Sequence record: OM272052.1
DNA from: Escherichia phage fBC-Eco01
Direction: 5' to 3' (one strand)
DNA: 43,466 bases
Shown: positions 1-43,466 of the stretch, piece by piece
Layout: each line of letters starts with the position of its first letter
Position numbering within the stretch: position 1 is the first letter of the stretch
Program-made: the position numbers and the translations under genes
The notes under the pieces: model-generated
What the model was told of the DNA's origin: nothing
Databases searched by the model: none
The model's input: the letters and a program-made list of their open reading frames with translations, nothing else

Positions 1-65
1 CCCTTTAGACGCGTAGGGCGCGTCTGGTGCGCTCTGATGGTCAGACGCATATGCAAGGGGATTCT

Positions 66-611
66 ATGAAGCTGAAACTCAAGCAGCCATCACCAGAGGT
101 GGTGCAAGCTGCACATGAAGAAGCTGTTAGCGCAAACCGTCGCCGTAAACGACCGCGCGGTAAACAGAGCCTTTATCAATCATCCCGTAATTCCGCCGCG
201 TTGTGGGACCCGGACTATTGCGACGAATTGATTCGTTTCTTCGACCGCACGTCGTGGGAGCTTGTGCCTACCTCCAAAGGCGACGAACGCCCGCTGATTC
301 AGGACAAACCGCCGTCACTGGCCCGCTTTGCCTTACGCATCGGCGTCACTATCCCGATTATTAAGCTGTGGCTGCGCGAGATTCCCGCATTCGCAGAAGC
401 ATGGGAGACAGCGCAGGCATTGGAAGAGGCATACTTCACTGAGACAGGGGCCGCAGGTATCTCTGCTACGTTTGCCGCTGCGAAACTTGGCCTTGGCAAA
501 GAGAAACCAGTTGAATCCGCCGAAGAAACGGCACCGACTGAGATTATTTTCAGTGTTGCGGAGCCTGTAGGTAAAATTGTAACAACGAACATGGGTGAGG
601 TAGAGGAATGA
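66..611 (+). CDS. terminase small subunit (putative)
   Basis: ORF directly upstream of and ATGA-overlapping the large terminase; basic stretch RRRKRPRGK; RBS AAGGGGA about 5 nt before ATG 66 (in-frame GTG 27 is an alternative start). Confidence 0.55.
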   Translation: MKLKLKQPSPEVVQAAHEEAVSANRRRKRPRGKQSLYQSSRNSAALWDPDYCDELIRFFDRTSWELVPTSKGDERPLIQDKPPSLARFALRIGVTIPIIKLWLREIPAFAEAWETAQALEEAYFTETGAAGISATFAAAKLGLGKEKPVESAEETAPTEIIFSVAEPVGKIVTTNMGEVEE

Positions 612-1858
612 GTATTCAGCTATCCGCGCCGCAGGCACTGTTCCTGAATTGTGACAACAAATACAAGGCCTACGTAGGCGGCTTCGGTAGTGGCAAGACG
701 TTTGTCGGCTGCCTTGACCTGCTTACGTTTATGCTCAAGCACCCTGGTACGCGCCTGGGCTACTTTGGGCCGACGTACCCAGCTATACGCGACATCTTCT
801 ACCCAACATTTGAAGAAGCGGCTAACCTCCTCGGCCTCGATGTTCTGGTTAAATCTGGAGACAAAGAAGTCGTGGTTACTCGCGGTAAAACGGTGCTCGG
901 TACGGTTATCTGCCGTTCGATGGATAACCCTGGCTCGATAGTTGGCTTCAAAATCGCAGCGGCGGTCGTGGATGAACTGGACGTATTGAGCCGTGAGAAA
1001 GCTGAGCTGGCGTGGAACAAAATCGTCGCCCGTATGCGTCTGGTTATCCCTGGTGTAACCAACCACATCTCCGTCACCACGACGCCGGAAGGGTTCAAGT
1101 TCGTCTACGCCAAGTTCAAAGAGAACCCGACACCGAGTTACTCAATGGTGCAGGCTTCCACCCACGAGAACGCGCGATTTCTGCCGCCTGACTACATTAG
1201 CTCGCTGACCGAGACTTACCCAGCGCAACTGATTAACGCGTACCTGAATGGGGAGTTCGTTAACCTGACATCCGGCAGCGTCTACTACGCCTACGACCGA
1301 CGTAAGCATCGCAGCAAAGAGACAATCCAACCGGGCGACACGCTGTACATCGGGCAGGACTTCAACGTTACGAAGAACGCCAGCGCCGTGTATGTGCAGC
1401 GTAAAGACGGCTGGCACGCGGTGGCAGAACTGAAAGGCCTGTTCGATACGCCGGACACCGTGCGTGTAATTACGGAGAAGTGGAAGTCACAAGGCCACCG
1501 CATCGTCGTTTACCCCGACGCCAGCGGCAAGAACCGCAAAACCAACTCAGCGTCAATCTCTGATATTGCATTACTCCAGCAGGCCGGTTTCGATGTTCGC
1601 GCTAAATCCGCCAACCCCCCGGTTAAAGACCGCGTTTTAGCGGTGAATACCGCGCTGGAAAAAGGTAAGCTGTGGGTTAACGACCACTTATGCCCTGAGA
1701 TAGCGAAGACGCTGGAGCAGCAGGCTTACGACGATAACGGGGAGCCATCCAAAGACGGCATCATCGACCATATGGCGGATGCTCTCGGCTATCCTGTAGT
1801 TTACGAGATGCCGGTGGTTAAACCAGTAATCAACATCCCGGTGACTTTCGCACTTTAA
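608..1858 (+). CDS. terminase large subunit
   Basis: 416 aa; Walker A-like GGFGSGKT near N-terminus; acidic nuclease-type C-terminal half; sits between small terminase and portal. Confidence 0.8.
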   Translation: MSIQLSAPQALFLNCDNKYKAYVGGFGSGKTFVGCLDLLTFMLKHPGTRLGYFGPTYPAIRDIFYPTFEEAANLLGLDVLVKSGDKEVVVTRGKTVLGTVICRSMDNPGSIVGFKIAAAVVDELDVLSREKAELAWNKIVARMRLVIPGVTNHISVTTTPEGFKFVYAKFKENPTPSYSMVQASTHENARFLPPDYISSLTETYPAQLINAYLNGEFVNLTSGSVYYAYDRRKHRSKETIQPGDTLYIGQDFNVTKNASAVYVQRKDGWHAVAELKGLFDTPDTVRVITEKWKSQGHRIVVYPDASGKNRKTNSASISDIALLQQAGFDVRAKSANPPVKDRVLAVNTALEKGKLWVNDHLCPEIAKTLEQQAYDDNGEPSKDGIIDHMADALGYPVVYEMPVVKPVINIPVTFAL

Positions 1859-1870
1859 GAGGATTATTCA

Positions 1871-3340
1871 ATGTTAACTATGAACGGTCAGAATCAGGGT
1901 GTTAAGACAAAACACCGGGAATGGCTGCATCACTTCGATAAATGGCAGAAGGTACGCCACGCGCTGGAAGGCGACCTTATTCGCTATCTGCGCAACGTCG
2001 GGAAGAACGAACCTGACCCGGTCTACGCAGCCCAGCGCCAGGAAGAATACGAGAACGGCGCTATCTGCTACAACTTCACCAAACGTACCCTTGCCGGGAT
2101 GGTTGGGTCGGTGATGCGCAAGGACCCAGAGCAGATTATTCCGCCTGAACTGGAGTACCTGTTACGCAATGCCGATGGTTCTGGTGTCGGGCTGTGGCAG
2201 CACGCGCAGGATACGTTAATGGAGATTGACTCGGTGGGTCGTGGTGGGTTGCTGGTGGACGCGCCGGAGACAGCCGCGGCAACAGCAGCAGAACAGAACG
2301 CCGGATTATTAAACCCTGTCATCGCATTCTACACCGCAGAGAACATCATCAACTGGCGACTGACCCGAGTCGGTTCAGTTAACCGTGTGACAATGGTTGT
2401 ATTGCGTGAGGTATGGGAATACACAGAACCCGGTGCAGAGTTCGAAACAAAGTTCGGCGAGCAATACCGCGTTCTCGATTTGATTGACGGGCGCTACCGT
2501 CAGCGCATTTACCGCTTCGACGCCGAAGGTGGCGCACAGGATGAAGTAATCGAGATATTCCCGGAACTAGGCGAACAGTTACGCGGTAAAATCCCGTTCA
2601 CGTTCATCGGAGCGAGCAACAATGACGCTACTATCGATGATGCACCATTGCTGCCGTTGGCCGAGCTTAATATCGGGCATTTCCGCAACAGCGCAGACAA
2701 TGAAGAGTCCAGCTTCGTTGTAGGCCAGCCCACTCTGTTCATCGCCCCTGGCGGGAATATGAGCATGGAGCAATGGAAAGAAGCCAACCCTCACGGCGTG
2801 CGCATGGGGTCGCGTTCTGGCCACAACATTGGCGAAGGTGGCAATGCGTTTCTGGTTCAGGCTGGGGAGAACAACCTCGCCAAGCAGAACATGCTGGATA
2901 AAGAGAATCAGGCCATCCAGATTGGCGCACAGCTTATCACCCAGACGCAGCAAATCACCGCTGAATCGGCACGCCTGCAACGCGGTGCGGATACGTCAGT
3001 TATGGCAACAATCGCACGTAACGTAAGTATGGCGTATACCGATGCGTTGCGCTGGGTGGCGGCGATGCTAGGGCTGCGTGAAGGCACAGAGATTGAGTTC
3101 AAGCTAAACATGGAATTCTTCCTGCAACCGATGACCGCTCAGGACCGTGCACAGTGGATGGCAGACATTAACGCCGGTTTGCTGCCAGTAACTGCTTACT
3201 ACGCTGCGTTACGCAAGGCGGGTGTAACCGACTGGACTGACGAAGACATCCAGAACGCTATTGAGGATGCACCACTGCCGTTGGGCGCTGCTGCTCAGGT
3301 AACGGGGGAGATTCCTCAGTCGGCGCAGCAACAGGAGTAA
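1871..3340 (+). CDS. portal protein
   Basis: 489 aa ORF immediately after terminase with RBS AAGAGGA; size and position typical of portal; followed by hairpin terminator. Confidence 0.75.
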   Translation: MLTMNGQNQGVKTKHREWLHHFDKWQKVRHALEGDLIRYLRNVGKNEPDPVYAAQRQEEYENGAICYNFTKRTLAGMVGSVMRKDPEQIIPPELEYLLRNADGSGVGLWQHAQDTLMEIDSVGRGGLLVDAPETAAATAAEQNAGLLNPVIAFYTAENIINWRLTRVGSVNRVTMVVLREVWEYTEPGAEFETKFGEQYRVLDLIDGRYRQRIYRFDAEGGAQDEVIEIFPELGEQLRGKIPFTFIGASNNDATIDDAPLLPLAELNIGHFRNSADNEESSFVVGQPTLFIAPGGNMSMEQWKEANPHGVRMGSRSGHNIGEGGNAFLVQAGENNLAKQNMLDKENQAIQIGAQLITQTQQITAESARLQRGADTSVMATIARNVSMAYTDALRWVAAMLGLREGTEIEFKLNMEFFLQPMTAQDRAQWMADINAGLLPVTAYYAALRKAGVTDWTDEDIQNAIEDAPLPLGAAAQVTGEIPQSAQQQE

Positions 3341-3346
3341 AGAAAA

Positions 3347-3376
3347 AGGCCCCACTACGGGGCCTTAGTTTTATTT
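3347..3376. terminator. bidirectional intrinsic terminator
   Basis: GGCCCC-ACTAC-GGGGCC hairpin flanked by A-run upstream and T-run downstream; lies between convergent portal and antisense gene. Confidence 0.6.
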
Positions 3377-3892
3377 AAATCTTGCAGGCATTAACACCAT
3401 AAAGGCCGTGTTTGAAAATTGTATTTTGCATCCTCTGGTTTGGTCCTGGAAATCGAAACGAGCAATTTCATTTTTGTATGCCTTAGAAATCTTGTACGCG
3501 TCTGCCAAATAGCGCAGAGTGAACCCTATACTATCGACAACACCCGGTGTGATGTGCGCCACGCGTCTCCAGTCAGGAAAGTTTCCTTCTACAACATCTA
3601 CCGGAAGTGTACATATAAGCGCACGATTATCGTCATAGAAAGATACACTGCCGTTGTCGTGGTTTACCTCCGCGTAGTTAAATTTAGAAGGCTCTCTCCC
3701 TTTGATGTCTATGAGAGTCCCTTTCTCAACGTTGGTCTTCACATTGTCGCAGAACAATCTATGACCGTCCGTAGACACTATCAATCCTTCAGGGTCTATG
3801 TAAAAAGCGTTCAAATAGTAGCGAACATCATTTTTAGCCCTGCATATTTTCGCCCCTACATACGCAGGGAAAGTAATTACTGTAGTAACCAT
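3371..3892 (-). CDS. hypothetical protein (antisense accessory gene, moron)
   Basis: 173 aa ORF on opposite strand to flanking head genes; RBS AGGAGA 6 nt upstream of ATG; own promoter copy and terminator; no family recognised. Confidence 0.6.
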   Translation of the reverse strand: MVTTVITFPAYVGAKICRAKNDVRYYLNAFYIDPEGLIVSTDGHRLFCDNVKTNVEKGTLIDIKGREPSKFNYAEVNHDNGSVSFYDDNRALICTLPVDVVEGNFPDWRRVAHITPGVVDSIGFTLRYLADAYKISKAYKNEIARFDFQDQTRGCKIQFSNTAFMVLMPARFK

Positions 3893-3919
3893 TTTGCGTC
3901 TCCTGTTTAAGTTAACTGA

Positions 3920-3948
3920 ATAGTACCCTATTATATTGGTGTCTGCAA
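3920..3948 (-). promoter_or_regulatory. conserved promoter element copy A (TTGCAG-N17-TACTAT, minus-directed)
   Basis: minus-strand reading TTGCAGACACCAATATAATAGGGTACTATTCAG; matches copies at 6064, 15132, 37795. Confidence 0.45.
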
Positions 3949-3992
3949 ATATTATTTTTATACGTTACACTGGCGGTACTATAGGAGGGCAT

Positions 3993-5036
3993 ATGAGCTT
4001 ACTTACATCTCTAATCAGTCACCAGATATGGCTGCAACGCGCCGCATCCGGTGAAGTGAAAGACCTTACGCCGTTTCTTCAGGAGATGCGGGACGAAATC
4101 AAACGGCAGGTGCTGTTATTCGGCGATGACGGGCGAAGCACCGCGCGACTGAATAAATTGTTACGTGACCTCGAAGAAGCACTAATGGGACTTACAGGCG
4201 ACTGGCAAACAAAGCTGACAGAAGACCTTAAGGAACTGGCGGCGTATGAGGCTGAGTGGAACGTAAAAACGCTGACCACCAACGTAAACGCGGAATTTGT
4301 TACACCTACCGCTGAGCAGGTATGGGCCGCCGCCGAGTTTCAACCGCTCTCATTAAGCGACAAGCCGGTTGATTTCACTAAGCTGATGTCGGGATGGGGT
4401 GAAACCGAAGTAGCACGTCTCGTAACCGGCGTTAAGATGGGCTTTGTGCAAGGTCAGACAACACGGCAGATTGTTAAGAATGTTGTTGGCGCTGGTGGGC
4501 TGGCGGACATATCCGAGCGTAACGCAGCTACGGTAATCCGCACCGCGCTGTCTCACGTATCCAACGAAGCCCGCAACGAGACGTACCGACAGAACGACGA
4601 CATCATCGAGAAGTACGAGTGGGTGTCAACGCTAGACAGCCGTACCAGTACGATTTGTAGGGCCAGAGACGGAATGACGTGGGAAATCGGTAAGGGGCCG
4701 ATGCCCCCGGCCCATTTTGGGTGCCGAAGTACCACGGCACCTGTAATCAGTTCAGAGTTCGACTTCCTCGATAAAGGTGCAAAACGTGCGGCTAAGGGCG
4801 CGGACGGAGGTACTCAGGTAAGCGCAGACACCACTTACTACGAGTTCCTGAAACAACAACCGGCGTGGTTCGTGGACGAAGCACTCGGGCCGACCCGCGG
4901 TAAGATTTTCCGCAACAGCGGTATATCGCCGGAAGAGTTTCGCGTAATATCTGTAGATGGTTTCGGGCGTCCGCTTACTATTAAAGAGATGGCGGAACTC
5001 GATAAACGTGTTGCTGATTATCTGAAAGGGGAATAA
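3993..5036 (+). CDS. head morphogenesis protein (phage Mu F / SPP1 gp7-like minor capsid protein)
   Basis: RBS AGGAGGG before ATG 3993; C-terminal motif TICRARDG...HFGCRS typical of the Mu F family. Confidence 0.8.
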   Translation: MSLLTSLISHQIWLQRAASGEVKDLTPFLQEMRDEIKRQVLLFGDDGRSTARLNKLLRDLEEALMGLTGDWQTKLTEDLKELAAYEAEWNVKTLTTNVNAEFVTPTAEQVWAAAEFQPLSLSDKPVDFTKLMSGWGETEVARLVTGVKMGFVQGQTTRQIVKNVVGAGGLADISERNAATVIRTALSHVSNEARNETYRQNDDIIEKYEWVSTLDSRTSTICRARDGMTWEIGKGPMPPAHFGCRSTTAPVISSEFDFLDKGAKRAAKGADGGTQVSADTTYYEFLKQQPAWFVDEALGPTRGKIFRNSGISPEEFRVISVDGFGRPLTIKEMAELDKRVADYLKGE

Positions 5037-5497
5037 TGATGGGCTTTTTCAAAGTAACCGATGTACCGTCGCGTCGCGTAGTCCAGTACGCCCGCGTGTC
5101 AGGCTCCGGCGAGAACGTGACCTACGTTGAAGATGAAAGTGTACTGGGTACACCTGTAGACGAGATGCCGTATGCAGATAAAACCGGTATTGCGCTACCG
5201 GCGGCGGGGATGCTTTACGAGATTCCGTATCTGGCAGACGCTGGTGACGTGTATTTCTCTGTGCAACCGAAAGACACCGAGCTGGTCGACGGTAGCGCCA
5301 CCATCACCGTCGAAGTTAAGGCAGGTAAAGCGCCGTATGTACTGACCTGGTACAAAGACGGGAAGGAAGTGGTGAACGCCCCGGAAGAGGCTCTGTCTCT
5401 GACTGTTAATGCGGCTGGTGAATACTTCGTTAAAGTTACTGATGCTGATGGGGTAGAGGCGGTAAGCAAGGCGGCGAAGGTTACTAAGCCAGAATGA
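5036..5497 (+). CDS. hypothetical protein, possible Ig-like capsid decoration protein
   Basis: 153 aa, start overlaps upstream stop; beta-rich C-terminal segment resembling Ig-like domains; followed by terminator. Confidence 0.5.
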   Translation: MMGFFKVTDVPSRRVVQYARVSGSGENVTYVEDESVLGTPVDEMPYADKTGIALPAAGMLYEIPYLADAGDVYFSVQPKDTELVDGSATITVEVKAGKAPYVLTWYKDGKEVVNAPEEALSLTVNAAGEYFVKVTDADGVEAVSKAAKVTKPE

Positions 5498-5501
5498 TAA
5501 A

Positions 5502-5528
5502 AGGCCCCGTTAAGGGGCTTTATTTTTA
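5502..5528 (+). terminator. intrinsic terminator
   Basis: GGCCCC-GTTAA-GGGGC hairpin followed by TTTATTTTTAT. Confidence 0.5.
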
Positions 5529-5593
5529 TATGAACATCGCGGTGATAACCGCAGCCGATACCCACAAAACAACATAAAACATCACACTATTTG

Positions 5594-5938
5594 TCATTTG
5601 CATTTCTCGTCGTATGTTTGTTGTAACTGCGACAGACGATTACCGGCTGTCATCTCGTCCATAGAAGGCCCAGCGCCTGTGTCCATAAAGAACAGCGGAA
5701 CAAACAGGAATGCGCCTGTAACACCGAGTACAACGTTAGTACCTATTTGCTTATTAACACGGTGCGTAGCGTTGGCTTGAGCTTGTTTTGTCGTGGCGAT
5801 TCTCGATAGTAACTGATTACATGTTGCCGTTGTATCCCCTGCCTGATAAACCTGTAAAGCTGGGTCTGGCAACGACCTTACGCAACCACTCAAACAAACG
5901 GCTACAACACCTGCTACTGCTAATTTAATATATTTCAT
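5594..5938 (-). CDS. putative lipoprotein (accessory)
   Basis: 114 aa; N-terminal signal with lipobox LSGC (MKYIKLAVAGVVAVCLSGC); hydrophobic segment near C-terminus; antisense to head genes. Confidence 0.6.
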   Translation of the reverse strand: MKYIKLAVAGVVAVCLSGCVRSLPDPALQVYQAGDTTATCNQLLSRIATTKQAQANATHRVNKQIGTNVVLGVTGAFLFVPLFFMDTGAGPSMDEMTAGNRLSQLQQTYDEKCK

Positions 5939-6036
5939 AGTTCGCCATTACCCGTGTCAATGTCACCAATACCACTACAAGCCCAAAGAAACATCACCGC
6001 ATCAACTGCAATTACTACTGAAATAACGACTAACAT
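5935..6036 (-). CDS. small hydrophobic peptide (33 aa), translationally coupled to lipoprotein
   Basis: ATG preceded by strong RBS GAGGAGG at 5 nt; stop TGA overlaps lipoprotein ATG (ATGA); sequence MLVVISVVIAVDAVMFLWACSG... Confidence 0.4.
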   Translation of the reverse strand: MLVVISVVIAVDAVMFLWACSGIGDIDTGNGEL

Positions 6037-6063
6037 GACGGCCTCCTCGGTTCGATAGAATGA

Positions 6064-6092
6064 ATAGTACCCTATTATATTGGGGTGCGCAA
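6064..6092 (-). promoter_or_regulatory. conserved promoter element copy B (TTGCGC-N17-TACTAT, minus-directed)
   Basis: minus-strand reading TTGCGCACCCCAATATAATAGGGTACTATTCA about 27 nt upstream of the small peptide ATG. Confidence 0.5.
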
Positions 6093-6134
6093 ACTATTTG
6101 TTTATGTATTCCAGTTATTCCACTCAATTGTAAA

Positions 6135-6163
6135 TGTTGGAATAAACTATTCGAATAGTTGAC
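6135..6163 (+). repeat. TGTTGGAATAA-N-TATTC-TTGAC motif copy 1 (candidate late promoter/activator site)
   Basis: TGTTGGAATAAACTATTCGAATAGTTGAC; a second copy at 6917-6940 precedes the scaffold gene. Confidence 0.3.
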
Positions 6164-6187
6164 TTTTCACCAAAAATGTGCTAAGCT
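6159..6187 (+). promoter_or_regulatory. candidate sigma70-type promoter (TTGACT-N17-TAAGCT)
   Basis: -35 TTGACT, 17-nt spacer, weak -10 TAAGCT; upstream of terminator-bounded leader and spanin genes. Confidence 0.3.
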
Positions 6188-6193
6188 CCACCT

Positions 6194-6394
6194 GAGCTTG
6201 TGAAGTATGAACAAGCGACCGCGGCGTGGCAGGTAACGGAGCCGGACGTTAAGTCCGAGTGTAGTTACGCTGACGCGTTCGGAAGGGCCATACTCTATTG
6301 CTTGTGTAAAAAGTAACTGGTTTACTGAGATTACGCCGTTTCTATGTTTAAATGATAAGGACTAGCGCCCCGCTTTAAGGCGGGGCTTTACTTA
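6194..6394 (+). ncRNA. candidate ~200-nt non-coding leader/sRNA ending in terminator
   Basis: no ORF longer than about 10 codons between the candidate promoter and the GCCCCGC-TTTAAG-GCGGGGC hairpin; followed by spanin RBS. Confidence 0.25.
6367..6394 (+). terminator. intrinsic terminator / attenuator upstream of spanins
   Basis: 7-bp GC-rich stem GCCCCGC/GCGGGGC followed by TTTACTTA. Confidence 0.5.
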
Positions 6395-6410
6395 TCGAGA
6401 AAGGGGAAAC

Positions 6411-6797
6411 ATGAATCTTAAAGCAACTGTCGTAGCCGGAGCATGTTTCGTCGTCCTAGCCTACGCACACGGCATCTATCAATACCGCAGCGGCTGGGGT
6501 GAAGGCCGTGCTAATCTCGTTTCGCAGCAACAGCAGAAAGCACAGGCTGAGCTGACGAAGAAAACACAACGGCAGCAGCAGGATGAATCAAAGGCCGCAA
6601 CCGCCGACAACGAAGGCAAGACGAAATCAGAGGTGATTACCCGTGAAGTCGTTAAGTACATTAAAACGCCTGGCCGCAGCGTGTGCACTTTCGATGATGC
6701 TCGCGTCCTGCTCAAGTCCCGCGCCGTCGCCAATGCCAATTCCATCCCCGGATACGACGATGATGCAGCCGCCGTGCAAACTGGCGCCACCAAGTAG
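6411..6797 (+). CDS. i-spanin (Rz-like)
   Basis: 128 aa; N-terminal transmembrane segment, Q/K/E-rich coiled-coil region, C-terminal Cys; contains embedded lipoprotein ORF in another frame. Confidence 0.55.
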   Translation: MNLKATVVAGACFVVLAYAHGIYQYRSGWGEGRANLVSQQQQKAQAELTKKTQRQQQDESKAATADNEGKTKSEVITREVVKYIKTPGRSVCTFDDARVLLKSRAVANANSIPGYDDDAAAVQTGATK

Positions 6798-6906
6798 CGA
6801 CGCCGATGGGGATTTAGCTATCGACGTTCAGAACGCCGAATGTGCACGGCAACTGAGACTGAAAGTGTTCATGTTGCAGGATTACGTGAGGAATATTCTG
6901 GAATAG
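6643..6906 (+). CDS. o-spanin (Rz1-like lipoprotein, overlapped with i-spanin)
   Basis: GTG start; signal peptide with lipobox LASC followed by Pro-rich region; starts inside and runs past the i-spanin ORF. Confidence 0.55.
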   Translation: MKSLSTLKRLAAACALSMMLASCSSPAPSPMPIPSPDTTMMQPPCKLAPPSSDADGDLAIDVQNAECARQLRLKVFMLQDYVRNILE

Positions 6907-6916
6907 TTGCCTTGCA

Positions 6917-6940
6917 TGTTGGAATAATTTATTCTTGACA
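6917..6940 (+). repeat. TGTTGGAATAA-N-TATTC-TTGAC motif copy 2
   Basis: TGTTGGAATAATTTATTCTTGACA upstream of scaffold gene. Confidence 0.3.
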
Positions 6941-6988
6941 TGTAAATCCGGGTGGCCCGGGTTCCAACGTCCAGGGGACATACTGACT

Positions 6989-7690
6989 ATGAATCGTTTT
7001 TTACGTTATCCGTTCCAGGAAGAAGCTGGGGCAGAAGATAAAGCTGGCGGCGGTGACGTGCCGAAAATGTTCACCGCTGAAGAAGTTCAGGCGCTGATTG
7101 AGAAAGAAGTTGCCGGGCTTAAGGCCAATCAGGAAGCATTGCTGGCGGAGAAGAAAGAAGCCGCTCGCAAAGCAAAAGAGGCCGAAGAAGAACGGCAGCG
7201 TGCACACCAGGAGGCGTTAAAAGCCGCTGGTAAGATGGACGAGTTCGAAAAAACGATTCGTAGCCAGTATGACCCGGTGTTAGCCGAGAAAGATGGTCGC
7301 ATCTCCAGAATGGCAGAGCGCATCCTCGGCAGCGAACGTAAAGCAGTGTTAGGCTCTTTCGCAGGTGACTTCATCACCCCGGAAGCAGTAGACATCCTTG
7401 CGCCGTTCGTTAAGACTGAGTTCGAAGGCGATGACGTGGTTACTAAGTTTGTTGGTGCAGACGGCAACGTAATCACAACTGACCCGGAACAGTTCCGCAA
7501 GTACCTGCGCGAACACAAAGCGTTTTCGCATTTGATTAAAGCAAATGCAGCTTCCGGCGGCGGGGCTTCCGGTGGCAAAGGCGGCGGGGCCGCACCAGCG
7601 TTTAAAGACATGAGTGAAGCGGAGCGTTTAGCTCTGTATAAATCGAACCCTGCCGAATTTGAACGGCAACTTAAAGCCCTGAGGAAATAA
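6989..7690 (+). CDS. scaffolding protein (putative)
   Basis: ATG 6989 chosen in the 6935..7690 frame; charged, alanine- and lysine-rich coiled-coil composition; immediately upstream of major capsid gene. Confidence 0.55.
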   Translation: MNRFLRYPFQEEAGAEDKAGGGDVPKMFTAEEVQALIEKEVAGLKANQEALLAEKKEAARKAKEAEEERQRAHQEALKAAGKMDEFEKTIRSQYDPVLAEKDGRISRMAERILGSERKAVLGSFAGDFITPEAVDILAPFVKTEFEGDDVVTKFVGADGNVITTDPEQFRKYLREHKAFSHLIKANAASGGGASGGKGGGAAPAFKDMSEAERLALYKSNPAEFERQLKALRK

Positions 7691-7692
7691 TA

Positions 7693-8742
7693 ATGGCAAT
7701 TACCACTATCGGCGATATCGTAACTGGCAACATCCCGGTCCTGGCGTCTTATATGACCGAGGACCCGGTAGAGAAAACCGCGTTCTTCCAGTCCGGTATT
7801 CTGACCCCGACTCCGTACGCCGCAGAGATTGCTCGCGGCCCATCCAACGTCGCCAACATTCCTTTCTGGAAAGCGATTGATACCTCTATCGAGCCTAATT
7901 ACTCGAACGATGTGTATCAGGACATCGCTACCCCGCGTAACGTCCAAACCGGCGAAATGATGGCCCGTGTTGCCTACCTGAACGAAGGTTTTGGTCAGGC
8001 GGATTTGACTGTTGAACTGACCAGCCAGAATCCGCTGCAATCAGTGGCTTCTCGTCTTGATAACTTCTGGCAGCGTCAGGCGCAACGCCGTCTGATTGCT
8101 ACCGCTCTCGGTCTGTACAACGACAACGTAACTGCTACCGATGCTTACCATACGCAGAACGACATGGTTATCGACGTGTCTGCTACTCTAGGCTTCGACG
8201 CAGGTGCGTTCATCGACGCCACCCAGACTATGGGCGATGCTCTGATGGGCAACGGTGGTGAAGTGCTGGGCGCTATCGCGATGCACAGCTTCGTTTATGC
8301 GCAGGCGCGTAAGCAGCAGCTTATCGACTTTATCAAAGATGCTGACAACGACACCTTGTTCGCCACCTACCAGGGATACCGCGTGATTGTTGACGACAGC
8401 ATGACCGTAGTCGGTACTGGTAGTGACCGTAAGTTCATCTCTATCATCTTCGGCAACGGTGCTATCGGTTATGGTGAAGGCAACCCGTCCAACCCGCTGG
8501 AATATGAACGCGAAGCGTCTCGCGGTAACGGTGGTGGCGTTGAAACCCTGTGGTCCCGTAAGACCTGGTTGCTGCACCCGCTGGGCTACAGCTTCACCAG
8601 CGCAGTAATCACCGGTAACGGCACCGAGACTATCGCCCGCTCTGCTTCCTGGCAGGACCTGGCGAACGCCTCCAACTGGAACCGTGTTGTTGACCGTAAG
8701 CATGTACCTATTGCCTTCCTGGTAACTGGCGTCGGTGCTTAA
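7693..8742 (+). CDS. major capsid protein
   Basis: 349 aa ORF following scaffold, tight spacing (TAATAATG), followed by strong terminator; size and position typical. Confidence 0.8.
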   Translation: MAITTIGDIVTGNIPVLASYMTEDPVEKTAFFQSGILTPTPYAAEIARGPSNVANIPFWKAIDTSIEPNYSNDVYQDIATPRNVQTGEMMARVAYLNEGFGQADLTVELTSQNPLQSVASRLDNFWQRQAQRRLIATALGLYNDNVTATDAYHTQNDMVIDVSATLGFDAGAFIDATQTMGDALMGNGGEVLGAIAMHSFVYAQARKQQLIDFIKDADNDTLFATYQGYRVIVDDSMTVVGTGSDRKFISIIFGNGAIGYGEGNPSNPLEYEREASRGNGGGVETLWSRKTWLLHPLGYSFTSAVITGNGTETIARSASWQDLANASNWNRVVDRKHVPIAFLVTGVGA

Positions 8743-8759
8743 GGTTAAGATATAATCGA

Positions 8760-8786
8760 GAGGGACTTCGGTCCCTCTTTTCATTT
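8760..8786 (+). terminator. intrinsic terminator after capsid gene
   Basis: GAGGGAC-TTCG-GTCCCTC hairpin followed by TTTTCATTT. Confidence 0.6.
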
Positions 8787-8801
8787 ACTAAGAGGTAAAT
8801 T

Positions 8802-9101
8802 ATGGCCAATACCGGAAAAGGCTTGCCGCGCAGCCTTCAGAATGTCGACTTCGGCGACTTTGATATCCCAGTAACGCCGGCTACTACCAGCGTAGTTGGT
8901 GGGGTTAAAAAGTCAGCTACTGTAGCCGCGCCTGCGGCCATTACCGCTGGTGCGAGGGTGCAGTCCGCCGCGGCTCCAACTAAGCCAGAGTTCGACGCCC
9001 TTGTAGCGGAGTACAACAAACTCCGAACTGATGTTACCGCGCTGCGCACTACCGTAGCAGATCTGTTGACTGCGCTTAAAAACGCAGGGACCGTAAGCTA
9101 A
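8802..9101 (+). CDS. hypothetical structural protein
   Basis: 99 aa, RBS AAGAGG upstream; Ala/Thr-rich; located in head gene block. Confidence 0.55.
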   Translation: MANTGKGLPRSLQNVDFGDFDIPVTPATTSVVGGVKKSATVAAPAAITAGARVQSAAAPTKPEFDALVAEYNKLRTDVTALRTTVADLLTALKNAGTVS

Positions 9102-9113
9102 AGGAGCTTAAAA

Positions 9114-9341
9114 ATGGTTGATGTAATTAAACGTCGTATTACCGGTGTTTCCGCCGATACCGTAGGCGCTAAAATCGACATGGCAAATATCTCACCAGCA
9201 TCTTTTTCTACCCCACTTGCCACTACCACTACCTATGCTAAAGCATCGACCACTACCGCCGATTCTGGCACGTATAAAGTGGTTGTTGACGATGTGTATG
9301 GTAATATTATCTCCAGCAGCACCGTAGCAACTGTGTCTTAA
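9114..9341 (+). CDS. hypothetical structural protein (Thr-rich, possible Ig-like)
   Basis: 75 aa, RBS AAGGAG upstream. Confidence 0.5.
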   Translation: MVDVIKRRITGVSADTVGAKIDMANISPASFSTPLATTTTYAKASTTTADSGTYKVVVDDVYGNIISSSTVATVS

Positions 9342-9377
9342 TACAACGGCCCTTCGGGGCCGTAATAAGGAAAGGTC

Positions 9378-9557
9378 ATGGCAGATAATTACGTAATCCG
9401 CGAAAAGTACACCCACGTTGATATTGTTGACGGTCAGGTAATGCCGGTTCGCGGTGTTGTAGAAGCGGATGAACTGGTTGCGACTCAACCGGACAACGAA
9501 GAAGCGCACAACAACGGCGGTGGTACTAAGCGTCGTCGCCGTAAGTCAGAGGGATAA
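9378..9557 (+). CDS. hypothetical small protein (59 aa)
   Basis: ATG with RBS AAGGAAAGG; basic C-terminus KRRRRK; below the 60-aa ORF-track cut-off. Confidence 0.4.
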   Translation: MADNYVIREKYTHVDIVDGQVMPVRGVVEADELVATQPDNEEAHNNGGGTKRRRRKSEG

Positions 9558-9560
9558 TTT

Positions 9561-10073
9561 ATGCCGCTAATCGTGGAAACTGGGGTGATCGTCCCAAATG
9601 CCGACAGTTACATTAGTCTGGCTGACGCCCGCGCGTTAGCGGCTAATTATGGCCTTGAGCTGCCGGAAGACGATACCGCAGCAGAGGTGGCCTTACGCAA
9701 CGGTGCTACTTATGTAGGGCTTGCAGAACCGCAGATGTGCGGTCGTCGAGTATCCGCCGAACAGTCTCTTGCATACCCCCGCACCGGCGTTACGTTAAAC
9801 GGGTTCCCGGTGGCCAACAACGCCATTCCGAAACAGGTGATTCTTGCGCAGGTAATCGCTGCCGCTACATATGGCGAGGGCACCGAAGTCCGGGCTAACT
9901 CAGACGGCCGCGCCGTGCAGACTGAGCGTGTCGAGGGTGCGGTAACAGTGACCTACTTCAACAATGGCAACAGTGGCGCTACGACCGCGATTACCGCTGC
10001 TGACGACGCTTTACGCCCGTTATTGTGTGGTGGTCTTAACAATGGTTTCTCGTTTAACGTGTACCGGGGTTAA
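9561..10073 (+). CDS. head-tail connector / adaptor protein (gp6-like, putative)
   Basis: 170 aa; position after capsid genes; N-terminal segment resembling head-tail adaptor proteins. Confidence 0.5.
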   Translation: MPLIVETGVIVPNADSYISLADARALAANYGLELPEDDTAAEVALRNGATYVGLAEPQMCGRRVSAEQSLAYPRTGVTLNGFPVANNAIPKQVILAQVIAAATYGEGTEVRANSDGRAVQTERVEGAVTVTYFNNGNSGATTAITAADDALRPLLCGGLNNGFSFNVYRG

Positions 10074-10075
10074 AA

Positions 10076-10690
10076 ATGGCGAAGACTAAATCAGAGATAT
10101 TCACGCTAATCGGTTCCGAGCTACCGGACAACACGACCGGACTTATTACGCCTGCGAAGTTACGCATGGTGCTAACACAGATGGCGGACTCACCTATTTA
10201 CGCCACTCCCGGTGTTAAAGAGGTTGAAGTTCTCCGCGCTGCGTCGACAGTAGCGCAAGCGCCTACCGCAGTAGATACGGCGTTGCAGGTATCGTTCGGC
10301 TCTGCTCAGGGTAGTGCATCTGACCCGGTAATGATTAATGCTGCGGGGCTGGTTACGTTCAACACCGCGGGTAACTACGCCGTTCGCATCAAGTTACAGG
10401 CAGGCCGCACTGGTGCTAGCGGAACCTCTATCTTGCTATCGCGCATTCTGGTTAATGGCGCACAATACGGCTCGCCAGCCGCTACGAAACTGGTAAGCGC
10501 GGATACTACAATTCCTATTGAGTCTCGTGTTGCTATTAACCCGACCGCAGGCCAGACGTTTGCCGTTCAGATTATACGGGATAGCGCCGGGAGTAACTTC
10601 GGCGGCGTATACCCACAAGCCGCTACCGTAACTGCATGGGGTACAGCGCCGTCCGCGCTATTGGTTATTTCGAGACTGGAGGCCGCCTGA
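10076..10690 (+). CDS. hypothetical structural protein
   Basis: 204 aa ORF in structural block, tightly packed with neighbours. Confidence 0.55.
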   Translation: MAKTKSEIFTLIGSELPDNTTGLITPAKLRMVLTQMADSPIYATPGVKEVEVLRAASTVAQAPTAVDTALQVSFGSAQGSASDPVMINAAGLVTFNTAGNYAVRIKLQAGRTGASGTSILLSRILVNGAQYGSPAATKLVSADTTIPIESRVAINPTAGQTFAVQIIRDSAGSNFGGVYPQAATVTAWGTAPSALLVISRLEAA

Positions 10691-10784
10691 TGAATAAGTT
10701 CACATGTGGTGTAGTTTTTGGTTTTCTTACCGCGGTAGCCTTGCACAGTTACGGTGTTCTTTTGACGCTGCAAGAGGTGCTAAA

Positions 10785-11144
10785 ATGAACACCGCTTTCA
10801 GTAAACGTATGCAAGGCGTCGGTACACGCCTGCTAACCAAATTCGGTAGCACGGTATCTCTTGTTCGCGCTGGCTCGAAAGTGTGGGATGAAGTTCTCGG
10901 TGAGTATGTCCGGTCCGCGGATGAAGTGCTGCCGTTGAAAGCTGTTCCGGTTCCTGTTAACGCAGGACTGGTGAACGGTACGACGATTCAGGCGGGCGAC
11001 ATGATTGCTAAAGCGGATTGCAGTGTCGTCCCGAAAATGGAAGACAAGGTGCAATTCGGCGGCGAGCAATGGTCTGTCGTAGCTATCGAGAAGAAGATGG
11101 TTAACAATGATGTCGTGGCCTACTTTATTCAGGTGAGAAAATGA
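10785..11144 (+). CDS. head-tail joining protein (putative)
   Basis: internal ATG 10785 with RBS AAGAGGTG chosen over the track start 10704; 119 aa. Confidence 0.5.
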   Translation: MNTAFSKRMQGVGTRLLTKFGSTVSLVRAGSKVWDEVLGEYVRSADEVLPLKAVPVPVNAGLVNGTTIQAGDMIAKADCSVVPKMEDKVQFGGEQWSVVAIEKKMVNNDVVAYFIQVRK

Positions 11145-11536
11145 GTTTCGCGCTTGATGTCTCTAAGTTCGTGGAAAAGGCGAAGAAGAATCCTGAGAAG
11201 GTGATGCGTCAGGTGTCTATCAAGCTGTTTTCCGCTATCATAAAGGCTAGTCCAGTGGACACCGGCCGCTTTCGTATGAACTGGATGGCGTCTGGTGGTA
11301 CTTCTGCTTCCGGGATTACGGACGCCACCGATAAATCAGGAAACACGGCAACCGGAAACGCTACAAGTTTCGTACTGAAAGCCGCAGACTGGCACGAGTT
11401 CACGCTGACAAATAATCTGCCGTATGCACAACGGCTGGAGTATGGCTGGTCGCAGCAAGCGCCACAAGGATTTGTCCGGGTGAATGTGTCCCGCTTCCAG
11501 CAACTCATTAACGAAGAAGCCAACAAGGTGAAATGA
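11141..11536 (+). CDS. tail completion protein (HK97 gp10-like)
   Basis: 131 aa; motif PVDTGRFRMNW resembling the HK97 gp10 family DTGxLRxS signature; ATGA overlap with upstream gene. Confidence 0.55.
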   Translation: MSFALDVSKFVEKAKKNPEKVMRQVSIKLFSAIIKASPVDTGRFRMNWMASGGTSASGITDATDKSGNTATGNATSFVLKAADWHEFTLTNNLPYAQRLEYGWSQQAPQGFVRVNVSRFQQLINEEANKVK

Positions 11537-11949
11537 TGGGCTACTTTGAGGACTTAACCAAAGCATTTGATGTGCCGCTGGTAGCCTTCGGAACAACCAA
11601 CGGCATCAAGGTCTCGCTTGAAAACATCGACGCGCCGACGTCAACCGATACGCCGTATCTGGCAAGTTACATGTTACTTGCGGATACAGAACAGGCAGAT
11701 TTGTTCTTCACAGAACAACGCTCAGGTGTTTATCAGGTCGACATTAACTACGCATCGGTGAAAGGTAGCGCGCCAATCAATAAAATGGCAGACTTACTTA
11801 ACACGGCGTTTAAAGCAGGTAAGTCATTTTCGCGTAACGACATCTGCGCCGAGGTTCAATCGGTTAGCCTGGGGCCGCTGATTGTAGAAAACGGATGGGC
11901 CAAACGACCATTGTCAATTAACTTTATTGCATTCACCAAGAGGCTGTGA
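11533..11949 (+). CDS. tail terminator-like protein (putative)
   Basis: 138 aa, overlaps neighbours by 4 nt, directly precedes major tail protein. Confidence 0.45.
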   Translation: MMGYFEDLTKAFDVPLVAFGTTNGIKVSLENIDAPTSTDTPYLASYMLLADTEQADLFFTEQRSGVYQVDINYASVKGSAPINKMADLLNTAFKAGKSFSRNDICAEVQSVSLGPLIVENGWAKRPLSINFIAFTKRL

Positions 11950-11951
11950 AT

Positions 11952-13118
11952 ATGGCTACAACTCCTTTTAAGGGCGCGAATACCGCGCAATTCTATGTGG
12001 CGGAAGTGACCCCTGGCGTAACACCGACTAACCCGGTCTGGTCGCCGTTGCGTAACACTGGCGGTGTTCCCGCGGTAACCCGCGATGCGCTGACTTCCAA
12101 CGAACTCGACGGCAGCAGAGAAACCACATCCATCCGCACCGGTAACAAACAGGTTAGCGGGGAGTACGCCATCGAACTTAGCTCACGTAGCCAGGATGAT
12201 TTCCTTGCGGGTGCTATGACTTCTACGTGGCAGGACGGGGTAGAGATTACGGGTGCTGAAATTACGGTCGCTCCAGCAGGTAAAACATTCACCCGCGCTG
12301 CCGGTAGCTTCATTACTGACGGTGTAGAGGTTGGCGACCTGATTGCATTCACCGACTTAACCGGCGACAACGCAAAACCGTTTATCGTGACCGCGGTCGA
12401 GGCGCTCGTAGTAACAGGCGCAGGCATTCAGCACACGCTGACAGCAGAGACAAAAACCAGTAAGGCTAAGACCGGGGATAAACTGGAAACCGGTAACGCA
12501 TGTAAGACGTTCTCTATCCTGACATGGTTCAAAGGACAGTGCGGGAACCCTGACGCGTACATGTTGACCAAAGGCGTGGAAATCTCCGGTTTTACTATCG
12601 AGCAGGCCGTGAACGCGATGGTGACAGGCAGCTTCCCGTTCATCGGTCTGAGTCAGGAAATTCTTACCGCGCCGCCAGCAGGTTCCGACTTCTCCCAGGT
12701 TACGTTCACCGATGAGCCGTTCTCGTCTGTAGATGTGTCTGTGTTCGACGGCTCTACTCCGTTGCGTTGCGATACTCTTACCATCACCAACGACAACGGC
12801 GCATCCGCTCAGTTTGAACTAGGGAACAGTAGCGTTGCGTTCGTGGAACGTGGTCGCGCAGCTAACACCTTCTCCATCTCTGGGAAGCTGTACGACATGG
12901 CGATGATTCAGAAGTTTATCAACGAGCAGCAGGTAGAGATTAACTCTATTCTGGCGGGGGTGAACGGGGCTATGTCTTTCAGTTTGAAACGCGCAGAACT
13001 TACGGCTGTTACGCCAGAAATATCTGGCCCGGAATCAATTACGCAAAGCATAGAAGGACAGTCCACAGGCAATCAATATCAATCTTCTATTGTTATCCAG
13101 CGTATCACCTACGCATAA
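11952..13118 (+). CDS. major tail protein (putative)
   Basis: ATG 11952 with RBS AAGAGG at 8 nt; 389 aa; last gene before terminator and tail chaperone/tape measure genes. Confidence 0.55.
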   Translation: MATTPFKGANTAQFYVAEVTPGVTPTNPVWSPLRNTGGVPAVTRDALTSNELDGSRETTSIRTGNKQVSGEYAIELSSRSQDDFLAGAMTSTWQDGVEITGAEITVAPAGKTFTRAAGSFITDGVEVGDLIAFTDLTGDNAKPFIVTAVEALVVTGAGIQHTLTAETKTSKAKTGDKLETGNACKTFSILTWFKGQCGNPDAYMLTKGVEISGFTIEQAVNAMVTGSFPFIGLSQEILTAPPAGSDFSQVTFTDEPFSSVDVSVFDGSTPLRCDTLTITNDNGASAQFELGNSSVAFVERGRAANTFSISGKLYDMAMIQKFINEQQVEINSILAGVNGAMSFSLKRAELTAVTPEISGPESITQSIEGQSTGNQYQSSIVIQRITYA

Positions 13119-13122
13119 AACT

Positions 13123-13147
13123 AAGGCCCCGAAAGGGGCCTTTTTCT
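13123..13147. terminator. bidirectional intrinsic terminator
   Basis: AGGCCCC-GAAA-GGGGCCT hairpin with A-run upstream and T-run downstream; ends both the + tail transcript and the - accessory operon. Confidence 0.6.
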
Positions 13148-13320
13148 TATTCCTTCAATTGCATAGGGTAGAAGTTAACGAGTTCTCCTTTATCCCGAAG
13201 CCGTGAATATTCATCTAACGCATCTTCCCGGCTACTTACAGCATAGATATCATTCCACTCGTCCCATTCTTCGTCATATACACGGATTACGTATATTGTT
13301 TTCATTACATTCTCACTCAT
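13147..13320 (-). CDS. hypothetical protein (accessory operon gene 5)
   Basis: internal ATG 13320 or 13305 preferred over track start 13362 to avoid a 50-nt overlap; acidic, W-rich small protein. Confidence 0.4.
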   Translation of the reverse strand: MSENVMKTIYVIRVYDEEWDEWNDIYAVSSREDALDEYSRLRDKGELVNFYPMQLKE

Positions 13321-13543
13321 CAATGTTGCTTCGATACTCCCGTAACTTCTCCAGACTTTCAATTGCTTCCGCTAAGTCGGTTCCGGTGTCCTTGTGCCCG
13401 CGAAGGCCCATACACAACAGCTTCTTCAATGCGTGCTGTAGCGCCGGGTCCCGGATATCGAAGGCGCGGAGCACATCATAAACATCTACTGTCATAGTGC
13501 TGCCGTGGGTATTTGTCATTGTGCGGTTGTATTTATTTGTCAC
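13313..13543 (-). CDS. hypothetical protein (accessory operon gene 4)
   Basis: 76 aa; GTG start with weak RBS; motif VDVYDVLRAF...ALKKLL; family not identified. Confidence 0.45.
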   Translation of the reverse strand: MTNKYNRTMTNTHGSTMTVDVYDVLRAFDIRDPALQHALKKLLCMGLRGHKDTGTDLAEAIESLEKLREYRSNIDE

Positions 13544-13733
13544 TGTTAACTCTCTTAAATCGGGCTATGCCTGACTCGTTAATGCTGCCTATTTCAAAGA
13601 AGCTGCGATATTTAGGCGAATACATTCTTACGTCGCCGTTCTCTAGGGCGACCCCTTCATATACAGCGCCTACTTCGAATCCATTTTTCTCCGCGTACGG
13701 ACTCACATCGGTGCATTCATACATATCTTTCAT
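13533..13733 (-). CDS. hypothetical protein (accessory operon gene 3)
   Basis: 66 aa; ATG overlaps upstream stop (translational coupling); RBS GGAG. Confidence 0.5.
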   Translation of the reverse strand: MKDMYECTDVSPYAEKNGFEVGAVYEGVALENGDVRMYSPKYRSFFEIGSINESGIARFKRVNSDK

Positions 13734-14860
13734 CCCAGCATCTCCGGTGAAATAGTTAAACGTGCGACCTCGCCATATTCGGCACTATAGGTAATTACAT
13801 TTGCGCTACGGCCTGACATCCATCCACCGCGCGAGGCGTAGGCGTCTTTAGCCGCCAGGGTGCGGTGTTGCTCAACAATCATGTTACGGCTTTCTACAAT
13901 CTTCTGGTGGTGCAGATGGCCTACGTGGGCGTAGCTGTAAACACTCTCGCCGAACGCTTTACGGAACTTGGCAATCATTACCGGTTCGATAGCGTCGAAT
14001 CGCGCCTTATGCCCGTGGTGAAAGAACAGCGTAGTTTTGCCGTGTTGGACCATCTTGTAAACATCCGGCGACGTATCGACGAACACACGCGGCTCATTGT
14101 CGTACAGCGTACTAAACATCTCAGCTAACCAAATCATTCCGCTTTCGTCGTGGTTCCCTTGCACGATAAGCAAGCGAACAGATTTATGCTTAACCAGCGC
14201 CATGTCAACAACACGTCGTACCATACGAATCATGTAGCGCACCAGTTTCTGATAGCGAGTATCGGCGTCCAATACATGACCACTCGCTGGCGTAACCGCA
14301 TCCAGACTATCGAAGTGCGCGAAGTCACCCAGCAGGTTAATAACCCCAGTTCCTGCATCTGGTGCTTTCTGAAACGCCGCATCGAACCATCGGGAGAACA
14401 GGTCTTCCGCAATCTTCATATCCCAGTCGTCGCCGCTCTCGTCAGCCCAGGCCAGCATACCAAGATGGAAATCAGATACCGTGTACAGATTGAGTAGTTT
14501 ATCGTCGCGTTTGGCTCGAGTCGCTTTAACCGGCGCAACTGGCGTAATCTCCGACTTCATTCCTTCGATCACGGCTTTCATTAACTCGACCTGACGTTCG
14601 GCGTCGGTGTCTGTCTTAACCCATTGCAACTTAGTGTTGCCGAACTCGTCCACCAGTGACGACGTTCCTTTAATTTTGTAGCCGTCCGGGACAAGATGGC
14701 TAACGTCACGACCGTGACCTACGCCTTTCTTCGCCAGCTTCGCTTTACGGATACGAATAACTCGGTCTGAGATGCCGTATTTACGGGATATGTCGATAAT
14801 CTTTGTTCCGGCGTTCAATTCTTCCTGTAACTGTTCGTCGGTTATTTTCTTCCGGGCCAT
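13730..14860 (-). CDS. HTH domain - calcineurin-like metallophosphoesterase fusion protein
   Basis: 376 aa; N-terminal helix-turn-helix-like segment (IIDISRKYGISDRVIRIRKAK); phosphoesterase motifs in order DFH, GDFAHFD, GNHDE, GH, GHLHH; RBS GAGGAAG. Confidence 0.75.
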   Translation of the reverse strand: MARKKITDEQLQEELNAGTKIIDISRKYGISDRVIRIRKAKLAKKGVGHGRDVSHLVPDGYKIKGTSSLVDEFGNTKLQWVKTDTDAERQVELMKAVIEGMKSEITPVAPVKATRAKRDDKLLNLYTVSDFHLGMLAWADESGDDWDMKIAEDLFSRWFDAAFQKAPDAGTGVINLLGDFAHFDSLDAVTPASGHVLDADTRYQKLVRYMIRMVRRVVDMALVKHKSVRLLIVQGNHDESGMIWLAEMFSTLYDNEPRVFVDTSPDVYKMVQHGKTTLFFHHGHKARFDAIEPVMIAKFRKAFGESVYSYAHVGHLHHQKIVESRNMIVEQHRTLAAKDAYASRGGWMSGRSANVITYSAEYGEVARLTISPEMLG

Positions 14861-14898
14861 GCTTACTTCCTCGTGTTTAGGATTTGTCCTATACTAGC

Positions 14899-15090
14899 TC
14901 ACTTCTCTTTGACATTCGAGTTGCAAGCCCAGATTAAAATAAATACCCACGGCAGCAGAACCCAGCCGAGAAACAGATTAGCCATGAATATCGCCAGTTT
15001 CGCTTTATGTCCGCGCATATGGGCCACTAAAAACGGGATAAAATAAACTAAAACGATAATGATTAAGAAGAACATAGTAATACCTGTCAT
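14899..15090 (-). CDS. superinfection immunity-like small membrane protein (Imm-like)
   Basis: 63 aa from ATG 15090 with RBS AGGAG; two hydrophobic helices with RGHKAK...NLFLGW...PW motif as I recall it for the Imm-like family. Confidence 0.5.
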   Translation of the reverse strand: MTGITMFFLIIIVLVYFIPFLVAHMRGHKAKLAIFMANLFLGWVLLPWVFILIWACNSNVKEK

Positions 15091-15131
15091 GGTGTAGCTC
15101 CTGTTTGAGTTAACATTGTTGGTGTAAGTGA

Positions 15132-15160
15132 ATAGTATCCTATTATGTTGGGGTGCGCAA
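15132..15160 (-). promoter_or_regulatory. conserved promoter element copy C (TTGCGC-N17-TACTAT, minus-directed)
   Basis: minus-strand reading TTGCGCACCCCAACATAATAGGATACTATTCAC, 28 nt identical to copy D. Confidence 0.5.
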
Positions 15161-15268
15161 GTAATGTGATAGAATAATTTTGCGCCTAGTGTCGCACACG
15201 AAAAGCGGGTGGTTCCCGTCTGGCGCATTTACCATTAACCTGTAACCTCTTAACCAAAGGATTAAAGA

Positions 15269-15685
15269 ATGAAACTTTCTGATTTTTATTACGAAGCTGA
15301 GGCAGAAAAAGGCGCCCGTATGCCGATACCACTGAAAGACGGCACCGATTCAGGGGAGTGGCTGAACGTTGTTTCACCGGAGGCAGACGTTGCTGTTAAA
15401 GCTATGAGGGCGTTTACACTTGCGTACCGCGCGGCATTAGGTAAATTGAAACCGCTTCGCGATAAATGCGAGGAACTGAAAGATTTCTCGGAATACAACA
15501 TCAAGATGGAAGACGCCGCAACGGACCTTAACCGCCAGTTAGCGCTTGAACTGGTTAACGGTTGGAGTCTCGACGATGAATTTAATAAAGAGAACCTGAA
15601 TACTCTTTTCTCACAATATAAACGACTCGCTGAACACGTTGTTGTTTTCCACAATGAACAGCTTCACCAATTGCAGGAAAAGTAG
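15269..15685 (+). CDS. tail assembly chaperone (gpG-like)
   Basis: 138 aa acidic protein immediately upstream of tape measure; RBS AAAGGA; ends at slippery-like GGAAAAG. Confidence 0.6.
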   Translation: MKLSDFYYEAEAEKGARMPIPLKDGTDSGEWLNVVSPEADVAVKAMRAFTLAYRAALGKLKPLRDKCEELKDFSEYNIKMEDAATDLNRQLALELVNGWSLDDEFNKENLNTLFSQYKRLAEHVVVFHNEQLHQLQEK

Positions 15686-15690
15686 ACGCG

Positions 15691-16050
15691 TTGCTCCAGT
15701 TTGCCCGTTGGAACTTCATAACCCGCCACAAACGGCGGGAGTTTGACAGTATCGCCGACGGGCATAAAGCCGCGCTAATTGCTATGGGGGTTATGCAAGA
15801 CGCGCCGGAAGCAACGCAGGACACAGGGCCGGAATGCCCCCCTGAGCTATTAACCACCTTCGAGAAGTACAGGGAAATCAAATTCACCCGCCGAGTGGAC
15901 GATGATGGCATCAAGATGTACCCGCGCGAACAGTTAAGATGGTCGGATTTAGTGGCATACAGCACCGTTTCAGGCCAGAATATAGGCATGTTCGAATCTG
16001 ACATCATCATGAGCTTAGACGCTATTTTCGAGGGTAGAAACGATGGCTGA
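15691..16050 (+). CDS. tail assembly chaperone -1 frame extension (gpT-like, expressed as G-T fusion)
   Basis: ORF in the -1 frame relative to the chaperone, starting right after its stop and overlapping the tape measure start. Confidence 0.45.
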   Translation: MLQFARWNFITRHKRREFDSIADGHKAALIAMGVMQDAPEATQDTGPECPPELLTTFEKYREIKFTRRVDDDGIKMYPREQLRWSDLVAYSTVSGQNIGMFESDIIMSLDAIFEGRNDG

Positions 16051-18379
16051 TGTAGCTAGTTTAGTTGTAAAGGTATCAGAGCAAGGCGCGAAAGCTACAT
16101 CGGACCGTCTTGATAATCTCTCCAAGTCGGCAAAAGTAGCGGGGGCAGCCGTAGCTGGACTCGCTTCAATTGTCGCCGCGACAGCGTACAAGGCCGCACA
16201 GGAACTGGTAGACTCCCAACGGCAACTGGACAAGATGTCCGCCAGCCTGAAAACGCTAACCGGAAGCACGCAGGGGGCAAGACAGGCGTTAAGCATCCTG
16301 CAAGACTTCGCGCGCGACACTCCGTATGGCCTTGAACAGGCGGTAGAGGGATTCCGTAAACTGGTGGCTCTCGGCCTTACCCCCTCAGAAGAAGCGTTGC
16401 GCTCCTATGGCAACACTGCCGCTGCTATGGGTAAAGACCTTAATCAGATGATTGAGGCCGTTGCGGACGCTAGTACATTTGAATTTGAGCGCCTTAAAGA
16501 ATTTGGTATCAAGGCCAAGCAGAACAAAAACGATGTTGAATTTACATTCCAGGGCACCACTACGGTAGTTAAGAAGAGCGCTGCCGACATCGAGCAATAC
16601 CTGCTCAACATTGGTAACGTAAACTTCGCGGGGGCTATGGCGGACCAGGCCAACACACTTAACGGGGCCATCGCCAGTGCCAGCGACTCATGGTCGCAGT
16701 TAAAAATGACACTGGCCACCAGCCTTGATGTTGGTGCTCTTGCGGAACCTATCCGGTACATCGATGATTTAATCCAGGAACTTAACGCACAGGTAGCATC
16801 CGGCGAACTCACCGCTGAGATGCGTATGTGGGGTGACATCGCGTCAGAAGTGGGCAGCGCGATAGAGATGTCGTTCGACGCGGCATTTGGTTTCGTAGGC
16901 GACGCAATAAACGGGCTGAATGAACTTTGGGATTTTAGCAGTAAAAGTATCACCGACAGCGGCGAACAAACGGCGACAACCATCGCGGAATCAGCTGCCG
17001 ATGCGCTCGATTTCATCGCAGAAGAATTTACCGCGATGGAGCGCTTCTTTGAAGATATGGTTAAAGGGGCACAGGACGCTGGCCGGTTGGTGAAAGCTGC
17101 CTTCACACCAGGGGAATCTGTAGACGTAGCAAAAAACATTAACTTCCAGCTAGGGATGGCACTGGATACTCAGCGCGATGTTGCGGACCTGACCCGTAAA
17201 AGTTTCCGCGAACAGGTGGAGGCCCAGCAGAATATCGTCGCGCTTAAACGCGCGGCATATGACATCGACAAAGAAGCTGCTAAGGAAGAAGGGCTTAGTA
17301 AATTTAAGGTAACTGGTACTGGTGGCGGGCCTGAAGATGATAATGCTGGTGCAAAAGCCTCCAAGAAAGCGGCGGACGCGTTCGAGCGCCAGAAGAAAGC
17401 CGCTGAGGATTTCTACTACCAGTCGATTCATCTCAATGATGACGTATTCCAGAAAATAGAAGCCAACCAGGAACAGCAGCTAACCAAGCTACAGGAGTTC
17501 TATGGTAATCAGCTTCTTAGCGACCAGCAGTACGAAAACGCCAAGACGCAGATTATGCTGGAGGCTGACACCGCACGTCAGGAAGAACTTGCCAAGCGAG
17601 AGAAAGAACGACAGGAGAAGAACCAGAAAGGTGAAGACTTCATGGCTCAGATTATGGGTCAGAATGCCGCAGAGCTTGAGCTTCTGGAGATTCAGGAACA
17701 ACAAAAACTGGACGTTGCTGATAGATACCGTGAACAGAATCTGATTAACGAGGAGCAGTACCAGGCAGCGGTTAACGCGATAAACGACCAGTACGCATTG
17801 AAACGTGCCAACGCTACCGGTAACGCTTTTGGCATGATGGCGGACAACATTAAGTCATCGCTAGGCGAGGCGTCCTCCGCGTATAAAGCATTCGCTATCG
17901 CTCAGGCCACAATAGCCACATACACATCCGCCATCGAGGCTTATAAATCTGCGTCCGCGATTCCTATTGTTGGTTGGGTGCTTGGTCCTGTGGCCGCGGC
18001 AGCAGCAGTAGCAGCAGGTCTGGCTAACATCAGCAAGATTCGTTCGGCCCGTGAGCAGGGCGGTAACTTAGCTGCGGGTCAGTTATCCACCATTGCAGAA
18101 CGTAACAAGCCGGAAGTTATTATGCCTGCGGGGGCGTCACGCGTACGTACCGCGGAACAGATGCGCCAGATTATGGGCGAGAACGGCAACAAGTCAGGCG
18201 GTGACAGCGTGACAATCGTCAACAACACCACCGGACGAGTTGATTCCGCCGTTACAGAGCGTGACGACGAAGGGCGGTTACGTGTTATCATCAGTGAAAC
18301 AGTATCGGCGGCGTTACAAGACAGCAACAGTGCAATCTCCAAGTCCCGCCGGGCTACACGAAACCAGCCGGGGTATTAA
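16043..18379 (+). CDS. tape measure protein
   Basis: 778 aa, Ala/Gln/Glu-rich coiled-coil composition, hydrophobic Gly/Ala-rich segment near C-terminus; follows G/GT chaperones. Confidence 0.85.
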   Translation: MADVASLVVKVSEQGAKATSDRLDNLSKSAKVAGAAVAGLASIVAATAYKAAQELVDSQRQLDKMSASLKTLTGSTQGARQALSILQDFARDTPYGLEQAVEGFRKLVALGLTPSEEALRSYGNTAAAMGKDLNQMIEAVADASTFEFERLKEFGIKAKQNKNDVEFTFQGTTTVVKKSAADIEQYLLNIGNVNFAGAMADQANTLNGAIASASDSWSQLKMTLATSLDVGALAEPIRYIDDLIQELNAQVASGELTAEMRMWGDIASEVGSAIEMSFDAAFGFVGDAINGLNELWDFSSKSITDSGEQTATTIAESAADALDFIAEEFTAMERFFEDMVKGAQDAGRLVKAAFTPGESVDVAKNINFQLGMALDTQRDVADLTRKSFREQVEAQQNIVALKRAAYDIDKEAAKEEGLSKFKVTGTGGGPEDDNAGAKASKKAADAFERQKKAAEDFYYQSIHLNDDVFQKIEANQEQQLTKLQEFYGNQLLSDQQYENAKTQIMLEADTARQEELAKREKERQEKNQKGEDFMAQIMGQNAAELELLEIQEQQKLDVADRYREQNLINEEQYQAAVNAINDQYALKRANATGNAFGMMADNIKSSLGEASSAYKAFAIAQATIATYTSAIEAYKSASAIPIVGWVLGPVAAAAAVAAGLANISKIRSAREQGGNLAAGQLSTIAERNKPEVIMPAGASRVRTAEQMRQIMGENGNKSGGDSVTIVNNTTGRVDSAVTERDDEGRLRVIISETVSAALQDSNSAISKSRRATRNQPGY

Positions 18380-18382
18380 CCA

Positions 18383-19795
18383 ATGAGTGATTTGAGATTC
18401 CCTATGTCCCTTCGACCAATAGTGTCGAAGGGGTACTCCCAAACGCGAGGGAGTAATATCTGGCGTACAGAAGTGCAAGGTGGCGTGCCTCGACAGGGGC
18501 GTGATACATACTTCGAACCGGTACCTATTAGCGTTACCCTGGTCGTATCGTCACTAGGCCGTCAGGCTTTCTATAGCTTCCTGAATAACATAGACGGCGG
18601 GGCATCTTCGTTCATCATGCCTCATGATACCGGTTTAGGTATCGAAGACCACCAGGTTCTTATTACGTCTGATATTAGCGACAGCACAGACGACGGCAAG
18701 AACTGGGTCATTACGTTTACGGCTACAGCAGAGCGCACAGCAATTCAGGAAGACACATGTCTTACTAAGAATCTGCCAGATTTGTATGGTTGCTACGGGG
18801 ATTGTCTGGGTAGTTTCCTGAAAATATACGCGAACTATGAGACTACGTTCCCGCGCATCTGGAGCGATGAAGGGCCCGCAGGATACCCGCCGATTAACCT
18901 TCTGGCGTCCGCCCTGGATAGCCGCATTGTGTACGACGGGCCGCAGGTTTATTACATCAATCGCAACGGAAATCTTGTGCAGTCCGCCACTAATGAATGG
19001 CCTCTTACGTTTATTGATGGTGTTGCGGTTGGGCGTGTGCCGCCGGAAAATATGGCGGAAAATATTTTGCCGGATAGCCGTGATTTGAATGGCGCAAATT
19101 GGAATCTTCGCGGTAGGATTATAACGACGCCAAATACTGATATGTTGTTTAACGGTGTTGAGTCTTCTTCTCTTATACCTACCACGGCGACAGGGTCGCA
19201 CTATATAGGAGGTGCTATACCATTAGCACCTATTGGCACAAAATTAACATGCTCTGTCATCGCCAAAGCAAACACGGCATCGACTCTGCAAACTCTATAT
19301 TTTGGCGGATCAACTGGCGTCTCAGAATTGTACGCTAATTTTGACTTGGAAGCCGGGGTCGTTTCCGCAGGAAGTGCAGAGGATAAGTTAATATATCCTC
19401 TTGGTAATGGGTGGTACTACTGTGCCATGTCGGTAGTTATTACCGGCGATATGTCGGTAAATAGACAATTCATAATATCTCCCGCGGCGTCTCCTTCATC
19501 TACAAGACTCGCCTCATTTACAGGGGATGGCGTCCGCGGCATTTTAGTAGCACACTCACAAGTTGAAAAGTCAGAATTCTCCACATCCCCGATAGTAACA
19601 GAAGCATCGCCGGTGGCCAGACCTACAGCAACCGCAAAAGTAGTAATGAACGGTGCAACAAGCATTGATATTACATATTCAGACGGCTCTGTGGTAAACG
19701 TTCAAGCTGTTGATGATTACGCCGCCATCCCCCGAGCGGATTCGGCGTGGGGCAGTAAATATATTACTCGTATTGATTTTAATGTGGACGGTTAA
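18383..19795 (+). CDS. minor tail protein, gpM-like N-terminus with long C-terminal extension
   Basis: N-terminal motifs GYSQ...SVTL...SFL resembling lambda gpM; total 470 aa. Confidence 0.55.
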   Translation: MSDLRFPMSLRPIVSKGYSQTRGSNIWRTEVQGGVPRQGRDTYFEPVPISVTLVVSSLGRQAFYSFLNNIDGGASSFIMPHDTGLGIEDHQVLITSDISDSTDDGKNWVITFTATAERTAIQEDTCLTKNLPDLYGCYGDCLGSFLKIYANYETTFPRIWSDEGPAGYPPINLLASALDSRIVYDGPQVYYINRNGNLVQSATNEWPLTFIDGVAVGRVPPENMAENILPDSRDLNGANWNLRGRIITTPNTDMLFNGVESSSLIPTTATGSHYIGGAIPLAPIGTKLTCSVIAKANTASTLQTLYFGGSTGVSELYANFDLEAGVVSAGSAEDKLIYPLGNGWYYCAMSVVITGDMSVNRQFIISPAASPSSTRLASFTGDGVRGILVAHSQVEKSEFSTSPIVTEASPVARPTATAKVVMNGATSIDITYSDGSVVNVQAVDDYAAIPRADSAWGSKYITRIDFNVDG

Positions 19796-19798
19796 TTT

Positions 19799-20314
19799 AT
19801 GAGCCAGGAATCTGTAGAAGCAGCCTACCGCCGTAAGCTGGCCTCAAATCCCGACGGCGAAATTGACTACACGACGCTGGAGATAGTACACCCGCTTCTT
19901 TCAAAGCGGTATTTGCTTGTGCGCGGAACTTCCGACCTGACGGCGACGTTAGAGACCGGAGAAGTCGTAACGTTTGAGGCTACCCCTATGGAGGCTAAAG
20001 GGGCCGCCAACAATAACGACATGGACCAGCGGGCGTCGTTCGCATTACCTGATATTGGTAACCAGTTAGATGATGAGATGGACAGGATACCGCCTGATAA
20101 TACCGTGCTACCTAAATTCATATTCCGCCGTTTTGTTGGTACTGATTTGTCTTACCCGGCTGATGGGCCTGTTGTGTACGAGTTGCAGTCGATAAACCAG
20201 GAAAAGGGGCTATTTACCGCCGACGTTGGCGTTCCTATGTTGAACCAAAGGGCCACTGGTGAACTAATGACCCCTTCAGTAATCCCATTGTTACGGGGCG
20301 TTTTGTCCACATGA
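19799..20314 (+). CDS. minor tail protein (gpL-like, putative)
   Basis: 171 aa; position between gpM-like and NlpC/P60 tail genes. Confidence 0.5.
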   Translation: MSQESVEAAYRRKLASNPDGEIDYTTLEIVHPLLSKRYLLVRGTSDLTATLETGEVVTFEATPMEAKGAANNNDMDQRASFALPDIGNQLDDEMDRIPPDNTVLPKFIFRRFVGTDLSYPADGPVVYELQSINQEKGLFTADVGVPMLNQRATGELMTPSVIPLLRGVLST

Positions 20315-20676
20315 ATATTAATTCTTATACAGGGTTGCCGTACGACTTTCGCCGTCGTAATTGCTGGCACCATGTCCGTAACGTTCGTGCGGATGTAGGC
20401 CTCTTTACGCCTGAGTTTAACGTCGCTTCGCCAACACAGATTAACGACGCCTTCGAAGAAGGCCATAAAGATACTAAAGGCCTTGTACGCGTAGAAACTC
20501 CGCAAAACTTCGATGCCGTGCTGATGGCAACACGGCACAGAAACCGTGTAATCTGGCACGCCGGAGTATACTATGACGGTATGGTTAGTCATTGCGAGCT
20601 GGCGAGTCGCCAGGTACGGTTAGACCGTCTGGAAGACTTGCGCGAAACTTATGCGGAGATAGAATTTTGGCGCTGA
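20311..20676 (+). CDS. tail protein with NlpC/P60-like cysteine peptidase motifs (gpK-like)
   Basis: 121 aa; candidate catalytic Cys in RRNCWHH and His in IWHAGVYY. Confidence 0.6.
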   Translation: MNINSYTGLPYDFRRRNCWHHVRNVRADVGLFTPEFNVASPTQINDAFEEGHKDTKGLVRVETPQNFDAVLMATRHRNRVIWHAGVYYDGMVSHCELASRQVRLDRLEDLRETYAEIEFWR

Positions 20677-23222
20677 CATTACATTACACCCGTAACGAAG
20701 ACGGTACTTTCGACCGCGAACGGCACAACGTACCGCCGATGGAATACGTCGTCGCTAACATCCCCGACGGGGTGCCTGTACGTATTTACCGTGGCGAGAT
20801 CGGCGAGGACACGGAAGTAACTGAAGATTTCGAAGCGCTGAAAGAAGACGATGTTTTCCATATTATCGAAGGCGCTGGTGGCGGTGGCGGTTTTCTGGGT
20901 AAACTCCTGGACCCTTTGGGTGTGCTTAAATTTGTTACCAAGTTGATTTCTCCGTCGCAGAAAACGCCTAAAACGAGTTTAGCGAACCAGCAGGCTGAGT
21001 CCCCCAACAACAGCCTGACGGACCGAAACAATAAACCCCGTCCATATGAACGGTCGTATGATATTTGCGGCAGAGTCCAGACTATCCCTAATGACCTCAT
21101 GACTACCTATAAAATATTCGATGAATCTGGTCGCATTATTGAATACGGATACTACGATGCCGGTCGTGGGTATCTGGACATCAAGGCCGAAGATATTACC
21201 GACGGCGATACTAAGGTACAGGAGATTACGGGGACCTCTGTCGCGGTGTACGCGCCGTTTACATCCCCCAACAATACAAATACCCCGCAGCTTCTGGTGG
21301 GGGAACCTATCAATCAGAATCTTTATATAACTATCGCGTCTAATGAAGTAGATGGAGCCGTTCTTAAAGCCCAGAACGATATTCGGGTCAACCCAAGCGA
21401 CACGGGCCGCGTGAGATATGACTCTGCTACAAAAATTGGATACCTGTATGACGACACGGGGGATTCTGGCTTCGCGGAAATATTATCTGTTGGTGACACC
21501 GCGTCGTTCAATAACTTTGACGTTCCGGACGTAACAAATACCAACGGCAACTTTCGTGTTCTTTATGTCGATAACTTCGAGCTGCGGGTCGACACCGGCG
21601 GCGCGTCTAATTGGGCTGCTTTAGGCTCAACCACCTATTCACTTTCCCAGAGAAGTGACACGTGGGTAGGCCCCGTGGATACGTATGAAAGAACATTAAC
21701 CGACTGGACCACCTTAAACCGCCTGGAAGTTGAACGCGTAGTAGCCAACATCGCTGCCGCTAACGGTATGTATAAAGACAACGGCAGTAAATTGCGTACG
21801 TCGGTAACTATTGAACTCCAATACCAACTACTCGATGAAACCGGTGCCCCATACGGGAGTATCTATTCAAAACAGGCAGTTATATCTGGTCGGTCCGCCG
21901 ACTACACCGGAGTTACTATTTACGCCGACTTGCCCGTTCGGTCGAAAGTTAGGGTACGCGCCCGCCGTGTAACTAATCTGGACCTCGATTTCGAGGGTAC
22001 CGTGGTAGATGAGGTTTCCTACATCAACCTTTACGGGCAGGTCCGCGACACTACGCCGCATTACGGCAATCGTACTACCGTACACTCTGCACGTAAGCAG
22101 ACGCCGCGGGCCGCAGAGATTAAGCAACCGCAACTACGTATGGTCGCGACGGAGATGGTGTACAAATACCTCGGCAACGGCGTATTTGACGCGGTTATGA
22201 CACCTAATACCCAAGCCGTTCAGTCATTAATACGCCTGGCGCGGGACCCGGTAGTAGGAAACCTCAATCTCACCAAGGCTAACATGGATAAATTGCTAGC
22301 GACTCAGACCGAGATTGAGAATTATTTCGGTAACGTGGAGGCGGGTCAATTCTGCTACACTTTTGACGACTATAAAATGACCATGCAGGATATCATCAGC
22401 ACAATAGCCGATGCTATTTTCTGCACTCCATATCGTAAAGGGCAAGACATATTACTGGATTTCGAGCGCCCGCGTATGGGGCCGGAAATGGTATTCACAC
22501 ATCGAAGTAAGACAACAGCTTCGGAAAAGTGGACGCGCACATTCAACGACGCTCAGGTATACGATAGTCTTAAGTTCTCCTACATCGACCCAGATACTAA
22601 CGTAAAAGAGACCATCAGCATTCCCGCCGAGGGCGGTGTTAACACAGAAACGTATGACTCTAAAGGTATACGTAATTATCGTCAGGCGTACTGGGCGGCG
22701 TACCGTCGGTACCAGAAGAACCTGTTGAAGAAGGTGACGGTATCATTCACGGCGACAGAAGAAGGGGTTTTTGTGCTTCCAGGACGGGCAATAAGCGTAG
22801 TTAAAGGCTCGCGAGTAGCACCTCAAGATGGTTATGTCGTTGCCGTTAATGGGCTTACCCTTACTCTTTCTCAGCCGGTTACGTTTACTCCGGGGGATGA
22901 CCACTCACTGATTCTTAAGAAGAGAGACGGCGGAGTTCAAAGTGTTGCTGTTGTGCCTGGAAGCCACGACCGTGAAGTGGTTATGCTCTCTGCGCCTCAA
23001 GAGGCGATATACACAGGGAATAGCGCACTAAAAACTGAGTTTTCATTCGGTAACGAAGCAAGGCATAATGCTCAGATGATTCTTGTTTCTACAGTTGACC
23101 CCGGAGACGACAGAACGGTTAAGATTACCGGGATTAACTATGAAGCAGATTTCTATAAATACGACGGCGTCGCGCCATACGGCAGCGGTTTCTCCGACGG
23201 ATTCAGCGATGGTTTTAATTAA
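20667..23222 (+). CDS. tail tip / host specificity protein (gpI-like N-terminal domain fused to gpJ-like body)
   Basis: TTG 20667 with RBS GGAGA at 7 nt; Gly-run GAGGGGGFLGK as in gpI-type tail assembly proteins; 851 aa. Confidence 0.6.
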   Translation: MALTLHYTRNEDGTFDRERHNVPPMEYVVANIPDGVPVRIYRGEIGEDTEVTEDFEALKEDDVFHIIEGAGGGGGFLGKLLDPLGVLKFVTKLISPSQKTPKTSLANQQAESPNNSLTDRNNKPRPYERSYDICGRVQTIPNDLMTTYKIFDESGRIIEYGYYDAGRGYLDIKAEDITDGDTKVQEITGTSVAVYAPFTSPNNTNTPQLLVGEPINQNLYITIASNEVDGAVLKAQNDIRVNPSDTGRVRYDSATKIGYLYDDTGDSGFAEILSVGDTASFNNFDVPDVTNTNGNFRVLYVDNFELRVDTGGASNWAALGSTTYSLSQRSDTWVGPVDTYERTLTDWTTLNRLEVERVVANIAAANGMYKDNGSKLRTSVTIELQYQLLDETGAPYGSIYSKQAVISGRSADYTGVTIYADLPVRSKVRVRARRVTNLDLDFEGTVVDEVSYINLYGQVRDTTPHYGNRTTVHSARKQTPRAAEIKQPQLRMVATEMVYKYLGNGVFDAVMTPNTQAVQSLIRLARDPVVGNLNLTKANMDKLLATQTEIENYFGNVEAGQFCYTFDDYKMTMQDIISTIADAIFCTPYRKGQDILLDFERPRMGPEMVFTHRSKTTASEKWTRTFNDAQVYDSLKFSYIDPDTNVKETISIPAEGGVNTETYDSKGIRNYRQAYWAAYRRYQKNLLKKVTVSFTATEEGVFVLPGRAISVVKGSRVAPQDGYVVAVNGLTLTLSQPVTFTPGDDHSLILKKRDGGVQSVAVVPGSHDREVVMLSAPQEAIYTGNSALKTEFSFGNEARHNAQMILVSTVDPGDDRTVKITGINYEADFYKYDGVAPYGSGFSDGFSDGFN

Positions 23223-23234
23223 AGAGGACTCTAT

Positions 23235-25259
23235 ATGTCAAGCGGATGCGGTGACGTTTTAAGCCTGGCGGATTTACAAACCGCCAAAAAACACCAGATT
23301 TTCGAGGCTGAGGTTATCACCGGTAAATCTGGTGGCGTTGCAGGTGGTGCAGATATCGACTATGCCACTAACCCGAACACCGGCCAAGTTCAAAAAACTA
23401 TGCCAGCCATTCTGCGCGATATTGGGTTCGAACCAGCGTCTTTTGATTTTACATCTGGCGGTACTCTTACCCCGAACGACCGTAACAAGGCGGTTTTATG
23501 GCCTATGGCGGATGGTGGTGATGGCGACTGGTATTACTGGGAGGGCACGCTGCCGAAGGTCATACCAGCCGCGTCTTCACCGTTAACGGCTGGAGGTATT
23601 GCCGAGGGGGCATGGCGGCCTGTGGGGGATATCACGCTGCGCGAAGAGCTTCTTGAGTCTGTTTTGGTTATGAATGGTGCTCGATTTGCCCTTCGAGACA
23701 TTCATTCTGCGCTTGATTTTGCGGGTGTAGTTGCTGATGGCGTGACTGATGTGACTACCGCACTGCAAGCGGGCATCGATTCCCTGCCCGCCGGTAGCGC
23801 TCTGCTGTTTACAGGCGGGACATTCCTGTTCGATAAGGTCACGATTAGCAAGCCACTCACTGTAACCGGCGACGCAGAGATGGTTCACAATGGGTTTCGA
23901 ATTAAAACCAGTAACTTCACATCCACCCTGCTTGGCAAGCAGCAAAGTCGAACCTACGGCAGCCAATCACGTTGTTTTGAAATACGTGCGTATGAAGATG
24001 CTGCTGATTACGAAAACATCAAGATCCTGTTCAACGACATGGCGGGGTTCTTCTATTCGACTGATTTTCGCGGTCGTGAATATTCAGCCGCACCAAACGA
24101 CCCCGCCAACAGAGTGGTAAAAAATACGCTGATTATGGGTTGCACCTCAACGGCCCCCGCCGGTCAGGCTGCTGGTAACTACCAGCACATAGGCATAACT
24201 AACGCCAAGTGCATAGGTAACTCAGCCTATAACGGAGTAAACGCCTCAAGCTACAACTTTATAAACGGCAACGGGTATCTGATAGTTACCGGGAATTATG
24301 ACGACAACAACACCTACGGTTCGCTTGAGATAGAAAACAACCTAGTTTCTCATGCGACGATCTCAGGCAACACATTCAAAAAGCAGTTGTGGGTAGACGA
24401 TACAAGCAACGTCTCCATCGTCGGAAATACCGTGTCAGACAGGATTTTCCTTACTGCGCAGAGTAATGATACCGATAACATTACTGTGTCGGGGAATACC
24501 TGCACGAGGCTGTCAGCCACCACATTTGGACCGATTGAGGAGCAAATAGGGAGGCATAAAGGGATTCATGTCATTGGTAATACGTTCTATGGTGAGGCGG
24601 GGGTTAATGATATCTTTGCCGATGGTCACGTTGATTGCATCACTATTGAATCCAATGCATTGAATGGGGTCGATAGTAACGCCATCGCATTGGTGCGCAG
24701 CCCAACATGTAACCACATGGTGCGTAATAACCGCAGTAAAGTGACTCGCGCCTTGGCAATCTCCGGGTCTGGTGGCCGGGTTGTTGAGTATGGCAACGAC
24801 AATATAACCCTTTCTGGTACGTCCGAAAGTCATCACATCTCAAACCTCATGCAGCCAAGTTTAGATTTTCTTGACCTGCCTGGGCGTTACCTGCACAGCA
24901 CTAAGTACACGGGGTCTATCGCGCCGCTCGGCTCTGCCTCCCTATCCCTGCCAATCCCAGATAGTGCTGGGCTGGCATTCAGGGGGGTGTCACTGTGGGT
25001 GATGATAAGGGATGCCGTGACCAATAATATATCTATCTACAGAATTGATGGTGTATACAAAGCCGTTGGGGCTTCGATACAGCTGTCTTTTAGTACGCCC
25101 TATTCGGCATTTGGTGTCGACACTGCATCGATTAATGTTGCTAATAACGCTAGCACATCGAATAGCATCAATATCCTTGTGTCTAACACTCATGTGACGA
25201 AAATATTACAGGTTACTGTTATGCCTGAAGTGACAAGCAAACTTGGGACTGAGGAGTAA
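23235..25259 (+). CDS. tail fibre / tailspike protein with parallel beta-helix-like repeats
   Basis: 674 aa, RBS AAAGAGGA; recurring xGNT/xGNx repeats (ISGNTFKK, VGNTVSD, VSGNTCTRL, VIGNTFYGE) typical of pectin-lyase-fold tailspikes. Confidence 0.6.
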   Translation: MSSGCGDVLSLADLQTAKKHQIFEAEVITGKSGGVAGGADIDYATNPNTGQVQKTMPAILRDIGFEPASFDFTSGGTLTPNDRNKAVLWPMADGGDGDWYYWEGTLPKVIPAASSPLTAGGIAEGAWRPVGDITLREELLESVLVMNGARFALRDIHSALDFAGVVADGVTDVTTALQAGIDSLPAGSALLFTGGTFLFDKVTISKPLTVTGDAEMVHNGFRIKTSNFTSTLLGKQQSRTYGSQSRCFEIRAYEDAADYENIKILFNDMAGFFYSTDFRGREYSAAPNDPANRVVKNTLIMGCTSTAPAGQAAGNYQHIGITNAKCIGNSAYNGVNASSYNFINGNGYLIVTGNYDDNNTYGSLEIENNLVSHATISGNTFKKQLWVDDTSNVSIVGNTVSDRIFLTAQSNDTDNITVSGNTCTRLSATTFGPIEEQIGRHKGIHVIGNTFYGEAGVNDIFADGHVDCITIESNALNGVDSNAIALVRSPTCNHMVRNNRSKVTRALAISGSGGRVVEYGNDNITLSGTSESHHISNLMQPSLDFLDLPGRYLHSTKYTGSIAPLGSASLSLPIPDSAGLAFRGVSLWVMIRDAVTNNISIYRIDGVYKAVGASIQLSFSTPYSAFGVDTASINVANNASTSNSINILVSNTHVTKILQVTVMPEVTSKLGTEE

Positions 25260-25320
25260 ATCAAATTGCATTTAAAACCATCCACATCCTAGGCCGTGGC
25301 GACTGGCGCACAAATAACTA

Positions 25321-25345
25321 AGCCCTCATAAGAGGGCTTTACTTT
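25321..25345. terminator. intrinsic terminator between convergent tail fibre and replication genes
   Basis: AGCCCTC-ATAA-GAGGGCT hairpin with T-rich flanks. Confidence 0.5.
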
Positions 25346-25469
25346 ACCTTAGACACCTATCAAGCCGTAGCGCGCCAAGCACCCCGCCAACGCGCACGAT
25401 AAAACCCCTACGTTTTGTTTCAGCCCATGTGAAAATACCGGTTTCAGGGCCGTATGATACCTTGCTCAT
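25344..25469 (-). pseudogene. HNH homing endonuclease N-terminal remnant (41 codons)
   Basis: ORF MSKVSYGPETGIFTW... overlapping helicase stop (ATGA); N-terminal motif matches the two intact HNH genes but the HNH core is absent. Confidence 0.4.
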
Positions 25470-26896
25470 TTCTTACTCCTACGTTTCATATACTCAAGGA
25501 GGATATCCTGCACCTGTTTTTTCTCGTCTGTGCGTGAAGTGACAACAGAATCCAACGTATCTTTAGCAATAATCTTGTAGATAAAAACAGGCCGATTATA
25601 CCCCGATTGCTTTTGCCGTACTGGCCCTATGCGCTCTACCACCTGTAAATAGTGTTCGAGGTTCCACCCCTGACTGAAAAACGCCATATGATGGCCGCCG
25701 TCTTGTAGCGATATGCCGTGGCCGGCTGACGCGGGGTGGACGCATAAGATTTCAATTTCACCACGGTTCCACGCTTCCATCTGCTTATTACCCTTCGCAC
25801 CTTTGGCAAACGCCTGTGCTTGTGGGAATCGCTTAAGGATACGCTCCAGTTCGTGCTTAAACTGATAGGCCACCAGTAACGGCGCGCCCTGTAGCTCCTC
25901 AACAATGGACTCAAGCGCATCAAGTTTCGTGTCGTGCACTTTCTCCCAGTCTTTCGATGCCTCGCCGTCCGGCCCGGACACATACACGGCACCGGATGCA
26001 ATCTGCAAACACTTCGACGTCTTCGCTGCGGCGTTAGCGGCTTCAACTTCTCCGCTCTCCAGTTCTGCGAATAGCTTCTCCTCCATATCTATGTACGCCT
26101 GACGCGCTTTCTTCGGCAGGTCGATTTCGACCGGTACAATAATCGGCGCTTCGCAACCGAACCACTCGGCGGCGTCAATCGTGAGACTAATGTCCTTCAT
26201 CTTCTGATGAATTTCATTATCCGCACCCGGGCGGGCGTGGTACTCGCGCGCCATAGCCGATTTGCCTTTCTGTACCGAGTTAAACCAGCGGTCGGTGAAT
26301 GCTGTGTACGAAGAACCGAGGCGCTCACCCGCGTCGATAAACCAGTTCTGGCCCCACAAGTCCTTGAGGCCGTTTGGTGATGGTGTACCTGTCAGGTTGA
26401 TGAAACGCTTAACCTTACCGAACGCCACTTTACTAAGTGCCTTTGCCCTCTTGCTACCACCTGAACGGCTGCGGAACGATTTCAGCTTCGTGCTCTCATC
26501 AGCAACGATAACCGTAAAAGGCCAGTCGTCTTTGCCGTAGTAGTCAATAAGCCACTCGATAACTTCGTAGTTCGCGCACACCACGTTAGCGTCCGACTCC
26601 AGCGCCGCGATGCGGCGCTTCTCTGAACCGGTCGCATCTACGACGCGCAGACACGGGAAACCCCACTTAGTTTGTTCTGCGGGCCACGTACCGGAGGCAA
26701 CGCGCAACGGGGCGAGTATCAGCACTCGGTCGTCGTCCGTAAGTTGACCGTTGCGGAACAGGCGGTTAAGAACCCACATTGTCGACGAGGTCTTGCCGCC
26801 GCCCATACCGCACCAGATATTGCAACGTGGGTGCTGTAGCATGAACGAAGTCATGAGCTTCTGGTACTCTCGACGGATAAATTTAGACATGTTCAA
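25466..26896 (-). CDS. superfamily II DNA helicase (SNF2/DEAD-like)
   Basis: 476 aa; Walker A GMGGGKT, DExx-like VADEST motif. Confidence 0.8.
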   Translation of the reverse strand: MNMSKFIRREYQKLMTSFMLQHPRCNIWCGMGGGKTSSTMWVLNRLFRNGQLTDDDRVLILAPLRVASGTWPAEQTKWGFPCLRVVDATGSEKRRIAALESDANVVCANYEVIEWLIDYYGKDDWPFTVIVADESTKLKSFRSRSGGSKRAKALSKVAFGKVKRFINLTGTPSPNGLKDLWGQNWFIDAGERLGSSYTAFTDRWFNSVQKGKSAMAREYHARPGADNEIHQKMKDISLTIDAAEWFGCEAPIIVPVEIDLPKKARQAYIDMEEKLFAELESGEVEAANAAAKTSKCLQIASGAVYVSGPDGEASKDWEKVHDTKLDALESIVEELQGAPLLVAYQFKHELERILKRFPQAQAFAKGAKGNKQMEAWNRGEIEILCVHPASAGHGISLQDGGHHMAFFSQGWNLEHYLQVVERIGPVRQKQSGYNRPVFIYKIIAKDTLDSVVTSRTDEKKQVQDILLEYMKRRSKK

Positions 26897-27087
26897 TCCT
26901 TAACGTAGAGTACCAGCTCTTTACGCCCGAACGCGGTAACGTTGCCTGTTACATCTTCGATAACCAGTTTACCGTTTGACTCGACGAACACAGTATCAAC
27001 GGCAACAGGCTGGCGGGTCTTAACGTTGAAAATCATGTCGCCAGGTACGATGTCACGCGCGGGTTTGCGGTCATATTCGTGTTTCAT
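26893..27087 (-). CDS. hypothetical protein
   Basis: 64 aa; ATGA overlap with helicase; RBS AAGGA. Confidence 0.5.
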   Translation of the reverse strand: MKHEYDRKPARDIVPGDMIFNVKTRQPVAVDTVFVESNGKLVIEDVTGNVTAFGRKELVLYVKD

Positions 27088-27117
27088 TTCTCAATTCCTT
27101 ATATTGTTGGTGTAGGA

Positions 27118-27402
27118 CTAACTATAATAGTTTGCTATTATGTCGTCAACCTGTTTGAACGAGCCGACGACAAAAACATTTGCACCACGTTTACGCATCC
27201 GTTCGTGTTCGCGTAACTGGTGTGGGTCTGGCTTCGTGTTTTCGTCTTTCTTGACCTCAACGAACCAGATGATGCCGCCGGGTAGAAGCACTAAGAGGTC
27301 GGGAGCGCCCACTCTATTTTCGTACGACAATTTGCGTACGAGGCCCCCCAGGGCCTCGAATCGCTCTTTTGCGTATTTCTGAATCTTGCCCTCCGGGGTC
27401 AT
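27118..27402 (-). CDS. VRR-NUC domain nuclease
   Basis: 94 aa; motif PDLLVLLPGGIIWFVEVKK characteristic of VRR-NUC (PD-(D/E)XK-type) proteins. Confidence 0.65.
   Translation of the reverse strand: MTPEGKIQKYAKERFEALGGLVRKLSYENRVGAPDLLVLLPGGIIWFVEVKKDENTKPDPHQLREHERMRKRGANVFVVGSFKQVDDIIANYYS
27121..27149 (-). promoter_or_regulatory. sigma70 consensus-like promoter (TTGACG-N17-TATAGT, minus-directed)
   Basis: minus-strand reading TTGACGACATAATAGCAAACTATTATAGT; overlaps the 3' end of the VRR-NUC gene. Confidence 0.5.
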
Positions 27403-27551
27403 GAGCGCAGAATCCAGGTGATGAAAGCCCCGCCGAGAACGGCAACACCAACAAACTTAAAGAACAGGCCATAATAGAACATCGCAGCTATTCCCGCACT
27501 GAGTAACAGTGCGAGCATGGTTACTATCGTCCAAAATACAAACATTGTCAT
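27399..27551 (-). CDS. small membrane protein (about 50 aa, two predicted TM helices)
   Basis: internal ATG 27551 chosen (ATGA overlap with upstream ORF); strongly hydrophobic. Confidence 0.4.
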   Translation of the reverse strand: MTMFVFWTIVTMLALLLSAGIAAMFYYGLFFKFVGVAVLGGAFITWILRS

Positions 27552-27739
27552 AACAACGGCTCCGCATCTGGGTTTCGCAGGAAGTACGCTTGATAGATGT
27601 CGTGTTCTGAATAGTAAACACCTTTGTGCGTACACCCGGTGCAAGCATCGCTAAAGAACCCATCGCCCATTACCATGATAAATTCCCACTCCGGCATATC
27701 TACTAACGCTTTGGTGTTGCTAAAACATTCTTCTTTCAT
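27548..27739 (-). CDS. hypothetical protein
   Basis: ATG 27739 with RBS AGAGGGG at 8 nt; 63 aa. Confidence 0.4.
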   Translation of the reverse strand: MKEECFSNTKALVDMPEWEFIMVMGDGFFSDACTGCTHKGVYYSEHDIYQAYFLRNPDAEPLL

Positions 27740-27825
27740 AATATGCACCCCTCTCGTTTTGTATGCTCAATCCCGCAGCGCGGACAGATTCGGCAGTCTT
27801 CTTCGTATAACCAGTAAATTTTCAT
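27736..27825 (-). CDS. small Cys-rich peptide (29 aa, CxxC...C zinc-ribbon-like)
   Basis: MKIYWLYEEDCRICPRCG...; stop overlaps next ATG. Confidence 0.3.
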   Translation of the reverse strand: MKIYWLYEEDCRICPRCGIEHTKREGCIL

Positions 27826-27953
27826 TCCAGCACCCACAGATAAATTGCGATGAACATACCTAATACGGCTACCATCATGCCGTATTGGCCCTCGTGACAA
27901 TAGACACCGGCGGCGAATCCCGCCAGTACCGCGATAATCAGTTTACTTAGCAT
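27822..27953 (-). CDS. small hydrophobic peptide (43 aa)
   Basis: ATG 27953 overlapping the DNA polymerase 3' end; two hydrophobic stretches. Confidence 0.3.
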   Translation of the reverse strand: MLSKLIIAVLAGFAAGVYCHEGQYGMMVAVLGMFIAIYLWVLE

Positions 27954-30141
27954 AACGCTTCATCTCCGCGCCTTCCGCTACAAGAGGGAACCCCTCCGCC
28001 CACTCTGGCAACGCACACATTAATTTTTCCAGTTCAGGCACCGTGTAATCCGGCGTATCTGGAGTTTCACATACCAGTTCATCGTGTACCGAAAGCACGA
28101 TGGGATACCCGCCACCCTCAACATTAATCATCGCATACGCAAGTAAATCACGGCACAGCGCCTGAACAATGTTTTCGCAGGCCTTGCCGCCGTGTGTGTA
28201 CAGGGTAGTCCATTGACGGGTTAACTGGTTTTCGCCCTGATACTTGATTCGCACATTCGTATTTACCCGCCCGTCTTCGTCTGTTTCCTTTGTCACACTA
28301 ACGCCGATTCCCGGATACGAGAGGATGCGACCCGACGGCAACTCCATACACAACCACCAGCCAGGAACCTTCCTGCCCGACGAATCAAATTCTACGGTAC
28401 GCCATATGCGGATAGCCCTTTCACCATTCCGGCGCAAGTGTGCTCCCGCCCAAAATTCACGACCAGGATTTCTTACCGCGGCTAAAATACCGTCTTTGAG
28501 GTCGCGCCAGAACGCTACTGTTTCCGGGTGTGACTCGCGCCACATACGCTTGATTGCATCGCAGGTGCGCCACACTTTCTTGTCCAGAATATACGACGGT
28601 CGGTCGTCCTTTTCACCTGGATGCGGGGGGCGCTTGGCTTCCTGGATGCGCGCCCACTCGTACCCGCGTGCAGTGGCCGACCAGATATGGTCCGGGAATG
28701 TACCGTCCATTGTTTTAGCCATCTCAATAAGGTCGAGGCCTAAGTTTTTGGCGAACGTAACGAATGCTCCGACGCCCCCCTCGTAGCCGAGGCCCAGTTC
28801 GCATGCTTTGCCTATCTGTCTGATTTCCTTAAAGTTTTTCTTAATATCGTCAGGGTCCATGCCAAACATCTTACCTGCGGTTACGCAATAAATATCCAGT
28901 CCGGCACGGAACGTATCGAGCGCGGTTTCTTCTCCTGCTAACCACGCTAACCCACGACCTTCGACGTTAGAGTAATCAGCTACGACAAACTTGTGCCCGG
29001 CTTCCGGTATGATGCAGCTACGGACCGTCGATGCCGTCAGCTTGGCTACGTCAAATCGGCGGTGAGCACGACCCTTAAGTAACGCTGAAATGCCTTTATC
29101 CAGTTCATCATCGTGATAGTAACCGCGCGCCAGGTTCTGCGGCTGAAAGCCTTTACCCGCCCATCGCAGAGTGCGTTTTGCCCCGCCGTACTGCAAGCAA
29201 CCACGACGGCGGTCGTCCGACGAGCGACCCAGCAGCAGCGGGTTATATTTCGTCGATGCTGTAGACGCGGCCCCGAGGCGCATTTCGATAATTGTGCGCG
29301 CGTCGTCAGGTAAATCATCGTCCGCCAACAAGTCATTCAGCGTTGACTTCTGCGCGTTGTGGATGCGGTGCGCAGGGGCGAGTTCACGCAAAATAGGCAG
29401 AAAGTCCTTACCGGTAAGTGAACCGCCGTATTTGCGTTGGGCTTCTTCCTGTAACTGTGCTTTGTGTTTCTCCACGGCTTCAATCGCGGCTTCCGCCAGT
29501 GCGACGTCAACCTTAAACCCGCGGTCGTTGATTAACTGGTCCAGTTCCAGTACACGGTCCTCAAACTCGGAGTTACCCCAACGCGGCAGCTTATGGAAGA
29601 CTTCACGCATTGCGGTGATGTCGCTCACGGCGTACTTGATGAACAGCGCCCACTCGTCAGGGTGTGTTTCTGCGGTGTAGCGGCGGATTTTGTAGTTCTT
29701 CGGTGTAGGTTTAGAGAAACGCTGAATCAGCGCCTTGCCGCGTTTATCTTTCGCATTGTCAGCGGACACGCCCAGCACTTCGCACAACGCATCAAGTGAC
29801 CCCGGCAGCGCGTGACGAAACGCCCAAATCATTGTATCAATGGTGTTGCTTACCGGAATATCAAAGTCCCAACAGTGCTTCATGATGAGCCTGTCGAACA
29901 TTAAAAAGTTATGGCCTACGATTTTCATACGTCCGCGCATAACATTACGGAGTGCAACGCGGAGGCTTATCGGCATTACTGGTTCGGAAGTGCAATCCCA
30001 TACTTCTACAGGACCGTCATCAACGGCATATGTACAAATTATAACCTCGGTCGTTGGATGCTCCGCGTACGCGTACGACCCGACTTTCTTTAAGTCTGCT
30101 TCGGAGAATGTCTCAGTATCCAGGTACAATAAACTAGTCAT
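27943..30141 (-). CDS. DNA polymerase, family A (Pol I-like) with 3'-5' exonuclease domain
   Basis: 732 aa; exonuclease motif LYLDTETFS; polymerase motifs DYSNVEGR, RQIGKACELGLGYEGG and VHDELV. Confidence 0.9.
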   Translation of the reverse strand: MTSLLYLDTETFSEADLKKVGSYAYAEHPTTEVIICTYAVDDGPVEVWDCTSEPVMPISLRVALRNVMRGRMKIVGHNFLMFDRLIMKHCWDFDIPVSNTIDTMIWAFRHALPGSLDALCEVLGVSADNAKDKRGKALIQRFSKPTPKNYKIRRYTAETHPDEWALFIKYAVSDITAMREVFHKLPRWGNSEFEDRVLELDQLINDRGFKVDVALAEAAIEAVEKHKAQLQEEAQRKYGGSLTGKDFLPILRELAPAHRIHNAQKSTLNDLLADDDLPDDARTIIEMRLGAASTASTKYNPLLLGRSSDDRRRGCLQYGGAKRTLRWAGKGFQPQNLARGYYHDDELDKGISALLKGRAHRRFDVAKLTASTVRSCIIPEAGHKFVVADYSNVEGRGLAWLAGEETALDTFRAGLDIYCVTAGKMFGMDPDDIKKNFKEIRQIGKACELGLGYEGGVGAFVTFAKNLGLDLIEMAKTMDGTFPDHIWSATARGYEWARIQEAKRPPHPGEKDDRPSYILDKKVWRTCDAIKRMWRESHPETVAFWRDLKDGILAAVRNPGREFWAGAHLRRNGERAIRIWRTVEFDSSGRKVPGWWLCMELPSGRILSYPGIGVSVTKETDEDGRVNTNVRIKYQGENQLTRQWTTLYTHGGKACENIVQALCRDLLAYAMINVEGGGYPIVLSVHDELVCETPDTPDYTVPELEKLMCALPEWAEGFPLVAEGAEMKRYAK

Positions 30142-30607
30142 GGCAATAAAATTCCTTGTGCAGTTTTTCTCTTAATTTCTTTACGGCGCTTTCTGCTTCT
30201 TCAAGAGTTCCGTAGCTACCAGCGTTATAGCTTTTGTAGTTAAAATGCACACGCCCGTAAAATCGGTTGCCGTTTTTAACCACTCCCTTAACTCCGGTTC
30301 TAGCTCCCTTATTTTTAGCGTTTCGCACATTATCAGCGGTTGTTGCTTTCCTTAGGTTAGAAATCCTATTGTCTAACCTGTCACGGTTTATATGGTCAAG
30401 AGGCCCATCGGGCCATTCACCGTACTCGAAAAACCAAGCAAGCCTGTGGGCCATGTAATATCTACCCATATAAGGTATGCGCCAGTATCCACTACTATTG
30501 ATGCATCCAGCGATGTCTCCGGGTTTTCCTCGTCTGTACGTAGGTTGTATCCATGTGAATACCCCTGTCTCTCGGTCGTAGCTTAGAAAATCTTTTATAT
30601 GTTCCAT
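30134..30607 (-). CDS. HNH homing endonuclease with AP2-like DNA-binding domain
   Basis: ATG 30607 with RBS GGAG; motifs AHRLAW, HINRDRLDNRISNLR; C-terminal GVKGV...NRFYGRV AP2-like segment. Confidence 0.7.
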   Translation of the reverse strand: MEHIKDFLSYDRETGVFTWIQPTYRRGKPGDIAGCINSSGYWRIPYMGRYYMAHRLAWFFEYGEWPDGPLDHINRDRLDNRISNLRKATTADNVRNAKNKGARTGVKGVVKNGNRFYGRVHFNYKSYNAGSYGTLEEAESAVKKLREKLHKEFYCHD

Positions 30608-30623
30608 TCTGACTCCGGTAAAA

Positions 30624-30641
30624 AGGCCCAATGATGGGCCT
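30624..30641 (-). terminator. intrinsic terminator (minus-directed) between SSB-like gene and HNH gene
   Basis: AGGCCCA-ATGA-TGGGCCT hairpin followed on the minus strand by TTTTACC. Confidence 0.5.
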
Positions 30642-30661
30642 TAGTTAAATTGATTCAGATA

Positions 30662-31288
30662 TTAGCGGCGGCGACGTTCGCGGCGCGGAGCTTCATCTTC
30701 TTCGTCATCTTCCAGGTCGTCGACGCTTGCCGCGACTTTAGAACCGCCAAACGCTTTACCTTCGCCGACGTATTTAATCGCCAGCAGATTAACACCGAGA
30801 ACTTTGTATTTCTGGCTGAACCAGATTTCAATGCTTACGTTAGCGACGCAGCCGCTGTAAACCTGTTCACCTTCAATCTGCTCGCCGTCTACATTGAAGT
30901 CCTGCTCTACCTGAGTCTCGCCTTTTTTAGAGGTTACAATCAGTGGCTGTTTCTGAGCTTTCGCTTTGAAGTAGAAGCCTTCCGGGAAGTCTTCAAACGG
31001 ATTGTCGCGCTCGGCAATGTCCTTAATCGCGCATTTATCCATGTGCTTACCTTCGCCGTAGTTGGACTTCATCCATTTCTCGGCGGCGGCTGCACCTAAC
31101 GCTTCTTCAACTACAGCGTAAACAGTGTCGTAGAGCGCATCGATTTGAGCATGGTCAGACGGCAGGATGATAGTCGCGCTGTACTGGCCTTTAGTGATTG
31201 AGCCATCATCGTTTTCACGGTCTTTTTCACGTTCGAATACGTTAACCCAAGCAGTGTTTACTTTACGCAGATTTAATTTCAGTCCCAT
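30662..31288 (-). CDS. DUF2815-like putative ssDNA-binding protein
   Basis: 208 aa; strongly acidic C-terminal tail DDLEDDEEDE as in SSBs; genomic context next to DNA polymerase and DUF2800 nuclease. Confidence 0.55.
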   Translation of the reverse strand: MGLKLNLRKVNTAWVNVFEREKDRENDDGSITKGQYSATIILPSDHAQIDALYDTVYAVVEEALGAAAAEKWMKSNYGEGKHMDKCAIKDIAERDNPFEDFPEGFYFKAKAQKQPLIVTSKKGETQVEQDFNVDGEQIEGEQVYSGCVANVSIEIWFSQKYKVLGVNLLAIKYVGEGKAFGGSKVAASVDDLEDDEEDEAPRRERRRR

Positions 31289-31341
31289 TTGATTTCTCGC
31301 TTTTCAGTTTACTCCGGGGAGCTGCCCGGCCAGTGATTAGA

Positions 31342-31370
31342 ACTATAATAGCTAACTATTCAGGTGTCAA
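31342..31370 (-). promoter_or_regulatory. sigma70 consensus promoter (TTGACA-N17-TATAGT, minus-directed)
   Basis: minus-strand reading TTGACACCTGAATAGTTAGCTATTATAGT upstream of the SSB-like gene. Confidence 0.5.
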
Positions 31371-31603
31371 CCCTTCCAGCCAGTTATTTTCTCAACTATG
31401 GTTATGTATACGTCAGGCCACTTCAAATTACGCACCCACTCAACTTCTTTGGCATACACCAACTCCTCTAGTTCTATTTTCCTGCACTTAAATGCGGTAT
31501 ACACGAAAAACGGAAGAAGCATTATGGCCAGCGGCAGTATTAGCGCGTGATAAGTTAAAAACGCCACAAAACCACCAATTACTCTGAACATTTTACGAAT
31601 CAT
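31367..31603 (-). CDS. small membrane protein
   Basis: ATG 31603 with RBS GAGGAGG at 7 nt and ATGA overlap; hydrophobic N-terminal half. Confidence 0.4.
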   Translation of the reverse strand: MIRKMFRVIGGFVAFLTYHALILPLAIMLLPFFVYTAFKCRKIELEELVYAKEVEWVRNLKWPDVYITIVEKITGWKG

Positions 31604-32841
31604 TCTAAATCCTCCTCTGTTGCCTGATTCCACTCAGGACGTTTGTCGTCTGCCGTTGCGACACATGGTGCGCCCGGCTTACGGGTAATGAAGTCTTTCA
31701 GTTCTTCTTCCGGTATAATTTTAACCGCTTCGGTAGGCGTCATGATAACTTCTTTAGTCAGCTTGTCGCCGTAGAGTTCTGCCACTTTCTCCGCGTCTTT
31801 CCACGCACGATTACCCGGCCTACCTTCAACCAGCTTGTACCCCGGAACTTTCTTACCGGAATGCAGCGAGGCAGCCATAGCTTTTTCAACCTTTTCGATG
31901 TGCTGGCGCAACAACGGCAACTTCTCATACTCAGCTACGAGTTGCTCCGGCGTCAGTTCCAGCGCAAAGTCGTCCTCCAGTTCTTCCGCCAGCACCGCGT
32001 TAACGGTTTTTGTACGCGCTGCGCACTGTTCAGAGAACCGGCACCACTGACAACCATCGACCGACGGCTTAAAGTCCGACGCTTTCAGGTTCTTCTTGCC
32101 GCGGGAATACGCATCTAACGCTAACAGTGCCCGTTTCCGCGCAAACTTAGCGAACAGTTCCAGACCTTCAACCGAGATGTCCCACTCCGACGCACCACCA
32201 GCGTACGGCTGGAAGATGACCAGACGAACCGTTGTTACGTTATAGCGTCGCTTGAGTCTGCGATAAACACCGAGAGCATAGAGCATAAGCTGCTTGTTCT
32301 CTTTCGCTTCGACACGATGTCGTCCTGTTTTCAGGTCGCCGATAATTAGCATGTGCTCTTCGGTGTTCGCCAGTTCCTGGACGGCAACAAGGTCAGCGGT
32401 TCCGAACGTCTCGACACCTTCGTAACCAGGATGCAACACCTCAGTAAGATTGACACGCATTTCCAGCTTAGCGTAAGTCGCTACATCGATAATCGCTTTG
32501 CAGTAGTCTGTGTACTTGCGAACCTGCTCAATCATATCCGCCGTAATCAGTACTGCGCCTTTCATCGGACTGATTAGCGCCTTAATCTGGCCTTTACCCT
32601 CATCCAGCACGTAGGCACCGACTTCACGTTCTAACGGCAACGCAGTGCCTTTGATGTACTGGTTTAAGTGCATCTCAGCTATGGTGTGCATGGCTGTTCC
32701 TAATACCGCGGCTTTACCTGACGTGTTAGGAATATCTTTTTCACAGGCCAGTGATGCCGCGCAACTTAGCCAACGTTTACTACTGGAAGGTGATAACAAT
32801 GAATGTTCGTCGTTACTCCCGCTTCTGCCCTTAATTTTCAT
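31600..32841 (-). CDS. DUF2800-like PD-(D/E)XK nuclease with Cas4-like Cys cluster
   Basis: 413 aa; N-terminal Cys (RWLSCAASLACEK) plus C-terminal CQWCRFSEQC arrangement typical of Cas4/RecB-type Fe-S nucleases. Confidence 0.65.
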   Translation of the reverse strand: MKIKGRSGSNDEHSLLSPSSSKRWLSCAASLACEKDIPNTSGKAAVLGTAMHTIAEMHLNQYIKGTALPLEREVGAYVLDEGKGQIKALISPMKGAVLITADMIEQVRKYTDYCKAIIDVATYAKLEMRVNLTEVLHPGYEGVETFGTADLVAVQELANTEEHMLIIGDLKTGRHRVEAKENKQLMLYALGVYRRLKRRYNVTTVRLVIFQPYAGGASEWDISVEGLELFAKFARKRALLALDAYSRGKKNLKASDFKPSVDGCQWCRFSEQCAARTKTVNAVLAEELEDDFALELTPEQLVAEYEKLPLLRQHIEKVEKAMAASLHSGKKVPGYKLVEGRPGNRAWKDAEKVAELYGDKLTKEVIMTPTEAVKIIPEEELKDFITRKPGAPCVATADDKRPEWNQATEEDLE

Positions 32842-32913
32842 TTAATAGCCCCGTGATTTTTATGGAATCCTAACTCTTTTTCTGCATTTTTACGCGCCAC
32901 AACGGCGTCGTCT

Positions 32914-33351
32914 TTATTCTCGAAATATCCAAGACCTATGAACGAGCTTTCTACTCTTATATATATATGCCCGCCACAACTTACGAGTTTTGCACCAGCT
33001 TACACCAGTAACGCCGCTGGTGTTGTTAGATGCTAAAGACATATTCTTGTGATTTCCGGCGCTACTCACCTTCCGCAGATTGGTAATTCGATTGTTTCTC
33101 CTGTCGTGGTCAATATGGTCTATTTGCTCTCCGGGCTTTAGTAAATCATCTGGGTTACAAAGGTCCCATATAACACGATGCGCTTTACGCACAACGCCGA
33201 GCACCTTAACTTGAGTGTAGCCATGAACGTCGTTGGACCCCGCCTCCTGTCCAGCCTTAACTTTGTCGGAAGGTGATATCTTCCAATACAATTTCCCGGT
33301 ATCAGGGTCGTAGTCAAAAACTTCATGCCAATTCATACCCTGTTCTCCCAC
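32914..33351 (-). CDS. HNH homing endonuclease
   Basis: 145 aa; motifs YDPDTGKLYW, AHRVIW, IDHIDHDRRNNRITNLR. Confidence 0.7.
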   Translation of the reverse strand: MGEQGMNWHEVFDYDPDTGKLYWKISPSDKVKAGQEAGSNDVHGYTQVKVLGVVRKAHRVIWDLCNPDDLLKPGEQIDHIDHDRRNNRITNLRKVSSAGNHKNMSLASNNTSGVTGVSWCKTRKLWRAYIYKSRKLVHRSWIFRE

Positions 33352-33605
33352 TGATCAATTAAATGTCGTGTCTGGTGATGACAGTGCATAGCCCACCCAT
33401 ACATCGACTCGAAGACATAAAAGTCAGGCTTGGCAAAAGTCGTGCGCTTAATCTGCGACACATGACGGCCTATATCTTTAGGCCGTGGTACTTTACCTAA
33501 GTACGCCATCTCTTCCATCTGGCGCGCACCGGATGGTGCACGCAATAGCCATAGCGCCTCTGTGTCATCCCGCCTGTCTACGGCGCGGTAGAGTTGGTAA
33601 ATCAT
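33333..33605 (-). CDS. hypothetical protein
   Basis: 90 aa; His/Cys cluster HCHHQTRH. Confidence 0.45.
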   Translation of the reverse strand: MIYQLYRAVDRRDDTEALWLLRAPSGARQMEEMAYLGKVPRPKDIGRHVSQIKRTTFAKPDFYVFESMYGWAMHCHHQTRHLIDQWENRV

Positions 33606-33648
33606 AAATCCGACCCTCAGTTAAAGCGGCCCGAAGGCCGCGAGATAG

Positions 33649-34146
33649 TTATTCTTCTTCGAAATACTTGTTCTTGATTGCCGTCAGGCGTTCCAGGTAC
33701 TCGGCCAGGTCTTCGTCCTTAATCGCGGCAATCTTCATCTTCTTACCGGTGAACTCTTCCAGCAGTTCATCAGACTCGTCACACGCGGCATCGCTCGGGC
33801 CTTCGTTAATTGCATCGTCGATAGCCTGAATCTGGTCACGCAGAGATTGGTAATCTACTTCTTTTTTCTCTTCTTCCGGCTCTGGCGTCGGTTCCTCTGC
33901 TTTAGCTTTACGCGTCTTGCGTTTCGGCTTCTCTTCCTCCGCAGGTTTAGTGTCAACGACGTCTTCACCTTCAACCGTGATTTCTTTTGCTTCTTCGGCG
34001 CACTCGCCCGCCGCTTTTTTGGTATACACTACTGTCTCTACTTCCAGCGGCGCATCGGCATGAACAACTTGTTTTGCACTGTTCGCAGCAATCAGTTCAT
34101 GCGCAACTACGAAACGTTCCAGTAATTTTAAGAATTGGTCTAACAT
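33649..34146 (-). CDS. hypothetical acidic protein with central KR-rich patch
   Basis: 165 aa; RBS GAGGAGA at 7 nt; first gene behind strong promoter. Confidence 0.5.
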   Translation of the reverse strand: MLDQFLKLLERFVVAHELIAANSAKQVVHADAPLEVETVVYTKKAAGECAEEAKEITVEGEDVVDTKPAEEEKPKRKTRKAKAEEPTPEPEEEKKEVDYQSLRDQIQAIDDAINEGPSDAACDESDELLEEFTGKKMKIAAIKDEDLAEYLERLTAIKNKYFEEE

Positions 34147-34177
34147 TTGTTTCTCTCCTCTCGTTTTGTATGGACTA

Positions 34178-34206
34178 ACTATAATAGCGAACTACTCACA
34201 TGTCAA
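34178..34206 (-). promoter_or_regulatory. sigma70 consensus promoter (TTGACA-N17-TATAGT, minus-directed)
   Basis: minus-strand reading TTGACATGTGAGTAGTTCGCTATTATAGT in the divergent region next to the HTH gene. Confidence 0.5.
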
Positions 34207-34270
34207 TGGGCTTTTCTAAAATAATTAATATGGTACTATTCACATATCAACTGACTAAGGAGTAATTGAC

Positions 34271-34486
34271 ATGCAACCATCTGAACTAGGCATCCGTGTA
34301 GAACAACGCCGCAAAGAACTCGGCATCTCCCAGCGCCGTCTGGCTGTCCTGACTGGCGTTTCCCAGGGCGCGATTAACCAACTGGCACTTGGGGTAACTC
34401 AGGACGTCCGCCCGGTGACGCTGTTTAAACTGGCGGAAGTGCTGGAAGTAGACGCCAAATGGCTGGCGTTTGGTGAAGGGGCTTAA
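34271..34486 (+). CDS. XRE-family helix-turn-helix transcriptional regulator (Cro/CI-like)
   Basis: 71 aa; HTH signature ISQRRLAVLTGVSQGAINQLA; RBS AAGGAG; own terminator. Confidence 0.7.
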   Translation: MQPSELGIRVEQRRKELGISQRRLAVLTGVSQGAINQLALGVTQDVRPVTLFKLAEVLEVDAKWLAFGEGA

Positions 34487-34502
34487 CGCCCCTTTCTTTT
34501 TA
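34477..34502 (+). terminator. intrinsic terminator after HTH gene
   Basis: AGGGGC-TTAAC-GCCCCT hairpin followed by TTCTTTTT. Confidence 0.55.
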
Positions 34503-34503
34503 C

Positions 34504-36711
34504 CTATTCCAAATCCTCTTCTGTCACTATCAGCATCTCATTCGGTTCGTATATTGTCTTCGGCCTTAACCTATCTCCTATTCTTTCGGGTATACGATAT
34601 GTTCTCGGTACTACTTCGCCGTTAGCATCGCAGCCGAGCATTAGTTCACCATCTTTCAGCATTTTATCAAGATGGGTGTTAGTCACAGAAAAGTCACCGG
34701 AACGGGCCACTATCTGCTGCTGAGTAAAACCGCGACCTGTGTCATCTGACTGTTGCAGGTCTTCCAGTGCTGAAAGTATTGACTCCTTCCTTACTTCATC
34801 CCTGCCGCGTTTAACCTCTTCCTTTACTTTTTGTTTACCTTCGTTATTCAGCCCTTCTTCCCGCTCTTTCTCCTCGTCAGTTTTGAACGGCTCGAAGCCC
34901 CACGGCATCAGCACAAGCGCCTTGTGCGGCTCCGGCAGGTCGAGGTTTACTATTGTGCCGTATTCCTCTGTGCCGCCCAGGAACTCAGCCGCACGGTACT
35001 CTTTCGGCGGTGGTGCTTCACGGAACTGTACAGACTCAAGTACCATGCCAACCGTTTTCTGTTGAGGCCCGTGCTTAAATTTCGAGTGGTATACGTTTAT
35101 CTGACGGTCGGTTGCACGTTCTATTGTCAGTTCCACATCGACACCCGCATACAGCGCCCCGCTGCCACGGGCTTTCTTTCCGCCCTTCGGTGTATGGTGG
35201 ACGACGCCCACCGCGGCTTTAGTTGCGTCACGTACTTCTTTCAGGATGGCGATAACTTTACCCATGCCGATTGCCGTTGATGAACTGTTCTCGTCGAACT
35301 TATCAATCGTCAGGGCCAGTGTCTGGTTAAGGGTGTCGAACGCAACCATCCCAATTGGCTCGTCACCCGCAGTTTCTCGCATTAGCTTAATCAGGCTTTT
35401 CAGTTTGCCAACTTCGCCCATATCGATGACATGTACATAATCTTTACCTTCCTCGCCGTATTTAGCCGCGAGTGCATCAATACGGGTGCGTGTGGCAGCA
35501 CCGCCCTCACCGTCAATATAGAAATGGTGGCAACGCTGTGTATCAGCGCCTGCAAACCGGTACCCTGCGGCGCTCAGGTACATCATACCCAGCGTATAGA
35601 ATGATTTATATGTGCCGGATTCCCCGACGATGTCCCAGATGCAATCCGACGGCATGTACCCTTCAACGACGAAATCAGCCTTTACCGGTTCAGGTAACTC
35701 GTCATCGTCTTCAAGGTCTTCCAGTGTACAAGTTACAGGCTCCTCGTTCTCTGTGCGGTGCAGTTCTTCAATCTCTTCATCCGGTAAATCAGGCAGAGCC
35801 GCACGAATGCTGTTAATACTGATAGGTTGCTTGTCTACGTTAAGCTCGTCTGGGAGGCCACACATGCGCAGGGCCAAATGTTGCCGGCGGTTAAGCTCGG
35901 TGCAAGCGCCGTTGTTTGTGTGCTGACACACGAAGCGCACTTCTTTACCGTCAAGCATGATGCTGGTGGAGCCTTTTCCGGTGTGCAGGTGCTCGTTAGG
36001 GCAAGGCACTTCGTACCCACGCCCGGAAGATAAAGCGTCAAGACCAAGCTCGGCTTCGCAGAAATGCGCTATATCAGCGTTAAGCCCATGCTCATCGGCG
36101 ACAAGGGTCTTAGCTTCACGTTTACGCAGCCCCATTTCTTCGGCTTTCTTGATGTACCGCTCGGCACGGATAACACGCCCTTCTGTAACCGTTATCTTCG
36201 ACTCTTTATGCGGCAGGTAGATAAGGCGGTTGCCATCTTCTGTGCAGTGGTCGCGCAATGCTTCGTCTATTCCTAACTCTGCACAAATAGCACGTTGCAC
36301 CATCCACGCATCGTTAGAGTTAAACGGAGTACGAGCCGGAACCAGAACGCGGAATGCGTAATCACCGTTTTTACACGCGTGCTGATGCGATGCCGTTGTG
36401 TGCAGAATATTGAAGAACGGCGCGTTCTTGAATTTGCGGGTAAGGTCGCGGTACTGAGTACGGTTGAGATGGTCGAAGTCGAACTTAACCACACTGTCTT
36501 CCAGGATAGCGTTTTTACGGCGACCACCAACGGGGGCAATAGCTTTCTGCTTAATCTTGGCGGCGTCGTACTCTTCCTTAGTCCATGACGGGTCCACGGA
36601 TAAACGCTTCGATGTATCGCAGACATACTCTACGAACTGCTCCAGCGGCATTTCACGTGCTACAGGGTTTTTATCGAATGTGTTACGCAGCGTTGCAAAA
36701 ACAATATTCAT
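34504..36711 (-). CDS. DNA primase-helicase (phage-type primase plus P-loop NTPase)
   Basis: 735 aa; Zn-binding Cys/His cluster CPNEHLHTGKG...FVCQHTNNGAC; Walker A VGESGTYKS. Confidence 0.75.
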   Translation of the reverse strand: MNIVFATLRNTFDKNPVAREMPLEQFVEYVCDTSKRLSVDPSWTKEEYDAAKIKQKAIAPVGGRRKNAILEDSVVKFDFDHLNRTQYRDLTRKFKNAPFFNILHTTASHQHACKNGDYAFRVLVPARTPFNSNDAWMVQRAICAELGIDEALRDHCTEDGNRLIYLPHKESKITVTEGRVIRAERYIKKAEEMGLRKREAKTLVADEHGLNADIAHFCEAELGLDALSSGRGYEVPCPNEHLHTGKGSTSIMLDGKEVRFVCQHTNNGACTELNRRQHLALRMCGLPDELNVDKQPISINSIRAALPDLPDEEIEELHRTENEEPVTCTLEDLEDDDELPEPVKADFVVEGYMPSDCIWDIVGESGTYKSFYTLGMMYLSAAGYRFAGADTQRCHHFYIDGEGGAATRTRIDALAAKYGEEGKDYVHVIDMGEVGKLKSLIKLMRETAGDEPIGMVAFDTLNQTLALTIDKFDENSSSTAIGMGKVIAILKEVRDATKAAVGVVHHTPKGGKKARGSGALYAGVDVELTIERATDRQINVYHSKFKHGPQQKTVGMVLESVQFREAPPPKEYRAAEFLGGTEEYGTIVNLDLPEPHKALVLMPWGFEPFKTDEEKEREEGLNNEGKQKVKEEVKRGRDEVRKESILSALEDLQQSDDTGRGFTQQQIVARSGDFSVTNTHLDKMLKDGELMLGCDANGEVVPRTYRIPERIGDRLRPKTIYEPNEMLIVTEEDLE

Positions 36712-36836
36712 TTCTTTTTCTCCGCACGTTCTAAGGCTTCCTGCATACGGCGCATTGCGCGGTTCATCTTTACCGGTGCGAAGAAATCAGCGCCGTGTTT
36801 CTGGCGGCGTAGCTGTGGAACTATTAACTTTGTCAT
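36708..36836 (-). CDS. small basic protein (42 aa)
   Basis: ATG with RBS AAGGA at 7 nt; stop overlaps primase ATG. Confidence 0.3.
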   Translation of the reverse strand: MTKLIVPQLRRQKHGADFFAPVKMNRAMRRMQEALERAEKKK

Positions 36837-36876
36837 TGTATAATCCTTATGCTTACTTTGATGATTTGTACTTTAA

Positions 36877-36908
36877 CCCCAACGTTCTGGCGTTGGGGTT
36901 TCTTTTTA
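36877..36908 (+). terminator. plus-oriented intrinsic terminator-like hairpin
   Basis: CCCCAACG-TTCTGG-CGTTGGGG followed by TTTCTTTTT on the + strand, inside a - strand operon. Confidence 0.4.
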
Positions 36909-37196
36909 CCGGTTTGCTAACTCACCCAGCAAATTTTTATACTCTTCAAAATAATCCGCAACCAAATCATCGCCGAAATAGAAGTCGATATACTCGAGAT
37001 TATCTCTTACGTTAAGCGACGCCGACATGGTGCTTAGCTGGCGTAAGCTAATTAGCTTCATTTCTGTTTCTACGCAGAAAGGCCGGTAGGTATCAAGGTG
37101 GCAAGAGATGTTGAAGCATAGGGCGAACTCTCCAACCACGGAGTGAACCATATACACTTCGTTTTCTGCTTTATTGTGGAAAATTACACCTTTCAT
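36906..37196 (-). CDS. hypothetical protein
   Basis: 96 aa; ATGA overlap with upstream HTH gene. Confidence 0.5.
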   Translation of the reverse strand: MKGVIFHNKAENEVYMVHSVVGEFALCFNISCHLDTYRPFCVETEMKLISLRQLSTMSASLNVRDNLEYIDFYFGDDLVADYFEEYKNLLGELANR

Positions 37197-37375
37197 TTCA
37201 CATTCTCCTTAATCCACGCTTCAACTTTATTACGGTCAAATGTTCCTGGTAAACGGCGACCCATAACTTTAATACAGCAGTCAGGGAATTTACCACTGCG
37301 CAACCAGTTATTAATTGTCTGGCGTGTCACCCCAATACGCTCAGCTACTTCATTCTGTGTCATGTAATGTTGCAT
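37193..37375 (-). CDS. helix-turn-helix DNA-binding protein (AlpA/Xis-like)
   Basis: ATG 37375 with RBS AGGAGA at 8 nt; HTH segment TQNEVAERIGVTRQTINNWLRSGKFP. Confidence 0.55.
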   Translation of the reverse strand: MQHYMTQNEVAERIGVTRQTINNWLRSGKFPDCCIKVMGRRLPGTFDRNKVEAWIKENVK

Positions 37376-37396
37376 TTCTATATCTCCTGTTTGTTT

Positions 37397-37425
37397 GGTG
37401 GAGCTGAGTATAGGATAGCGGGGAT
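37397..37425 (-). promoter_or_regulatory. candidate promoter for leftward replication operon (TTGCTT-N17-TATACT)
   Basis: minus-strand reading TTGCTTTTACATCCCCGCTATCCTATACT, about 20 nt upstream of the HTH gene. Confidence 0.45.
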
Positions 37426-37472
37426 GTAAAAGCAACCAATCCCTGCTATATTTAATCTTTACAAAAAAGTTA

Positions 37473-37502
37473 TTGAAAGTTCTTGACACATGTTTGTATA
37501 AT
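37473..37502 (+). promoter_or_regulatory. strong sigma70-like promoter (TTGAAA-N18-TATAAT)
   Basis: perfect -10 TATAAT, good -35; no ORF downstream before terminator at 37702. Confidence 0.5.
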
Positions 37503-37508
37503 GGTTTT

Positions 37509-37729
37509 GGGACTTGTATATATTACGGAGTTGACGAACCCTCCCCGAGGGATTCGTCAACCCCTCCCAGACAACTGAGATGCTTGCCTTGGGGTTTAAG
37601 GATAAGTGTATCTAAATCTCATTTAAAGAAGTAACCCGCTGAAATATCTACTGTTTCTTAATGTGCCGTAGATTCGCAACCGTAAAAATGTAACGATTAT
37701 TGGGCAGGCTTAAGGCCTGCCCTTTAGTT
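37509..37729 (+). ncRNA. candidate ~220-nt non-coding RNA
   Basis: bounded by TTGAAA-N18-TATAAT promoter and GGGCAGGC-TTAAG-GCCTGCCC terminator; 5' region holds a 14/15-bp hairpin; no RBS-led ORF. Confidence 0.3.
37702..37729 (+). terminator. intrinsic terminator
   Basis: 8-bp GC-rich stem GGGCAGGC/GCCTGCCC followed by TTTAGTT. Confidence 0.55.
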
Positions 37730-37794
37730 ACCAAGTAATAAGAATAAAGGCACAACCTTCCCTAAAGAATCACAACGGCAACGTAACTAATCTC

Positions 37795-37823
37795 TTGCAC
37801 ACCCCAACATAATAGGATACTAT
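37795..37823 (+). promoter_or_regulatory. conserved promoter element copy D (TTGCAC-N17-TACTAT, plus-directed)
   Basis: TTGCACACCCCAACATAATAGGATACTATTCAC upstream of the rightward small-gene cluster. Confidence 0.5.
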
Positions 37824-37857
37824 TCACGTATCGGGACGAGACAGAGGAGTGAGGGTT

Positions 37858-38043
37858 GTGTTTAAGAAGGGTCAGTTGGCGAAAACTAAACGCGGCGGAC
37901 AGTACGTAATAGTTACCCAGGACGAGGATGAATTTAGTATCGCTGTAGACGTATGGGGGCTTGTACGAAAGAAACATGGTTACGCTTTCCGCGATAATTT
38001 AAAACTCATCGGCAACAATTTTAAATTCAAAGGGGCGAAGTGA
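37858..38043 (+). CDS. hypothetical protein
   Basis: GTG 37858 with RBS GAGGAG at 8 nt; 61 aa. Confidence 0.5.
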   Translation: MFKKGQLAKTKRGGQYVIVTQDEDEFSIAVDVWGLVRKKHGYAFRDNLKLIGNNFKFKGAK

Positions 38044-38282
38044 TGCAAATCATAATTACGGATAACACAGTTGCCTACGAAAAAGGTGGCGACAATACTC
38101 TGGAAAGAATAGGCGTAAATATAGGTGACGTTTTTGATGTGCTTGGTACTGTATCGGGCGGCTGGTGGATTAAGGTTGGATGCAACAAAGTGCCAGTAAC
38201 TAAGGCCGAAGCGGAAATATACACAACGGCATCGAATCATGATGCTCGTGTCGACGACTCTGAGGGAGGTTGCCGTGAATAA
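38043..38282 (+). CDS. hypothetical protein
   Basis: ATG overlapping upstream stop; 79 aa. Confidence 0.5.
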   Translation: MQIIITDNTVAYEKGGDNTLERIGVNIGDVFDVLGTVSGGWWIKVGCNKVPVTKAEAEIYTTASNHDARVDDSEGGCRE

Positions 38283-38315
38283 TATTTTAACCGTTTATGT
38301 GGTACGGGGGTTGGT

Positions 38316-38459
38316 ATGAGAGAAGCATTTGAACGGTGGGCTGTCGTCGAGGGTCTGCCGGTTAACAAAGGTTCGAAGAAAGAGTACCTGAACGTTAAGA
38401 CGCGTCTCGCGTGGCGGGCGTGGAAAGCCGGTGTGCAATATGCGATGAATACGAGGTGA
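38316..38459 (+). CDS. hypothetical small protein (47 aa)
   Basis: ATG with RBS GGGGG at 5 nt; Trp- and Lys-rich. Confidence 0.35.
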   Translation: MREAFERWAVVEGLPVNKGSKKEYLNVKTRLAWRAWKAGVQYAMNTR

Positions 38460-38462
38460 TTT

Positions 38463-38648
38463 ATGGGTGAGTGGATTAAGTGTAGTGAGCGGATGCCGGA
38501 GCCTTATGAATACGTTCTTGTAACTGATTGTTTTGTTGGCTGTGAGGTTATGCGTGTTAATTCAGATGGCTACTGGGGGCCCGCAAAGAGTTTATATCAC
38601 GGTGATATAACGCACTGGATGCCGTTACCTGAGCCGCCGGAGGTGTGA
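38463..38648 (+). CDS. DUF551-like protein
   Basis: 61 aa ending ...GDITHWMPLPEPPEV, the C-terminal signature I associate with phage DUF551 proteins. Confidence 0.5.
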   Translation: MGEWIKCSERMPEPYEYVLVTDCFVGCEVMRVNSDGYWGPAKSLYHGDITHWMPLPEPPEV

Positions 38649-38782
38649 TGTTCAATAGTTTGGGATTTTACTGAGTGACTTACGCTGCTACACAGCAGCG
38701 TACAACTTTAGATTAGTGTCGTCAAAAAGCGACACTTTCACCAAACGCAACAATCGAAGCGACTATTGCAGGAGATGCAACA

Positions 38783-38953
38783 ATGAAACTGAATGACATC
38801 GTAACCTGGACCGGTAGAAACGGAGAAAAGCGATTCGGGCTTATTGTTGCGTCAGACGGCAGCAAGTACTGCGTTATGCGATGGCGTCAGTGGGCACGAC
38901 GCCCGAGGTACTACTGGATTCGTGGCGAACGATTATCTTTAAAACACCAATAA
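38783..38953 (+). CDS. hypothetical small protein (56 aa)
   Basis: ATG with RBS AGGAGA at 8 nt; preceded by two short hairpins. Confidence 0.4.
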   Translation: MKLNDIVTWTGRNGEKRFGLIVASDGSKYCVMRWRQWARRPRYYWIRGERLSLKHQ

Positions 38954-38960
38954 AATTTAC

Positions 38961-38989
38961 TTGCACGCTGGGATAGAATAGACTACTAT
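38961..38989 (+). promoter_or_regulatory. promoter element variant (TTGCAC-N17-TACTAT, plus-directed)
   Basis: TTGCACGCTGGGATAGAATAGACTACTATTCATC; same -35/-10 and downstream TTCA as copies A-D, divergent spacer. Confidence 0.5.
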
Positions 38990-39020
38990 TCATCTACACA
39001 AACGAGAGGAGAGACAGAAG

Positions 39021-39161
39021 ATGGGTTGGTACAGTAGCTGGACATTAGGCGAGCTGGTTGATGCTTACGAAATAATGGGTAGCACTTCGGTGTGCGACGG
39101 CGACACTAAATCGCTGCTAGTCGGGGTGGGTGAGAAAAGGGGTGAAGCTGATGAGTAACAA
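39021..39161 (+). CDS. hypothetical small protein (46 aa)
   Basis: ATG with RBS GAGGAGA at 8 nt, directly downstream of promoter element. Confidence 0.3.
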
Positions 39162-39630
39162 AAACGAAGTATTCGAGTACCTGATTGACCAGTTACGGCA
39201 GCAGGTAAATAACAACCAGTGCGAAGACCTGGCGCATAAGGTGCGGTCACTTAAGAACCAGTTACATGATGCGTCGGCGCGGATTAAGGAGTTGCATAAG
39301 GCGTTGGCTATAGCTACAGGTGACGTAGGCGCTTATATAGCAGCAGAGCAATCTGGTTGCCGTAAGGAAGATACTCAGTACAACGCCTGGAGGCCGCATT
39401 ATGGCGCACGACAACCTGTGCCGGATGGGACTATGGTATTTATCCGGTATCGCAACGGGGAGGAGCCGAAACACAGTGTAGCAGCAGAAAAGCGGTCGTG
39501 GATTTGGGATGGAACATACGCAGACATAGTGGAATACAAGATTGACACACAGGAATGTGAACATGACTATCGTTTGGTTCTGTGGTGTAGCGACTTACAG
39601 CAGTGCTCTAAATGCGGGGTGATCAAATGA
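39151..39630 (+). CDS. hypothetical protein with C-terminal CEHDY...CxKCG motif
   Basis: ATG 39151 with RBS AAGGGG; 159 aa; C-terminal Cys/His cluster shared with ORF 42353..42592. Confidence 0.5.
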   Translation: MSNKNEVFEYLIDQLRQQVNNNQCEDLAHKVRSLKNQLHDASARIKELHKALAIATGDVGAYIAAEQSGCRKEDTQYNAWRPHYGARQPVPDGTMVFIRYRNGEEPKHSVAAEKRSWIWDGTYADIVEYKIDTQECEHDYRLVLWCSDLQQCSKCGVIK

Positions 39631-39830
39631 CCAGCATATTATTTATCTGGGTATTGTCCGCAGGCCAGATGCAACTAGCGGCATCAGAAACGTTTTATTC
39701 GATGGAGGCGTGCCAGTCAGCGGCACGCGCCGCAGAGAACGCGCACTTCCTGTTTCAGGGTGACAAGCCCAACGATTCAGAGGTACGCGCTATCTGCTCA
39801 CCTAAGCGACTTGGTAAACAGGAGAAGTGA
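39627..39830 (+). CDS. hypothetical protein with N-terminal signal-peptide-like segment
   Basis: ATGA overlap with upstream stop; MTSILFIWVLSAGQMQLAAS hydrophobic leader. Confidence 0.45.
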   Translation: MTSILFIWVLSAGQMQLAASETFYSMEACQSAARAAENAHFLFQGDKPNDSEVRAICSPKRLGKQEK

Positions 39831-39832
39831 TT

Positions 39833-40036
39833 ATGGTACAGAGATACTCTAAGTATGGGTCTGACAACCATTTCGGGGACCGTCACGGGGCGTGGGTTAA
39901 GTTTGAGGACTACCAGAATCTTGACCACAAGCTGTTGGAAGTTGAAGCCGAGTTGCAGAAATACAAAGACCAGTTCCCGGATTACGTCGAATGCGCGAAC
40001 TGCGGGTCAGTTACACGTGTGGAAGGGGTGGATTGA
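39833..40036 (+). CDS. hypothetical protein (paralog 1 of tandem pair)
   Basis: ATG 39833 with RBS AGGAGAAG; starts MVQRYSKYG. Confidence 0.45.
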   Translation: MVQRYSKYGSDNHFGDRHGAWVKFEDYQNLDHKLLEVEAELQKYKDQFPDYVECANCGSVTRVEGVD

Positions 40037-40230
40037 TGGTGCAGAGATATGAGGTAAAAGCGTGGGGTCTGCCAGAGCCCGAGATGGCTGAGTATGCATA
40101 CGGCGATTATGTAGAGTATGATGCTTATCTGAAACTTGAAGCAAAGTTACGTGAATTCGCTGAACAGGTAATGTACGAACCTTGTTCGAAAGTTACAGAA
40201 GAAATGGCCCGCGAGATTCTCAGAATATGA
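40036..40230 (+). CDS. hypothetical protein (paralog 2 of tandem pair)
   Basis: ATG 40036 overlapping upstream stop; starts MVQRYEVKAWG. Confidence 0.45.
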   Translation: MVQRYEVKAWGLPEPEMAEYAYGDYVEYDAYLKLEAKLREFAEQVMYEPCSKVTEEMAREILRI

Positions 40231-40520
40231 GCCTTGCAACTGACATCCTGAAACGCAGCGGCCTTGCGCCGCTGTCGCCGAGAGCAAACACTCAGATATA
40301 CAAGCGCCGCCGTAACGTGCCGTACCCAGAGATTCAGGCCAGACGTAAAGCTATCCGAGCCTGTGGATTCCAGAACGGGAAGGCCGTGAATCTCGGTGAG
40401 TTTAAAACAAAGGAACACGCGGCTATCGCTAATCGGTTATTTAATTACTGGAAATCGCTGGGATATGATGATATTCCGACGAAACCGCAGAAACGGCAAT
40501 ACATCTGGAGACATAAATAA
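40227..40520 (+). CDS. hypothetical basic protein
   Basis: ATGA overlap; 97 aa, Lys/Arg-rich. Confidence 0.45.
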   Translation: MSLATDILKRSGLAPLSPRANTQIYKRRRNVPYPEIQARRKAIRACGFQNGKAVNLGEFKTKEHAAIANRLFNYWKSLGYDDIPTKPQKRQYIWRHK

Positions 40521-40551
40521 ACCGTTATTAAGATAATTCCTAACCGTGCTA

Positions 40552-40589
40552 TCCTCCAGTTACTGCATACTTAATACGCACCTGGAGGA
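40552..40589 (+). promoter_or_regulatory. RBS-sequestering hairpin upstream of holin start
   Basis: TCCTCCAG (40552-40559) is the reverse complement of CTGGAGGA (40582-40589), which contains the holin RBS GGAGGA. Confidence 0.3.
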
Positions 40590-40595
40590 TTCATC

Positions 40596-40904
40596 TTGGA
40601 TAAATTTACTGAAACAGTGACGGGGTGGCTTCTCGCCGCCGCACTGGTCGGTGGATTGGTCGGACTAAGACAACATAAAAAGTCTATATCCGGTCCGGTC
40701 GACGGACTGGTATTTCTTCTCACCGGCTTCGCGTGTGCCATTTTCGGTGCACCTCTTGCCGCTCAATGGTTCGGTATTACCGGTGAGCGCGAGATAGCTG
40801 GCCTCGGATTCATCATTGCCATTCTCTGGATGCCTATCTATTCCCGCCTTTCTGGCATCGTATCGGGTGGCGATATTTCCCGCCCGGGAGGACCTCATGA
40901 ATGA
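40596..40904 (+). CDS. holin (putative, three predicted TM segments)
   Basis: TTG start with RBS GGAGGA at 6 nt; hydrophobic segments; directly upstream of endolysin. Confidence 0.55.
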   Translation: MDKFTETVTGWLLAAALVGGLVGLRQHKKSISGPVDGLVFLLTGFACAIFGAPLAAQWFGITGEREIAGLGFIIAILWMPIYSRLSGIVSGGDISRPGGPHE

Positions 40905-41169
40905 GTTATTCTGGTTCGGCGGTATGCTGGCAATCGGAGGCACATCGCTGTTTAATGTATATCATCCTAGCGTTGACGACGGGTTATTTGGCCGGGTGCT
41001 CTATATTCTGACCGCTATTGTCTGCGCCGCCGGGTGTATCCACCTGTTACAGGGCAGCATGTCACCGACGCTGCCTGAGACATTAATCACATTAGTTGTG
41101 CTGCGTCAGATTCGCCAGGCGTGGCTGTCGTACGGAGGATATAAGCGTGTCTCGAAATATTTCAGATAA
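40897..41169 (+). CDS. lysis-associated membrane protein (second holin/antiholin-like)
   Basis: ATG 40897 with RBS GGGAGGA; 90 aa with two hydrophobic helices; overlaps holin stop and endolysin start. Confidence 0.45.
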   Translation: MNELFWFGGMLAIGGTSLFNVYHPSVDDGLFGRVLYILTAIVCAAGCIHLLQGSMSPTLPETLITLVVLRQIRQAWLSYGGYKRVSKYFR

Positions 41170-41635
41170 TGGACTGCATTTCACCGCCGCATTTGAGGGA
41201 TTCCGCGGAACCGCGTATCGTGCTACACCAAACGAGAAGCACCTGACTATTGGGTACGGTCACTATGGGCCTGACGTAACACCAGGTAAGACCATCACCC
41301 CAGGCCAGGGCCTCCTGTTACTGAATCGTGATATGGCTAAGGCCGTAGCTGCGGTTGATGCGGCGGCACACCATTCGCTGACACAGGCCCAGTTCGACGC
41401 GGTGTGTGACCTGGTGTATAACGCAGGTGCTGGCGTTATTGCGGCTACCACCGGCACGGGTAAGGCGCTGCGCTCCGGAGATATTGCGACTCTGCGGTCT
41501 AAGTTGGCGCTGTTCATCAACCAGAACGGCAAACCGTTACTTGGCCTGCGTCGCCGTACTGCTGGTCGTCTTGCACTGTTCGACGGTAAACCGTGGCAGG
41601 AGGCGGAGGAAATCGGGCGTGCGGTGAAAGGTTGA
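41147..41635 (+). CDS. endolysin, phage lysozyme (GH24-like)
   Basis: GTG 41147 with RBS GGAGGA at 7 nt; motifs FEGFRGTAY and TIGYGH typical of T4/lambda-type lysozymes. Confidence 0.75.
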   Translation: MSRNISDNGLHFTAAFEGFRGTAYRATPNEKHLTIGYGHYGPDVTPGKTITPGQGLLLLNRDMAKAVAAVDAAAHHSLTQAQFDAVCDLVYNAGAGVIAATTGTGKALRSGDIATLRSKLALFINQNGKPLLGLRRRTAGRLALFDGKPWQEAEEIGRAVKG

Positions 41636-41701
41636 CACCTAAGATTAATCCGACGATACTTAAATCACCTCCTGTTCCATCCCTCTGCTCTCCAGTTTTA
41701 T

Positions 41702-41732
41702 CCCGGCCCTGACCCAGCCGGGATTTTTTTTA
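41702..41732 (+). terminator. intrinsic terminator after lysis genes
   Basis: CCCGGC...GCCGGG hairpin followed by an 8-T run. Confidence 0.6.
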
Positions 41733-41753
41733 TCTATTTTCTGTAATGACTAG

Positions 41754-41782
41754 TTGACTATTATCTATGACACTATTATATT
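41754..41782 (+). promoter_or_regulatory. sigma70-like promoter (TTGACT-N17-TATATT)
   Basis: good -35 and -10 at canonical spacing just downstream of the terminator. Confidence 0.5.
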
Positions 41783-41815
41783 TACTCCATCGACAACGAG
41801 AACGGAGTAGAGAAG

Positions 41816-41965
41816 ATGAAAATCACAGATATCGAAGCATTCAAAGACGCACAACTGATGGCACGTATCGCTGTTAGTAACCTGAGCGGCAATATCCCGG
41901 CGGATGCGTTCTGGTCCGCCGCGATGCAGGCACTGAAAGCAGCTTATGCAGGAGAGAAGAAATGA
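41816..41965 (+). CDS. hypothetical small protein (49 aa)
   Basis: ATG with RBS GGAG; first ORF behind promoter. Confidence 0.35.
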   Translation: MKITDIEAFKDAQLMARIAVSNLSGNIPADAFWSAAMQALKAAYAGEKK

Positions 41966-42120
41966 GCGAACAAGGTCCAGTAAGCCAACCATTACGAGTA
42001 GGCCGTAAAGTCAGTCACACACCGTTCCCGACACGCGAGGAGCTGATGAAACGTAACAGTTTCCCGGGGCCGGACAAGAACAAGTATCTCAATCGCATGT
42101 GGGGAGAGCGTAAAGAATGA
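41962..42120 (+). CDS. hypothetical small protein (52 aa)
   Basis: ATG overlapping upstream stop; basic. Confidence 0.35.
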   Translation: MSEQGPVSQPLRVGRKVSHTPFPTREELMKRNSFPGPDKNKYLNRMWGERKE

Positions 42121-42353
42121 CTGACCGTGAATACGAAAAGATGATGGTAGAGGCCGTTAACGGCGGCGTAGACGTAAGCCACGTGATGCACGTCCTGAAT
42201 ACTAAAATCGCAGTAGCGGAGCAAACGGTAAAGTCGCTTTACGAGACTCGCCGTGAACTGATTAACCGCTTCAACCTGAACAAGGGGTGCGCTATTTCTG
42301 ACGATTTCGATGGGGATTACCGAAATGGAGATTTTTATGAGGGGGCCGAATAA
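42117..42353 (+). CDS. hypothetical protein
   Basis: 78 aa; ATGA overlap with upstream ORF. Confidence 0.5.
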   Translation: MTDREYEKMMVEAVNGGVDVSHVMHVLNTKIAVAEQTVKSLYETRRELINRFNLNKGCAISDDFDGDYRNGDFYEGAE

Positions 42354-42592
42354 TGCCTAAAATCACAATCGCGTCACTCGAGCGCCGTATTCTGGTGCTT
42401 GAGTCGGAGAAACAGACGTTAAGCGGGCAACTGTCGATTAACGGTGAGTTTCAACTGGAGGCATTTAAGTTGTTGCTTGATAAGTTGAAAGAGGGTGAAA
42501 AGCCTTGCGAGCACGATTACTATCTACATGTGGTAGGTGGATTACATCGAGCAACGTGCATTAAATGTGGCGAAGCGTATGGGGTCGCCTAA
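42353..42592 (+). CDS. hypothetical protein with C-terminal CEHDY...CxKCG motif
   Basis: 79 aa; C-terminal Cys/His cluster shared with ORF 39151..39630. Confidence 0.5.
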   Translation: MPKITIASLERRILVLESEKQTLSGQLSINGEFQLEAFKLLLDKLKEGEKPCEHDYYLHVVGGLHRATCIKCGEAYGVA

Positions 42593-42761
42593 ACCAGTAG
42601 TAATTGATGGCGTCCTGTGGAAACCTTACTCAGTTAACCACATCGACGCCGACGGGAAGAAGTTTAGCTTCTACATTTTTGCAATTAGCCGTGAGCACGC
42701 CGCTTGTGTGGTCGATGATATACGAGAAACGGCGTGGTTAGGCGATGAGATAGTGGGGTGA
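42579..42761 (+). CDS. hypothetical protein
   Basis: internal ATG 42579 chosen over track start 42537 to limit overlap; start uncertain. Confidence 0.35.
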   Translation: MGSPKPVVIDGVLWKPYSVNHIDADGKKFSFYIFAISREHAACVVDDIRETAWLGDEIVG

Positions 42762-42765
42762 GAGT

Positions 42766-42849
42766 ATGAGTCTTGAGGTGGTTATGGGTCTGGTCGGTCT
42801 TAGTTACTTCATTGGGGTATTGGTTGGATTTCTGTGGGGTAGATATTAA
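42766..42849 (+). CDS. small hydrophobic peptide (27 aa)
   Basis: ATG with RBS GGGGTGAGAG; single predicted TM helix. Confidence 0.3.
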   Translation: MSLEVVMGLVGLSYFIGVLVGFLWGRY

Positions 42850-43019
42850 TGTTCAGTGACATCAACGCCGCAATAGAAGAAGCAATCTGGCGTCGATACA
42901 ACGGCGAGCAACAACGGCATTTCTGCCTGGTGCAACGAGGAAACATGATTGCCGTAGTGCAGGACCGTGATAACAAATATCCGAATGCGATGTGGACAAC
43001 GAGGAATTTCTTAGGATGA
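42849..43019 (+). CDS. hypothetical small protein (56 aa)
   Basis: ATG overlapping upstream stop. Confidence 0.35.
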   Translation: MFSDINAAIEEAIWRRYNGEQQRHFCLVQRGNMIAVVQDRDNKYPNAMWTTRNFLG

Positions 43020-43252
43020 TTACCAGCATTCCGAACCTGATTAAAGAATACGGCACGATGGCTGAGACATGCCGACAAACCGGCATCAACGAAATGACGA
43101 TTGCCAAGTACAGCAAAGACGTTAACTGCGAGCGCCACGTAATTTATAACAATCGTCTAATGACGCACGTTAAGACAAGCCCGGTATTATTCACGCGCCG
43201 CGGTATCACTAAAACCGAGCAACGTATTGCTAAAGAGGAGAGTGAGGAGTGA
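43016..43252 (+). CDS. hypothetical protein with HTH-like segment
   Basis: ATG 43016 within track ORF 42992..43252; segment AETCRQTGINEMTIAKYSKD resembles a helix-turn-helix. Confidence 0.45.
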   Translation: MITSIPNLIKEYGTMAETCRQTGINEMTIAKYSKDVNCERHVIYNNRLMTHVKTSPVLFTRRGITKTEQRIAKEESEE

Positions 43253-43404
43253 AAAAGTTAACTGTCTACTGGAAAACAGGCGCTACGTCAGAACTCGATG
43301 TTTTCAGTGTAACGCAGTGTGAGAAGTTCTGGTGCGCAGAAACATTCAACGGAGAAGTGAGAATACCAATCGCACTGGTAGACGGCGGAGATATAACCGA
43401 ATAG
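43249..43404 (+). CDS. hypothetical small protein (51 aa)
   Basis: GTG start overlapping upstream stop; followed by AGCCCTC-TACG-GAGGGCT hairpin terminator near 43410-43440. Confidence 0.3.
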   Translation: MKKLTVYWKTGATSELDVFSVTQCEKFWCAETFNGEVRIPIALVDGGDITE

Positions 43405-43466
43405 TCACACCACAAGCCCTCTACGGAGGGCTTTTCTGTACATCCTGCCTAATCCCCTTATATAAT

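Follow-up and report, generated by a model that had tools for sequence, protein, structure and literature searches.

A promoter-headed, structured non-coding stretch with a highly conserved palindromic core between the divergent early operons of a Kagunavirus phage

In the Kagunavirus phage Escherichia phage fBC-Eco01 (OM272052.1), a promoter-driven, protein-free and strongly folded stretch separates two divergent early operons, and the question is what such a stretch might do. The original prediction was a ~220-nt non-coding RNA between a promoter and a terminator, with a regulatory sRNA, a leader or an RNA for host takeover as possible roles. We have analysed the locus within the whole 43,466-nt stretch of this record (the window) and compared it with ~390 Guernseyvirinae genomes. 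In the literature we found neither a transcriptome nor an origin mapping nor any report of an ncRNA for Guernseyvirinae phages. We consider it probable that the region is a real non-coding element of some kind, transcribed and organised in cis. Most likely it acts in cis, as a control transcript or as the transcript of a replication origin, rather than as an ordinary small regulatory RNA.

The non-coding stretch is ~480 nt long and abuts the primase-helicase operon. To its left, the leftward operon starts at 37375 and is preceded by the replication-operon promoter read from the minus strand (TTGCTT-N17-TATACT, 37407–37435), the -10 of which is kept in all relatives (the AGTATA column is invariant in the alignments). 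Its -35 is overlapped by an inverted repeat, ATAGCGGGGAT / ATCCCTGCTAT (37415–37449), which looks like an operator. The divergent neighbour codes for a 60-aa protein matching HTH_17 (E = 1.6e-8) and phrog_66 (excisionase and transcriptional regulator). To the right, the early genes are headed by a plus-strand phage consensus promoter/operator, TTGCAC-N17-TACTAT with the palindrome ATAATAGGATACTATT (37795–37824), a motif found nine times in the genome (0.24 expected) and always upstream of an RBS and a start codon. The first real rightward gene (61 aa, phrog_12538) starts with GTG at 37858, after the RBS GAGGAGTGAGGG, and together they set the right-hand limit of the non-coding region (37844–38043, plus strand). 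The location first proposed, between the leftward replication-operon promoter (37435–37407) and the rightward early promoter (37795–37823), was therefore correct. The same order of promoter, non-coding stretch and second promoter, with divergent gene blocks on either side, comes in several sequence types, and in Jerseyviruses the equivalent region is ~1 kb long with no annotated gene.

The rightward sigma70-type promoter that opens the stretch, TTGAAA-N18-TATAAT (37473–37502, plus strand; predicted start ~37509), had been described as strong. It does match the consensus at 11 of 12 positions, with hexamers near TTGACA/TATAAT and spacing within 16–18 nt, and across the genome (43.5 kb, both strands) there are three sites of this quality against 0.47 expected in shuffles. 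This particular version is specific to the lineage of the window, but each relative still has a rightward promoter there: TTGAC[AT]-N17-TAAG[GTC]T with unrelated spacers in types B, J, G and N, and TTGACA-N16-TAAAAT in K1G. The hexamers are kept across relatives and the spacing is mostly 17 nt. It also lacks the palindromic operator present at about nine other phage promoters, which places it in a different temporal class.

Could the region simply encode a small protein? The plus-strand ORFs at 37473 and 37483 begin within the promoter, and downstream of ~37509 the ORF list holds only ATG frames of 10–11 codons, none of them with a Shine-Dalgarno sequence, so that inspection agreed with the prediction of no RBS-led ORF. 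One candidate for a protein is a 35-codon minus-strand ORF (37648–37755), stretched to 60 codons in some annotations. It does span the conserved block described below, and gene callers have annotated ORFs here in Bas71 and EcoPhCCP1. However, it starts with TTG and has no properly spaced RBS, its length varies among close relatives, and its frame is shifted in natural variants (many Jerseyviruses lack 1 nt, and L013 has 1 nt more). The 98% nucleotide identity, would-be synonymous sites included, exceeds that of every real gene of the genome. No other ORF spans the core, and no short coding frame is conserved in the relatives. We regard a small protein here as extremely improbable.

The fold of the predicted transcript is strong. 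The RNA from 37509 to 37729 folds at -71.7 kcal/mol (z = -4.7) and opens with a near-perfect hairpin (37527–37564, plus strand; 37527–37543 pairs with 37547–37564) of -24 kcal/mol (z = -6.3), which also appeared as an inverted repeat in the repeat search; the prediction had placed it at 37530–37561. This hairpin (type A) is found in only ~20 close relatives. Other lineages have different long hairpins in the same place, with compensatory pairs, and the 5′ halves can be sorted into types A, B, J and G/N. A weaker candidate is a small plus-strand helix, AUCUAC/GUAGAU (37646–37673), around the motif TGCCGTAG (37664–37671), which is common to all module types (see below); in the other types the helix is kept with a G-U wobble. 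A further pairing, between 37751–37763 and the RBS and start of the first gene, is probably due to chance, as it is not kept in Bas71.

We could not assign this structure to any described family. Rfam 15 gave no match in the window at the gathering threshold, the best sub-threshold one being Hrs12 (22.6 bits vs. a threshold of 70, mainly over the terminal hairpin), and the B, J, G and N loci gave no match at E ≤ 1. The scan for tRNA and tmRNA found nothing. Since the stretch is non-coding, strongly structured, headed by a promoter and matched by no described RNA family, a functional non-coding transcript is the natural reading.

The strongest constraint, however, does not follow the limits of such a transcript. 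An imperfect palindrome of 100 nt (37658–37757, plus strand) is identical at 98 of 100 positions to the Jerseyvirus wksl3, which makes it the top 100-nt window of the genome (median 74), and it is present in 334 phage records. It folds as a single long hairpin (z = -4.25) with the paired arms UGUGCC/GGCACA, AUUC/GAAU, GUAAC/GUUAC and GGGCAGGC/GCCUGCCC. At its apex lies the GC-rich terminator of the original prediction (37702–37729, plus strand), in which GGGCAGGC-TTAAG-GCCTGCCC (37702–37722) is followed by TTTAGTT. The hairpin and its U-containing tail are present, and the apical stem of 9 bp (7 of them G-C) is kept in the 334 records, with one compensatory pair, C:G to U:A (CG:19, UA:4), and a G-U wobble variant in L013. 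Judged from its conservation, this putative terminator hairpin is real, although the pattern alone is not above chance (three found vs. 2.9 expected in a 3-kb scan). The U-tract is weak. It consists of three U followed by AGUU, invariant in sequence but short, it passes a lenient terminator scan, and the minimum-energy fold pairs part of it with the upstream GUAAC. We call the site a weak intrinsic-terminator-like one. In the covariation check, compensatory pairs supported the 5′ and apical hairpins, but not the outer stem of the core (UGUGCC/GGCACA), which we rejected as a supported helix: natural variants break two of its pairs and none is compensated.

Neither is the unit cleanly bounded by this terminator, as had been proposed. 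Conservation is symmetric about the hairpin loop and extends ~35 nt beyond the stem and ~28 nt beyond the U-tract, up to 37757. A transcript ending at the terminator does not account for this pattern, and an element acting at the DNA level, or as DNA and RNA combined, does explain it. Further right, the anchor GAATCACAACGGCAACGTAACT (37767–37788, plus strand) is invariant in all five types. Its ACGGCA is complementary to the TGCCGT at 37664–37669, and the two motifs bracket an exchangeable module; in N-type RNAs they pair with each other in the minimum-energy fold.

In sister phages, one of two unrelated hairpin modules stands in place of the core, inside the same flanking motifs. This slot is known with at least three modules that bear no relation to one another, the core in 334 records, G in 20 and N in 32, each well conserved within its type. 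The modules also differ at their 3′ ends: G has only a marginal terminator-like site and U-rich tail, and the terminator scan found no such site in K1G, which carries N. In the G type, the 5′ region forms a significant helix with the sequence after the hairpin (-28 kcal/mol, p ~0.02), so that the G-type RNA appears to continue past its hairpin; this long-range helix is marginal in N and absent in the type of the window. Every G module comes with one particular type of primase-helicase C-terminal domain, the two being present in the same records (20/20), and every N module with another type (32/32). The core, however, has also been found combined with these two types of C-terminus, in two isolates and in a contig from a metagenome. 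A scan of five full genomes found no other segment sharing the distribution of the modules. One could imagine, speculatively and with little probability, a family of exchangeable non-coding RNA cassettes (core, G and N), bracketed by TGCCGT/ACGGCA and expressed at the onset of infection, each binding or mimicking some highly conserved machine or defence component of the host. Candidate partners would be RNA polymerase, the ribosome, a ribonuclease or an immune system that senses RNA, and the near-total invariance of the sequence among phages of E. coli and Salmonella would mean that every nucleotide is fitted to its partner in the host. If true, the cassettes would represent a new class of RNA effectors in phages.

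Another reading is a trans-acting sRNA of ~220 nt for host takeover or anti-defence, ending at the hairpin, in which the conserved single-stranded segment 37660–37701 would base-pair to mRNAs of the host or be bound by one of its proteins, with the G and N modules giving RNAs directed at different targets. The 221 nt from promoter to terminator-like site is an sRNA size, within the 50–300 nt of an Hfq-type sRNA, and the invariant 40-nt segment directly upstream of the hairpin is predicted to be mostly unpaired. Unrelated cassettes are swapped at the start of the early region without regard to the other genes of the phage, a pattern typical of accessory and counter-defence loci, and the conservation spans phages of E. 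coli and Salmonella, hosts whose core RNAs and proteins are nearly identical. One phage sRNA that runs from promoter to terminator is oop of lambda, which is antisense to a neighbouring gene. The element studied here resembles oop in its size, independent promoter and terminal hairpin, but we found no antisense or trans target in the phage (11 complementary matches of at least 10 nt within the genome vs. 16 expected), and its conservation reaches beyond the RNA. BLAST against 5,426 E. coli genomes gave no host homologue at E ≤ 10, and there is no similarity to any Rfam family either. Nine bacterial assemblies do contain an 18-mer of the core, but eight of these are chance matches (flanks at background identity) and in the ninth, a Taishania assembly, the 18-mer lies on a contig of a Jerseyvirus. 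The equal conservation of the ~28 nt downstream of the U-tract falls outside such an RNA, the U-tail is short (UUUAGUU) where an Hfq-type sRNA has a long one, and the G-type RNA would have to be longer than the discrete species proposed. The non-coding nature, the structure and the positional conservation of the promoter support part of the original reading, but the discrete trans-acting sRNA becomes the weakest of the roles suggested, given the constraint past the terminator, the weak U-tract, the unrelated sister modules and a 5′ hairpin found in only ~20 relatives. We consider it unlikely and place it third. A cis-acting leader, or a transcription-dependent replication origin (which was not among the roles suggested), fits better.

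The leader would belong to the rightward early operon and be attenuated or subject to antitermination: from a constitutive promoter most polymerases would stop at the hairpin, giving the ~220-nt RNA as a by-product. Read-through into the early, and possibly the same-strand late, genes would need a phage factor, for example the neighbouring excisionase-like HTH protein acting in a Q- or AlpA-like manner, or a leader RNA acting on RNA polymerase as put does in HK022. The order of elements is the appropriate one, with a promoter, an untranslated structured leader, a GC hairpin with a U-rich tail and genes on the same strand. The separate temporal class of the promoter, the 5′ hairpins conserved in structure and the regulator encoded by the divergent neighbour are likewise consistent with it. 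So is the presence of TTGTATA twice, once over the -10 (37494–37500) and again as a -10-like copy at ~+6 to +12 (37514–37520, plus strand), a repeat that could be a putative sigma70-dependent pause signal. All this recalls the pR′-6S RNA-tR′ unit of lambda, in which a constitutive sigma70 promoter, a ~200-nt untranslated RNA and an intrinsic terminator precede same-strand genes controlled by Q antitermination, and of which an AlpA-type variant occurs in Pseudomonas. The likeness covers the promoter, the predicted RNA of ~200 nt, the terminator-like end, the early -10-like repeat and the adjoining HTH gene. However, profile comparison showed neither Q homology nor a Phage_AlpA match for the neighbouring protein (it is an HTH_17), and the TTGTATA repeat is seen only in the lineage of the window. 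A separate promoter 65 nt downstream serves the early genes, the terminator is weak in the window, marginal in G and not found by the scan in K1G, and the conservation is far above what such a unit needs. Terminators and leaders normally conserve structure rather than 98% sequence identity, and here the identity continues 35 nt past the stem. The put RNA of HK022 and the lambdoid nut sites are also structured, lie just downstream of divergent early promoters, act in cis on the polymerase and have alternative versions in related phages. These elements are ~15–70 nt long and stand upstream of terminators, unlike the conserved element here, which includes the terminator-like hairpin itself; moreover, we found no boxA-like motif conserved across the types and no similarity to put or nut. 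We rank a leader second, as a possible but rather unlikely explanation.

The symmetry of the core suggests yet another alternative, a purely DNA-level element independent of transcription from 37473, such as a binding platform for a phage or host regulator of the downstream promoter, a pac site or a recombination boundary for module exchange. Conservation around the palindrome and past the presumed transcript end would be expected of it, the inverted TGCCGT and ACGGCA motifs bracket the module, and the flanking sequences are mosaic. The motif GAATAAAGGCAC appears again directly upstream of another consensus promoter and after a second hairpin in Jerseyviruses. In addition, four Jerseyvirus GenBank records open inside the block, but these openings are contiguous circular permutations at four positions and look like a reorientation artefact. 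The gene for the terminase small subunit, and hence the usual location of pac, is ~6 kb away. Every lineage keeps a promoter just upstream in spite of complete sequence turnover, and the compensatory changes in the transcribed 5′ part are explicable only by RNA or single-strand structure. An element of DNA alone is in our view improbable.

This leaves, as our first choice, a role as replication origin or early cis-transcript, which we hold tentatively, at somewhat less than even chances. Once the DNA enters the cell, host RNA polymerase would start at the 37473–37502 promoter and make an untranslated RNA folding into the 5′ hairpin and a long 3′ stem-loop. Transcription would probably stop in part at the weak terminator (~220 nt) and otherwise go on in the direction of the second promoter and the early genes. 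The palindromic block 37658–37757 would be the core for function, and transcription through it, or its RNA, would open or prime a replication origin directly beside the replication operon. The rightward promoter at the same position in every relative, the absence of an RBS-led ORF, with natural indels breaking the one frame that spans the core, the strong folding at all three levels (z = -4.7, -6.3 and -4.25) with compensatory pairs, and the most conserved 100 nt between two genera all point to this role. So do the long non-coding stretch beside the primase-helicase operon, the unrelated modules conserved within type, and the link of G and N each to one primase-helicase C-terminal type. Promoter-dependent entry to replication is known from other systems: in ColE1 (RNA II) and at the origins of T7 and T4, a host-polymerase transcript with a required fold starts replication, and promoter and origin form one unit. 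RNA II, however, is longer, G-rich at the site of hybrid formation and controlled by an antisense RNA, and none of these features is seen here. The RNA here is rich in C and not in G, a composition that does not speak for a stable R-loop, and as the phage encodes its own primase a primer made by RNA polymerase is not strictly required.

Other classical marks of an origin are faint or missing. The repeat search found no clear iteron array, and there is no AT-rich unwinding region longer than ~28 nt; neither the G nor the N module is AT-rich in the part that follows the hairpin. Enrichment of GTAAC (four vs. 1.6 expected) and ACGGCA (two vs. 0.9 expected) is modest, and TGTTCACC, which we take to be the P4 iteron (of a P4 alpha-like origin), is not clustered here. 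The exceptions among the isolates and the metagenomic contig break the coupling between module and primase-helicase C-terminus, and a PDB sequence search with the primase-helicase gave no useful match. Folding energies do not differ between the two strands and so do not assign the structure to either of them. The cumulative GC skew does reach its minimum here, but we discarded it as evidence for an origin since in this genome the sign of the skew goes with the orientation of the genes (it is negative over the minus-strand genes at 13–15 kb). Another candidate origin that we considered lies in the intergenic stretch downstream of the primase-helicase; this stretch contains an XRE-type gene and promoters rather than iterons.

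The closest parallel in layout comes from the origins of lactococcal Ceduovirus phages (c2, bIL67, 923). These are described as non-coding and devoid of ORF or RBS, with divergent gene blocks on either side and the first two early promoters at their flanks (PMC7150918, citing Schiemann 2004, Rakonjac 2003, and Lubbers 1998). Three types exist, each >90% conserved internally and without relation to the others; they function without phage proteins and are independent of matched phage proteins (PMC7150918). Their promoter yields a non-coding transcript, PE1-T, reported as essential for origin function (PMC7150918). For c2, origin function was demonstrated by plasmid replication assays. The locus studied here shares this arrangement, with a non-coding region between divergent blocks, an interval free of RBS-led ORFs from the promoter at 37473 to that at 37795, a predicted structured untranslated transcript from the first promoter, and several sequence types conserved within and unrelated between. 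The likeness is one of architecture only, read from sequence, and we do not class the region as a c2-type origin; the hosts belong to different phyla and no sequence relationship is expected. There are also differences, as our phage has its own DNA polymerase and primase-helicase, and its conserved block is a palindrome centred on a terminator-like hairpin.

Whatever its role, this unit matters for a group of phages in wide use. The Guernseyvirinae (Kagunavirus, Jerseyvirus) belong to the phages most frequently isolated on E. coli and Salmonella, with applications in therapy, biocontrol and synthetic genomes, and CM001, the closest relative of the window, is an engineering chassis. Yet a unit of ~320 nt holding the most constrained 100-nt core of the genome is absent from current annotation, and gene callers, where they have marked anything in it, put doubtful short ORFs there. 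If it acts as an RNA effector, it would be of a new kind. If it is an origin or an early switch, knowing it would be essential to the design of genomes and to an understanding of host range once the DNA has entered the cell. Under either reading, the naturally interchangeable modules of these phages offer ready-made swap experiments.

The window (43.5 kb) is the essentially complete genome of a Kagunavirus (Guernseyvirinae) and is, in the region analyzed here, 96-97% identical to the phages UTI-CM001, 590B and Bas71. A non-coding gap of 480 nt separates two divergent operons, the leftward one encoding a 60-aa excisionase-type HTH protein, two small proteins and a 735-aa primase-helicase, and the rightward one small early genes starting at a GTG (37858). 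The original prediction placed in this gap a non-coding RNA bounded by a promoter and a terminator, and all the features on which it was built were recovered: a sigma70-type promoter (TTGAAA-N18-TATAAT, 37473-37502) matching 11 of 12 consensus positions, a score reached by three sites on both strands of the genome against 0.47 expected; past the predicted start (ca. 37509), nothing but frames of 10-11 codons, none with a ribosome-binding site (RBS); a 5' hairpin at 37527-37564 (-24 kcal/mol, z = -6.3); and a GC-rich, terminator-like hairpin at 37702-37722, followed by TTTAGTT. The predicted RNA of 221 nt folds far more stably than shuffled controls (z = -4.7). Bare promoter-like and terminator-like patterns are found at chance level in a 3-kb stretch, and what leads us to consider the features real is mainly their conservation, together with the very high promoter score. 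The sequence TTGTATA appears twice, 20 nt apart, over the -10 (37494-37500) and in the initially transcribed region (37514-37520). Repeats of this kind, overlapping the -10 and recurring in the initially transcribed region, are a known cause of sigma70-dependent promoter-proximal pausing.

The second rightward promoter (37795-37823, + strand) is one of a phage-specific set of promoters with the palindrome ATAATAGGATACTATT, a motif with 9 copies in the genome (0.24 expected), each with an RBS and a start codon downstream. The promoter/operator motif TTGCRCACCCCAAYATAATAGGRTACTATTCA, which contains the palindrome AATAG-N4-CTATT, is located at 3919-3934(-), 6063-6078(-), 15131-15146(-), 37809-37824(+) and 38975-38990(+); weaker palindromic copies (27124-27141, 31345-31360 and 34225-34240) are found in strong leftward promoters (TTGAC[AG]-N17-TATAGT) or adjoining them. 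The same promoter motif had been found by PHIRE in fBC-Eco01 and ascribed to a phage RNA polymerase (PMC9825357). The promoter at 37473 lacks the ATAATAGGATACTATT palindrome, therefore falls in another class, possibly an immediate-early one. From the first rightward promoter to the second, the whole space is thus taken up by the non-coding unit. An 11-nt inverted repeat (ATAGCGGGGAT/ATCCCTGCTAT, 37415-37449) covers the -35 of the leftward promoter and a third GGGAT copy is found within the 5' hairpin (ca. 37548); the HTH protein encoded next to them may recognize these sequences as operator half-sites. An XRE/Cro-type HTH gene of 71 codons (34272-34487, +), annotated as DicA-like/CRO in phage Golestan, separates the primase-helicase from the next leftward operon and is read from the opposite strand; it has its own consensus-like promoter and a terminator-like hairpin (34476-34500), and the genome-wide palindrome is a candidate target of its product. 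Elsewhere, a 34-nt stretch (13116-13149) is 100% identical to the Jerseyvirus wksl3, matching at three places in that genome, and probably represents a repeated hairpin, either terminator-like or regulatory.

The promoter and 5' hairpin of the window are covered by only 20 of the 387 phage records that match the region. Five types of intergenic sequence could be distinguished: A (the window), B (K1ind1-like), J (Jerseyvirus), and G and N (other Kagunaviruses). All five have a single rightward promoter in the same position, which outside type A takes the form TTGAC[AT]-N17-TAAG[GTC]T with unrelated spacers (TTGACA-N16-TAAAAT in phage K1G); conserved hexamers, nearly constant spacing and free spacers give these the look of working promoters. 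A long hairpin follows the promoter in every type, differing in sequence by type, with compensatory substitutions distinguishing the stems of J from those of the B subtypes, e.g., G:C to A:U (16 and 7 sequences). The region thus appears to be under selection for a single-strand fold downstream of the promoter, which points to RNA. Folding energies alone gave no distinction between strands. We regard a site acting only as DNA as improbable. In Jerseyviruses (records L003/L005, about 1650-2220) the non-coding region is about 1 kb long and holds a second hairpin with the same GAATAAAGGCAC motif after it, more ACGGCA copies and additional consensus promoters, which suggests an arrangement in tandem units.

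The 3' part (37639-37833) is common to Kagunaviruses and Salmonella Jerseyviruses, and its most conserved 100 nt (37658-37757, the core) were found in 334 phage records. Against wksl3 the core is 98/100 identical, where the genome typically shows 74% per 100 nt, making it the single best among about 27,000 windows of this size. It is centered on the hairpin loop and extends about 35 nt past the stem. The core is predicted to fold as one long imperfect hairpin (z = -4.25) with four paired segments, UGUGCC/GGCACA, AUUC/GAAU, GUAAC/GUUAC and GGGCAGGC/GCCUGCCC. Natural variation allows a test of the apical stem only, where one compensatory pair (C:G to U:A, 19 and 4 sequences) and a single variant with G-U wobble were observed; two pairs of the outer helix are broken in natural variants without compensation, and this helix is therefore unproven. 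A small protein is hardly credible as the explanation: only one ORF, of 35 codons on the minus strand, runs across the block; it has no RBS at the proper spacing, natural 1-nt indels shift its frame, and it could not explain 98% nucleotide identity. Just after the core, 13 nt (37751-37763) show 85% complementarity to 37848-37860, where the first early gene has its RBS and start codon; this pairing is absent from Bas71 and so probably due to chance. Four Jerseyvirus GenBank records from one project (templet, celemicas, blauehaus and dunkel) are opened inside the core at four different positions, equivalent to 37635-37683 of the window; at least two are contiguous circular permutations, and the openings could be either a reorientation artefact or a physical end. 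PP935706.1 (164,642 bp), with four core copies, is probably several concatenated genomes, and OR594180.1 (SHAK7693) is a Kagunavirus-like genome classified as Autographiviridae/Kayfunavirus.

Instead of the core, 20 phage records carry a G module, with a (CTCA)n repeat and the hairpin GGUGCC-UUCG-GGCACC, and 32 others an N module, whose hairpin is GGGUGGGC-UAAC-GCCCACCC. The CTCA microsatellite varies between phages from about 3 to 7 copies (record L006 vs. L025). Core, G and N share one slot, framed by TGCCGTA[GA]G to the left and GAATCACAACGGCAACGTAACT (37767-37788) to the right, both invariant. These flanks contain TGCCGT and ACGGCA, which are complementary to each other and pair when N-type RNAs are folded at minimum energy. 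The tail of the G hairpin is only marginally U-rich, and a scan of the N-type phage K1G found no terminator-like site. In G-type RNAs there is pairing between the 5' region and the post-hairpin sequence (-28 kcal/mol, p about 0.02), which is absent in the window's type. A clean intrinsic terminator is therefore not a common requirement of the slot, which weakens the original reading where it places the boundary of the unit at a terminator; the reading of a non-coding, structured unit stands. An attenuated or antitermination leader would suit the structured 5' region ahead of the early genes, but we regard such a leader as rather unlikely.

The layout of the unit matches that described for the replication origin of lactococcal Ceduovirus (c2), a likeness in architecture and not homology. 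That origin is non-coding, devoid of ORF or RBS, and located between divergent gene blocks, with the first two early promoters (PE1 and PE2) on either side; PE1 makes a non-coding transcript, PE1-T, reported to be essential for origin function. Origins of three types are described, which function without phage proteins and show >90% conservation inside each type but no relationship from one type to another (PMC7150918). Checks on a possible origin role gave a mixed picture. No iteron array was found in our region, and the GC skew minimum located here is uninformative, since skew follows gene orientation. The primase-helicase gene (34504-36711, -) is a mosaic, with two N-terminal types (about 25% identical) and three unrelated C-terminal domains of ca. 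100 residues. The G modules all go with a single C-terminal type (the same 20 records), and the N modules all with a second (32/32); this coupling persists although the intervening DNA is mosaic and N is found with either N-terminal type. It is suggestive but not decisive, because in two isolates and one metagenomic contig the core occurs together with the other C-terminal types. G-type phages also have a distinct central region of this protein, and Golestan (G) and K1G (N) have a small gene annotated directly downstream of it, without counterpart in the window. Across five full genomes no other segment shared the distribution of the module, which fits a host-factor-dependent element, as in c2 origins, and equally an accessory RNA.

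No antisense targets of an RNA acting in trans, one of the roles originally proposed, were found in the phage genome, and we consider this role unlikely. The Rfam search advised with the original prediction matched no family for any of the types, and neither tRNA or tmRNA nor similarity to E. coli genomes was detected. Core 18-mer matches in bacterial assemblies were due to chance or to a phage contaminant; the Jerseyvirus-type sequence of the region in a Taishania pollutisoli (Bacteroidota) scaffold (NZ_JACVEL010000022.1, 18,987 bp) is probably such contamination.

Judging from sequence comparison, the unit is probably a genuine, transcribed, non-coding and cis-organized element, neither a gene nor a chance pattern. 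As to its role, we tentatively place first a transcription-dependent origin or early cis-transcript. This is less than an even prospect, but no other reading accounts at once for the symmetric, sequence-level conservation past the presumed end of the transcript, the location next to the replication genes and the occurrence of types that are unrelated to one another yet conserved internally. The proposed roles are not mutually exclusive.
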